A stretch of 62,754 bases of DNA, counting the filler, from Sluysia triapertura (Eukaryota): NCBI GenBank assembly GCA_046118255.1. It is 5 parts of 5 records of this genome, joined end to end, with 100 filler letters (N's around TTAATTAATTAA, not from the genome) between each part and the next. Parts side by side here need not be neighbours in the genome. Positions count along the whole stretch, not along the records: positions 1 to 11,523 come from JBJNIA010183768.1; 4 more parts are not named here. One strand, written 5' to 3'. A model generated the notes under the pieces. That model was not told the origin of the DNA, made no database searches, and saw only the letters and a list, made by a program, of their open reading frames with translations. Position numbers and translations under genes: made by a program. Of this stretch, positions 1-62,754 are shown in pieces. Numbering within the stretch: the stretch's first letter is position 1; each line of letters starts with the position of its first letter.

Positions 1-32
1 GTTTTTTTTGTACATAATTGTTTTTTTTAAAT

Positions 33-76
33 ATCAGAATTAATTTTTCCCCCCGGGGGGAAAAATTAATTCTGAT
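33..76. repeat. Perfect 44-bp palindrome
   Basis: ATCAGAATTAATTTTTCCCCCC followed directly by its reverse complement GGGGGGAAAAATTAATTCTGAT, with no loop. Confidence 0.95.
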
Positions 77-132
77 CCGTAAGGATTTGTGGGCTCTATT
101 TGTTTTTTGAAATGAAACAAATTTATTCATTT

Positions 133-245
133 TGTTAGACTTCATAAAATGGACTAACCGGGAATAGAACCTGACACCTCTCGCTTCACAGCTGCGCAGT
201 TTGATGCTCTGACCACTAACAATTTTATTTCACTATAGTCAATTA
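133..245 (-). repeat. tRNA-like repeat, copy 1 (5' end of the tRNA part deleted)
   Basis: Minus strand reads AGTGGTCAGAGCATC...GAGGTGTCAGGTTCTATTCCCGGTTAGTCCA-TTTTATGAAGTCTAACA. The tail is shared with 60621-60642 and the upstream flank with ~48824-48849. Confidence 0.8.
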
Positions 246-2334
246 TAGGTCCATACCCCAACAATTTTCAACGGTTTGGCAAATCAATTTAAATATTTAA
301 AATTATTATTTCTTTTGATATTAATTTAGAAATAACTTATTTTTCATTAAGTTTTATTTTCAACATTACTTTCATTTCGTATTTTATTAAATATTTTCTA
401 CCATGTTCATTTTTGAATCTATATAGATTCGTATATTCCAATACCCATGTAATAGATTCAAATAATTGTAAAAAATTTAGTATTGGATATTTTATTTTCA
501 AATTAAATCACTAAATTAAATAATTAAAATGCTATCTTAACTAATAAAAAATTGAAACTAAATGATATTCATAATAAAAGGGAATATTTAAAGATATATT
601 GAAAGTTATTACTTTTCCCTCATATTTCATAATAATTATCAAATTTGTCGAATAAAAGTCTCTAAAAGTTAATTATTTCTGAATTTTTAAAAGTATTTTT
701 GAAATAAGACAAATATTTTTAATAACAAAAATATCATTTTTATTACAGAGATATAGAAAATATTTCACAAATATTATAAAATAGTTTATCTTTAGTGTAA
801 TTATATAGAAATCAAGAAATAACAATATTTGTTGCATTAATTAGCAAGTAGTTAATTGGTTTAGTTAAGTTATTTTAATTTAATTAATGAAAAAAAGTGT
901 TATTTTTGAAAACTTTTGCCCAAAATAAATTTTCGTTTTATTATTTCAAATATTAATATTTGTTTTAATATTTGTTTGTGTCACGTTTTTATTTTATAAA
1001 TTGTTTATTTGACCTTATAATTTTCCGCTTTTAAACTTTTAAAATTCTTTTCCACTTTCATTAATTTAAAAAACAAATTACTTTTAGTATTATTTAAACA
1101 TCTTCTAACTATTAACCCAATTTTAATAAGAAAAATATTAAAATATAGTGAAACATTTAAAACATTTTCCTATGTTGATTCTAAAATGGTTACATAATTA
1201 TACATCATTACTTGCTATAATTTTAAGCATATAAAAATTTTCTATGCATATTCTACTATGGTTGGAAACAATGTTCTATAAAAAATATTCCAGCATCTAT
1301 TATTTATCGAATTATTACCTTTCCAGTTGCTAAAACTAGTCGGCAAGAGTTAACCCGTTGAACGTTACAAAAATTAAATTAATCATAACAATAATATTAT
1401 GACTATATCAAGGTTTAAAATGATTTTTAGAAAAATAATAAAAAAGTAAAACATTAACATGTAAATCAAATAGTTGTACTTTTGTAGTTACTGTTTTTAA
1501 GAATATTTTCATTTACAACTAAAACAAATATTGATTTAATTAAAACATTTGCTAATAAATGCACTGTTTTGTTATTTAATGAATTATACTTCAGTAACAT
1601 GTTAATTAGAAAACATAACAAAATGGATTTGATTACACAAACTGAAATGGAAATGGAAACTCAGAAGAAACCCACTACTTTTACAATTTCTCAGTCTTTC
1701 TATTGGAAAATTTATTTTCGTTGAATAAAAAGCCATCTTACTCAGGAAAAGTACGAATCCCTTATTTTTTAACCGATTAAAAAATTCCAAAAAATTAAAT
1801 TAACTTCAACTTGAAGTTTACAATAACTTAAAACTAAGTAGCGTTTATTTTTAATATTTTTATGGAGCATGTGATATGATTTCATTATTTTAACGGCTAT
1901 ATTTTATTTAAAAGTTGCAGCTATTAAAAAAAGATTAAAAATGTGGCCCAAAAATTGGACATTGGCGGATAATGGATTAAATCACATGCCTATAAAAACT
2001 TTACTTTAAAACCAAACTCTATAAATTTAGAACGTTATGAAAATAGAGCTTTTATTTAATTTAAAAAAATCTAATCTTCCTGATACTTTTTTTGTTAATA
2101 TGAACCTATAGTTATAATGGACTACTTACATAGTCTTCTTTTACATTAAGTATAACTTTTTTTTGCAATTTCTTTGAGGATTCAATTATTTTCTGTGTAA
2201 TCAATACTATACAAAAATAGACAATTTGAAAAAAATTAACTATGTATAAATCTAAATGAAGATAAATGAAAATCAACTAAAAATGGATCTTTCAAACATT
2301 CAAATTTATTAATTTGATTTGACTTTAAATAAAT

Positions 2335-2574
2335 TCAACCTTTGAAATCATTTTCAACTAATTTCAATGGTGGAATATATTTCACAGAACGGAATGATAA
2401 TGGTGCTGGTTGATGAGCATACGACGACATAGTATTGGGTTGTTGATAAAGATAATTGATGTCACTTTTAAATACAACAGTGCGTTGATCTGAAGTCGCG
2501 CGTTGATCTGAACTAATCAATTCCAGGCGATCAGTGTATGTTGGAGTATGTTGGTGACGGTGTTTGTAAATTGA

Positions 2575-2624
<50 letters not shown>

Positions 2625-3165
2625 CTTTCACTGTTTTTGCAAATTGAATCGTTGTTGAACATTGTTCTGTAGCTTTAATTAGTGATGAAGATCTATTGAT
2701 AGTTGACAATGGACTATTAAATTTCGTATACATATCTGAATATTCATTCGGTTTCAATGTATCATTTCGATAAATATCGTATGTATCAAAACAATTATTT
2801 GATGATTTATCCGGTATTGTATAATTATCTTTATTATGATCAATATTTTTTATTGCTTTAAAATTGTTCGATTTTCGACAATAAATAATAATCAAAACCA
2901 ATATTATAATAACAATCAATATAATAATTCCTAAAGTGATATTAAGCCATATTTCTTTACCAATATTATATCCAATTAAATGTTTCGAATCAGAATTAGC
3001 AGTTAATGGTTGTAATGACGATGTTAATGTTAAATCAGAATTGATATTAGTGTAATATTTATTACAAATCGATTGTATTTGTTGTTTTGGTAATTTACAA
3101 AATGTAGTAACACAAACCACAAAATTGTCTGGCAATCCCTTTACCTTTTTTAATGCTATTTCCAT
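2335..3165 (-). CDS. Single-pass membrane protein, probably the terminal exon of an FN3-containing receptor/adhesion protein
   Basis: 276-aa open frame in ORF-poor DNA. Hydrophobic stretch IWLNITLGIIILIVIIILVLIIIYC is followed by basic RK and a low-complexity tail with poly-Asn. N-terminal GLPDNFVVCV resembles the last strands of an FN3 domain. The frame stays open about 20 codons upstream (KNGTRFRVTLSQYYTYST), with a candidate TACCAG acceptor near 3207. Confidence 0.65.
2575..2624. repeat. (ATT)n microsatellite encoding poly-Asn
   Basis: Direct reading; lies in frame within ORF 2335-3165. Confidence 0.95.
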
Positions 3166-4059
3166 AGTTGAGTAAGTGTAATATTGAGATAACGTTACTC
3201 GAAATCTGGTACCATTTTTAACGATAATTTATGTTTTTTTTAATAAATAGTTAATTGTAATGCGAATAATAAAAAGTTTTATAAGGTTTATGAAAGTTTT
3301 GACAAGAAATAAGAATAAATTGAGATTTATAAAAACGAGCTAAACATTAAAATTAAGGTAACATAATTGGCAACAAAGTTATGTAATAATTTTATTATTG
3401 TATTATTATTTTAAAGAATTGCATTGGTTACTAATTTAAAATAATGATAAATTGGAAGTACTGAATATGTGTTGGCAATAAAAATGCAAAAACAATTTAT
3501 ACAGAATACACAGTAATAATAAACATAAGTAATAGGTTAAACATCGTTTATTATTTATATAACCAACTATAGATAAAATTAAAAATCACCGAAATATCGA
3601 AAAATAAAAATTTATTTTTAATATGAGCGTTTTCATGATAAGTACTAGTGCTTAATAATTTAATTTATTATCATCACTACTACTGTCACCATCACTACCA
3701 ACATCATAATTATAATAACAACAAGAAAAATACATAATATAGTATAATATAATATAGTATAATGCCGATGAACAAGTACAATTTGGTCTTTATATCTTAT
3801 CGATTGTTTGTTAGAATAAGATCTTGTTTACATTGAATTGAACCGGAAAGAGAAAAAAAGTAGAAAGATTTCTGACATAAATCAACTAATCGGAAAATTT
3901 GGTGAGTTGAACATTACATTATTCAATAATATGAAAAATATTCTGATGTCGATTTTGATGTTGAATGAATATATGTTGATTTTCTCGGTATTATTTAACG
4001 AGGTTTCTTTGAATTATTACCACTAGTAGTTCGAGATTTTGTCTAAATTATGTAGATAA

Positions 4060-4120
<61 letters not shown>

Positions 4121-4121
4121 T
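4060..4121. repeat. (AAT)n microsatellite
   Basis: Direct reading. Confidence 0.95.
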
Positions 4122-5999
4122 AAAATCATTATCATATTATTAATGATAAATTGAATAAAAATTTTTTAGAGGTTCTCAATTAATATTCTGGGCTGTGATT
4201 AATTGATTGCAAAACGATGATGAAGACAATGATGACAAAATATTGTTTTTTAAAACTTTTAAGAAGTGTTAACATGAATTAATTTTTTTATATTTAAATT
4301 AAAACAAGTTTATGTTTAATTTAAGTTTAAATTAATCAGCTCCAGTATTACAAAAATCAAATTACATACACTTCTATCGATTTTATTCTCATCAATTTTT
4401 TCAGTTAAGTATTTTTCAGTCCAGCTTAATTATAATTAGTTTCAGCAGTTTGATTCTTAGATTGACATTTTCTAAAAGTAATTTTTGCGTTTATTATAAA
4501 TGTCTACTTCATAATTGTACACCTTGACCATAAAATAAGTTAGATTTTAATATTCTTTTTACAATAAACTAATGTGAAAAATCTTCAAAAACGAAAAAGT
4601 TTTATTAAAATTTGATAAATCATTATTTTGCTTGACTATTTTATGATCTATTTTTGTGCATTTTGCATATAGTCAGATCTAACGATCATGAACTTTTTCG
4701 TTTGAGGTTTCTTAAAGAATAAGACCAGCAGATATGACGTAAGTCAAACATATGATTACCTAATAAATCATGAAATATATCAAAATGCTATGTTGAATTT
4801 AAAAATATTCTTATGTCTAAGTAATCGTTCTCTACTAAACTTAAAATGACTCTGGGTGCTTTCTTATGTCAACGAATTTGTATATTCTATATATAACGTA
4901 TTTTATATTCTATCTGTACTTACAACAATCAAACTGCAAGCTGAATAAATTGTTTTAATAAGTTCTTAGCTTTATCAATATATATTCTCACTTTCTACAG
5001 TAGTTCAAGCTACTTCAATTCGAAATTAATAGTTTAAGATCGTTTAGCAATTAATTTACTTTGAGAACTTTTTATTGTCTTGTTTTACAAATAATATTTA
5101 TATCTTAGAGTTATTATATGTAGAAACATGAGCTCGGGTACTCGTTCCGATAACCTGGAATGGAAACGCAAGAATAAGCTTTTATTTTGAAATTGACTTT
5201 TACGTTAATTAGTAAAAACGCGTTGACTCGATTTTACTTAATCAAGTATTATCGTTGATTATGAAATTCTCTTCAGTTAAATTAGACAAATGTTAACTTT
5301 ATTTTTCTTTGGGGCTCTATTTCCAAAAGAAGAACAAAAAATTAAATTCGAATATTTATTAAAACAAATACTTTATAAAACGGTAACGAAATAATAACAA
5401 CAAATAAAGTGATAATAAAATGCCAAGTATTTTAAATTAATAATTATGTTAACACAAATAATATTTTTTAATTAGTAAAATATTTAAATATATTTTTGTT
5501 TTAAAAGATTTTAAACTGAAATGCAATAAATACCACGGGGTATTGTCAACTGGAGGGATTACAAAATTCGACGCAAATCTGTAATTCAATTAGTAAAATT
5601 CTTCTATCTCTATTTTTATTTTTTTCTTGCGTTGATGTTGATATTTGTCAGTGGTATTTATATTCGAAATAATATTTAAGATGTAATTTGTAATAATATT
5701 TTGTAATATTTAGTATGTATTTTGTAGAGAAATAATAATATTTAAAAAATAATTCGTAGTCATGTTTGCAATTTGTAATAATATATAATTTGGTAGAAAA
5801 ATTTTAATAATAATTAACAAATGATAATAAAATACTTTGTAAATAATTTTATATGTTAGTACATAATTCATATTTTATAATTATTAATATTTATAAATTT
5901 CTTTCTATAATAATAATGTAATGTTGATAATGTAAATAATAATTTGTCAATATAGCTAATAATATAATGATAATTATTGTTTTCAGTCTAAACATTCAT

Positions 6000-6480
6000 A
6001 TTTTATTAAATTTTGATCACATATATTTATATTCAATCTTATTTTAATAAGCTTTTCTCGATTACAATGCTTTTAAATTTGAAGTAATTTTGATTGTACA
6101 TTATTCTTTCCGTCCTGCCCAATCTTTAATTTAGGTTGATTTCAATCGAAAACAATGTTATTAATCTTTAATTATATACTAATTTTATTCAATCTCAGTT
6201 TAATATAATTTTAACTTTTATATTGGAATAATTTTTACGTTCTTAAAATTTAATATTATATTGCCTTTATAGAATCTCATTTTAAAATGACTAATCATTT
6301 AATTTCAATTTAAAATTGGTTACTATTTGTTATTAAATTTCGAATTTATACTAACTCTATTAAATCTCATTTTAAATTAGTATAAAACATAATCTTAATG
6401 AAAATGATTTTAATTTTACTTTGAAATAAGTTTTAAAATTTAAATTAAATAAATTTTGGATTTAATTTGAAAACTTGGAA
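6000..6480 (+). repeat. Degenerate tandem repeat with an AATCT(C/T)A(T/G)TTT(T)AAA core
   Basis: Core recurs several times (about 6035, 6121, 6191, 6272, 6363, 6390). Similar arrays lie at 31500-31790 and 52490-52810. Confidence 0.55.
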
Positions 6481-8334
6481 ATTTAAAATAATTGAAAAAT
6501 GAAAAATTGAATATTATGTTACACTATCTTGTCTTTTCATAAAGACCCTGAGAACTGTATTTTCGTTAATTGTCATTCTGTTGAATTTTATTAAATTTTT
6601 ATAAATAAATAATTATTTTTTGAAGATATTTCATATGATTTATTGTAGTAATAAAATAATATCTAAAAAAACATCTAATCTACTATATGTATTTTTTAAA
6701 TATTTCTGATTTAAATGTTTGTTAATTAATACAAAAATGCAAAATGAAACGTCAATTAATATCTAAAGTACAAGTTATTTTATGATTACCTAATTTCTAG
6801 ATATTAATCTGAGCGATAAGTATTTGCGTTTATGGAAGTAAATTTTTAAACCTTATAAACTCATAATATACTTAAATAAATTTTTGTGACAAAATAAGGA
6901 TGATTACTTAAATATTTATATTAATGTTAAAATCTAAAATTTAAACCAAAGTAACTAAAGCTATACAAGAAATACCCTAAATTGAGTAATGAATGTTGCT
7001 CAAAATTGGTATCAAATGTTAATAAATAGAGATTTAAAACACGTCAACAGGTCTAAGCCTGAAAGGACTAAATCATTTGACATCCATAAAAATCCTCAAC
7101 AAAGCACAGTCATTAACAACAATATAAGGTTTTCACAATAGTAAATAAGCTTCAAATATACTGATGATTTAACGGAATCTTAAAATATTGTAGATTTGGA
7201 ATGCGTAAAATTATTCCAAAAAATCCACTAAAAGATTTTTCAAGCGAATTTTTATGATTGATGAAAAATAGGTTTATTTTAAACTCATGTTTAGTTAGGT
7301 GAAAATGATAATCTCCAGTCTGTTTATAGGTGTTTAGTGTGACTATGAAGGTATTGTAAAGTTATATAAAATTTATTTCTAAAGTTGTATAAAATTTAAC
7401 TATGTTTAATTATATTTTATTATTTATATTTATCTTTTATGATTTATGTATTTTGTAAAAAATTATAAATATTGTAAAAAATTAAAAATATTATTAAAAA
7501 TTATTATTACTTAAAAAATTATAATAAAAATTACGTCAAAAAAGTATAATTAAAATTAAAATAAGATAAAAAGAACATTCTCGAATTTAATTGTTTTACT
7601 AAATCAAAAAATTAATGTCTATTTATGACAGTTATTAATATAAAAACAGCAATTATTCATAAAGACATAAATTACAACGAAATAAATCACGAAAATAAAT
7701 TAGTTCGTGAAAATTCTACAAGTGATCAAAAAAGTTCTCAATTTATAATTATCAATTTGAAGACCAGCAACAATCTTTTCGATTATTTGTCATATAGCAG
7801 CAGATCACAATAAAGTGATTCAAGTAGTAAGTCTAAATTGATAGCTTTGCATACTCGAATAGAGTTATAAAATACCACTCAAAATATTTGTATTTCCGTT
7901 GGTCCTTAAGACCAATGACAAAATCCTGGTAAATTAATTAATATAAATTTTCACCGAGCCTATAGTAGACTAGGTCTTTCAAAAATAGTGTTATTATTTT
8001 GATTATTTTGTTAAATTAATTATATATTGAAGTAATATTTGTTATTATTCCTATCATATAAACATTTATTTTTATGTTATCATTATTATTATCGTATAGC
8101 TTATTTAGAATTGTAGATAATAAATATTTAAATTGTTTGTTATTTAGAGTATTGATCGTTTAAGCAATATACGTGGATGTTTAATATAAAATAAGTTTAT
8201 TATAAAACACGATATACTTTCGAATACTGATATTAAGACTGCTTGACTTAACTATCAATTTATTTCATTGAATTTACCGAATAATAGTTCACGTGTCTTG
8301 ACTTGTTTATCTTGAAAATTTAGAATATTAGCTG

Positions 8335-10490
8335 TGGTGGCCAACGTTTTTATTCAAAATTTAAATCATTTATACACATGAAAAATCACAATTCATAACA
8401 TCCCACGTTTCACTTTTCAGATTCATTAAAATTCCTTTACATTTTAAAGCATTTTAAACTCATAACTGTATAACATTAAACTTTTACTCAACATCTAAAA
8501 TCATCGAACGTATACTTTAAACGTTTAATCAAAACATTTCAAGTTCAAAATTGTTCAGCATTCAGTCATTAACATCATTGAAAAACATTAAAATTACATT
8601 TCAAAATTAACTTTAAAACATCAATAAATCAAAATGGAATTTCTTTTATCATCTTTAACCACGTTGTTATTTATAATTTTTACTGCACAAACTTCTTTCA
8701 TATTTCCTATCATATTCAAATAGAAGAGTAAGAAAATATGTTAAGAATTTTTAAGATTTTAAGAAACAGAATGTAATAAAGAATAAAGGAATTTATGCGA
8801 AAATTTTATTCAAACATTTTTAAAGAAAAGAAGATAAATGTAAAGTAAAGAATTTTATGTTTTAAAAGAATTTAAAAGAATTATTATTATTTATATTATG
8901 CTATTTTATTTTATTTATTGCCAATTTTAAGTCATTTTTATTATCATTATTATTATTATAATCATTATCATTAGTGCCATTAATTTTCATTACTGTTATT
9001 TAACATTGTGGCCTATCATAATTATGTGACAGTTTAATTAAAATCAATTTTGGCTATCTTGTTAACTGTCGACTAATGACAGTTGCTTAGTAAGTTACTA
9101 CATTTGTTATTTTATGCCTATTGGTCAGCCAACCATTTTGCAGAGCATTAGTTGAATATAATTAAAAATAAAATTGGTTAAAAATGGCAACACATAAAGC
9201 TAATCACATAACAACTAGTAATTAAAAAATCAAGTTAACTATTAAAATCACACCAATTTTGATTATTAAAAAATTTAGAGACCTCTCGGTATTCGTAATT
9301 TATTAAAAAGTTTAATGGTACATAATTAATGATCAAAATGAACCGTAAAGATTAATAGTCAATTCTAAAGGATTATTACTTCATTTAAAAATAAATCCTT
9401 CCGAAATTAAACATTTCATAATAAAAAAAAGTAAAAACGCATCTTGATAATCAATGTAAAATTTATATCATACCTCTCTGCCGATATGAAACCCAAACAA
9501 CAGATTTGGATCACTATTTTTTTGTAGAAAATTGATTTAGTTTTGCACATTTGATTGAGTCTATATTAAAAAATGATAATAGCGGCAACAAGCCAAAAAT
9601 ATCACTTATTTGTATATTTCAACAAATTCAAATTCTGCTTATAATACCATGAAATTATCTTGTTCGATCGACCCATCTACAAAATCGACAATAAATAATG
9701 TTACTAGTTCATCGTATTCCATGTTTCAATATTTTATTATTCTTTATTCAACAATATGTCCACAAACTCTGGTGCATCGAATTTCGACACACAAGCAGAA
9801 TGAATTCAATTGCAACTATAGTGAAATAATTTTTCCTAACTTATCGAAAGTCAATCAAATCGTATCGATACGTTGTTTAAGTTTACATATTATATATTCA
9901 ATGTTTAGTAAAGTTTTAAACATGTCAACGACATTTTTAGCAACGATTGAATTCGTAACCAGTGAAGCTAATAATCACAAACCTGTACTCGACTTGGACA
10001 GGTTATGTAGTTCTTATGCGACAAACACAATGACATCCCGTCAAAAGTATATCAAAAATGAATTTTACAAACGTGGGATTTGTATTTATGCCACCTTACC
10101 AGATGGAAAATGTTCCAAGTTCGGTCCAGATTGCAGATATGCACATAATAGCTTCGAGTTAGAACAATCAAATGAAGAACAGATCTTCTCGGATAATCTT
10201 AACCGAGTCATGAGCATCATTTACAGTTCAAATTTGGAACCGATTTATATATGGTAAACCAAGAAATATAAATCCTAATGACAATCTTAACTTTAAAGTA
10301 AATTTTTAGTTTTATAATACTTTTTATAAAATTTTCTCTTTAGTATCATGTTTTAGAAGCGGAGTTCGTAAGGTAACGTATTCCAACATGAACTGTTCTG
10401 GCCATCACATAAATTTAAAATTGACAATTTTAATCCATATTATAATATGTTTTGTGTATAATAAATGTATTAAAATTTATTTTTATCTTA
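8335..10490 (+). mobile_element. CCCH cassette, copy A (PBS-like motif, leader, promoter-like block, CCCH gene)
   Basis: TGGTGGCCAAC at 8335-8345. 8335-9100 aligns by eye with the reverse complement of 58449-57750, and the AATAAATGTA(T/A)TAAAATTTA 3' block (~10460-10488) matches ~56062-56024. Confidence 0.65.
9610..10257 (+). CDS. CCCH zinc-finger protein
   Basis: 215-aa ORF containing FYKRGICIYATLPDGKCSKFGPDCRYAHNSFELE (C-x9-C-x6-C-x3-H at 10081-10146), with a TIS11-like YK lead-in and EL tail. The true start is uncertain because the track start is TTG. Confidence 0.75.
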   Translation: MYISTNSNSAYNTMKLSCSIDPSTKSTINNVTSSSYSMFQYFIILYSTICPQTLVHRISTHKQNEFNCNYSEIIFPNLSKVNQIVSIRCLSLHIIYSMFSKVLNMSTTFLATIEFVTSEANNHKPVLDLDRLCSSYATNTMTSRQKYIKNEFYKRGICIYATLPDGKCSKFGPDCRYAHNSFELEQSNEEQIFSDNLNRVMSIIYSSNLEPIYIW

Positions 10491-11448
10491 CCTTTATAGA
10501 GTTCACAATAATAACAAATTAATAATTATTTTTATTTGTACAAATGCTTCTTTTAAAGTTAATTATTTAAATTTTATTAAGAAATTTATTAATGATAGAA
10601 TTATTATCAATGAAGACATTAATTTCAATGTAATTATTAAATTTAAATTCCATATCATAATTCATTCATTACGTACGCCATTCGTAAATCGTATATTGTA
10701 GACGGACTTTCTTAATCTATTTTGCTGCTTTAGTTAAGTTTAGGATATAAAACCACAGCAGTATTATGAAATTTTTCCTGATGGTAATAACACAAATTCT
10801 GATTAAGTAAAAAAATATCCTGTAATGGATATTACTAACGTTCCATAAAGCTGAACAATAGACTTCAATTCAAACCTAACAAAAAGTTTGATTATTAATG
10901 AAGTTTTATCGCACTCAGTTTATAGTTTAGATCATTTAATCAGATTTATGGAGTATTTTAGTGGTACTTGACCGTTCACTTCTTGTGACAGTCTGAAGCA
11001 GGTGAATTAAGTAAAAACACAAAGCGGTACAAAAATGGTATTTTAGATTTGACAGCTAAATGAGCAAGAATAATAGAACATAATGGAATGTATAACAAAT
11101 TTTAATACACATGAATCTCTTGTAAATTTGTTCTGAAATTTATTTCAAAAAATACAAATATTTATGATTCAAGTTAATATAAATTAATTTATTTGTTAAT
11201 TAATTTAAAATAAACAAAATAAATCGTCAATTAATATCTAATTATAATAAAATCCAACAGTGAAAATTAGCAAGCATCAAATTTTTAAATCATAGTTTAA
11301 AATTTATTTGTATAAAATCAAATTATTTCGTCAAATAATCACAAAACATACAAAAATGTGAATTTTAAAAAATTATAAAAAGTAGATTTAATGAATTATT
11401 TTTCAGTTTGAGATTTCACTATACCATGCAAATGACTTTAAAGCATGT

Positions 11449-11450
<2 letters not shown>

Positions 11451-11523
<73 letters not shown>

Positions 11524-11655
11524 NNNNNNNNNNNNNNNNNNNNNNNNNNNNNNNNNNNNNNNNNNNNTTAATTAATTAANNNNNNNNNNNNNNNNNNNNN
11601 NNNNNNNNNNNNNNNNNNNNNNNATAATTATAATAATAATAATAATAATAATAAT

Positions 11656-11692
<37 letters not shown>
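11451..11692. repeat. (AAT)n microsatellite interrupted by an assembly spacer
   Basis: AAT arrays on both sides of the 11524-11623 gap. Confidence 0.9.
11524..11623. other. Artificial contig spacer
   Basis: N44-TTAATTAATTAA-N44 (stop codons in all six frames). Confidence 0.98.
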
Positions 11693-11694
<2 letters not shown>

Positions 11695-13859
11695 TTTAAA
11701 CAATAATAATAGTGATAGTATGATAATACATGACAATAATTAAGGATTTATATTTTTCATAATAATAATAATTTCATAATAATAATAAAATTATTAATAA
11801 TAATAATTTTAATAAAATGATAATATAAGGATTTATATTGTCACATTAAATCGTGTAAGCGTAATCGATTATGTTTAATGATTCTTTTAAATTTATTAAT
11901 GACATTTAGATTATTTTTTTACTTTTTTGATTTATGCATTGTTTTAGTTTGTAAAGTATTACTGAAACTAATAATAATTTTTGGAGTTGTTTTATCATGT
12001 ATCATTATAATATGTCATTATATCACTGCAAGGAAATAATATATTTTACAATAAAGCTAAGGAAAATAGAAACCTACTTACTCTTTACCAGATAAAACAT
12101 AAAATTCAACTTCCAGTTATTAATCGAGTGAATTCACTATTAATTTTTTAATGCATTAAATATGTTTAAGCGAAATATTTATGTAATTTGCAATACAGCG
12201 GTCTCTAAGTTTTTGTTTAAATTTAACATTGCTTCAGTTAGTTACGATATTAGTACAATATTTTATTATTTTAACCCTTTCACAAAGATGGCTTCCAAAA
12301 AGTACGACATGATGAAGATTAAATGATTCTCATTTGGAGGCAGTGTTAAGAATAGCTGCTACAAGCATAGAACCAGGTATTAAAAATGTAACAATACTTT
12401 GCATTAGTTACTATGCTAATTTGATGTTTTGATTACTTACAATTATTTATTATAAAATTATTTACAATTATTTATAATAATAGTTTCTTAACATCTAAAT
12501 AAATAATTGTTTGCTTATTACCATTTTTAATTTCAAGATTTTTTCCGGCCCCTAAATTATTTTTTTTCCAATCCAGCCCGGGTTGTGCCTGTTTTACACT
12601 CTGTATTTTTATTATTCTCGAGTTTAACCAATCAAATTTCAGATAACTTTATTATATTTATAATAAATATTATTGAAATTATCTGTTTTGAAATTCTCAC
12701 ACATCGAAACAATTTAAACAAAGTTAAGATAAAATAAAAAAATTTGGTAAAGCATGAACTGTTCTTAAATGTGTACTTATCACAAACGTGCAAATAATAT
12801 GAACAAAACATGTGTTTACCAACACATAAAATATATTTCATTAACATATTTAGGTGAAATTTTTTAAATCATTTTTTTCATTACATTATTACTTTCAGTA
12901 GACTTTTGTTAAATTTCTTTAATTAATAATAGAAAGTTAAAAATCGTATTTAATTATATGATGATAATAATGCAAATGTAATGAAAACTGATTAATGTAT
13001 TCTTGCAACGTTTGTCTTTAATACGTCAGCTAATATATGCGACAAAAGTACTTGATTTTGAGCCTGGTGTGTGTTGCACTATTTTTTCGCAGTTAAAAAA
13101 TCCAATGCCATTTAAAGTCATTTCATAAGAAAAATTTCCATGGAATATGATATAATATTTTCTTCTCAAGTTCTGGTAGCGAACGTATAACAAAATTTAT
13201 CACGCATATATACGCACAGTGTGTCTAATAATTTCTTAATTTTTCAAATGTATTTTTAAAATATATAAGGTACGAATATTTATTTTCCTTTTGCGGACAT
13301 GTCATATACATTATTTTCATAATTTTCAACATCTAGTGCTACTAAGTAAGCAATAAATATGAATATTTTCCGCTGACAAAATTAACGCAACATCCATTAA
13401 TCTAAAAGCTATTTACCACGCAAAGGATCAAAAATGACTTTAACTCTCTATGGGCACATGCAACTTTCAGCTTATAAGCTAATATATCCACATTTTACCA
13501 AATAATTTTAGTTTTTTTCACAAGATGACGTATACAACTTATTTATATAATGCCTCTAAAATAACCAATAACATTATTGATCTAGTTGGTAGCATCATCA
13601 ATATGAAATGTCAAAATACATATTTTCTTATATTTAAGAAAAAAATTCGGCCCACAAAGGATTAACAAATTTGAAAATACAAGTAATAGAAAAATCAGAA
13701 CGCTTCGGGATAAAAGGACTATAGGATAAATATTAAAAGACTCAAGGGCTTTTGACACTTTTTCTGGGCATCATTTTTGTAAAATCTGATTTGTGAAACT
13801 CTAAATATTTTACTAAATAATGTTTTCATTTTAGAAATCACAAAAAGTAAAGGCTCCAT

Positions 13860-14420
13860 CTATAAAGATAGCCAAAGATCAAAGATATTTAACTTGTTCC
13901 CTGTCTGGAGATTTGGATTTTCAATTATGTCAATTAGAATTTTGATATCATTGAAAGATATTGAATGGGTTTAATCCCATGAATCTGGATATCATGTAGT
14001 CATGACTCTTCTTTTCCTTAAGTTTATTTACGAGATATTCCAACATTTTTCAAACCTACACCAACAGCAAATCAGAGGAAAATTTAGTCTTTTTAGAGAG
14101 ATTTTTGATACATTGTAGCACACTTTTAATATGGACCGTTCACCGATATTAAAAATGGTTTGCGGAGAAAAAACTTTATGAGACATATTTTAGATTTCCA
14201 AATGTTGGTGTTGTAATACTGGGAAGTTCATAAAGATATTCCGGATTTTATATTTATGAAAATTACCAAACAAATTTCTATTTTGAATGAGATTTTAATA
14301 AACTAAATGAAGGATGAAATCATGGAAACATCCACTTTAGGATCTGATTAAATCTATTTGAGTTGAACTCTTTTGATTTCCTTAAGATTATCTAAAATAG
14401 AGTCTGAAGGTACAAACGAA
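13860..14420 (-). pseudogene. Degenerate BTB/POZ-BACK-like coding sequence with no evident introns
   Basis: Manual translation across stops and frameshifts: KVDVSMISSFI*FIK, YLYELPSITTPTFGNLKYV, IFNIGERSILKVCYNVSK, FAVGVGLKNV, SFNDIKILIDIIENPNLQTGNKLNIFDLWL. Order and hydrophobic pattern resemble BTB followed by BACK. Confidence 0.4.
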
Positions 14421-14484
14421 GTTTTAATAAGCATGTATAAGTATGCATAATACAAACTGCAACTTAAGTAATTAATAATACAGT

Positions 14485-14654
14485 ATTTTTCCCTGTGAGT
14501 AATTTTCTATATGAGCGTATATGATTGTGCGTTAATTTCTGTGTTAGCAAATTTATATGTGGACAACACTTATGTGAACACTTACGCTAGTACGAAATTT
14601 TCTGTGGGCATTTGTTGTGTGCGGATGTTTCTAGTGGGAAACTATCATAAAACC
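14485..14654. repeat. Roughly 15-bp periodic degenerate array, probably a DNA-transposon subterminal repeat
   Basis: Recurrent (C/A)TGTG(A/G/T)GC-like units ending in AAAACC; more GC-rich than the flanks. Confidence 0.35.
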
Positions 14655-17600
14655 AGTAAGAAGTCTTTCAAACTAATAAATTCTTTATAGATTTGGTGAA
14701 TTATCTCATCATAACTAACAATTTATTTCAGGTCCTATTTTATCCCGCCTGGTTTGAAATAGTGAAGTTTTGAAATTGAAATCGTACTTGGAAAACAGTA
14801 AAAAATTTTATTTGTACTCGTCTATTCGAAGATTTTAGTAATTTTCACAAAAGAAAGATTTTCGTCGTAAAATTTATCAGTATTATGTCTTTTGAAATCT
14901 CCAAAAGAACATTAAGGCATGTAATTTTGTCATTTCCGCCAATGCCACTATCAAAATTATTTTAGTAAAACAGTTACTGGGGCAAAAATAAGATTGGACT
15001 AAGAGAATTTAAGAGTCTAATTTCATCGAATTTTAACAAAACAATATAATTAGAGAAGATATTGCCGATGACAATATATAAATCAAAATGGAAAAGTCAA
15101 CCGCGAAGAAAAAAAGTGTCATAGAAAGTAAAACCCCTATTTAATAGACATTATATTTAATAGACATTCCTTTACTACATGTGTAAATCGTGCAACTATT
15201 ATTGCCAAGTTGACGATATGTAGACCTGTAAAAGTCCAAGTGTGTGGAGGATCAGTCTGATAATTCCTTTTGTATTGAAATTCTTTTGTACATCTTTCCA
15301 TCCTTATTTTGCAATATGAATTTTAATAATTATTTGCCTACTGATTCATCCTCTTTATTACGCTTTTCATCCTGTGGTCCAATCTATTGTTTCAATGGCT
15401 ATCGGGGCCGTAATTGTTATTTTTTATTACTTTTTATTTTGTAAGATAAACTCTTAATAATTATTTTATATCCACTTTCTAATAATGTATCCATTCTATT
15501 GTTTTTCTCAATTTTTCCGGTTTTTAATCTCTTGCTTTTTTTAAATAATAACTCTTTAATAACTTTAAGTTCAGAAACTCAAAATAAGATTATAATCTCA
15601 ATTATATTTTTATATTACAAAAATATAATTTATCACTTATCACAATAAATATAAATTAACACAATAAATATCAATTATTACGAATAAAAGTTAAATATCC
15701 CAAATAAATGCTATAACCAATAAATGTTAAATTACACAAATCAAATACTTGTAAATCAATAATCAACTTTATAGAGCAATAATAATATAAAAATTACAAA
15801 ATTATGAAATATAACATAACAAAAATTCTAATGTCCAAAAAAATTAAATCAGCGTAAACTGTTTTCCTCCAATAGCATAACAAGAGCCTAACTCACGAGT
15901 TTACGCTAAATGACGTTAGAAGAATTACAATTCTTGATTAACAGTTTCTAATTTTGTTGTAAAATTAGAAGCTAATGTATTAAAATTTTAATCCAATTTA
16001 TCCTTATAATTTATAATTAACAAAATCTACAAATTCAGTTCCTTTATTTGCACGAAACCATCACTTATTAGTCCAAACAACTTAGCTTAAGTCTGACAAA
16101 TATTGTCAAATTCGTAATATTCTAAATATTATTGATTTGATTAATTAAGTTTACATTAAATGTTACTTTATACTTCTAATTAACACATCTCACTTTAAAA
16201 TAATATTTTGTGACATTTTATTTCCTCATATAATGATCAACTTAACTTTTGATGCGATGTTTTCTAATTTTAATAACTTCTAACAAAGGAAAATAATTTT
16301 CAACATTACGTTTTTTGATTAATTAAATATCAGATTCGGAATCATTACATAACAAGAATTCATTCTATATATGTTTCTGGTTTATTCGATTATTCTGTGG
16401 TACATAATTTTTGTAAACACTTAAATTAATTAGAATAATAATTTCTTGCGATATATTCGTTAACTTAAATGGCAAGACTTCAATTTTTCTATTAATAATA
16501 TGTTATAATACTATCTTCCATTATAACATATTATATTTATACCTTATTAAAATATTACTTATTAAAATGGCATAGTAAAAACAAAAAACGGTTATTTGAC
16601 CGGTCGTTGTACGTTAAAATACATAAACAGTCACAAATAAATTGCATTTAAATTTATATATACTATATTCTAATTCTTACTTTGTGATGACTGTCTTCTA
16701 GAATGTGTTCAGCTTTTGTAGATAAATAATGAATAAATCATGTATTTTATAAAAGTAATTAAAAATAATTGATTAGTCTCAGATAACTTGGGCTATAATC
16801 CATTTAGCACAATGGATAAAGAAAGCATGTGCTAAGTTGTGACTTAATTATTAATTTATTTTTTGATCATAATTTAATTGGGTTTAATTTTAAACCTATA
16901 AAAAATTATAAATATCACTTAAAAAATGAGATAAAGATTATGATAGATAAATAATTTATGTTAATTTTGCACATGTAAAAAACAGTTAAATTTTTTGCAC
17001 AAAAATTTCTTTGATTATATTAACTTTACGATTTAGTTTACATTTTAAATCATTATAAAAGTAAATAATAGAAATAGTAATAATAATAATAATAAAGTTT
17101 GATTTATTATTTTTATTTTCATTATTTAAGACTGAAAAACAAAAAGTAAACTAAATAAAAATTTAAAAATATAAAGAAAAATGTTGCGACATAATCTCTT
17201 TTGTGATTAACAAAAATTAAAATATTTTTCGAAGCTACTACAAAAGTATTATTAATTCATTTATTAAAATTTAATGAAATTCATTTTAATTTAATGAAAG
17301 TAATTGATGTTACATCCTGATTTTGGGTTATCTTGGACACTTCCAGTTTAAATATTTTTGAAAATGGATCTCATAGTATCGTCATTGGCAACAAGTTTCC
17401 ATTTTAATCATTACAAATGTTTGCTTATTATAGGTATTGATTATGCATCATGTAGATTAAAATCTTTGTACATACATTTTAAAAATGAGACATATCTTAA
17501 AAATAGAAAGAAATACAGACAAACAAAATATTGATTTATAAGACTAAAACTATATTATATGTATTAAAATATAGAACACCTTAGTTACTTAGTTAAAATA

Positions 17601-19689
17601 TGAAGTATTAAATCAATCTTGTACAATAAATAAACAGAAATTATAAATATGAAATTTCAATTAGTATTACTAAATCATTAAAGCTTTAGGCAATAATTTG
17701 GAATCATTATTCACTAAAACCAATCAAAATAATTATAAATTATTTTACAAACAAATTTATTTAACTTTAGTTTTAATCAATTTTTAAATCAAATTATTTT
17801 TGTGATTATTTAATACATGGCTTTGTTTAATTATATGATCTCGAACATAAGACAGTATTAATCTTAGAACGTATATCTTAAAATAGTCCTCTATTAATCT
17901 TCTTGACACTGATCAATGAAAAATGTTAATAGTTTCTATTTAAAGTGTTCATTTATTTACAAATTTATTAACTATTTTAAAATTATTAAAATAATTAAAT
18001 AAAGCATTTTAAATTATTAATGTAAAAAGAATAGGAAAAGAAAACAGAAATAATAATGCAACAAATAATAATTTTTATCAATTCATATGGATATTATAAA
18101 AAGCTAATATCAACAGATTTAGTTTATTTACCAAATTATTAGGCACATAATTAGCAAACATGATTTTAAAATGAAAAATAAAAGAAAATAGTCGTAAAAA
18201 GCACAATTGCAATAATTTACAAAACTTTACAAATATGAGAAAAAATAATGAAAATTATTTTTAAATTAATCTTTCAGACAAAATGAACATGACGATAAAC
18301 ATAGTAGATAATCAGTATTAATATAATCTGATAGATTATCAATTTTTAGAGGAAATTCAAATTATTGTAATGAAATTTTGTTTTTTAAATATTTTAAAAT
18401 CAAACTATCTTTTAATCGTACATTGAATACGGTTAAGCATTTAATAAATTTTGGTCTTTTAAATTTATGTAATTGTTTTAGGAAATAATTGATAACAATA
18501 TAATAATTTAATAATGTAAGTAGGTAACAATAGATAAAGATTAAAAATAATAATTTTAAAAATATCTTAAGAGTAAGTAAATATAAATTTTCTAAATAAT
18601 TTTTCTTTTGCGACATTAAAATATACCACACACAATTATAAACCACAATATTTTATTTGTAATATTAACGCTAGATATTTGATGATACGTGATATTCACC
18701 TTGAAAGACGTATTTAATTTTTATTTACATTGATATAAATAAAACTTATTAAGTTTAATTTATTATTAAGGTGGTTTGTCAAATATCAAACCTTAAAATC
18801 CGTTCAGTAATTTTTGCCGATTTAAATGAGGGTTAAAATCTGTCTAAAGATAAATGGCCTTCAGATTTTAATCATAAATTAATTTTTTTATATTTTCACT
18901 ACATTATTCTATGATTTTACATCTTTATTTATCGTTTTAGTATAATTATTTTATCAAATTTGTAAATATTAATTATCGCTCTACATTGTCTTTTGGTTTT
19001 GTGAATAACTTGAAAGAAAATTTGTAAAAGTACATAAAAAATTTAACGGAATTTTTAAGGCTAATTAATTGAAAATAAATTCGTACATAAAATTTCTGAT
19101 TTGTATTTAAACAGTAGTATTTCAATTACTAAAATAAGATGTGTAATAATTTTGATCATCTGTTTTAAGTAAAGTAATATGCTATTCTATTAGAATAAAT
19201 AAATATGACTTATGGAGATAGAATCTATAGAATATTACACATTATTTGTTATTGTCATAGTTACAGTTATGCCTACTGCACATTTTAAGCGGTCTACTGT
19301 AGCCGAACTTTGCTAAAATTTATTTTGCCCTAGGTTAACAAGAAAAAACTACAATATAATAATGTATTATCAATGAATGCGAAAACAGATTTGTTTTAAA
19401 TTAAATAAACAATAAAACCATGCAGTCTATCAAGTGAATTTGTTATGCATATTTTATTTTTGATCTCTTTGACATATATTTACATACATACAAATGTTAA
19501 AGACCAAAATTCTATATTAATCATAATTGAGATTTAAAATTAAAGATAATAAATTATTTTGATAAATAAATGACTTTGAAAAAGTTTAAAATTTGTAGTT
19601 GAAATTATTTATTACATGATAAATAATTGATAATATATTTTTATTTAAGTAGACAATTTTAAGAAATTTCCCTTTTAAAATTTATCATT

Positions 19690-19691
<2 letters not shown>

Positions 19692-19758
<67 letters not shown>
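19692..19758. repeat. (AAT)n microsatellite
   Basis: Direct reading. Confidence 0.95.
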
Positions 19759-21361
19759 TGTCAAAGATAAAATAGAGATAAAAGAATTTTGTTTAAATAA
19801 AACTTACGTCATTTAAAGTTATCAAAATTGTATTCATTCTTTTTTTCTTTTACTTATCTTTTTTCTTGTGACACTTATCTATTATCTTTATCTTTTTGTG
19901 TCATTTTTGTTTCAAATATCAAATTAAATTACATTTTGTAATAAAAATAATTAAATTTTAAAAATTATTTTCTTATTTGGTAGCACATTTAGATATAAAT
20001 CATTATATTTAAGACTGATGGTCTACATAAAACCTATTTAGTCTAAAGTTATTTAAACATAACCGAAAACAAAATACAGAAATTTATATGGATGCTTCAA
20101 ATGACAAGAATAATTGTGACATTATTTCATACTGCATTTCTTGTATTATCAAGATTAAGACTAACAAAATAAAACAAACCGGTGTTATATAAACAATTTA
20201 AAATAAACATGAACCAAAATAAGTTTTGTAGCATCAGAAAAAGTAAATCTTAGAAAAAATTTATTGGACACTTTAAAACCAATTGTTTTTAATATAAAAC
20301 ATTTTGAAACAATATTTGACTTTTATTGAGATCTTTGTCGAACAATTTATTCATTACTTTTTGAAAAAAATACTTTGTTTATGTTTCTGTTAAATTTAAA
20401 TAAGCAAAACTTATTTAATAATATAAAATTATTTTCAATGAAAATTATTATACACTAATTTATATTTTGACACAGAAATACTACCGAAAGCTGTGTTTGT
20501 GTGTGTATTTTTTGATTAGAGTACAAAATGAGGCTACTAAAATTAAATAAATGTTATTGCAGAGTTTTCAGAAATGAACAAATAGTTTTGTGATTATTTT
20601 GTGATTACAAGTAATAACAGAAACAGAGATAAATATCGAAGATAAATAATCAAGATTTGTTCTTTGTGGATTAGAATGATCAAACACTTTTTTCATAGGA
20701 AGATGACACACGATGATGTAACCTCTTATGCAATTCGGCGATGACTGTCAGACAATTTAATATCCTATGGAGGTTTTTGAGAAGGAAATATAAGAAGAGA
20801 AATGCTATGATACTCGTAAGGTCATTCTTAGATAGAATCGCTATATTTAATTTCAAGCCATCTTTTAAATGTCTTGTAGTTTGTCTTACCTTGAATCATA
20901 TTGTACGGTCTTGAAGAAACTCCAAACATCAAATAATATGTCTAATTAACCTTTAAAAAAGCAAACATATCGTAAATATCTGTTAAAACAGTTTACTTAT
21001 ACAAATATTTTAAACTTTACATAGATATAAAAGTTCAGTTGTCTTTAAACAATATCCACTTATAAAATACTTTTACCATACATAAATCAAGTGTTTAAAT
21101 AACAACAAACAACGCCCTACTTGTTCTTATTGTCATTCATCACGTCGAGTTTACAGAAATCATTAATGTTAATATGATATTTCACATCACAGCTATATAT
21201 CGCTAGAAACAGTAGTTGGTTTTGAATGTGCACGACAATATGTTATTCCAATTTTGAAGATTATTCTAATAAATCATACTTTAAAATAATCATCATGACG
21301 TTTAAATTCCGTAAAAACATTTCAAAACATCCATAATTAATTAATGAATTGGTGATAGCTT

Positions 21362-21780
21362 TGTTACCTCTGCCTTTAATTTTGTAATCTTTGTTTTTTG
21401 TGGTTTCGACTGAGGTTTATTCTTTACAGTTATTACTTTATAGATAAGATATAAAATACAAACAATTTAACAATGAAATAAATACAAACACTATTGTTAA
21501 TGTTTTCAAGTAAATGTTAATTCAAATATGAAGATTAGTTAGATGTAGTCGATGATTTAACTTACAGGTTTAGTATAGATGTATCCTTAGTACTTCTTAA
21601 TGCTTAATAACCACGAGTTACTTACAAATTAACAAATAACAAACAAAGTGTAGTATATCCAATACTTGAAATGATTAACAAATAGTACAACAATAAATTA
21701 CTTTACAAAATAATACACAACTGAAGCTATAATTAATAAATATTTAAATATTAGAAATTAAGATTTCTCTTAACTGTAAT
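21362..21780 (-). mobile_element. Possible LTR remnant (Bel/Pao-like architecture)
   Basis: Minus strand has GTAAGT donor-like sites, an AATAAA near 21421 and ends in GGTAACA at 21362. No 5' end or TSD was found. Confidence 0.25.
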
Positions 21781-22009
21781 TACATTTTAAGTCTAGTTTG
21801 AAGTATTTTTATCCAAAAGCATCATTTAGTAAGAATTATATTTAAATTTATAAAAAGATAATAAAAATATAACCGTAATAAAATCAAATTATATATAATA
21901 TAATATTGTAAGGCTAGCTAATAATACTGATTATACTGATAATAATACTGATAATAATAATAATTATTATTATTATAATTGTTAATAATGGAAATGATAA
22001 TCTTATTTT

Positions 22010-23135
22010 AGGGTAACGCCCAAAAAATGCACAAAAATGTAGTTTTAATGGCGTGGCGCACATATCCATTTATTCAAGTAAATAATTAATTATTTTTCAT
22101 ATCTTAATAATGACATAATTTTATAATTGTGGCACAAGATAAATACACTAAATAAAATTTAAGGAAATGTAATATATATACAAAATAGTTAGACAATGTA
22201 GGAATAAGTCTCTCAGATGATAATTTGCACGTGTTCTTTTTAATACTACGTAGAAAATCCTACAGGAATGAATGTATAAGGTTGTCAGTCATCTTCTGTA
22301 GGTGACTGACATTTAATTTCAAAACCTACCAGAATGCACTTTAGTGCTTTCACGTCATGTTCGTTTTTTGAAAATCGTAATTGGCGAGCCATTTACATCA
22401 TATGTTAATAATGTACGATTTTTATTCAATCTATATTTATTCAAAAATAATTCATACCACTTACATACAAGTTCTTGCTTTTAACGACAAGCTTCATCTT
22501 GCATGAACCAAAAATCGCAAAATTTTGGGCAAATTAAATGTGATAGATGACTTGGTTACATAGAATATGCTTCAAATGAATTTTGCAGTTAATGTTTTCG
22601 TTAATAAATATGCATCCAATAACCAATACCAGTCAGTTACTCTTTTTGGATGCAAAGGCTTAATTATCCAATATGTTGGTTATTTGTCCTCCAGATTCGC
22701 CAGATCTGTTTATTTACAAATCCTTTTAGTTCGAAGTGCGCTTGTTGCTAAACTAGATCTCAGCTATCCTTAATCGTTATTATTCTGATGGAAAATTCGA
22801 AACGTCTGTTCGAAGCTTCTTAATTAGTTGGAATAATTCCTTGAAGTCTAGTCCTTGTGTATTGTAACAGACTTTCCTGATGTTTTCTTCAGTCTTTTCT
22901 GATGTCTTTTCATTCCTGCAATATAATCTAGTACACCTCTAGTTTCACAAAACTTGACGTAGGTTCTAAAATGAATTAAGAATTGACGAACAATTAGTTT
23001 ATCTATATTTTAACAGTTGAAGAAATCAATGTACGCGTCTTTCCAAATGTTTTTCCGAATAATTCCACTGTTTTGGTTATTGATATGTTAAAACCATGAA
23101 AAAGTGATATTTAATACTGTATTCTTTCATTATAA
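22010..23135 (-). mobile_element. Decayed Tc1/mariner-superfamily transposon (Tc3-like/DUF4817-type transposase)
   Basis: Minus-strand remnants I*FS/AHFELKGFVNKQIWRIWRTNNQH, PLHPKRVT and WFMQDEA match the WFSDEAHFxLxGxVNKQNxRIW, PLHxxKVTVW and WFQQDGA motifs. A TIR-like AGGGTAACGCCCAAAAAATG lies at ~22010. Confidence 0.85.
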
Positions 23136-23142
23136 TACTTTT

Positions 23143-23296
23143 TTAACCCCTTACCTCGCACACTCGAATTAACTCGAGCGAGGTAAACCTGCAGAAATGA
23201 GCACACTCGAGTTAATTTTATTAATATATTAAGTTGTTTGGTATTAAAATTAACTTGCGTTAGTTACAGAGGTGCCAACTACTAGTTATAAGACGC
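23143..23296 (+). mobile_element. piggyBac-like element left end, truncated by the contig end
   Basis: TTAA followed by CCCCTT, then the inverted repeat TTACCTCGC...GCGAGGTAA and repeated CACACTCGA units. Confidence 0.55.
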
Positions 23297-23396
23297 NNNN
23301 NNNNNNNNNNNNNNNNNNNNNNNNNNNNNNNNNNNNNNNNTTAATTAATTAANNNNNNNNNNNNNNNNNNNNNNNNNNNNNNNNNNNNNNNNNNNN
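23297..23396. other. Artificial contig spacer
   Basis: N44-TTAATTAATTAA-N44. Confidence 0.98.
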
Positions 23397-24456
23397 ATAA
23401 TAATATAAGAATAACATTACTATTCATTGCCTTTAAAAATTTTAAAAATTAAAGTAATCATGTTACAAATGTAGTAAATACTCTAAAGTTAATATTTGCA
23501 ACTTTCAAGTGGAACTCTCAGATGAAATAAAACTAACATTCATTCCATTGCATGGACAAAAAAATAAGATAAAATGTTTGATAGTGTAAAATTATGATTT
23601 TACATAATCATGAACGAGTTCTTCATCTGCTTGCCACAGATTATCTTTCCTGATATAATTTATAAAATGAAAATAATTGTAGGATAAGATAACCATCTTG
23701 ATGCATAAGGAATATAAAGATGAAAATAAATTCAATACAAAAAAAATCTTTGGTTTGTGAAGTGACATTTTAGTGACTAATGACTCTTGATTATTCACTT
23801 AATTAACGACGAGATGATTATTTCGGCATAGTCTTTGGAGGATATTTTAAATGAAAAAGAAAATTTTGGGGTTCGCTATAGTTAAACTCATATGTAAAGT
23901 GTGTAAAAAATTGTGGCTCTTAAATTATGTGACATTATAATGGCTTAAAATGTTTGCTTTTTAATTACTTTTATTTAATTAAGATATTAACGTAATTAAT
24001 TAATGACTGTTCAGCAGTTTGATTAATAGGTACTAATTAAGATATTAATTAATTTTTTCAAGATTATTTAACTTTAAGTGCCTTACTTGCCTTAGGGCAG
24101 CCTGGAGTATGTTAAGGCTCTTAAGAGTTAGGATATATAAAAATATTCGCGTTTTGTTGAATATTTTTTTATATCTTTTTAATATATTTTTAATATTTTT
24201 ATATCTTTAAATTAAATAATCGATCCAAAATTAAATTTTAGTAAAAAATGAATTTAATATAAAAATTAAACTAATAATAAAATTTATGAAAATTATGAAA
24301 TTAATAATTAAAAATTAATAATAATCAAAATAATTATTGAAATAAAAAGATTAATAGTATTCATAATGCAAATTATAAAATTTATAATAATAGTTAATAA
24401 TGTAATTATTGATAATAATGATAATAATTGTAATAGAGATAATTAAGGGTTAAATT

Positions 24457-25430
24457 GTGTGTGGCAAGAAAGATGATAATGCGATTTATGGCTGGAATGA
24501 AGCAAAACAATGTGAGAGATTCTCATTACACTTGCGAATAAGAAAAACGCATGGAATAAGCTGGTTACGAAATGGTAGATTTAGAAATAGAAAACATGGA
24601 ACAAACGAATTCGTTACACAGTACATTTTTTATTTGAAACAGTTAGCTCTAAAAGCATTTCCAAATTTTTGTCATGATCAGAAAACTGAACTGATAGTAC
24701 AGCATTTTTTGATGGATGCAAGATGCCGATTCGAACGGAGTTCTAATTTCTGACGCCACAACTTTAGAAGATATTCAATCAAAGGCCGCAAAGATGGAAG
24801 CTAGATTGTCAATTACCCCCATATAAAGCTAGTTTTATGGTATCTGATATTGAACCAAAAGAACGACATGGCATTAAAATATCTAAATTTGTGACTGATA
24901 GTACCAATGTACTAAAAAACAATATTTCAGATAGACGCCGCAGTAGAGATCGTTTTGGTAGTGATAACAGAAATTTTAATAATTAACGCATTAGTTCTTT
25001 AATTCCACGAAGAAGAATATCCATAATAATAACATCGAGAAAATTTAATAATAGTCAATTCTACAACAAAAATAAAAATTGGAGAAATAATAATAGATGC
25101 CGTTTTAGCAATGGCAATAATTATCTTGCCAATAGATTTTCTAACTTTAAAAAACTGTTCAATTTAAAAATGATATTATATGCTATTATTGTAATAAAAA
25201 GGACATACTCGACCGGAATACAGATTATTACTTAATAAAATTAACCCAGTTACAGACGAAATAATCAACAATTGGTGCCAACAAAGGATAAGATGCCAGT
25301 TTATCGTACAGTGTAATATAAAAAATATGACCGATGAAAATAGACGTCTTAAGGCAATAGTTCAAGAAAGACAGAAAATTAATGATGAAGAAAGGGTGAA
25401 GAAACCTATGAAGAAATGTTTGGTAATTTA
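24457..25430 (+). mobile_element. gag: Decayed Ty3/Gypsy LTR-retrotransposon gag
   Basis: Capsid-like AIYGWNEAKQCERFSLHLR and FRNRKHGTNEFVTQYIFYLKQLALKAFP...LIVQHFL, an R/N-rich linker, and a CCHC-knuckle remnant ICYYCNK/GHTRPEY at 25181-25221 (1-nt frameshift, last C lost). Confidence 0.85.
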
Positions 25431-26505
25431 TTTATGATAAAAACTCGGAGAAGAATTTTTGGTGTAATGTAATGGTAATTGTATTTGTTAACTTTACTTG
25501 ATGTTATGGTTTCGAAATACAGTTCTTTAATTTTATTTATATTAGAATTATTAAAATAAAAAACATTAATATTGATTACTAAATTGCATCTATTAAATTT
25601 TAGTTTATAAATTTTTAAATTCAAATTAAATTTATTGAAAAATGAATAAAAATGATATAAAAGGCATTTATTCGAACCAAACATTAAATATATTAATATT
25701 AAACATTTAGATGATACTGGTTTATTAAGCATAAAATATTGTAACGTTCCTGAACATATTGTAGTCACAACTTTAAATAGATGTATGCAAGAGTAAAAAT
25801 CAACTAAATGGAAATTAAAATTAAAATTAAAATACCGTACTTGAAATAGCAAACGAAATAATTCTTCACTTAAGAAGTTGAAAAACGATTCATGAAATGT
25901 TGTTGTGTGAAACTGTTACTTGTGTCGATTATACCATCTTGGAGTTTGCAGGTTATATTCGAAGAGATGGTCAGGATGTGATGAATAATATTCATATATT
26001 TTGTTAAAAAACGCATTATTACAAAAACATCATGATTTAAAAGTTGTTGAAAAGCTGGTGATAAAATTGAATTATCAATTATAACAATAATATTCTTGTT
26101 AAAGCTTTTGGTAATATTAACATTTTTTAATATCAAATATTTTCTTTATGGGAATAGATGGAGTTTTAATCTGTATCATTTTAGTAAATAAAATTAAACA
26201 TTTCTTTGATAGTCTAAAATCTTGCAAACCAATAGCTTCATTTGTGATTCCAAATTTCATAACTATTTTCATAAGATAAAGTCTGCTTCCAGGATTAAGA
26301 TAAATAATCATAGAAATTAATGCAGCTAATCTTGAAGTGAGCGTAGTATATTATTGACCATTTTTCATTGCTACTGTGATTGTTTCTATTATTTCTACAT
26401 CATAATTATGACCGAGTGAATGATCGTATTTTGTAGGATTTATTTTTAAATCTTTAAAAATGTTATGAGCCATGTCATAAAACGGTTTGACTCCAATCAT
26501 GATTT
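25406..26505 (-). pseudogene. Frameshifted gene of unknown function with no evident introns
   Basis: Consecutive same-strand ORF pieces (26117-26311, 25870-26136, 25406-25852) extend up to MIGVKPFYDMAHNIF. They are preceded by TTTATAAA, CCAAT boxes and a CTGTC-N6-GACAG palindrome. Confidence 0.45.
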
Positions 26506-27593
26506 TTAAGAATTAATGAAAACTTTTATGGTGATTGTAATTGAGATTAAACATGATTAACAACTGTGTGAAAAATAAGATGAAAAGTCGTCTTTATAAA
26601 AATTAAACGACCAATTAAAGTAACTACCTTGATGCTGTTCAACCAATAACAACAAAAGAACACCAGTTAATTAAAAACTGTCAAAATTGACAGTTAGAAT
26701 AATTATAATGATGATAATAATGATAATAATAATACATTGAGTTTTAATGATGTTACTTCACCCTCTTTAGATAAAGATTGCATTATTTTGATTTTGAATA
26801 TAAATATTGTCATTGTCTTGATAGATAAAATTTCTTTTATTTTGTTTCATAACACTCAATTGTAACTGTTCTTCATTATCATATTCACTATTTTTATTTG
26901 TAAATATTTGGTCGAAAGAATCGGGATAAAAATAATCAGAATTTGGTATTACTTCATTGAACATATTAATTTTTCTCTTTTTTTGATACATTAACTTTTT
27001 TAATTTCTTTTATATTAAGTTTTTCAGAGTCTTTTGATACAGAATCATTTTGACGTCGTAAACGACAACTTCCAGTAAAAGTTTTAGTTTTTTATCATAT
27101 AAAACACTGTTACTTGAAACACTGTTATTTTTTAAAACCGATTTACGCAATGTTCTATTCATTTTTTGTTTGTGATTCCTCGAATAGTAACATCACTTGT
27201 AGTTGCAGCTTTAATACAATTTTTGATTTTGTACTGTTTGATTTTAATTTTCTGAAGGACTTGAGTTTGTTTGATAATCACAAATATTTGAGCGAGTAGA
27301 AACATATTACGATATGTTAAAAAAATAAAGATAAAAGATAAAAATATAAGATAAATAAAAAATAAAAAATTATGAAGGAGTATCGCCAGAGAGTATTAAC
27401 AAAGTTATTGTTAATACTCAGCGGAAGCTTTTACTATTATATTAATTTCTATTATTTGTAACTAAATAGTATCATAATATCATTGAATATTATATTTTTG
27501 TTTCGACTGAACACTGAAGTCTCATTTATTTAACCTGTCGATAATTTCAAAAATCTTCCTTTATCTTAAGATAACTTATGAATATCTTAACTT

Positions 27594-27826
27594 TATTACT
27601 TGATTACTATATTACTATATTACTATACTACTATATTACTATACTACTATATTACTGTATTACTATATTACTGTATTACTATATTACTATACTACTATAT
27701 TACTGTATTACTATATTACTTGATTACTATATTACTGTATTACTATATTACTTGATTACTGTATTACTATATTACTTGATTACTGTATTACTATATTACT
27801 TGATTACTGTATTACTATATTACTAT
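27594..27826. repeat. (ATTACT)n hexamer satellite with higher-order 24-bp units
   Basis: ATTACT/GATTACT/GTATTACT variants, with TTACTTGATTACTGTATTACTATA repeated in the distal half. Confidence 0.9.
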
Positions 27827-28220
27827 ATAGAGCGAATAAAACTGAAAAAATTGACTAAACAAAATAAAAATAGAGTAAAAATTAAAATTATTATATTGTA
27901 CCATTTCATTCTATTAGGTTTTGACAATTTTGATTTTAATAAGATTTCATCCCTTAACTTATCTGATTTGAAATTGATTTGAAACAATTGAATTTCTCAA
28001 ATTAATCTTTATCCTTCACGATAAAGAGATTATTCGCACGTAAGTTTTATTTGTCTCGCTTTTTTTGTGTGAATGTTTTGAAATTTTCAATACTTATATA
28101 TTTAATACTTAGAGATAAAAATCATTTTTAGTTTCCAAAATCAATTTACAATTGAAAATCTTAAGAACTATTAATATCTTTAATTGTAGAATTTGTTTTA
28201 ATTAATGAATAAGAATAAAA

Positions 28221-28232
28221 GTGAGTCCACCA
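28221..28232 (-). promoter_or_regulatory. Putative primer-binding site TGGTGGACTCAC
   Basis: Follows ...GTACACA plus 1 nt on the minus strand, the canonical LTR-end/PBS geometry. A homologous junction lies at 42357-42409. Confidence 0.6.
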
Positions 28233-28233
28233 A

Positions 28234-29480
28234 TGTGTACTAGTCTTACCGATTAGGGCTAGCCGTTGGATTTAATATAAGGCAAATTCCTCAGCGAGTT
28301 TTCCTTGGTGAGATTTCTTTTCTCTTTATTTTGTGTCTGTTAAATTTTAAAGGATATTATAATTTTTGAAAATAATTTAATAAGGTTTTACTTTAGTTGG
28401 TGAAAAGAACCGATAAATTATAGTAATTTTACACTGGTTCTTAAATTGAACCAAAAAACAATACAAACTTTAAGTATTTTTTGAAAGAAAAAATAAACAC
28501 TCTAAGATAATTTATATTAAAATACAATTTTATAAATCGATTATATGTTATAATTATTGTGATATTATTCAGATTATCTTTAATTTGATAATATCCTCAA
28601 TTAGTTTTAAAAAATTATTTTACTGAGTTAACTTTAAATGTTAGCTTGAATGTTTATAAAAGAAATCTTACTCGGATTTTACTTGGCGGTTTTTAAAATA
28701 CCGCAGAACTTAAATAACAAAACTAACGACTATTAATGAAATTTGTTGCATAAATTTGTCTGAATATTTTGATTTATCCACGGATTGAAAAATTTAAAAA
28801 TGGTAAATAACTTGAGTATTAGTGTTAATGGTCAAAATACTCCAGCTTTTATACTGGATTATTCTGAACTTAATAGTAGAACAATAAAACAAACAAATTA
28901 ACTCAATAATTAATCTTTAGTTTAGAAATGATTATTTAATTATTTAACAATTTGGAAACAATAATATAAGCTATTAAATTATTAAAATAATTATAAACTT
29001 ATATTTTAAATTAAGTCCATAAATCGATAAATTAAATTATAAATCATGTCCAATAAATTAAATTCATAAATCGATAAAGTACATCAAATTATAATAGTAT
29101 CCAATAAATGATGGTATATACATACACAATAATGAAATATTTAAATTATATTACAAATTAATTTTTTATTTACTCAGTAATAAAAGTTAATTAACATTAT
29201 TTGCATTTTATTTACTCTCAATATCGACATTCAATCAATTATTTACAGTTAATTAATTTTGTTTTAATTTACATTTAATATATTTTTAGATTACATAATT
29301 TGTTTACAATTAATAAACTTAAAACAAACTACTTATAAATCAAATATTAAGTCAATTTGAAATTATTTAACAATGCTTTGAAAATAATTGGCACAAAATA
29401 AAATAACATTTTTGTATAAATTTTATGCTGAAGATTTTTTATACTTTTGGCCAATAGCGTCGCCAATTGATTTATTAATA
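28234..29480 (-). mobile_element. Putative long LTR (over 1.2 kb)
   Basis: Minus-strand order is CCAAT boxes (~29390-29470), TATA-like (~29335), GGTTC-N-GAACC hairpins, AATAAA (~28330), ACA end and PBS. The distal ~250 bp is homologous to 42130-42397. The 5' boundary is not determined. Confidence 0.45.
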
Positions 29481-29543
29481 TATTTTATTGATTTTTAAAT
29501 AATTATGTTTTTAATTAATGGCCTAGATACCCTAATTAAAAGA

Positions 29544-29544
29544 A

Positions 29545-29609
<65 letters not shown>
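29544..29609. repeat. (ATT)n microsatellite
   Basis: Direct reading. Confidence 0.95.
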
Positions 29610-29789
29610 GGCTAATTGTTATTACATTATTTCAATTAGACATTAACGCAGATTGTGACAGTGTAATATTTATTATCTTTGATTAAAAATGCTTTTGGTG
29701 TACAATGCTTTTATGCTTTCGTATTCTTTATTTGAGATATTTTTTAAATTTATTATACTAGTCTCATTTATTTATTTTATTTTAATCTG

Positions 29790-30000
29790 CTATTCTTATT
29801 CTTATAAGATTATCAAATTATAGCTTTTAATATCTCTTTAATAGTTTTCTGTCGAATCAACAATTAGATTTAGCGAGTTCTGTTTTTGTCTCTGGTGTTC
29901 GAGATAGAAGTGCTTAATTAATTAATTCAAGTAGTAGTTTAAACTTGTTAAGATTTCTATCCCTCGATCCCGTAACTAAGTGATTAAAAACTGTTATTCA
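29790..30000 (-). repeat. Dispersed repeat (copy of 51786-52040) with residual coding signal
   Basis: Shared TATTCTTATTCTTATAAGATTATCAAATT, GCGAGTTCT and TGCTTAATTAAT blocks. One minus frame reads LN*LIKHFYLEHQR here and LNILIKQLHLEQRR in the other copy. Confidence 0.8.
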
Positions 30001-30810
30001 TACAATTCAATAAACAAAGAGTGGTTTAATTATTCTAAATAAATTTATTTAATTAAATTTATTTAAATTTATTTATTTAATTAATTCTAAAATAAAAATA
30101 AAATATTATATGTCATACAATTTATGCTGAAAAATGACTTTAGAAGCAACTTATTAGAGTGATCATGTCCACAATCAATTTGTTATCTGACGGATTGTCA
30201 AAAATTTTCAAAATCCTCATTTAATACAAACCTATTTTCTGCGTTATGTGCCATCTGCTTTTTCTTTTGAAATCAATTTCCAGCAATATTCTTTTATGGC
30301 AATTTCTTTATTAATTCTCACCAATAAATAAATAATGAAATACATCTTTTCAACAATATAATATTATTAGCATAATTTCATTACTTTATCAATTTTCAAT
30401 ACTTTAAATTGTTACATAAAATTTAATTTTCAGCATTTGGTATTAAATTATTTAGTTTATGATTTATAGAATTCATTTGTTTCCTGTTACTCTTCAATTT
30501 AATTATATTAAGAAAAATTGTTAAATTATTGTTATTATTATTATTATTAAAATTTTGTTTCTTTAAAATTTTCTTAGCAATGATTAATTTAAAATTTTTT
30601 AAATCTATTAAAAAATAGAAATAAAAACTATAATTTTCTATTTTTATAACACCGATATAAAAATTAATTTCGTTTCTATGATGTTTCGATAATTTTCGAA
30701 TATACCTCGTCATGTGTTCCTGAATCTTGCTAAAAATACGCAAAGAACAAATAAAAATAAATAAAAAACAAAATCTAAAATTACCCGTGGGTCATCCTGT
30801 TCCACTGAGT

Positions 30811-31173
30811 CTAATTGGACGCTAATAGAGCTGGAATTGACAAGTCTCGCATGTACAACAAAACTCCTAAGCTTGCCAAGAGATTATTTATTCTAGCACA
30901 ATGAGTATTGAAATTTGTTGGATAACTAATGACATCTTTACATTCGTTAACAGAGTGGCAATATTTGCAATTCTTGCCATATTTTAAACATTGTATATAA
31001 GCAAAAGCCCATCTTGAAATTTTTTTCGTCATATATGTTATTCTGTGGGTCAGGATACACAGATTTGTTACCATTGTACAAAAGCTTAAAAGTTTAAGAA
31101 TTGTGAAATGTTGTGAAGAGTGATTTTCTTGTATATTATGTTATAAAATTTCAAATTATTGGGTTGGCCACCA
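30811..31173 (-). mobile_element. CCCH cassette, copy C (short form)
   Basis: TGGTGGCCAAC at 31173-31163, a ~90-nt AC-rich leader, then an 87-aa ORF with YMTKKISRWAFAYIQCLKYGKNCKYCHSVNE (C-x6-C-x3-H kept, first Cys lost). Confidence 0.6.
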
Positions 31174-31353
31174 CACAGCACACAAATTTAATTTCTTCAA
31201 TATTGATTTTAAACTGTAAATATTTTAAATATTATTTCAATGCATAAAATTTAATTTTCTTGTATTGTTACACACATGAAATTTAGTTAATATTTTTAAT
31301 ATTGTTTCTTAGACTGTTCCATTCAATATTTGTTTATTTCGTGTTCATTGTCA

Positions 31354-31417
<64 letters not shown>
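31354..31417. repeat. (ATT)n microsatellite
   Basis: Direct reading. Confidence 0.95.
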
Positions 31418-33249
31418 GATGAATTATTACTACCAAAATTTTATTGAAAATCGCATTCATTTTCTGCATTTAAATTCATTAATTCAGGTAAATTTTACAC
31501 CGATTTTATGCAAAGTTTGTTCATTTTCTGCCCATAAATTTTGTACTATTTCGCATTAATATCAATTTATATTTCATACTATTCCTGTACAATCTTAATT
31601 TAAAATGGTTTTCGTGTTTATACATTTAGATTTTATATTATTTTTATATAATCTCAGTTCACATAATCAATCATAATATTGAACTTAATGAATTTAGATT
31701 TCATACCATTTCTATACAATCTTAATTTTAAAGTTATTTTGTTCACGCAATATTTTCATTCTTTCAAACATTCAATTTTCATAACATTGTAATGTATCGA
31801 GCTTGCATATGACAAAATTAAAGTGGAACTAAAATGTCGAGTAATTTTTTTAATTCTAAACTGTTTAAGTTAAAGGTAACATTGTTTGTACACTAAAAAG
31901 TTTATAATTTACGTTGTTTTGATTCCTTAAATTTAAATATGTTTATTTTGTCTAAATTCTGATTTGCTGGTTTTATTATGTGTTTAAGAAAAATATAATT
32001 CTTCCGAATTATCTGATTGAAAGGGAATTCACAATGAAAAATATGATCTTGGGCGTATGAAGGATCTGTGCAATGTGTTTATGTTGTAGCTGATTTGTCT
32101 ATACTGATTGTGACTGTTTTTATGTGTTCAGATAATAGATTTATAAATGATGAGGTGAACTACACAAGTTTTACATTGGTCTTAGCTTTAAATTATTATA
32201 AATAATACTCTTTATTATTGTTTTATCTCATATATTATAGATTTTGAAGTTATATAAATTATTTATCTACGTGAAGTTAACTGTAAGAAATTAAATTTTT
32301 TAATCAACTTTTTAAACAATGTTGAATCATAAGAAATAATATTTATATTCAAAATAATATTAATATTTATTCAGAAAAACTTATACAATTTTAATAATTA
32401 CAAATTTGTAGATAACGTCAATTAAATTCTTTAATAGGATTATTTTAACAGATAATTGTTTAAAATTAAAATTTATTAATATTTAAATAGGCAATCTATT
32501 AAAATATTACTAAACAATTACAATTATAGTTTAAGTATATTTTAATTATTTTCTAAAATTATCACTTATATAATAAATTAACTAACGAAGATTTAAATAT
32601 GTAATTTCGGAATTCTTGAATTGTCTGTTACTTAATAAATCGATAAATAATTTTCCAGATAATTCAATATAATTAATTACAGAACTGAAGTTTATAAATT
32701 TCGTCCAAAATTTGTTATATTCAAAACAATCAAAAATTTTGTTCAGCGAATAAGTTTAACTGTAATGTTTTGTACCCGAAATCACTTCTATTTATATTAA
32801 GTCATGAAATGGTAAACTTATTCACCTTAATTCACTGCTGAATCAAATCTATTTTAACTAAAAATAGCTAATTGTGTAGTATAGATACTTTAAAATATTT
32901 GTAATATTATAATTTTTGATAAATATTTGATGAGTAATAATACTACAATAATTCTAAATAATGTTATAATATAATGTAATAATAATAAAATATTATAAAA
33001 TAATATAATAATAACTACTTGCTTACTAATTATTAAATTTCACAATTTTAACTAAATCTCTACATAATTTATGTAATTAATATATTACCTAATTAATACA
33101 TTTAATGATTTATACATTTACATAACTTTTCCATCAGGTAAAATTAGTCCCTAATTTTAAATAGTTGTGATTCTAAGTTAACCAATAAAAGATAAAATCA
33201 GTCAATACCTAAATCAATAAGATCAGTACAATCAAAATATTCATCTCCG

Positions 33250-34940
33250 AAATCGTTAGTATTTAGATTGTCGTCATCTTCCGACATCGAATTGCCGCGC
33301 TTGCCATTTAAACTATTACTGGAATCGATTTTGATCTTAACCAATTTGCCGTCGTCCTAGTCGTCGATAGATAATTATGTTTTAGATTTTCGCGTGACAG
33401 ATGTGATGCGGATCGTGTTATGTTCGAGAAAAGATTAGAATGAGTAGTATCAGATTGTAATGTTATCGATTTTTCAATGACATACAGTAAAAATGAGATC
33501 TTTTTCTTTGATAACTTCAAAAGCGATACATAATCCTTAGCCAAATGAGTACAAGTGGATCGAGGCGGAAATGGATCTAAGATTTTTAGAACTTTCCTAG
33601 CACCATTAGCCGGATGAAAAGATGAATGTGATACTATGTTGGTGCAGGTAAGGTTAATAACACCTCACAACCAGCCATATCGAATTTAAAATGTTCTAAT
33701 AATAAAATCTGAAAGACAGGCTACGAGTACTTTGTCAATCAAAAGTTTCGGATTTCCGTGATGACATCCTTCACGGAAAATTTTCATATTCACGTAATCC
33801 ATGGTCCATAGTAAGAAAATTTTTAATTCTCATTCTTCGTCTTATAAACACATCCGAGTTTATGATGTGGAGTGAAACAAGATCGGATATTTTGGTGCTT
33901 ATCTGTGAAATCTTCAACAAAAATAAGATTTTTTTCCTCTGCTATATCCTCGTGTGGCAAATGAGTAAAGGTCAAACCTTGCCAATTGTAAATGTTGTCA
34001 GTATTCGACTCATATAACAATGGAAAATTAGAGAAGTCTATTATGGCGTGTTAGGCTTCTCAAAAAGCATAGCAAATGTAGTTTGCAATTCCTCAATTTC
34101 GACTTGAATCCTGCAAATATTTGATACAGTTCTTATAAACAATGAAGAAAATCCTTGAACTCGAGAATGCAAGGGAAAACCGTCTGCACGGATAGATTAC
34201 GCCTCGATCTTTTGGACATCCTACGAAAATGTTAATATTTATTGGTGGCAGAATTGTGTTTATTCCATCTAGACGTGTGATAAATTGCAAATCCATTTCA
34301 TTTTTATAATTTGGCGTCATGTTTGAGTTGAACAATGAAAAAGAGAGGTATCATTTTTAACGCAAAAACGATCGATTCCATTATAAAAAGAATTAATATT
34401 GTTTAATATATGTGCATGTGGATAATTTGTCATTGTTAATTCTAAATTGAAGAATGAGTTCATAAGAGATTAGAAGAATATTAAATATGTAAAATAATCG
34501 TTGGTTTATATTTGACAGTTACTTTATCATTATTTTTATTTGATTGAAACCCTTATATATTTTAAGAAAATAAAAGAAAATGGTTTAACCGTAGTCTCTG
34601 ATCTATTTTGTATTGCCCTGATTTCTTATGCTTCGGTGGCAATTGTGTTTCTGTGACTGCGTCAGGCCAGGAGGGAAAGTGGTATGTTTCTTAATTTTTT
34701 TGTCGAGATATTCCGGTGGTGATATTTCTACCTCCTGTATTTCGATGTTTTGATTAAGTATAAGTCCCGGAAATTTTTTAAACATGTAGTCTCACGTGGA
34801 AAAACCACCTTGTGGAATACTTGTATAGTGGAAAATTGAAAAAATTTAGCAATACATTTAAAGTGAATTTTATGTTGATAAAAGATAGTTTTGTGTATTT
34901 TTATGGATGCTTTTTTGACAAATTGGGCAGCGTACAAAAC
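33250..34940 (-). pseudogene. Degenerate coding region(s) of unknown function
   Basis: Five same-strand ORF fragments (33308-34937) with raised GC, linked by stops and frameshifts. No family recognised. Confidence 0.45.
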
Positions 34941-35615
34941 TCATTGTCTAAATTATTGATTAGAAAAATTAAAGAAAAATAAAAAATATAAGATAATAAT
35001 AATTTTAATGTTAATAATATAATTGTTAAAATTTAAATCCTAATGCATTTACAAACTAATTTTAAAAATAAAATTATAAATGTTATAAAAACCTAATACC
35101 TATATAGTATAGATTTTAAACAACATTAACAAATTTGGTAACCGTCACTGGCGATTACCCGTTACCTTATTTGTTATACCTTAAACCTTAAGTAAATGAT
35201 TATTTTTATATTTATATTTATAAAATATATTTTAATTTTTGATAAATAATAATATTCCAATAATTATAAATAATATGTAGTGGACAACCTTTATAATTTT
35301 AAATAAAAAAATTAATTAAACCTTCAACACTTTGATATTTACACACTTACAAAACACTTCATATGCCTAAACTAAGCCATATTCACAATCTCATAATATA
35401 CAAACCCCAGTTACATCTAATACCATCAACTTAAACCAATAAATTTATCTAAAACATGTAAATTATCTACTTTACACCTTCGAATCAATTACAACACCTT
35501 AAATTCATCATTTGTCTTTGCATGGTCACCAACAACAAAATACAATACCATTCAAAAACATCAAATAAATAAATCACATAAAACATTACACAATAATATT
35601 TCAAATATACCAAGA

Positions 35616-35715
35616 NNNNNNNNNNNNNNNNNNNNNNNNNNNNNNNNNNNNNNNNNNNNTTAATTAATTAANNNNNNNNNNNNNNNNNNNNNNNNNNNNN
35701 NNNNNNNNNNNNNNN
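35616..35715. other. Artificial contig spacer
   Basis: N44-TTAATTAATTAA-N44. Confidence 0.98.
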
Positions 35716-35812
35716 TAGCATTTTCTATGTTGTTCATTTCAAATTCAGTATATATTTGCACGTCATCAGCATATATATGGTATTTAAAACCACATGATTC
35801 GATTACACTTGA
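35716..35812 (-). mobile_element. Non-LTR retrotransposon RT fragment (L2/CR1 group)
   Basis: Minus strand SVIESCGFKYHIYADDVQIYTEFEMNNIENA contains the catalytic YADD in an HxYADDxQIY context. Confidence 0.85.
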
Positions 35813-36389
35813 ATCGCTATATTACTTAAATATTATTATAATACTATTATAAATATTATTATAATATCTATATTGTTACTGAAATATATTTAATTTTGTA
35901 ATGCAGATAGAGACAACATTTGTAGAATTTTCCTCTTTTTATTTCTTTTCTGCTTGAAATAATATTAAAGATAATTTAGATACATAAAGATAATTAAAGA
36001 TAAATAAGGTTCCCTATATTCAGAAAAATAAAGATTCCACCACGTCTTTATCATTTTGTGATAAATTTGAATTATAAATCTTAAACAACAAGTTTATTTA
36101 TTCTTCATAAAGTTGTCTTATTGCTACTAAGTTATAATTTAGCACAATTTGATAGTCTTAATATAATAACAAATTAGGACTAATCTTCAATGCTTACTTT
36201 TCATTTTATTATAATCATTTGTTTTAACGAATTTAATTGTCACATAAACTTAATAAATTACTTATTGATTCGAACATAAAATTCTTAAGTTTTCTATATA
36301 TAAATTTGCAAAGTTTCGGTCATTAAAATAAAATAAAATTGAATAACAATATATATATATATATATATATTCGATGAATTTTAACTCTA

Positions 36390-36728
36390 TCACCAACAGA
36401 TAATACTTTCAATCGAGTTTGTATTTACGTGAGTTATTGGATTAACAAAATTAAGTTTAAGATTGACTGATTTATGAACATAATGGCTCAGCAATGCAAA
36501 GACGATGGTATAGTTGGATCGTCCGCTCGTATATGTTACAAATTCATCCGTCCAACTAATGGAATTCGGTGCAAAATATCGTTGAAGTTTTGTCCGATGT
36601 TGAACTAACATTTCCTCTCGCCACTCCACGATGAAGTTTTGCGTTATATTATTATTCCTAAACCACCTAGTTGTACAGAAATATTTAGTAATTTTGAGGA
36701 ACAAATGTCTCAGAAATATTGAGTCCAT
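36390..36728 (-). mobile_element. Merlin/ISXO2-family transposase fragment
   Basis: VEWREEML...FAPNSISWTDEFVTY...YVHKSVNLKLNFVNPITHVNTNSIES matches the PGSxIxTD...Y...HxxVNH...FVDP...HTNxIES signature. Confidence 0.85.
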
Positions 36729-39317
36729 TGAATTATATTGTCATATTTAAAATTTATTAATATTTATTAATATTTTTTGCAGTGTGTTTCATTTGCCCAA
36801 AATTAAATTAAATAAAAATTAATTTGAGTTTCGAATGAAGAGTTAAGAGACTTCAATCAAATATTTTATTTATCATTATCAAAATTTCACCAATGCAAGT
36901 TCACTGTATTTCAACATGGAATATTATTTCAAATGGTCAATTTGAAAACAAAGATTTATAGATTCATATTCCAATTTATAGGTTTTTATATTACAAATAT
37001 TTAAAAGTATAATATTAACATTATTTAAAACAAGAATATAAAATTGATTAATTTCTTCTATTTGTATATTAAAATATCTGTACATTTTCCATTTAATGAA
37101 CCAACAAACAATTATTATTGTATTATTATGAATCTCTACATTTATTAAACCATAGTTCTAATATTTTTCTAGTTTATTTCACGCTTTCAAATGCTTTAAA
37201 AGTTATTTTTAATAAACCCTTCGATGCTCTACGCGTATATATACGTAAAAATAATAAGTCTCAAACTCTCCAAGCGAGTATTTTTGAATCATGTTTTAAA
37301 ATAGTCGTTTCAGCACACCGATGGAAATCTACAAGCTCAACACAAATAAACTCGCAACCACTGAAATATATGTGCACAGTGGTCACAAAATTTCAAAACT
37401 TATAACATTTTATATATAAAAATATGCTTGAAACAATAATATCTTTATATTATTATGAAGGTATTAGTGATATTTTAAAGTTTAGATATTTCAATTTTTA
37501 GATACTTCAAGTTTAACAACGAAATCCACATTAATAGTTTTAATCTCTAAGATGAATTTAAATTCTTATAAATATAATAATACCTTTTCTTTAATTTATT
37601 AAGTAAACAAAATTTCTAAACTATAAATTAAATTTTAAAAATTAAACACTAATTTCAAAAATTAAAATAATACAGTTAAACAATATTAAAAATGCTTAAT
37701 GATACTATAAAACTTGAAAGTTAAAAATTCCTAGCAACATAATATTTTAAAAGAAATATTTGATGAAATAAACGTTTTCCTAATTATTTTTCTAGTTGGA
37801 ATAACATTATTGCATTGTTATAAGGTATTATAATAAATTAAATAATGATTTTTTATATTATTAATTTTGTAATCATATAAAACAATTATCAAAACAGTTA
37901 TATTTTCAATAGTTTTGTTTTTAATTCTTTTTTTTAGCTTTTTGTAATATAAAATTACGATATTACTAAATACATAAATAAATAATGAAACAAAACTAAA
38001 AAAATGTGAAAATAAACAAATAAACAAATAAGTGAATAAAGTGAATTATGTATTTCAATTGTTACTTAATAATTAAATTGTCAAATTAGTTTAAAAATAA
38101 AAATAAATAAATTGTGTTTTTCATTAAATTCAAATTGTGTCGGCATTCGAATTTGTCATTCAATAAATATAACGAAAATGTATATATATATTTTTTGTAC
38201 CATTACATTTCTTTTTGCATAATAATAATAATAATTATTATTATTTTTAAATACATTTTATTAATTATAATTAATGTGAATTTATAATTTAATATTAGAA
38301 TTGTTTTGTATATTAAATTTTAATATATTTTTCAATATATTATCTAATTTTGGAAATTAAAATAAACATAACTATTAAATCTATATTTATTTCTGTTATT
38401 ATTTGTATTTCTTTTTCATAATTTTTATATGTTTAAAAAGAAATTAAATTTACAAAAAAATGTTTTTTTCTTTGTTATTTTTATTTATAAAATGAAATTT
38501 ACATAAAAATTTAAATATTTTAATGGTAATTATTTGTTATCGTTACAATTAATACAAAAAATTATATATTACTAAACAATGTTTAATTAAACAGATACAT
38601 ATGCATTTCTTGTGTTAGATTACACGTTATAAGTTCATTAAATAGTAAAATCGAACATAGAAAGAAAATAAATGCCAAACAAGGTAAGATTTAGAAAATC
38701 TTTTATAGAACTTCTTCAACAATGTTATAAGTTGTTGCATACTTCTAGATTTGCGAAGTTTGTTATGACTGAAAACTTCTTAAAAACATTCAGTAAAAGT
38801 CAGGCTGACGTTTTAATTAGAATAATGTTATTTTCTAACTTATATATTCATTAAAAACCGAAATTCTTCAAATTTCTATCTTCTCGCATTGCTTCAGTTA
38901 GTTTTCTTTCTGCAATCAATTATGTTGTACCTAATGCACCATAATATTTAACTCTTGGTATATCACTATTCGTTGATTGGCTGTACGTAATATTTTTACA
39001 TATTAATCTTCATTTAAAACATACATAAACTTACATATTTATATTGATTCTTTGAATATTTCTTTCACTTCTTTTAAATAAAATGTAATATTAAAACAAA
39101 ACACACATTTTCTTAACTTAGACACAGAAGTATTTAGTTTTATTTTATTATTTGGATCACAAATTTAAACCTTTCTGAAAAAGTTTTAGGATTTCTAGTT
39201 GTTAGGTTCCCATCACAAACATTTAAAATTATCTAAAACATCATTAAAAATCATTTAAAAATATTTAAAAGCTTCCAAACAACTAAAATACATTTATTTT
39301 CCAAAAAAGAAAATAAG

Positions 39318-39400
39318 CTTCTAGAATGTTATAGAACATTTCATCGATTTCTATTGGCTGATGACTAGTATATAAATTAGTATCAGCTCAATAGTTATCA
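39318..39400 (+). promoter_or_regulatory. Pol II promoter-like block: HSE, CCAAT, TATA
   Basis: cTTCt aGAAt gTTAt aGAAc aTTTc (39318-39342), ATTGG (39353-39357), TATATAAA (39369-39376), then an AC-rich leader and GGTAA donor-like sites. Confidence 0.5.
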
Positions 39401-42124
39401 CAATTACCAGACAATTGCAATCATAATTATCAGTAAATTAAGAATTATTAGTCGATTATCAATCAGTAGTCAACAATTAGTATTCATCACAATTATTTAA
39501 CAATTAGTTAATACAATCAGTTATTCAATTCATTCAACAATTAGTCAACATTATTGTTCATATAACAGTTTATTTGCAGCACATCAAGTTCTAGATTTAC
39601 CTTAATTAATTGTTTTTTGATTTTTGGGTAAGCCTTGTTATTTGTAAGGACGTTGCAATTTTAATTTGAAACATATACGAAAAAATCTAAATAAGGACAT
39701 TTCAGAACCCTGATCTAATGAGAGGACCTTTTTAAACTAGATTTATAAATAGATTTTGATGGTAAAAATCAAGTTTTTTCTTATTATAATTGTTTGCACT
39801 AAGTTAATTTTCGTTAAATTTATATATATTTATATTTATTGGTTCTATTTATTGGAACCAGGTAACTTTGGCGGACATTTTTCTTAATTCTCTCTATTGG
39901 AATCACAACTTTAGCAGTCATTTTCAATTTTATTTATTGGAACCTTTAGTGTATCGTTATTTTCATATTCTGTAAGTTTTTAAGCAAGCATTTAAAAGGC
40001 TTGCTAAGTAAAATAGAATTATATTATTTTATAAAATTGATATCTTTTAAATTGATAGCAGTAATAAAATTTGATTTTTTAAAATTTTAAAGATTTTCTA
40101 TTTTAAGGAAAATCTGATACATTTTTATTGTGCACCTATATTTCATCTTTTATTTTAATTTTAATTTTTGCTTGTAATAATTGATTTTACAATATATTAA
40201 TAAAGTTTCATTTAATTAATTGCGTTATTTTATCACAGAATATTAGAGAAGATTTTCACAGTTCTATTTAATTAAAAAAACCATAGTAAATTATTCATTT
40301 TATTGATTCCATTTAATAAGGATTCAGAGTAAAATTTTAATAAGGCATTACGGAAACTAAAAAATACAAAAAATAACATTAAAATCATTAAAATTATTTT
40401 CAACTTCTAAAGATTCTGGTTCTATTTAATCAAAGAACCAAAGTAAAATATTAGAAATAAATAAGTTCTCTTTACGAAGAACCTCAACAAGAGTTCATTT
40501 GATTTAGAATTTAATAAGGAACTTGACTAAATTTAAAGTAAGCCGAAGGTTTAAACATTGATTGTCAGGCTTATTTAGAAAAGCTTCTTTATATCCAAAT
40601 GGAAAGTGAATAAGTAATTAAGTACTTATTTAAAAGCAAAGATAATATATTAGATAGACCTCCATTAGTTATAAAATGTTTCTCGAAAAATCCTACGGAC
40701 CAGCCGTAACTCGTAAGTCCAGGGTCGTAGGCGGACTTTTCATTCATTCACTTTTTTAATAATAATTTGGAACATGAATTGCTTTTATAATAAATTTTAA
40801 ACATATTTTGTGTTTACTTAAATTTTATTTTATCTTTCTGCATATATGTTTTGTGGGTTCATTGGGCCAATAAAATAATAAAGTTTAAACCAACCATATA
40901 AATAAACACATTGATTTACTATGTAGAAAGTCAATAAATATCTAGTGAAATGTACACTCGGATCCTTTGAATCCGATTGGTGAACAGAATGTTAAATAAG
41001 TATTTTTTATTTGCCAATTAACTTAAGTTGATATTAATAATTATTATAAAATTTTATGAAGAAAAATAAAATAAAATAATACATTCAATGTTAAAAGGAA
41101 GCCTCGCTATTAAATTAGGATTTAGAAATAAATACAATAGATAATACTTAATATATTGTTAATAATATCAAACAGTAAAAATTTTATAAAATAAGAATAT
41201 GTTTGGATAAGTGATCAGCGTGTGTTTTCAAAACCTACAACTTTTCTATTAAAAGATATTAATGTAAATAATACAAAGGTCAAATTCAAATAATATTATC
41301 GAAGGTCAATATTAGATTTTATACAAACCAAATATTAGATTTTAAAGTATTTCAAATTATATAAAAGTTTAATTGTTTAAAAAATCCAAAATCAATTTAA
41401 TTAAATAAGAATAATTGTTGGAAATTTTAATTTAATAAGAAAATTGTTGGAATTTTATGAAATAATCAATTAAATAAGAAAACGTCATCCAAGTTAGTGT
41501 AATTATTGATAATATTATATTATTATTTTATTTATTAAAAAACATTACTAAAATTAATATTAATATTAAATCTATAATTATTACAAAAAAATAATAATTA
41601 AAATTATTTGCAAATCTATAATTATTAAAAATAATAATTAAAAATATTTGCTTCCATTTTGTTTTAATTCTTTTAAGGGCAGTTTTAAATATGTATATAA
41701 GGTGACACATTTAAACATTTACACACAAATTTTAATACGACATATTCAGTTAACGTTCATTTTTTTAAATCTTTATCGAGTGTTTTTGGACAGCTTCATC
41801 TAAGTACACGTACAGTTTCTCGCGTTAATTTTAAAGGATTCTTCGACTACAAATATTGCAAAGGAAGTGCTATTCTTCGTTAGTTTTTATATTTAAGGTT
41901 TTGGAAATTTATAAAATTGCGTTGCTAAAATATTACCTAAATTTCGTTTTTAATTTCTCGCTATCGTTTAGAGATGGCGCATTAAAATTAATATAAAAAA
42001 TTTATTCCTAGATTATATTTGAAAATAATCTATCCTAATATTTTATTATTTTATTATAATTGATCACTCTATTGTACATTTTTCATTTTGTTAATAAAAT
42101 TTGGCTATTTTATTATAAATTTTT

Positions 42125-42409
42125 AATATTAGTAACGGTTCCTATGCATATCGGAGTAAAATTATTTGAAAGGTTCACTTTCATTGAACCTCATTAACAT
42201 ATCGAATTTAGAAACGTTCGTATAATCGAACCAGAGTAAAATCTTTTCATATTATTTTTAAAAATCACTAAAATCTGTAAAATCATATTAAAGCCCTAAA
42301 ATATTATTTGTTAAATTATTAAATTATTAAACTTGATTTTTTGCAAATAGTGATAAAAATCCAACGGTTGGCCATTCAGTTTGTAAGTCCAATACGTTGG
42401 TGGAGTCAC
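42125..42409 (+). mobile_element. LTR 3' portion plus PBS (same family as 28221-28460)
   Basis: AAATCCAACGGTTGGCC...GTAAG...TACG-T-TGGTGGAGTCAC versus AAATCCAACGGCTAGCC...GTAAG...CACA-T-TGGTGGACTCAC. Upstream GAACCAG(A/T)GTAAAAT units are also shared. Confidence 0.6.
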
Positions 42410-44335
42410 GGTTTTATCTTTATAGATTTATTCGCAAAACTCGTAGAAATCTTGCAATATGAAGTTGATGGAAGGCAAGGATTACAAGAGGTGTGATTAT
42501 CGGTTTAGGTTTGAACCACCCCAATAAAATTATCATTACCAAATCATCACTAATTATAAACTTATTCAAATAATAGAAATAAGATAATTATTACCTATCG
42601 CATTTTAACGTTTCATCAGAGATATAATAATTCAAGTAATCATAATGTAATTATAAAATATTACAATGTTACAATAATCGAAAATAAATAACACGTGTTA
42701 CCTAATAAATATAAACTATAAAGCCTAAAATAAAGACAAAAATAAATTTCATTTTGTAGATAAAGCTTTTTAAAATGAACCAAAAAATACAAAAAATTAA
42801 GATATAGCTATGATTTGTATGAGTTTATGATGATCTAAAGTTAGATTAAAATTATAAAACTCGAATTAGCACGAACAGTGAGATAAATTCTTTTAAACTT
42901 TTAAATATTACCTTTTAAACTTTATTAATATTGTTAAAAGAAAATAATTAGCGTTATTATAAGTGCAAAAATGTCCAGTAAGCTTTAAACATAATTAGAA
43001 AAAGGATAAATAAATTTAATAAATAAGATAAACAAAGGCAACACAATTTTGTTTTCATAATTATACTTATAATTATTATTCGTTGTAATTATTATTTATA
43101 ATAATAATTATTATTGATTATATTTAAAATTGTTACATGTAATTTATAGCAATATAATTTTCGAATTGAATTAATCATAATTATGCATACATTTAAACGT
43201 GATTGTGTGCAGCTATTAATAGTGCCTAAATCAATCTAACACATACAAACAAATCGTACCAATCAGTCGATAGTAAATATGTCAATTCGTGAGAAATCTG
43301 TCCCAAATAATAACCCAATTAAACTGGACAGAATCCAGTATCATTTTTGGTTTTCTGTGTACATTCGAAATTTAATTAAAATCAATATCTATAAACTAAA
43401 TCTGCTTTTTTGAGGTTTCGTTATTTTTGTACACCGAAAAATAAAATTCAAACGAAAAAGAAATAATATTAATTTATCGAATAGAAAAAAAAGAGAAAAA
43501 CTGAAACAAAAATTGAATGATGCGATCGATGTAACTAAATTGCCTTAACTACCAAAATTTCGTTTTGTAACAATCTGTTAGAATATGATATAACTGGAAT
43601 TTTTTATTTATAAAGTTGTTTTACTGAGCCTGTCAATAATTTGGTTCAGTTTGAAAAGGTTCATTAAATATCTCTTTCTATTTTAGATGAATATTCGTTT
43701 TTTTATTGCTAATATTTTGTATTGATAAATTTTCTAGTTTTGTATTTTATTTTTTCCTTTTTTTTCGTATTTTTATAATAATAATAATAATGTGGTGCTC
43801 TATATTACTCTGTTTCTAAAATTAAGTCAAAATCTATTGACTTCGAAATTAAACTACATAAATAATAACCTATGTTTTGTCAGATATTTGTCTCAATTTT
43901 AGTATTATTCATATGTTTCTAGAAAAAATGATCTCAAAGGTTTTAGTATTATTATAATGTCTAGTAGATAGCCTGTATTTATGTTGATAAAGATTTTATG
44001 TATATCTGTAAGCAACTTTCCGACTAAATTATCTAAATTATGCTAAACTTCTCATTTAGTCCAACTTTATGTTAATTTGTTGTACTTGAGTTATTTTAAT
44101 TCTTTCCTATTTTCAAATGATCATAAACTTCAATTGAATTTTAATTATATGATTTATTTATTTATTGTGGTCAATCTTTGATAAAACTAAAAATTTTCTA
44201 TTGATTTTATCATTATTTAATTTCTGAAGAAAATAAAAATAATCGAATACAGTTTAAACTTGCTTATGGTATATCATTTACGAATATTTTCTTTCTTTGT
44301 TAATTAAAATTGTGTAGCAAGAAATTGATGTCCAG

Positions 44336-44850
44336 TGGTGGCCAAATTATTAGATTAAATATCATTTTTTTGTGATAAAATTCAACATTTTTTAAATATA
44401 TTATGAAACTATTAATCAAAAGTGCACAATTACTCAGCAGTTACCGACAGTTGTCACGGAAAATAGAAAATATTGGAAAATAATTCTGGTGAAAGTAAAA
44501 TAATAGATAAAAATACTGAGATCCAGAAATTTTATTCATGTACAATGATAAAACAATTTACTATAAATCAAATATGTACAAACTGTTGTATCAGTACTTT
44601 GTCTGTCCTCCTTTGTTAACCAGTAATTGCCTGATCCTTAAAGACATACCACGGATGAGCTTGGGCACAAGTCTTTGATCTCGTCATCGTCATGCCATAC
44701 TTTGTTCCGTCCTGGTGGTTGGCTTATGGGTGGAAACTCTCCTTTTGACAGTCTCCAACAGATTTTCTATGGGATTCATGTCTGAGAGTTTCCCAGGCCA
44801 AGAAAAGAAAACATTTTTCCTGTTTCAGTCTAACAATGTGGCATAAGATA
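44336..44850 (+). mobile_element. CCCH cassette, copy D (strongly decayed)
   Basis: TGGTGGCCAAA at 44336-44346, a short leader, then a mini-ORF at 44538-44678, IYYKSNMYKLLYQYFVCPPLLTSNCLIL, which resembles a decayed YKxxxC-led CCCH finger. Confidence 0.4.
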
Positions 44851-47800
44851 TAATTAAAAGTAAAAGAATCTTTTAAAAATGCAGAAGATATTTATTTTAT
44901 TGAAAGATTCTTAAAGTTTCATTAAATAAGAAACTGAAGCTATTGTCTTTGGAAAAACATTTAATTATTGTTAAAATGTACTTAATAGTATAAAAATGTC
45001 AAAATGTCGATTATATATTTGATGAACAAATAAAAATAAAACACACAGGTTATAAACTGAAAAGAATAAGAAAAATGAGACAATATTTAAAATTATTTGT
45101 ATGTTCAATAGTGTAAATCGAATATTGCAAAAATTTTAAAAACATGGTAAATAAAGCACGTCTACTTCAGACTGTTCACGCGTCTGAATGTAGTTTAACT
45201 AGATAACACTAAAAGTCCTTATAAATATGGTGATGTAATTTTAAAGACATTTAGACAAAAAAATATTTTATTTAAATAGAAATTAAAGTAATTATTTTAA
45301 ATAATAATTGTTATAATATTATGTTTTATATAATTAAATTATACAAATGAAAATATAGAGATAGAAAGGTAATTTTAGGCTTTTTACTATCTTGTAAGAA
45401 AGATATTTGAAAATTTAATCAATTTTTATCAAATCAGAAAGTTCAAATTAGGTATGTATCATCGACCATTTTAACATTGTTTCGTTATAACGTCGTTAAA
45501 AAATAAAAAATTTGAATTATATCTATTAGAGCTTAACCTCCAAAGAATAAAAGAAGACTCATCTAGTACTAATAAATTAATAAAGAAAAAGTTATTAAGA
45601 AGCTTTTAATTTCATCAGAAAAGGAATTTAAATAATAACGGAATATGATCATAATCTAAAAGAATCATTGAAGATATTTTATACCGTTGCCAAGAGATTT
45701 ATAAAGAGGATAATTTAAGTTAAATTATGTATAAATATTATAATTATATATTTATATAATATTTTCATGTTCATTTTATCACTGAATATTTTTTAATACT
45801 AAAAATCATGCAAATTTTAAATACCTCGACCCTTAGAGAGCCGACGAATGAATTTTTTGATTATGAATTAAGTTCTATTTTCAATAAGTGGTTAATGTAA
45901 AAATTTATTTTTACTAAAAGTTTTTATAATAAATTATTCGATGGAGATTGAAAATTTCAAAACATTAATATTTTATATAATTATATACAATTTTTTAATT
46001 AAGATAAAATAATAATAATATTATTATTATTATTAGTCCATAAAGTTAAAATTTCTTTTGAAGAGTTCCAAAAACAAATTTTGACAAAACATTATTTCGA
46101 TAACACCAAATTTTAACACATTTATGTTGATATTCATGAATCTAACAAAAATAGAACATATTTATGAATTCATTTATACGGTGATCAAGCATCTACTTGA
46201 AAATAAATTAATCCTTGAGTTAAAATAATTCAAATATTATTTATAACAGTATGAATCATCAAAATATCTTAATCAAACATGAAATTTTAAATTGTATAAT
46301 TCTGATTAATGGTACTAAAGTTTTTTTTTATTATAATGTAGTAGATTAATATTATATGTAGAATGATATAGATAATAGAAATAATCAAATAAAATATTCG
46401 AAAAAGTTACTTAAATCGCAAATTGTGTTCGTCTTCAGATAATTAAGTCACAAATATATTACTCATCTACACTTGGTATATTAGTTCATTAAAAATAGTA
46501 ATTATGCGTTATTGCGCATATTAAATATCAAGTTAAGTTATTTTAATGATTAACAATACCGAAAATTAAAATATAATTTTAGATCCATATTATTTTTTAT
46601 ATCACTTATCTACAATTATGAAACAATAAAAAAATTAGAATTAAAATTATATATTTATTTTTGTTACTTTTACTAATATTAATAAAATAATAAATCAAAT
46701 TATTACAAAATTACAAATTATTGTTATAAAATATCAAAATTTGTTTTTTTTTCAAAAATCTCACTCTGAAAATATAAAATTAATTATACACTTGTTACTT
46801 TTTTTACTGATTATGATAATAGTAATAAAAATTATGGAACATTACGGAACAAAATGCTATATACTTACTTTTCAAGCTTCATTGTACACTTTAGTAAGAG
46901 TGTTAAGGCTTCGTTACTTTGTTCCAAAGTAATAACTAATATCAAAATTTAAATTTAATACATAAATATGAATATTATTTTTTATTTTCTGATGTAATGG
47001 TGCAACATATCATTATTATTATTATTATTACTAATATTATTAAAATATTTGTGTTCTTGTTGTTGTTATTATTATTTGCTGATAAATTTTTTCACTTGTA
47101 ATGTTATGAATATGTTGTGTATGTGTGTGTACGTGTGTTTTGTAGAGGATGTAACAAAATCCTTGACAAATTCTATTACAAATCGCTACATTGTATATTT
47201 TAAATTTATAAATTATATCGTTTCTTTTTGTCAGCGTTTAATATTGATTGGTTTAATATTTGAATATTTTTACACAAAGCAGTAATTGGATGAATTTTCA
47301 TAGCGATATCATGTGCCGTGTTTTGTTTGTATTTTAATAATTATTTAATATTATTGATATTTGAGTAGGTACTTGTTTTAAAATGATAATACTAATTGAT
47401 TCAAACAAAATAATTAATACATTTTATGGTTTTTGGATTAATAATTTGTAGATCAAAAATAAGTAACTCTTTGCTTTAATTAATTGCATAAATTAAAAGA
47501 AAAAGAACTACTTTTTGATTTTAGAAATTCGATAAAGTATTAATAAAAATGGGATAGGTATTATTAGTCTATGTTTCAAAAATTGTATGCCCTAGTCATG
47601 GTCTATTCAAGGAAAGTTGTGCTAGCATTTTGTATTTCATTAATTCTATGGAGGAATCCCTGTGAAGAAAATTTGATGATACGTACAATTCACTTCGATT
47701 TAAACTTTCAATAAAAAGGGAAGTGTCGTTGTGAAATACGTAATCATAATTAAATAATTGTTATAATAAACAAATAAGCATTTTAAATTGTGTAATAAAC

Positions 47801-48152
47801 AATTTAACATATAAAAACATCGTTAAAACAAATAGGAAATTTTTGTCAATAAATCTTGAATATTGTAAATGTTTTTAAAAATTATAAAATGTATATACTA
47901 CTATAAAACTACAAAATATGGTTATATGTATAAAAACATATGGAAATTAAATAAATGTTACAATCATTAGCATATGACCCAGGCAGATAGAGAACAGTCA
48001 TCATATCTGGTTAAGTATTCAAATGACTCGTTATCCTAATCTAATCGAAAAATATGTATTTTATGTATTATAAAGCACAAGAATCTATGAGCTTGAATTG
48101 TTATATTAACTAAAAGTGATAAAAAGATTATTATTATTAAAACATTGTTTTT

Positions 48153-48193
48153 AGGCTGACCAGAATTCGAACCGGACCTTCTAATCTCACAGC
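48153..48193 (-). repeat. tRNA-like repeat, 3' half
   Basis: GCTGTGAGATTAGAAGGTCCGGTTCGAATTCTGGTCAGCCT contains a B-box and resembles copy 1. It is cut off by the adjacent hAT-like MITE. Confidence 0.6.
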
Positions 48194-48750
48194 TAACGCC
48201 GGATAAATGGGTGGGCAAGCCGGATGACTGCACGGGGCACCGATATAAAATTAAAATACTTCTTTTACATTCATTATTTTTTTAGATCATTTTTGGTTAC
48301 CAAGCAATATATTTTTTTCTTTAATAATATCAAATAAAGTTCACAACGCTAATTATTTTAATATTGTAAACTCTTTACAAACTGATTTTCAAAAAAATTA
48401 ATTTAATTGACTATGTTATTGAATTTTTGACTAATAGCATTACAAAAAAAATCTTGTACGTCACATGTGTACAAAAGGAATAGTATAACTTACTTTTCAA
48501 AGTTCTCGCTCCTTTGTTGCCCAAACTTCAAATGCTATGTTATTCCATATGTTGCATCGCTTGTAAGTAAATAACTATTGTATTATTTTTTAAATAAATA
48601 AATTTTTTACACAGTTCTTTATTGTGTAATTATGATTTTTTTTGCCTTTTTTAATACTTTTTTATTTCGCGGTAAATCTGTATATTCTTGTGTGTAAGGA
48701 TACCACAGTTTATTTTGCCCATGGCGCTCAAAACCCGAGATCCGGCCCTT
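48194..48750. mobile_element. hAT-like non-autonomous element (MITE)
   Basis: Left end GCCGGATAAATGGGTGGGCAAGCCGG and right end TTTTGCCC...AGATCCGGCCCT are typical of CAGGGCCGGAT-type hAT ends. No TSD recognisable. Confidence 0.55.
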
Positions 48751-48823
48751 ATTTCTACATTCAGATAGTTGATAGTTAAATTATATACTTTGAGTTACTA
48801 CTTTTGCAGCTGTGTAGAGATAA

Positions 48824-48878
48824 AATTGACTCTAAAATAAAATTGTTAGATGGGACTGATAGCTCAGTGTTAGAACAT
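48824..48878 (+). repeat. tRNA-like repeat, 5' half with conserved upstream flank
   Basis: AATTGACTCTAAAATAAAATTGTTAGATG-GGACTGATAGCTCAGTGTTAGAACAT. GGACTGA pairs perfectly with the TCAGTCC end of the 60555 copy. Confidence 0.65.
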
Positions 48879-49287
48879 TGTTCAACCTTTTCTAAGTCTG
48901 AAACAATTATGATATTAATAAATGTATTGGATTCGCCTGTGATATACGATTTATATTACGTAAAGATGTATTCACAGGATGTCAAAAACTACGAAAGGAT
49001 TCCTTATACTTTTCAGCAGTGACTCAATCACTTAAATTTTTGAACTAGTCAATTAATCCTATCAACGATTAATCACTTGAAATCTTAATAATTGCTCAGT
49101 TAATTCTTTAATAATTAAATTTAATCAAAACTTATCTTTTTTGTTTTATAATGTTCGAGGAATACTTTGCTTAATTTTCCATTTTTAATAAAATTTCTCG
49201 CAACAAAAGTAAAATAACTTTAATAAATTGGTTTAGAACTTTATGCTTCTACCAATTTTAACCTAGAATTTCTTCCAAAAATTATTC

Positions 49288-49387
49288 NNNNNNNNNNNNN
49301 NNNNNNNNNNNNNNNNNNNNNNNNNNNNNNNTTAATTAATTAANNNNNNNNNNNNNNNNNNNNNNNNNNNNNNNNNNNNNNNNNNNN
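49288..49387. other. Artificial contig spacer
   Basis: N44-TTAATTAATTAA-N44. Confidence 0.98.
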
Positions 49388-51269
49388 GATTAAATCGTTG
49401 TAGTTTTTTTGTTTAAAATAAATTTGAAAAAAAACGCTCATGAATTATTCCTCAACCCAATATATAACAATATTTACATTAAACATTAAAATTTAATTAA
49501 ACTTGTTATTTCTTGCTTTTATTTTGCTATGTTGGTACAGAACTCGAGATCTCGTCTGTACGACTGGATGAACATTATAAATGATTGTAAGAATCTGGGA
49601 ATTTATATTTCTGTTTTTTTTCTAAATTTGTTAATATAAAGTTTTAAAATTTTTTAGTTCGTACTTCTTTATTAATATTTATTCTGGTGGCTCAATTCAT
49701 AACACAGTTTTATATTTACATCACACAATTATCCCATAACAAAAATAAAAAATCTACAATCTTACCATTACAACATAATTAGACAAACTCACCTTGTAAT
49801 CTTGCGTATTCTTAGATCATCGAATACTCCTTTTTATATTCATTGTTGTAAATTACTTAACATCCAGCATTATTTGTATTAGATATGATGTACAAAGGAT
49901 TATTCTTGATTTCAGGCACATTTTGTAATTTTTTACATTATGCTATTCAACATTAATACCATTGTAGACAATGAGAACAGTCTCAGAATCCTCAATAACA
50001 CTTCAACATAATTATGTAAATATTTTCATTAATTTAGTCCAGTTCAATTAAAAGATCAATTTTAATTTTAAGTATTCAAAAGTGTTTAAAACAAATCATT
50101 TTTTAACATTAAATTGAGGTAGAAAAAACTTTGTCTTTATCTTAAATATTTAGAAATAACTTTTATAGTATAACAATAATATTTACTTCATCTACAAATT
50201 AGGCTATCCAGGCCTTTAATTATTAGAGCAAATAATGAAAAATGATTTCAAAGGATAATTAAAAATTAAAAATCATTTAAAATAAATAAATGATAAATGT
50301 AAATCATTTAACGACAAATTGTCGTTGCATTTTTTTCGAATATTTTATTTCGAAATGAATTGTATGGACACCGCTACGATCAAAATTATAAAACATCGAA
50401 ATTTTAAACTTCAAAATATTTGTGTTTTACCATCGTGTGTTCTGTTTTGAAAAAATTTATACGGATTTTCAATTATTGTTACTGTGCTTTATGTCACAGA
50501 TATTTTATGCTTTATCACAATGCGGATACTACATGTTTGACCTTATGATGAAAGAGTTTAGGATTTTCATTCTGCATACGTTATTGACATAAAAGAAATA
50601 ATGCTGCTTTCGTTTAGCTGTAAATCTAAAAATATATTCAATGGCATAACTAATTCAAACTGTAAACGTTTTCTTTCCGGTCAACATTGTATTATTAGCA
50701 CGACAAGTTCATATGTTAGAATGTAAATTAAAAGACGAAGAAAGCAAACAACTTTTGGTATATCTTATTACACAAAATTTTATGAGTAACTTTCAAGTTT
50801 ACTGTCTTTTTAACAACATATCTAAAAGTAACTTTAATCTAAAAATTCAAGATTTAAAATGTTTGGTATTTCATATTTTACTGCAAGAATACTTTGAATT
50901 TCGTAAGGTGATTACTATGTGGCAAAAAATGACAATTGTACGGAATTTAAATATCGTCATGTTATTTATTTATTATGTTAATGCCACGTATGGTAGCAAA
51001 TCTTCCGCAAAAGTAAATATATTAATAGGTGTAAATATAGTTACAGGAAAACAGTAAAATTTCGCAACTTGTTAGTGTGTGTTTTTCTTTTTTATTTGTA
51101 TATTATAAAATTATGTTTTAAAACTCATTTTGTGTTTTTAAATCATTTTAGTATTTATTTGTATTTTTATCTTAATCGGCAGGATCGTCCACTTATTAAA
51201 TTAAAAATTAATTTGTTGTATATTAAATTTGACTTTTAAATCGTTAAAGAACATTTAATCAAAGCCATA

Positions 51270-51720
51270 AGCTCCTGGCCATTCTTTTTTCTAGGCGTCA
51301 GAATCAACTTATTCGTTTATTTTTAAATCGACACTGGGGTTGAAACAAACTCTGAATTTCTCTTAACTATAATATTACATAAAGCAGAACCTTAATGCCT
51401 CTTAAAGTTCAAGATATTACTTTATGATGTCATTCAAACTCCTTTAAAATCTGGTCATGATCAAAGCACCCGAATATTTGTAGGTTTCTCATTCAATCCT
51501 AAACGAAATTTTTTACGTTCTTGTTACTAAGTATTGCTTAAACTTATGCAGACATAATTTTGAAGTTCTCGCCTGCAATTTAGACTCCAACATACAATTG
51601 TATCATTCTTAAAAACCTGGATGACTTGGTTTTTCGTTCTGTAAAATCCACTCGTTTCAATTGCAATGTAAATTCTAATATTTAGGGTTTATGGAAATGC
51701 ACTTGGCAATTTTCAAATTT
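51270..51720 (-). pseudogene. Degenerate DEDDh/DnaQ-like 3'-5' exonuclease
   Basis: IYIAIETSGFYRTKNQVIQV (ExoI-like DxETxG...IIQI, first D changed to A) at ~51673-51614 and GCFDHDQILKEFE (ExoII-like) at ~51470-51435. Confidence 0.45.
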
Positions 51721-51785
51721 ACTGTTTTGTTTTAATAAAATATACTTTCCTACTTTAATCTTTAGTTTTCTGGAATCTCTTAGAT

Positions 51786-52040
51786 TTATTCTTATTCTTA
51801 TAAGATTATCAAATTCAACTGCTTTTATTGTCTCACCTTTAATAGTTTTCTTAATAGTATAATAGTTTATTTTTTATAGTATGTTGAATCTGGCGAGTTC
51901 TACACTCGTCTCCGTTGCTCAAGATGTAATTGCTTAATTAATATATTCAAGTTATCAACTTAATTCCTCAAACTATATTCCTCAATCCCATTTTTACTTA
52001 TTTTATTGTAGATTAAATGAGATAAAAAATAGCTATTCGA
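51786..52040 (-). repeat. Dispersed repeat (copy of 29790-30000)
   Basis: Shares the TATTCTTATTCTTATAAGATTATCAAATT, GCGAGTTCT and TGCTTAATTAAT blocks with 29790-30000. Confidence 0.8.
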
Positions 52041-53219
52041 ACAAATATCATAAAAATTAATTTGTTATTTTAGAAATTTAGAATACAAAAATTTTAATTA
52101 AATTACTCACTAAAACTAAAAAATTAACCTTATACTTATTGTCACTCTTTTTTAGATCAGGCTCCTGGTAAATACTATCTCGATAGCGCGTAATGATCCT
52201 CCTTGCCTATTATTTTTCTGTTTTATTTTTGTTTGTGTGGTTTACTTTTTTGTGTCGCTATTTATTTTATTTCCATAATAATAATTCCAAAATAATAAAT
52301 GTAAAAATAAAATTAATCAAATAAAATAATCATTTATAGTTTCAGTCACTATACAGCGTTATAGTAATAAAGTTATTATAATTTTATAATAAAATTATTA
52401 TAATTATAATAAAAAAATAATTTATAGTTTCCGTCACTATACAGCATATTCTATAGCATTTACAAATGGCTCACTATTAATGCAGTTATTCAATACTCTA
52501 TAAATTAACTTTTGGTTCATATATTTTACATAGTTCAAATAAAATCAGTTTTAAAAATCATTATTGAATACGTGCACTTGTTAATTTGTAGCTTACCATT
52601 TCACAATAATATTCAATATTTTCAAACATTTTTACATAATAATTATTATCATTTATTTTAATAAATTTTCATTTAAATTTCGTAAACTCAGTTTAAAATA
52701 ATTTTGTTCGCATAATTAGTCATAATATTAAAGTTTAGTGGTTATAAATTTTGATTTCATACATACTCTATATAATCTAAATTTAAAATAATTATGTTCA
52801 CATATCCTTTCGACCATTGAAGCATTATAATATTAAACAGTTTAATATTTTAAAAGCATTATAACATTTTATTTGATATTAATGTTATTGAGTGTTACGT
52901 TGCTAACAGCTGCAAGCCATCTCCATCCATTTTATGACATTTAGTCGTCACCTTTTAATGTGGTCTACGGACCATTTTCTGACGTATTAAACATGAATTC
53001 TAATGCAATTCATTCCGTACTTAATATAAAAATTTTTAGAAAGTTTCTACTAACATTAAATTTAATCTCAATTTAAGCGGTCTTTACTCGACGCTTATTG
53101 ATGTGTTACAACATGTTGCTTTGTCAACCTAAATCTCGTGTCAAGGGAAACCCCAATAAATTATTTAACTATTTAAAATACTAATGTCTATTCTTATGAA
53201 AAATATAATTGGTAATCTC

Positions 53220-53545
53220 TGGAATTGAAAAGGATATTGATTTTTGCACCTATTATAAAAATTTCATCTTTAAATTATAAGATTCATAAGATTTGAGCTA
53301 ATAAATTAATTCTCTATTAGTGTTGGGCCCAACTTAATTTTATCATATTGAAGCTTCCTAAACGCGAAAAATTGGACTTGCGATCCCTAACCCTTGCTTT
53401 TTAGATTCCGAGATAGCGATATAAAATTATGCTGAAAACTTTATTCATCTATTTATATCAAAAGCAATCTGCTAAGAACTTAAAATAGTTTGGTGTTGCC
53501 ATGTTGGTATTGACGAATTTAACTTTTATTTATACCACAAATTAT
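53220..53545 (+). mobile_element. Possible CRE-clade non-LTR retrotransposon relic
   Basis: KLPKRE/GLAIPNP resembles LPxRxGGLGIPNP, and the later VWCCHVGIDEFNFYL resembles SSWLxxLPIxExxFxL. Confidence 0.35.
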
Positions 53546-56023
53546 TATAATACATAAAATTATAAAAGGTCATTTATAAATAATTATACACATTGGGACA
53601 TGTATAATTTAGCTTCATTGAGAATATGTATTGTTCACTAAAACTTGATTATGGTATAGTTGCTTCTGTTTCTGCTTCTGCTGCTCTGTTTGTTGTACTC
53701 AAATATAATGAAGGAGGACAAATGTTATAACAAGAGTTAGATATCAAAAGCAAACATTCGTGCAAGTAAGACGATACAGATGCAGAGAGGTATCCATATA
53801 AAAAATGCAGAATTGTATTTGAGAAATATAAGGTAACATGTGATGAAAAAGAGAAAGGTATGGAGAACAATTTACACAAGATTAAATTTAAGGACTGAGA
53901 ATTGGAATTAAAAAGGAAGGCGTGAAATTATTAATTAAGAATTAAATTGAATTGAACAGTTGTAAATTTCAGAAACAGGCAGATTTAATAAATTGTAAAA
54001 TTATTAAAATTTATCTGATTTTAAATTTCAAGGTTACTAGAGGTTTATAACGAGGATGAAGATGTTCTCAGTATCATTAATATAAATTTGATAATTAAAA
54101 AACATATTACATAAATATATATTAATGTAATAACACTTGTAAAAATTATTATAAACTATTTCTGTTCAAAATAAATTAAGCATAATACCAAACACTTTAG
54201 GTTCGCACAATAATTCATATGATGACGAAATGTAGCGTAATATATTTTGGTACTTTTAGTAATAAATGCTTTTCGAAAGTATGTTTTTTGAAAAACATTA
54301 AAATTTGCAAAGTTTAAATGACAATAATTTTTAACTGTTTTAATCAGCTTATAGCCTTATGTTACAATTAACTTGTAAGAGAAGTTCATTGGTATAAAAT
54401 CTACTGCGGAAATCAACCCATAATGACGACCGAAGTTATATGTTACAAAAATAATTTTAAATTTAGTTACATAATTTACATATATGCTGGAGCTTACATA
54501 AGTTTTCCCTTTTTCTTGCAAAATAAAAAGTTGGTTCGGCCTAGAGTAAGTGTCTTATATTCTTTTGGAAGGTACCTTTGAAGGAATTTTGGTTAGTTAT
54601 ATCAAGAAAGATCAAATGTATCACAATTCTACTCAAGTTGTGTTATTTCTTATTTCAGTTTTTATTTATTTTTTTATTTTATTTAATGGTTTCTATTAAT
54701 CTATGTTCGTTTCAACTCTTTCAAGTTATTCCTTTTGGAATAAAAAGAAAAGAAATTTGTACAATTACAATTAAGTTATTTGAATAGTTTAATGCCTTTA
54801 TACATTATAAATAATTTAAAATTCAAATAAAACAAGTTAAAATATGACTTGTGGATTATTCTTTAATATGGTCGCCATTGAGGACCCAACACATAATTAA
54901 AAATAACGAAGATTTATGGATAGCATGTGCAAATATATATTGCATTAAAAAGCTTCATCTAATGTTTTTTAATTAACAAATTTGAATCTTTTTGAAGTCG
55001 TATGTTTTCTTAAATAGTGTGTATTTTAATATTACATTTTATTTCAAATTTTTCAAAGTTATTTCTTTGAATCTAAGTGATTAAAGATGTTTTAGTTTAC
55101 TTCTAACATATTTATTATAATGTTATTCAAGCAATCAATTTGGTCAATAATGTTTCAAAGTAATCTTGTTTACCTTTTTTCTTGTTTATGATTTGGATCT
55201 AGGTCGATCATAAGTGTTATTCAAGCAAATTATGATAAGTGTAAGGATCCAGTATTTAAGAATACATATCTAAAATTATAAAACTTAAAATTAATAATAA
55301 TAATTAAAAATAACAAACCGTTTTCTGAAATCTAAACCATTAACTAAATAAATAAAGCAATTACTTGGACAAATAAAAACTTTTCCCAAATTAAAAATAT
55401 TGAATTTAAAATAATCAAAGTTTACTTCAGATCTGAAATAAAAATTAAACATTTTAATTAAAGTTTAAATTGAATAAATAAAAAGGTAATCTAATAATTA
55501 CTGAATTGGTATACAAAGCCGAGCTAAAAGTTATATACAACATAAATTTTTAAAACTCTGCTTGTGGCAAAGACCTTGAATAATTCATTTGAAGATATTT
55601 GACATTTGGTGAAGTTTATAATTCGTTTGAAGATATTCGATATTGCAAGTCATTAAAATTACTTGTTGAGAATTGTTCAGCATAATTTTACAAACTTCAA
55701 TTAGCGAGATTTCTCAAAGTGATCGTCTCGAGCGGATTTTGTACAAAAACAGTTTTCTTATAGGTAATTTTGTCTTAGTTTTTTAAGACTCGAACTATTA
55801 CTTAAAATAATTAATCACAACAAAGCTCTTTTAGGGTTGGAGGATATTTGTTTATGGTTAAATTGTTAATAATGTTATTTGTTAAGTTAATAGTAGATAT
55901 TACATTATAATACATTAATCTAGGAAAATTTATAAAAATTAACACTAATTAAATTTATTTTTAAAATTTCTTTCACTACGTTATTATTGTAATCAGTACT
56001 TAAGAAAAAACGTAAAATTTTAT

Positions 56024-58449
56024 TATTAGATAAAATACAACTAAATTTTATTACATTTATTTTCAAAAATTTTTGGTTATATGTTACTAAATACATTTTG
56101 GTACGTGCTGGATCTCTTCAGTTGTAGAACCCTGAAATATAAGTGATAAAAATAAAAGTAATCATAGTTAAAGGAAATTTCGATTACTTTAATAGGAAAT
56201 TCACTAACTAAACATGATTTAGTGTTATCATGTTGAAAATGTTTTTGAAGACCACTTTAGTTGAGCTTGTTGCAAGATGAATTGAACGTATCGAAGTCAA
56301 TAGATTGTACATTCTTTGCCTAAGATTTCTTGATTCTTGTCCATTTTTATTCATTTGAAGAACACTGTGGTAAAAACTGCATGATTTGCCGTACACGACG
56401 CAAACTCCCAGAACGTCCGATTGATATGGGCATAGTACCACGTGTTTTTGACTAGATAAGGTAATATTAGCAAAAGAAATTGAATGGTCACAATCTTTAT
56501 CGATTCTTCAATACGTGGCTTTAATGAAGACATTAATTGTTTGCACAAAATTACATTCATGTCTGGTTTAAATAATACTGACGATTTAGTACGATTAATA
56601 GCCGCTTTATCACAATAATTTTGAGGTATTACGTTACGTTTTGATATATCGTATGTCGTTATAAATTCAGAAAAGTTATCTAAACGCAATATTTCATACG
56701 ACACGTTACGATGTAAACTATTTTAGTTTAAATAGATCTTCAAACTCTTTCGATCATAAATAATCTAAATTATGAACATTATCATGATATAAATTACTTT
56801 CATTAATAAGAACTATGTAAGGTCGATATTTTGGATCCGAAAATTTTCTCACTAAGTGTCATTTAACAGATTTAAATGACACTTTTGTTGATACTATATA
56901 AGGGGCTTTCTATGAAATCGGGGATATGAAATTCTTTTTCGGTGTTTAGATTCATATAGCACACTTTGTAAATTGCTAGCAATTTTTATAGGTTGGATGA
57001 TATATCTCTACATCTGACTTTGATGACACGATATACTGCTGTTTCTTATGAAATCCAACGACATCTAAGATAGTTTGAATTATATTTTTTAAGTCACTGC
57101 AATAAAAGAATCTATTTTCATCATATACTAAATTAAATATTATTTCATCACTTGAGAGATCGAGTACATATTCATCATTAAGAACATTACGTTGTTCTGT
57201 GTGTTTACATCCAGCTTTATAGTGGCACAACTTTGTATTTTCCACTAAACAAATCTACTTATTAATTTCAGAATCAACAATATGTAGAATATTTTCATAT
57301 TTATTTTCATGAAAAATTTGATAACTAGAACATCATTTATTATTTCAATCGAGGGATTTGATTGTTATTGTTGTGATCGTTTTCGTTCGTATAGTAGTTA
57401 TTACATGAATACATCTTGTTATTACTAAAACTTATTTGTTCTGTTAAATGTCTTGAGAAATAGTTTTTTTCACTATTGAAATGTTTAAATTGTAAATCTA
57501 AATTATGAATTATTCTGAACTTTGTGCGTTTCTATTTTTATTTTTCTAACCAGCCATGCTGCAATATCTCTTATGATTGGACGTCCAATAAAAGTAACAA
57601 CTAGTATAATACAAAAATGGAATTGATTGGACCTCCAATCAAACTAGCTCGATTAATATTAATTGATGATTAAGTTGTGAAAATCCATGCTTGTCACCAT
57701 GCAGCTAAAAAGGGGTGACATTGAGAAATTGTGACAAGCAAAATGATATTATACATTCAGTAACTGTCATCAATCGACAGTCAACAATATATGCTGAAAT
57801 GTTTTTAATTAAACTGTCGACTGGTGACAGACTATGAAATGGAAATAATAATGTTAGTGACAAATTGATACTAATAATAATTATATAATGATAATGATCT
57901 TGATAATAAAAATGATTTTGATAATAATAAAAATGAAAATAATAATAACAATGTATATAAAACACATAAACTCTTTTAAATTCTTTGCTTACAAGATCTT
58001 TTCTTTACTTTCTTAACTTATAAATCTTTAATAAATCACATAAAATACTCTTTTATCTTTATTCTTTCAAAGTTTTTTACATAAAAATAGAATTAATTTA
58101 AATGAAGTTCTTTTGGATTAGAATGACTTTAACGTGTGAGTTTAATGTTTTTCTCTGATGTTAATGATTGAGTTGAAGAATTGTGAATGTTTTGGATTAA
58201 TTTTAACATGTATATTTGATAATTTGAAATGTAAATAGTGATTCTAATGTTAAATTGTCAATTAAAATTGTTTTAAATGAATGTACATTAACGGTTTTGA
58301 ATGTAAATATAATTTTAATGTTATAAGGTTGTAAATTTAAAATGTTTTGCAATGTAAATATAATAGATCTGAGAAAGTAAAATGTTAATAATTGTGATAT
58401 TTCATGTAAAATAAAAATTTTTAATTTTGAATAAAAAGGTTGGTCACCA
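56024..58449 (-). mobile_element. CCCH cassette, copy B (long form, frameshifted)
   Basis: TGGTGACCAAC at 58449-58439, with leader and promoter colinear with copy A. The broken ORF chain 57245-56208 ends in VLCPYQSDVLGVCVVYGKSCSFYHSVLQM (C-x9-C-x6-C-x3-H, 56432-56367). Confidence 0.65.
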
Positions 58450-58794
58450 AAGCTCTAATTTTGGTTAGAGACATTTTGAGTTTTTGCAAATCACTAAACT
58501 GTATTAGAAAATTCCATCTAGTAATAAATTATTATTTATTAGTTCTATATTTATCTTTTAATTCATTTGGTATTTTGTATAATAAATATTCCAAAACCCT
58601 TAACTCTTACTTCTTGATATTAAAAAAATTGAAAGAAAATTGATAAATTGATATAATTTAGAAATAAAAGAAAGAAAAAATTAATAAAGTATTTGTTAAT
58701 AAAATCACTGAAGCATATTTGCAGAGTAAGATTTATAATTTGTTGCCAATTAAGGATATGCAAGATAATTATGTTAATGTGGTTATTTATTTGA

Positions 58795-59718
58795 ATTTTA
58801 TTCTACGTGAAACCCTTTCTGTATTAGACTTCCTCACTTAAGAGCTAATACGTAAGTGAACATAAAATAGTTATTGGAGGTTTTATAAAGAAACGTTGGT
58901 AACCTAGCTAAAGAGCTAATGCAGTGGTGTCAGAATTTAGTTCCTGTCTTATTGTAATGACAGATTGAAACTATGTAAATTACGTCAGACCTCAAAAGAG
59001 AAATCTGCAATTATTAGTATAGAAAATGTAATTATGTGAGAATTAGAAATTTTATGTTTAGTATCTGAAAGGTTATCATTAGCATTATTTATATTATTTA
59101 ATTGACTATAGAAATTGTTATCTACTTTTACGTAATACGAACAAGTTATTAGCACACAACAAAAGTAATTCAAAATTTCTTTATTTAGTCTCAATAAAAT
59201 TTGTTTCATAATCGCTCTTGAATCATGTAAGAGAGAAAAAGTCAAACACATAACGCTTACATTGTCTAAGGGTAAAACTTCCAACTGACTTGAGCCAAAT
59301 GCGCTGCCCAGTATCGTTGATATCAGAACAATTCGTATGACAATTAAAAACAACGTTTATTATGACAAAAACGTTGTTACAATAAAATAAATTATAGGGA
59401 TAATATTGCTATAATATTTACATAAAAATTACAAAAATTAAACACTGGGTAATAATTTTGATTTTATTTAAATGAATTTTAAAAATATATTAAAAAGACC
59501 TTACATCAAATAAATATTGTGTAACTTAAAGTAAAATCGACTAACGGAACTATTTGATATTTCAGAGAACAATATCTGTACTGTTTAAAGTAACACAAAA
59601 CTGTTATATTTTCTACAATGATATTTATATACATTTAGAACTGGAACTGAAAGAAGAAATTCAACAATGGCGTAAAAAGAAATTAAAGGAAAAGTTACAA
59701 TCTAAAATTGACGGTTGA
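58795..59718 (+). pseudogene. Tentative UBE4/Ufd2-like (U-box) gene remnant with a clean terminal exon
   Basis: Exon-like 59639-59718 (after TTTAG) reads LELKEEIQQWRKKKLKEKLQSKIDG*, resembling the UBE4 C-terminal helix. Weaker upstream pieces are ETLSVLDFLT*E, NYVRPQKRNLQ and VKLPT...IVDIRTI. Confidence 0.3.
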
Positions 59719-60554
59719 ATAATTCAACTTTTTTATTGGATAATTTATTTGTTTTTAAGAAAAACATGTGAATTTTAATTTCTTTTGTATATATTTAAAG
59801 TATTTTTATTTTTGAATTATTTAATAAATAATTTATTTCGTACAAATTTCACCAAAGTGATATTACAAGTTAAATATTTCCATTTTAAAATATAATTAAA
59901 AATATGAAACAAAGAAATAATATGATTATTGCTTCTTCAAATGATAAGTTTCTGTACATCTTTTATTATCGTTGAAATTAATTACAATTTAGTAATAAGT
60001 CGTCTAAAATAGCGTAGATTTTAAAATGAAACTTTCAGATTATTAATTGTTAAAATTATATAAGAGTATTAGATGCGCTATTTATGGTTTTAAATGTTTG
60101 GTTTAATTTGTATTTCGTGTACAAATTGTAAAATTTAATTATATTTGTGTTATTTACTTTAGTGGGATTCATTGAAATTTAATTTGTTTTCAGTGATTTG
60201 GATTATGTAGTTTGTCTTTCAAATATGGATTCTGTTTAATGGTAATTCGTATATTTACCATTATATCAATCGGAAATTTGCTAACTTACCAACTAGATTT
60301 CAAAATCTGGTATTAAACCTACTTTAACAATCAATGTCTATGTATCATCGCAATTCAGTTCTGTTATAGTTAGGAATTCTTGATTCTTTTTTATTTATTA
60401 TTATTCGATCAAATTCATTGTGAAAAACGTAACGTTTCAGTGCTTCATTTTTGAAATTCACACCAGGCAATTGTTTTAATAGTATTGTTGGGGTAAAAGG
60501 CCTAAAAGTGCCATTTAGTAAAATTGAATTTAATAAAAATGAAAATGTTAAATG

Positions 60555-60625
60555 GGGCTGATAGATCAGTGGTAGAGCATCGATTGCGCAGACGATGGTC
60601 CCGGGTTCGATCCACGGTCAGTCCA
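60555..60625 (+). tRNA. tRNA-Ala-like gene or pseudogene (member of a repeat family)
   Basis: Acceptor stem GGGCTGA/TCAGTCC with G3:U70 and discriminator A, A-box TAGATCAGTGGTAGAGC, T-arm CCGGG-TTCGATC-CACGG, and TTTT immediately after. The anticodon arm around CGC is imperfect. Confidence 0.65.
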
Positions 60626-62754
60626 TTTTATGAAGTCTAACAGTATTGAGTTTTGAGGAAAATTTAGTCTCAAGGTGTTTCTGCGTTTCATAAATACAGG
60701 AGAACTTGTCATAAACCTTGATATAAATCATAAATTTTCATATATTCTTATTTACTATGTTGAACAGCTCATAAATAACTGTACCGATCTTGTGTCTCTG
60801 CGATTTATTATATATTTCATTTGATTTTCATTAGTAAAATGTGACAAGTTTTTTTGCAATTAAATTTGGACATTGTTAAGAACTAATTTAATATTAATAT
60901 TGAACTTCTTCAGTGCAAATATAAAAATTAGCACAACGATATTTTTGTTGACCACTTAATCATTTGAGTAAGTCGTCAAGTTTTAATGCTTTTCTCTTGC
61001 CCTTGTTACTTTTTCGTATCGTCGTAGTGTTATCTAACAATTCGTTTTTATCGTTAATTTTACAATGTTTATTTGACAATTATAATGTTTAATATCCAAA
61101 TATTGTTCTTTTCATCACTGTTTATGAAATGTATGTTATAATGCGTAATATATTTAAATATAATTACAGTAATGTCTTGTGCGTTTAAGGCAATAGCTAT
61201 GAACATGATATATGAAAAGTTTTTTGAAGATATGAGGTTTTGCGTCAATCATAGAATGGAATTTAATATCTTAAGAATTTGTGTATATGTGAATCCACCT
61301 GAAATCCAAGTCAGGAATATAATTATTCTTAATTTAGAAGGTCAAATATAATTTTACCGATAAAATTATATGCTTATATGCGTTCAGCTTTCATGCAAAT
61401 TAAATATTAATTTAAAATTTTAATATGGAATTGAATAATGAAGTACGCTGAATTAATAAATTTATCACAAAATGCAGATGTAGTACAAAACTACGTATGG
61501 AAAATAGAGAAAATTTTAGAACTTTCAAAGGTATAACTTAAATTTAAATAAAAGCTTAATGCTTGAAAACAATTATTCAAGAATAACTACCATCTCTTAA
61601 TATTATTGATTTAACAACCCTGAGGTTGTTTCAGTAGTATGGATTGTTACTATTCATCGCTATATAATTTAATTTTAAAACCGGGATCATTTAATTGTTA
61701 ATTTCGTTTTGTTGGGATTGGTTAAGGGTAAGGAGAAACAAGGGTTTAATGTAAAGTTTAAAGCTATATTTAATGAAGTTATTTATTTATGTAATAAAAA
61801 TGCTTATTAACTTATTTAAGATTTAGATTAATATTATTAAAGATTTGAAATGACTTTATAAAATGAATTTAAACTAAGACAAACGAAATAAGGCATTCTG
61901 ATAGATTTATTAACTAGATTACAGTTTGAGAGAGAAAGAGCTCGTTGGAATAAGAACGATAAACAATCACACAAGAAAATTACTTTTGAGTTGTTTAATT
62001 GTTCAAATTGGAAAATAAGGCAAACGGGATGATGCTTTAACTCGGTAGCTGTGGAAGAAAAATTTCAAAATACCTTATGAACCGAGAACATGCCATCTGT
62101 ATGCATGATTAATTCATCCTTATCTCGCTTCAAGTAGAAGATGTAATATAATACATTATGAATTTATATGTAACATTTAGATTCATAATGAATTTGAAGG
62201 CTTTAACATCACAATTATGAAATTGATACATATTGTCTAAAGAAATGATAATTATTAGTTCAATATTAAATGTTTCCTGAATTGGTAATTAAATTATAAT
62301 TTGAAATTTTAATTTTTGGAAAATTATTCGTCACCATTTTCATTGAACAATTATGTCATAAAATTGTGTATACTACTATATTTGGTATCCATTATATATC
62401 AGCCAATAAGGCAACTCTTTACTGTCAATATGTATATTATGTAAATTTTTGTAAATTATATAAATTTTATTTATTACTTGATTGATACTTATTATTCGAC
62501 ATTTTATATGTTTTTAATCATCAAATAATTATTTCTATTATATTAAATTCAATAAATTAAAATGAAAAATCTTTTAAAATTTAAATTATAAAATAAAATA
62601 AAATTTTAATTTTATTGGGATTGCCCGACTTTGGATTAAGAGACGAGTAAAAGACAGAATTACAAATGAAGAAAGAATTGATGAGAAGTAATAGATGAAG
62701 TATTATGAACATCGTTGAAACAAGAATCATGAAAGAGAGAACATTTATAATAAT

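What the first reader, a model, noticed from the sequence alone, without database searches (positions are those of the whole stretch)
8335..10490. Dispersed family of PBS-headed cassettes carrying an atypically spaced CCCH zinc-finger gene
Seen in sequence: the motif TGGTG(G/A)CCAA(C/A) occurs at 8335(+), 31173(-), 44336(+) and 58449(-), on four different contigs. Each is followed on the same strand by an AC-rich leader and a CCCH or CCCH-like ORF. The two intact fingers (10081-10146; 56432-56367) share C-x9-C-x6-C-x3-H, and copy C keeps the x6/x3 half. Copies A and B are colinear in leader, promoter and poly(A) block although their proteins have diverged strongly. Copies C and D are short forms with the ORF close behind the motif. 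Established knowledge: TIS11/TTP fingers are C-x8-C-x5-C-x3-H RNA-binding modules, and LTR-element PBSs begin with TGG. Inference: this is a high-copy mobile-element family, possibly LTR-derived, that spreads a fast-evolving RNA-binding accessory gene, perhaps acting on element RNA or host silencing. No pol or transposase is linked to any copy here.
Basis: partly seen in the sequence, partly recalled or inferred. Interest (0 to 1): 0.85.

Follow-up and report, generated by a model that had tools for sequence, protein, structure and literature searches.

The report
LTR-like repeat carrying CCCH-finger gene
Window 8333-10673 is one decayed copy of a mobile DNA unit present in thousands of copies, with retrovirus-style ends, whose only gene encodes a lineage-specific protein with a single Unkempt-type RNA-binding zinc finger; the family is real and unusual in layout, but how it copies itself is unsettled.

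Summary
TGGTGGCCAAC at 8335 is followed by a G-poor stretch and a C-x9-C-x6-C-x3-H finger at 10081-10146. The motif occurs 8,087 times in the 619 Mb genome against 613 for a reversed control.

The motif is not a primer-binding site. It is the first bases of the element itself (TGTGGTGGCCAAC at 8333), and nothing upstream of it is conserved among copies.

The unit spans 8333-10673. It begins TGTGGTG and ends CATTACA (CATTACG in the window). Two of six complete copies have perfect 5-bp target duplications. This copy sits inside another LTR-like repeat whose uninterrupted copies serve as empty sites.

The gene is larger than reported. Open pieces in other copies tile about 445 codons, from an ATG at 9338 to the 3' terminus, and the window copy is broken. 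In-frame dN/dS is 0.53, against 0.86 and 0.67 in shifted frames. The finger core is the best-conserved coding part.

The spacing is not novel: it is that of Unkempt finger 3 (PDB 5elh, Pfam PF25427). The rest of the protein matched nothing.

No pol gene, paired copy, PBS or PPT was found next to any sampled copy, although integrase genes are abundant in the genome. The best reading is a long LTR, mostly solo, carrying an accessory gene. A self-contained unit moved in trans remains possible.

The parts
8333..10673 (+). One copy (2,341 bp) of the dispersed unit 'Y'. It starts TGTGGTGGCCAAC and ends CATTACG (CATTACA in other copies).
   Evidence: The boundaries come from the ends of genome-wide matches, from alignment of termini in more than 12 copies, from empty sites in paralogous copies of the surrounding repeat, and from contig loose ends at 8333.
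8333..8345 (+). 5' terminal signature TGTGGTGGCCAAC.
   Evidence: Genome count is 8,087 against 613 for the control. The same 13 nt heads an otherwise unrelated sequence at C37480:9668.
8333..8660 (+). Conserved G-poor 5' head (about 328 nt).
   Evidence: Median identity to other copies is 83%. Composition is C 18%, G 6%. The DNA search gave 1,934 first-look candidates. Summed contig depth is roughly 7-14 times that of the finger core at 80% likeness.
8661..9316 (+). Variable AT-rich spacer, differing between subfamilies. It includes a short separate repeat at about 9028-9092.
   Evidence: Only 4 copies align over half of it. Alignments break down after about 8670 and resume about 20 nt before the ATG. 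Loose ends at 9028 and 9092. Inverted copies.
9338..9355 (+). Position of the ancestral start codon (ATG 9338-9340). In this copy a premature TAA follows at 9353-9355.
   Evidence: Alignment of the region in 12 copies. The ATG is kept in about half of them, and an alternative in-frame ATG lies a few codons on in the others. Open frames start here in L033, L048 and L030.
9610..10257 (+). Longest open piece in the window copy: 215 codons including the finger, ending at TAA 10255-10257.
   Evidence: Pfam zf-CCCH_UNK PF25427, E=3.2e-8, 33.8 bits against a cut-off of 31.1.
10081..10146 (+). CCCH zinc finger, C-x9-C-x6-C-x3-H.
   Evidence: Aligns to Unkempt finger 3, PDB 5elh_A residues 86-128, E=6e-5, with identical spacing. 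The finger core (window 9933-10262) is the best-conserved coding segment, median 84.5%.
10258..10672 (+). Frame-shifted, stop-containing remnant of the C-terminal third of the ancestral ORF. It runs to the element's 3' terminus.
   Evidence: One frame covers the finger and this region in L010 (255 aa open) and L012 (294 aa). The region still matches at protein level between copies only 33-40% identical.
7355..8332 (+). 5' part of a different LTR-like repeat, 'X', that Y interrupts. X begins TGTAAAG. Its 4-bp target duplication GTAT is at 7351-7354.
10674..10760 (+). 3' part of repeat X, ending CACAGCA. The matching GTAT is at 10761-10764.
   Evidence: Uninterrupted X copies (L014, L015, L019, L020, L022) join 8332 to 10674 through about 15 nt that are absent from the window.

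Best explanation
Window 8333-10673 is an old, broken copy of a high-copy mobile unit of about 2.3-2.9 kb that was inserted by a retroviral-type (DDE) integrase. Most probably it is a long terminal repeat, now mostly present as solo LTRs, of an LTR-retrotransposon family whose LTR carries an accessory gene.

Layout (shown): a conserved G-poor head of about 330 nt that begins with the terminal signature TGTGGTGGCCAAC; a hypervariable AT-rich spacer; then an ORF of about 445 codons that reaches the 3' terminus (...CATTACA).

The protein (shown): lineage-specific, with one Unkempt-type CCCH finger.

The function (inferred): the protein binds single-stranded RNA, most plausibly the element's own transcript, for packaging, chaperoning, export or translation control. 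That would give copies with an intact gene a propagation advantage, and would explain why the finger stayed under purifying selection while the family split into many subfamilies.

Other shown points: the boundaries, the terminal structure, the target duplications, the copy number, the coding signal and the finger type.

Other inferred points: that the unit is an LTR of a larger element, and that integrase is supplied by the retroelements seen elsewhere in the genome.
For: Mobility and boundaries:
- Y interrupts repeat X, and five paralogous X copies are uninterrupted at that point. Joints skipping about 2.4-2.5 kb appear.
- Flanks are unrelated among copies. One 3' flank that was tested is single-copy.

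Integrase-type ends:
- 5'-TGTGGTG...CATTACA-3', that is TG...CA with a 5-of-7 inverted repeat, in more than 12 copies.
- 5-bp duplications are perfect in C197275 (ATTAT) and C230266 (AAGAT), perfect with a 1-nt shift in L005 (TATAC), and 3 of 5 in two others. The mean is 3.0 of 5 for own pairs against 1.33 for cross pairs, where no pair exceeds 3.

A source of integrase:
- The genome holds 981 first-look rve integrase candidates. All 150 scored exceed Pfam's cut-off, some in open frames of about 1,000-1,660 aa.
- The neighbouring repeat X has the same kind of ends with 4-bp duplications, and was likewise not seen next to an internal region in the sampled copies.

Copy number:
- The motif has 8,087 hits against 613 for the control.
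- The protein search gave 4,226 first-look candidates.

Coding signal:
- The longest forward open frame in the ORF half has a median of 149 aa and a maximum of 294. The reverse strand gives 63, and the 5' half gives 47 and 32.
- Overlapping open pieces tile about 445 codons.
- Pooled dN/dS is 0.53 in frame against 0.86 and 0.67 in shifted frames. It is lower for more diverged pairs.
- The finger spacing is kept in copies with only about 35% protein identity.

Finger type:
- Pfam PF25427 above its cut-off.
- Unkempt finger 3 in 5elh, with the same spacing.
Against: - No sampled copy is paired with a second copy. This covers eight contigs of 8-15 kb.
- None of about 15 3' ends or 17 5' ends abuts a shared internal region, a TGG-type PBS or a purine tract.
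- No open frame among 149 scored ORF matches exceeds 453 aa, so none is fused to pol.
- A gene filling 57% of an LTR and running to its last bases without a conserved stop is unusual.
- The head is several-fold more abundant than the ORF part. Many head-bearing elements must therefore have other bodies.
- In the window itself the insertion shows no clean duplication. About 15 nt of X are missing instead.
- The assembly is very fragmented, and I could fetch no further DNA. Absence of full-length elements is therefore weak evidence either way.
- RNA binding, expression and any role in propagation are untested.
Confidence: 0.45

Rival explanations
1. Y is a complete, self-contained, non-autonomous unit. 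It is not an LTR of anything larger. Its two short integrase-recognition ends let it be moved in trans by an integrase or an integrase-like transposase encoded elsewhere: either a retroelement integrase or a Ginger-type DNA transposase, whose ends also start TGTNR. Its own gene supplies a nucleic-acid-binding protein that favours its own copies.
For: Every sampled copy is a single unit. Target duplications flank the unit itself. No internal region, PBS or PPT was seen. The ORF has been kept through deep diversification, which suggests benefit in cis. Both termini fit TGTNR (the TGTNR rule for Ginger elements is from my own knowledge). Integrase genes are abundant.
Against: No mechanism is known that makes integration-competent DNA from a unit lacking LTRs, PBS and PPT. 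For a cut-and-paste element, a 7-bp imperfect terminal inverted repeat is very short. Solo LTRs look exactly the same, and a fragmented short-read assembly favours them. The ORF has no stop of its own before the 3' end, which is odd for a self-contained gene.
Confidence: 0.3
2. Y is an autonomous element of an undescribed kind. The ORF of about 445 codons is itself the enzyme that moves it, a very divergent DDE or other transposase with a zinc finger.
For: There is a single ORF of transposase-like size in a 2.3-2.9 kb unit with defined ends and a fixed 5-bp duplication. The ORF is conserved across very divergent subfamilies.
Against: Pfam recognises no catalytic domain; only the finger is hit. 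There were no homologues among 5.8 billion clustered or 1.84 billion representative proteins. The AlphaFold model is poor, mean pLDDT 49, and mostly helices or disorder. The N-terminal half is Ser/Thr/Asn-rich and weakly constrained. The finger is of a single-stranded-RNA-binding type.
Confidence: 0.07
3. Y is a non-LTR retroposon with a conserved 5' head that acts as an internal promoter, moved by a LINE in trans. This would resemble ORF1-only or SINE-like partners, or the trypanosomatid elements that all share the Pr77 head.
For: A conserved head is shared by elements with different bodies and is far more abundant than the body. The element carries a single RNA-binding-type ORF. The Pr77 analogy is from the abstract of PMC8190864 as listed.
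Against: There is no poly(A) or simple-repeat tail. The precise TG...CA ends and the fixed 5-bp duplications are not those of target-primed reverse transcription. The 5' end is the better-represented end, which is the opposite of the 5' truncation usual for such elements.
Confidence: 0.05
4. It is an ordinary host gene family for CCCH proteins, amplified by segmental or tandem duplication, and not a mobile element.
For: The protein carries a finger of a host type (Unkempt). Several copies have long open frames.
Against: The boundaries are sharp and identical in copies with unrelated flanks. Copies carry target duplications, and this one is inserted into another repeat that has empty paralogous sites. 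There are thousands of copies, mostly with stops and frameshifts.
Confidence: 0.03

Closest known systems
Solo LTRs and LTRs of Ty1/copia-, BEL- or Ty3/gypsy-type retrotransposons
   Same: TG...CA termini with a short imperfect inverted repeat, 5-bp target duplications, high copy number, many diverged single copies, and a genome rich in rve integrases.
   Different: At 2.3-2.9 kb it is long. More than half of it is an ORF under selection that reaches the last bases. No paired copies, PBS, PPT or gag-pol were seen.
LTR-borne accessory genes, e.g. the sag ORF in the U3 of the mouse mammary tumour virus LTR, and Ty1 GAG starting inside the 5' LTR (own knowledge, not checked here)
   Same: They are precedents for protein-coding sequence inside an LTR, and for an ORF that crosses the LTR's 3' edge.
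   Different: The proteins are unrelated. In those elements the LTR is demonstrably part of a gag-pol element, which is not shown here.
Unkempt (UNK) zinc finger 3; Pfam PF25427, PDB 5elh
   Same: The same C-x9-C-x6-C-x3-H spacing, and about half the residues across the finger are identical.
   Different: Unkempt has six fingers in two clusters plus a RING-like domain (own knowledge). This protein has one finger in an otherwise unmatched protein of about 445 aa.
TIS11/TTP tandem CCCH fingers
   Same: Same CCCH class; there is a weak match to TTP (1m9o, E=0.044).
   Different: TTP has C-x8-C-x5-C-x3-H spacing and tandem fingers. Pfam zf-CCCH PF00642 scores only 11.8 bits against a cut-off of 20.5.
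Coding non-autonomous retroelements (ORF1-only HAL1 of mammals; gag-bearing non-autonomous LTR elements), own knowledge
   Same: An element that keeps only a nucleic-acid-binding gene and relies on enzymes supplied in trans.
   Different: Those elements keep the full cis structures of their class (a poly(A) 3' end, or two LTRs). Y has neither.
Ginger-type DNA transposons (own knowledge)
   Same: Ends starting TGTNR, 4-5-bp duplications, and an integrase-related enzyme.
   Different: Ginger elements have terminal inverted repeats of tens to hundreds of bp and encode the transposase. Y has a 7-bp imperfect repeat and no such gene.

Membership tests
LTR of an LTR retrotransposon (including solo LTR) | Termini 5'-TG...CA-3' with a short inverted repeat | tested here: met
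   TGTGGTG...CATTACA in more than 12 copies; 5 of 7 positions complementary.
LTR of an LTR retrotransposon (including solo LTR) | Target-site duplication of fixed length, 4-6 bp | tested here: met
   The duplication is 5 bp. It is perfect in 2 of 6 complete copies, perfect with a 1-nt shift in a third, and 3 of 5 in two more. Own pairs average 3.0 against 1.33 for cross pairs. It is not met in the window copy itself, where about 15 nt of target are missing.
LTR of an LTR retrotransposon (including solo LTR) | Occurs as two direct copies flanking an internal region with PBS, gag-pol and PPT | tested here: inconclusive
   No pair on eight contigs of 8-15 kb. No shared internal flank, PBS or PPT at about 32 sampled ends. 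However, the assembly is fragmented, the sample is small, and no more DNA could be fetched.
   Nothing upstream of 8333 is conserved among copies. The motif is the element's own first bases.
   No tRNA gene was found in 22 loci scanned. The genome's tRNA set was not retrieved.
Unkempt-like CCCH finger (Pfam PF25427) | Profile match at Pfam's gathering score | tested here: met
   The window ORF scores 33.8 bits against a cut-off of 31.1, E=3.2e-8. L010 and L012 score 30.6 and 30.0, just under the cut-off.
Unkempt-like CCCH finger (Pfam PF25427) | C-x9-C-x6-C-x3-H spacing as in Unkempt finger 3 | tested here: met
   Alignment to 5elh_A residues 86-128. The same spacing occurs in 12 Y-type copies and 2 very divergent ORFs.
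Unkempt orthologue (whole protein) | Six CCCH fingers in two clusters plus a C-terminal RING-like domain | tested here: not met
   Only one finger was found, and no other Pfam domain in any open piece.
TIS11/TTP family | Tandem C-x8-C-x5-C-x3-H fingers | tested here: not met
   There is a single finger with x9/x6 spacing. PF00642 scores 11.8 bits against a cut-off of 20.5.
Terminal-inverted-repeat DNA transposon | Terminal inverted repeats of at least 10 bp and an encoded transposase | tested here: not met
   There is only a 7-bp imperfect repeat. No transposase domain was found. Two facing motifs in C37480 share nothing beyond 13 nt.
Non-LTR retroposon (LINE- or SINE-like) | A-rich or simple-repeat 3' tail, variable duplications, 5' truncation | tested here: not met
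   The 3' end is a fixed ...CATTACA, the duplications are a fixed 5 bp, and the 5' end is the more abundant end. No Rfam family matched the head.

The most novel reading that the evidence does not exclude
Y is a new kind of mobile unit: a single 'LTR-like' cassette with integrase-recognition ends that spreads on its own, without a second LTR, PBS, PPT or pol. It would carry its own promoter region and one RNA-binding gene, built around a finger borrowed from the host's Unkempt family, that favours its own propagation. It would be one of several bodies carried behind a shared 330-nt head.
Probability: 0.25. Interest if true: 0.8.

Novelty: new variant of a known kind. Interest (0 to 1): 0.5.

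Why it matters
If the unit is an LTR, it is a rare case of a large accessory gene, under selection, living inside an LTR. The gene is an RNA-binding protein built on a host-type finger, and it has spread to thousands of genomic sites.

If the unit moves by itself, it points to a way of moving gene cassettes with retroviral-type integrase that has not been described.

Either way it explains thousands of CCCH-finger ORFs that gene predictors would otherwise call as a huge, fast-evolving host gene family in this genome. It also gives exact boundaries for masking them.

Tried and rejected
- Word-based protein search with the window ORF found no candidate.
- A profile search of 1.84 billion representatives with an alignment of natural open pieces gave no hit at E<=0.001.
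- The ESM Atlas feature search gave no usable hit.
- AlphaFold on L012's 294-aa open piece with 24 related rows gave mean pLDDT 49 and pTM 0.27. That is too poor for a fold search, so none was run.
- Rfam on 7300-10800 gave only a chance SmY hit (E=0.31, 20 bits against a gathering score of 39).
- tRNA scan of 22 loci found none.
- Internal direct or inverted repeats in Y that could be hidden LTRs or TIRs: only AT-rich chance matches.
- Two facing terminal motifs in C37480, tested as possible long TIRs, share no similarity beyond the motif.
- L006's 3' flank begins TATGG and was tested as a possible PBS plus internal region. It is single-copy DNA.
- The hairpin idea for 9015-9105 gave z = -1.1, not notable.
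- RNA evidence: no RNA run holds the stretch.
- Three paper searches for TE-borne CCCH or Unkempt fingers, or coding non-autonomous LTR units, found nothing that describes this.
I did not try to read further flanks by other means.
Full report
**Setting.** The piece (1-11523) is contig C183768 of a 619 Mb assembly in 263,945 contigs. It is about 23% G+C throughout. Neighbouring loci carry protein kinase, peptidase M20 and Integrator subunit 2 fragments, so the organism is a eukaryote, probably an animal. Run and organism names were coded.

**Observation.** TGGTGGCCAAC is at 8335-8345 and occurs once, with 0.01 expected. Bases 8333-8660 are G-poor (G 6%, C 18%). The only sizeable open frame nearby is 9610-10257. 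It carries C-x9-C-x6-C-x3-H at 10081-10146. Genome-wide, TGGTGRCCAAM occurs 8,087 times against 613 for the reversed control.

**The unit and its boundaries.**
- Searching the genome with 8335-10490 gave 2,742 first-look candidates and dozens of 70-88% identical matches.
- Extending the query showed that similarity starts at 8333 and stops at about 10660-10673.
- The DNA on both sides belongs to another repeat, X. In five other X copies, window 8332 is joined to window 10674 through about 15 nt. Y is therefore an insertion into X, and these copies are paralogous empty sites.
- Contigs of a public run show the same: joints skip about 2.4-2.5 kb, and 38 loose ends with unrelated sequence lie before 8333.
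- Aligned termini of more than 12 copies begin TGTGGTGGCCAAC and end ...CATTACA, with unrelated flanks.
- Six copies have both ends. They are 2,341-2,857 bp long.

**Ends and target sites.**
- The ends are TG...CA with a 7-bp imperfect inverted repeat (TGTGGTG against the complement of CATTACA).
- Five-base duplications flank C197275 (ATTAT) and C230266 (AAGAT) perfectly, and L005 (TATAC) with a 1-nt shift. Two further copies match at 3 of 5.
- Own pairs average 3.0 matches against 1.33 for mismatched pairs, none of which exceeds 3. Given 12-30% divergence, this fits a fixed 5-bp duplication, the mark of a DDE integrase.
- The window copy is an exception. TTAGC and TACGC flank it, and about 15 nt of X are missing. 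I cannot explain this beyond an aberrant integration or a later microhomology deletion.
- X itself starts TGTAAAG, ends CACAGCA and has 4-bp duplications: GTAT in the window, GATT in L014.
- The genome has 981 first-look matches to the rve integrase domain. All 150 scored exceed the cut-off, some in open frames of about 1,000-1,660 aa.

**Why the motif is not a PBS.** A PBS follows a 5' LTR. Here the motif is the first bases of the unit. Nothing upstream is conserved, and the duplications lie directly outside it. The same 13 nt also heads an otherwise unrelated sequence at C37480:9668. That fits a terminal recognition sequence shared by several families.

**The gene.**
- The window's 215-codon frame is a fragment. 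In other copies, open frames of 100-294 aa overlap and tile one reading frame. It runs from an ATG corresponding to window 9338 to the 3' terminus, about 445 codons.
- L010 has the finger and the whole C-terminal third in one 255-aa frame. L012 has 294 aa open.
- No stop is conserved before the terminus. In five copies the frame reads on a few codons into the flank.
- The window copy has a TAA five codons after the ATG, and a frameshift after 10254.
- Coding is supported in three ways.
  1. The longest forward open frame in this half has a median of 149 aa. The reverse strand gives 63, and the 5' half gives 47 and 32.
  2. Pooled dN/dS is 0.53 in frame against 0.86 and 0.67 in the shifted frames of the same alignments, falling to 0.47 for the most diverged pairs. 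The signal is modest. That is expected when neutral decay after insertion is mixed with selection on master copies, and the control frames show that the method is biased in this AT-rich DNA.
  3. A protein search of the genome found 4,226 first-look candidates, with matches down to 28-35% identity that still cover the finger and often the C-terminal region.
- The finger keeps its four ligands and spacing in 12 Y-type copies and in two very divergent ORFs. One of these, L007:3212-3832(-), again matches PF25427.
- By segment, median identity to the window copy is 83% for the head, 75.5% for the N-terminal ORF, 84.5% for the finger core and 74.9% for the C-terminal ORF. The spacer is rarely alignable.

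**What the protein is.**
- Pfam finds only zf-CCCH_UNK (PF25427), above its cut-off for the window ORF and just below it for L010 and L012.
- Against solved structures, the best match is Unkempt, 5elh_A residues 86-128 (E=6e-5). The spacing is the same and about half the finger residues are identical. TTP is far weaker.
- The 'atypical' spacing is therefore that of a known finger for single-stranded RNA.
- The remainder matched nothing in any search and folded poorly.

**What kind of element.**
- The ends and duplications say integrase. The simplest reading is an LTR, seen mostly as solo LTRs.
- Against this, eight contigs of 8-15 kb each hold one copy only. About 32 sampled ends show no shared internal sequence, PBS or purine tract. 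One candidate flank is unique DNA. No ORF match sits in an open frame longer than 453 aa.
- With a solo fraction above 90%, and with an assembly that breaks at young repeats, this absence is not decisive. X shows the same picture.
- The alternative is a self-contained unit moved in trans. It fits the single-copy pattern and the long-term conservation of the gene, but it lacks a known way to make integration-ready DNA.
- The head is several-fold more abundant than the ORF part at comparable conservation. DNA search gave 1,934 first-look candidates for the head against 28 for the 3' end. Summed contig depth is about 6,000-12,000 for the head against about 870 for the finger core. The tool warns that depth is not copy number.
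- The head is therefore shared by elements with other bodies. About 17 of 21 ORF-bearing copies with enough upstream DNA have the head.

**Limits.**
- There are no RNA data.
All protein work used naturally open pieces.

**Verdict.** The finding is real. It is a high-copy mobile family with LTR-type ends, carrying a lineage-specific gene with an Unkempt-type finger. The PBS reading is wrong, the finger spacing is known, and the mode of propagation (LTR of a larger element, or an autonomous cassette) is open.

Noticed in passing
window 7355-8332 and 10674-10760: Repeat X is a second LTR-like family of about 1.1 kb. It starts TGTAAAG, ends CACAGCA, and has 4-bp target duplications (GTAT at 7351-7354 and 10761-10764; GATT in L014). 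No sampled copy was seen next to an internal region.
   Followed up: partly
window 8328-8337 and 10668-10680: The Y insertion into X shows no 5-bp duplication. Instead, about 15 nt present in five other X copies are missing. This is either an aberrant integration or a later deletion.
   Followed up: partly
window ~9028-9092: A short (about 55-65 nt) separate repeat lies inside the spacer. It occurs in both orientations in other contigs at 93-96% identity, with loose ends on both sides and locally raised contig depth. It has no notable hairpin.
   Followed up: partly
window 2335-3165 (-): A 276-aa ORF with one hydrophobic segment and a run of 17 asparagines. It has only sub-threshold Pfam matches. 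It may be a host membrane protein exon.
   Followed up: no
window 11457-11523; also 2575-2624 and 4045-4120: (AAT/ATT)n microsatellites. The same repeat ends many of the fetched contigs, which suggests that it breaks the assembly.
   Followed up: no
L007:3212-3832(-); L044:3787-4107(-); L044 ~1346-1485(+): These are very divergent ORFs. The first two have the same C-x9-C-x6-C-x3-H spacing, and L007's matches PF25427 at E=6e-4. The third is only a weak, frame-shifted tblastn match to the finger region. The finger family is much wider and older than the Y family.
   Followed up: partly
L044/L052 (contig C37480) position 9668(+): The 13-nt terminal signature (TGTAGTGGCCAAC) heads a sequence otherwise unrelated to Y's head. 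A 238-aa ORF without Pfam match lies 2 kb downstream.
   Followed up: partly
genome-wide: There are 981 first-look matches to the rve integrase domain, some in open frames of about 1,000-1,660 aa. Apparently intact LTR-retroelement or integrase-bearing genes exist in this genome.
   Followed up: no
window 8332-8647 and 9284-9537 in run X2: A run labelled as a different organism (B) holds contigs matching the head at roughly 85-95%. One 254-nt contig matches 9284-9537 with only 2 differences. This could be a relative, the same species under another label, or carry-over.
   Followed up: no
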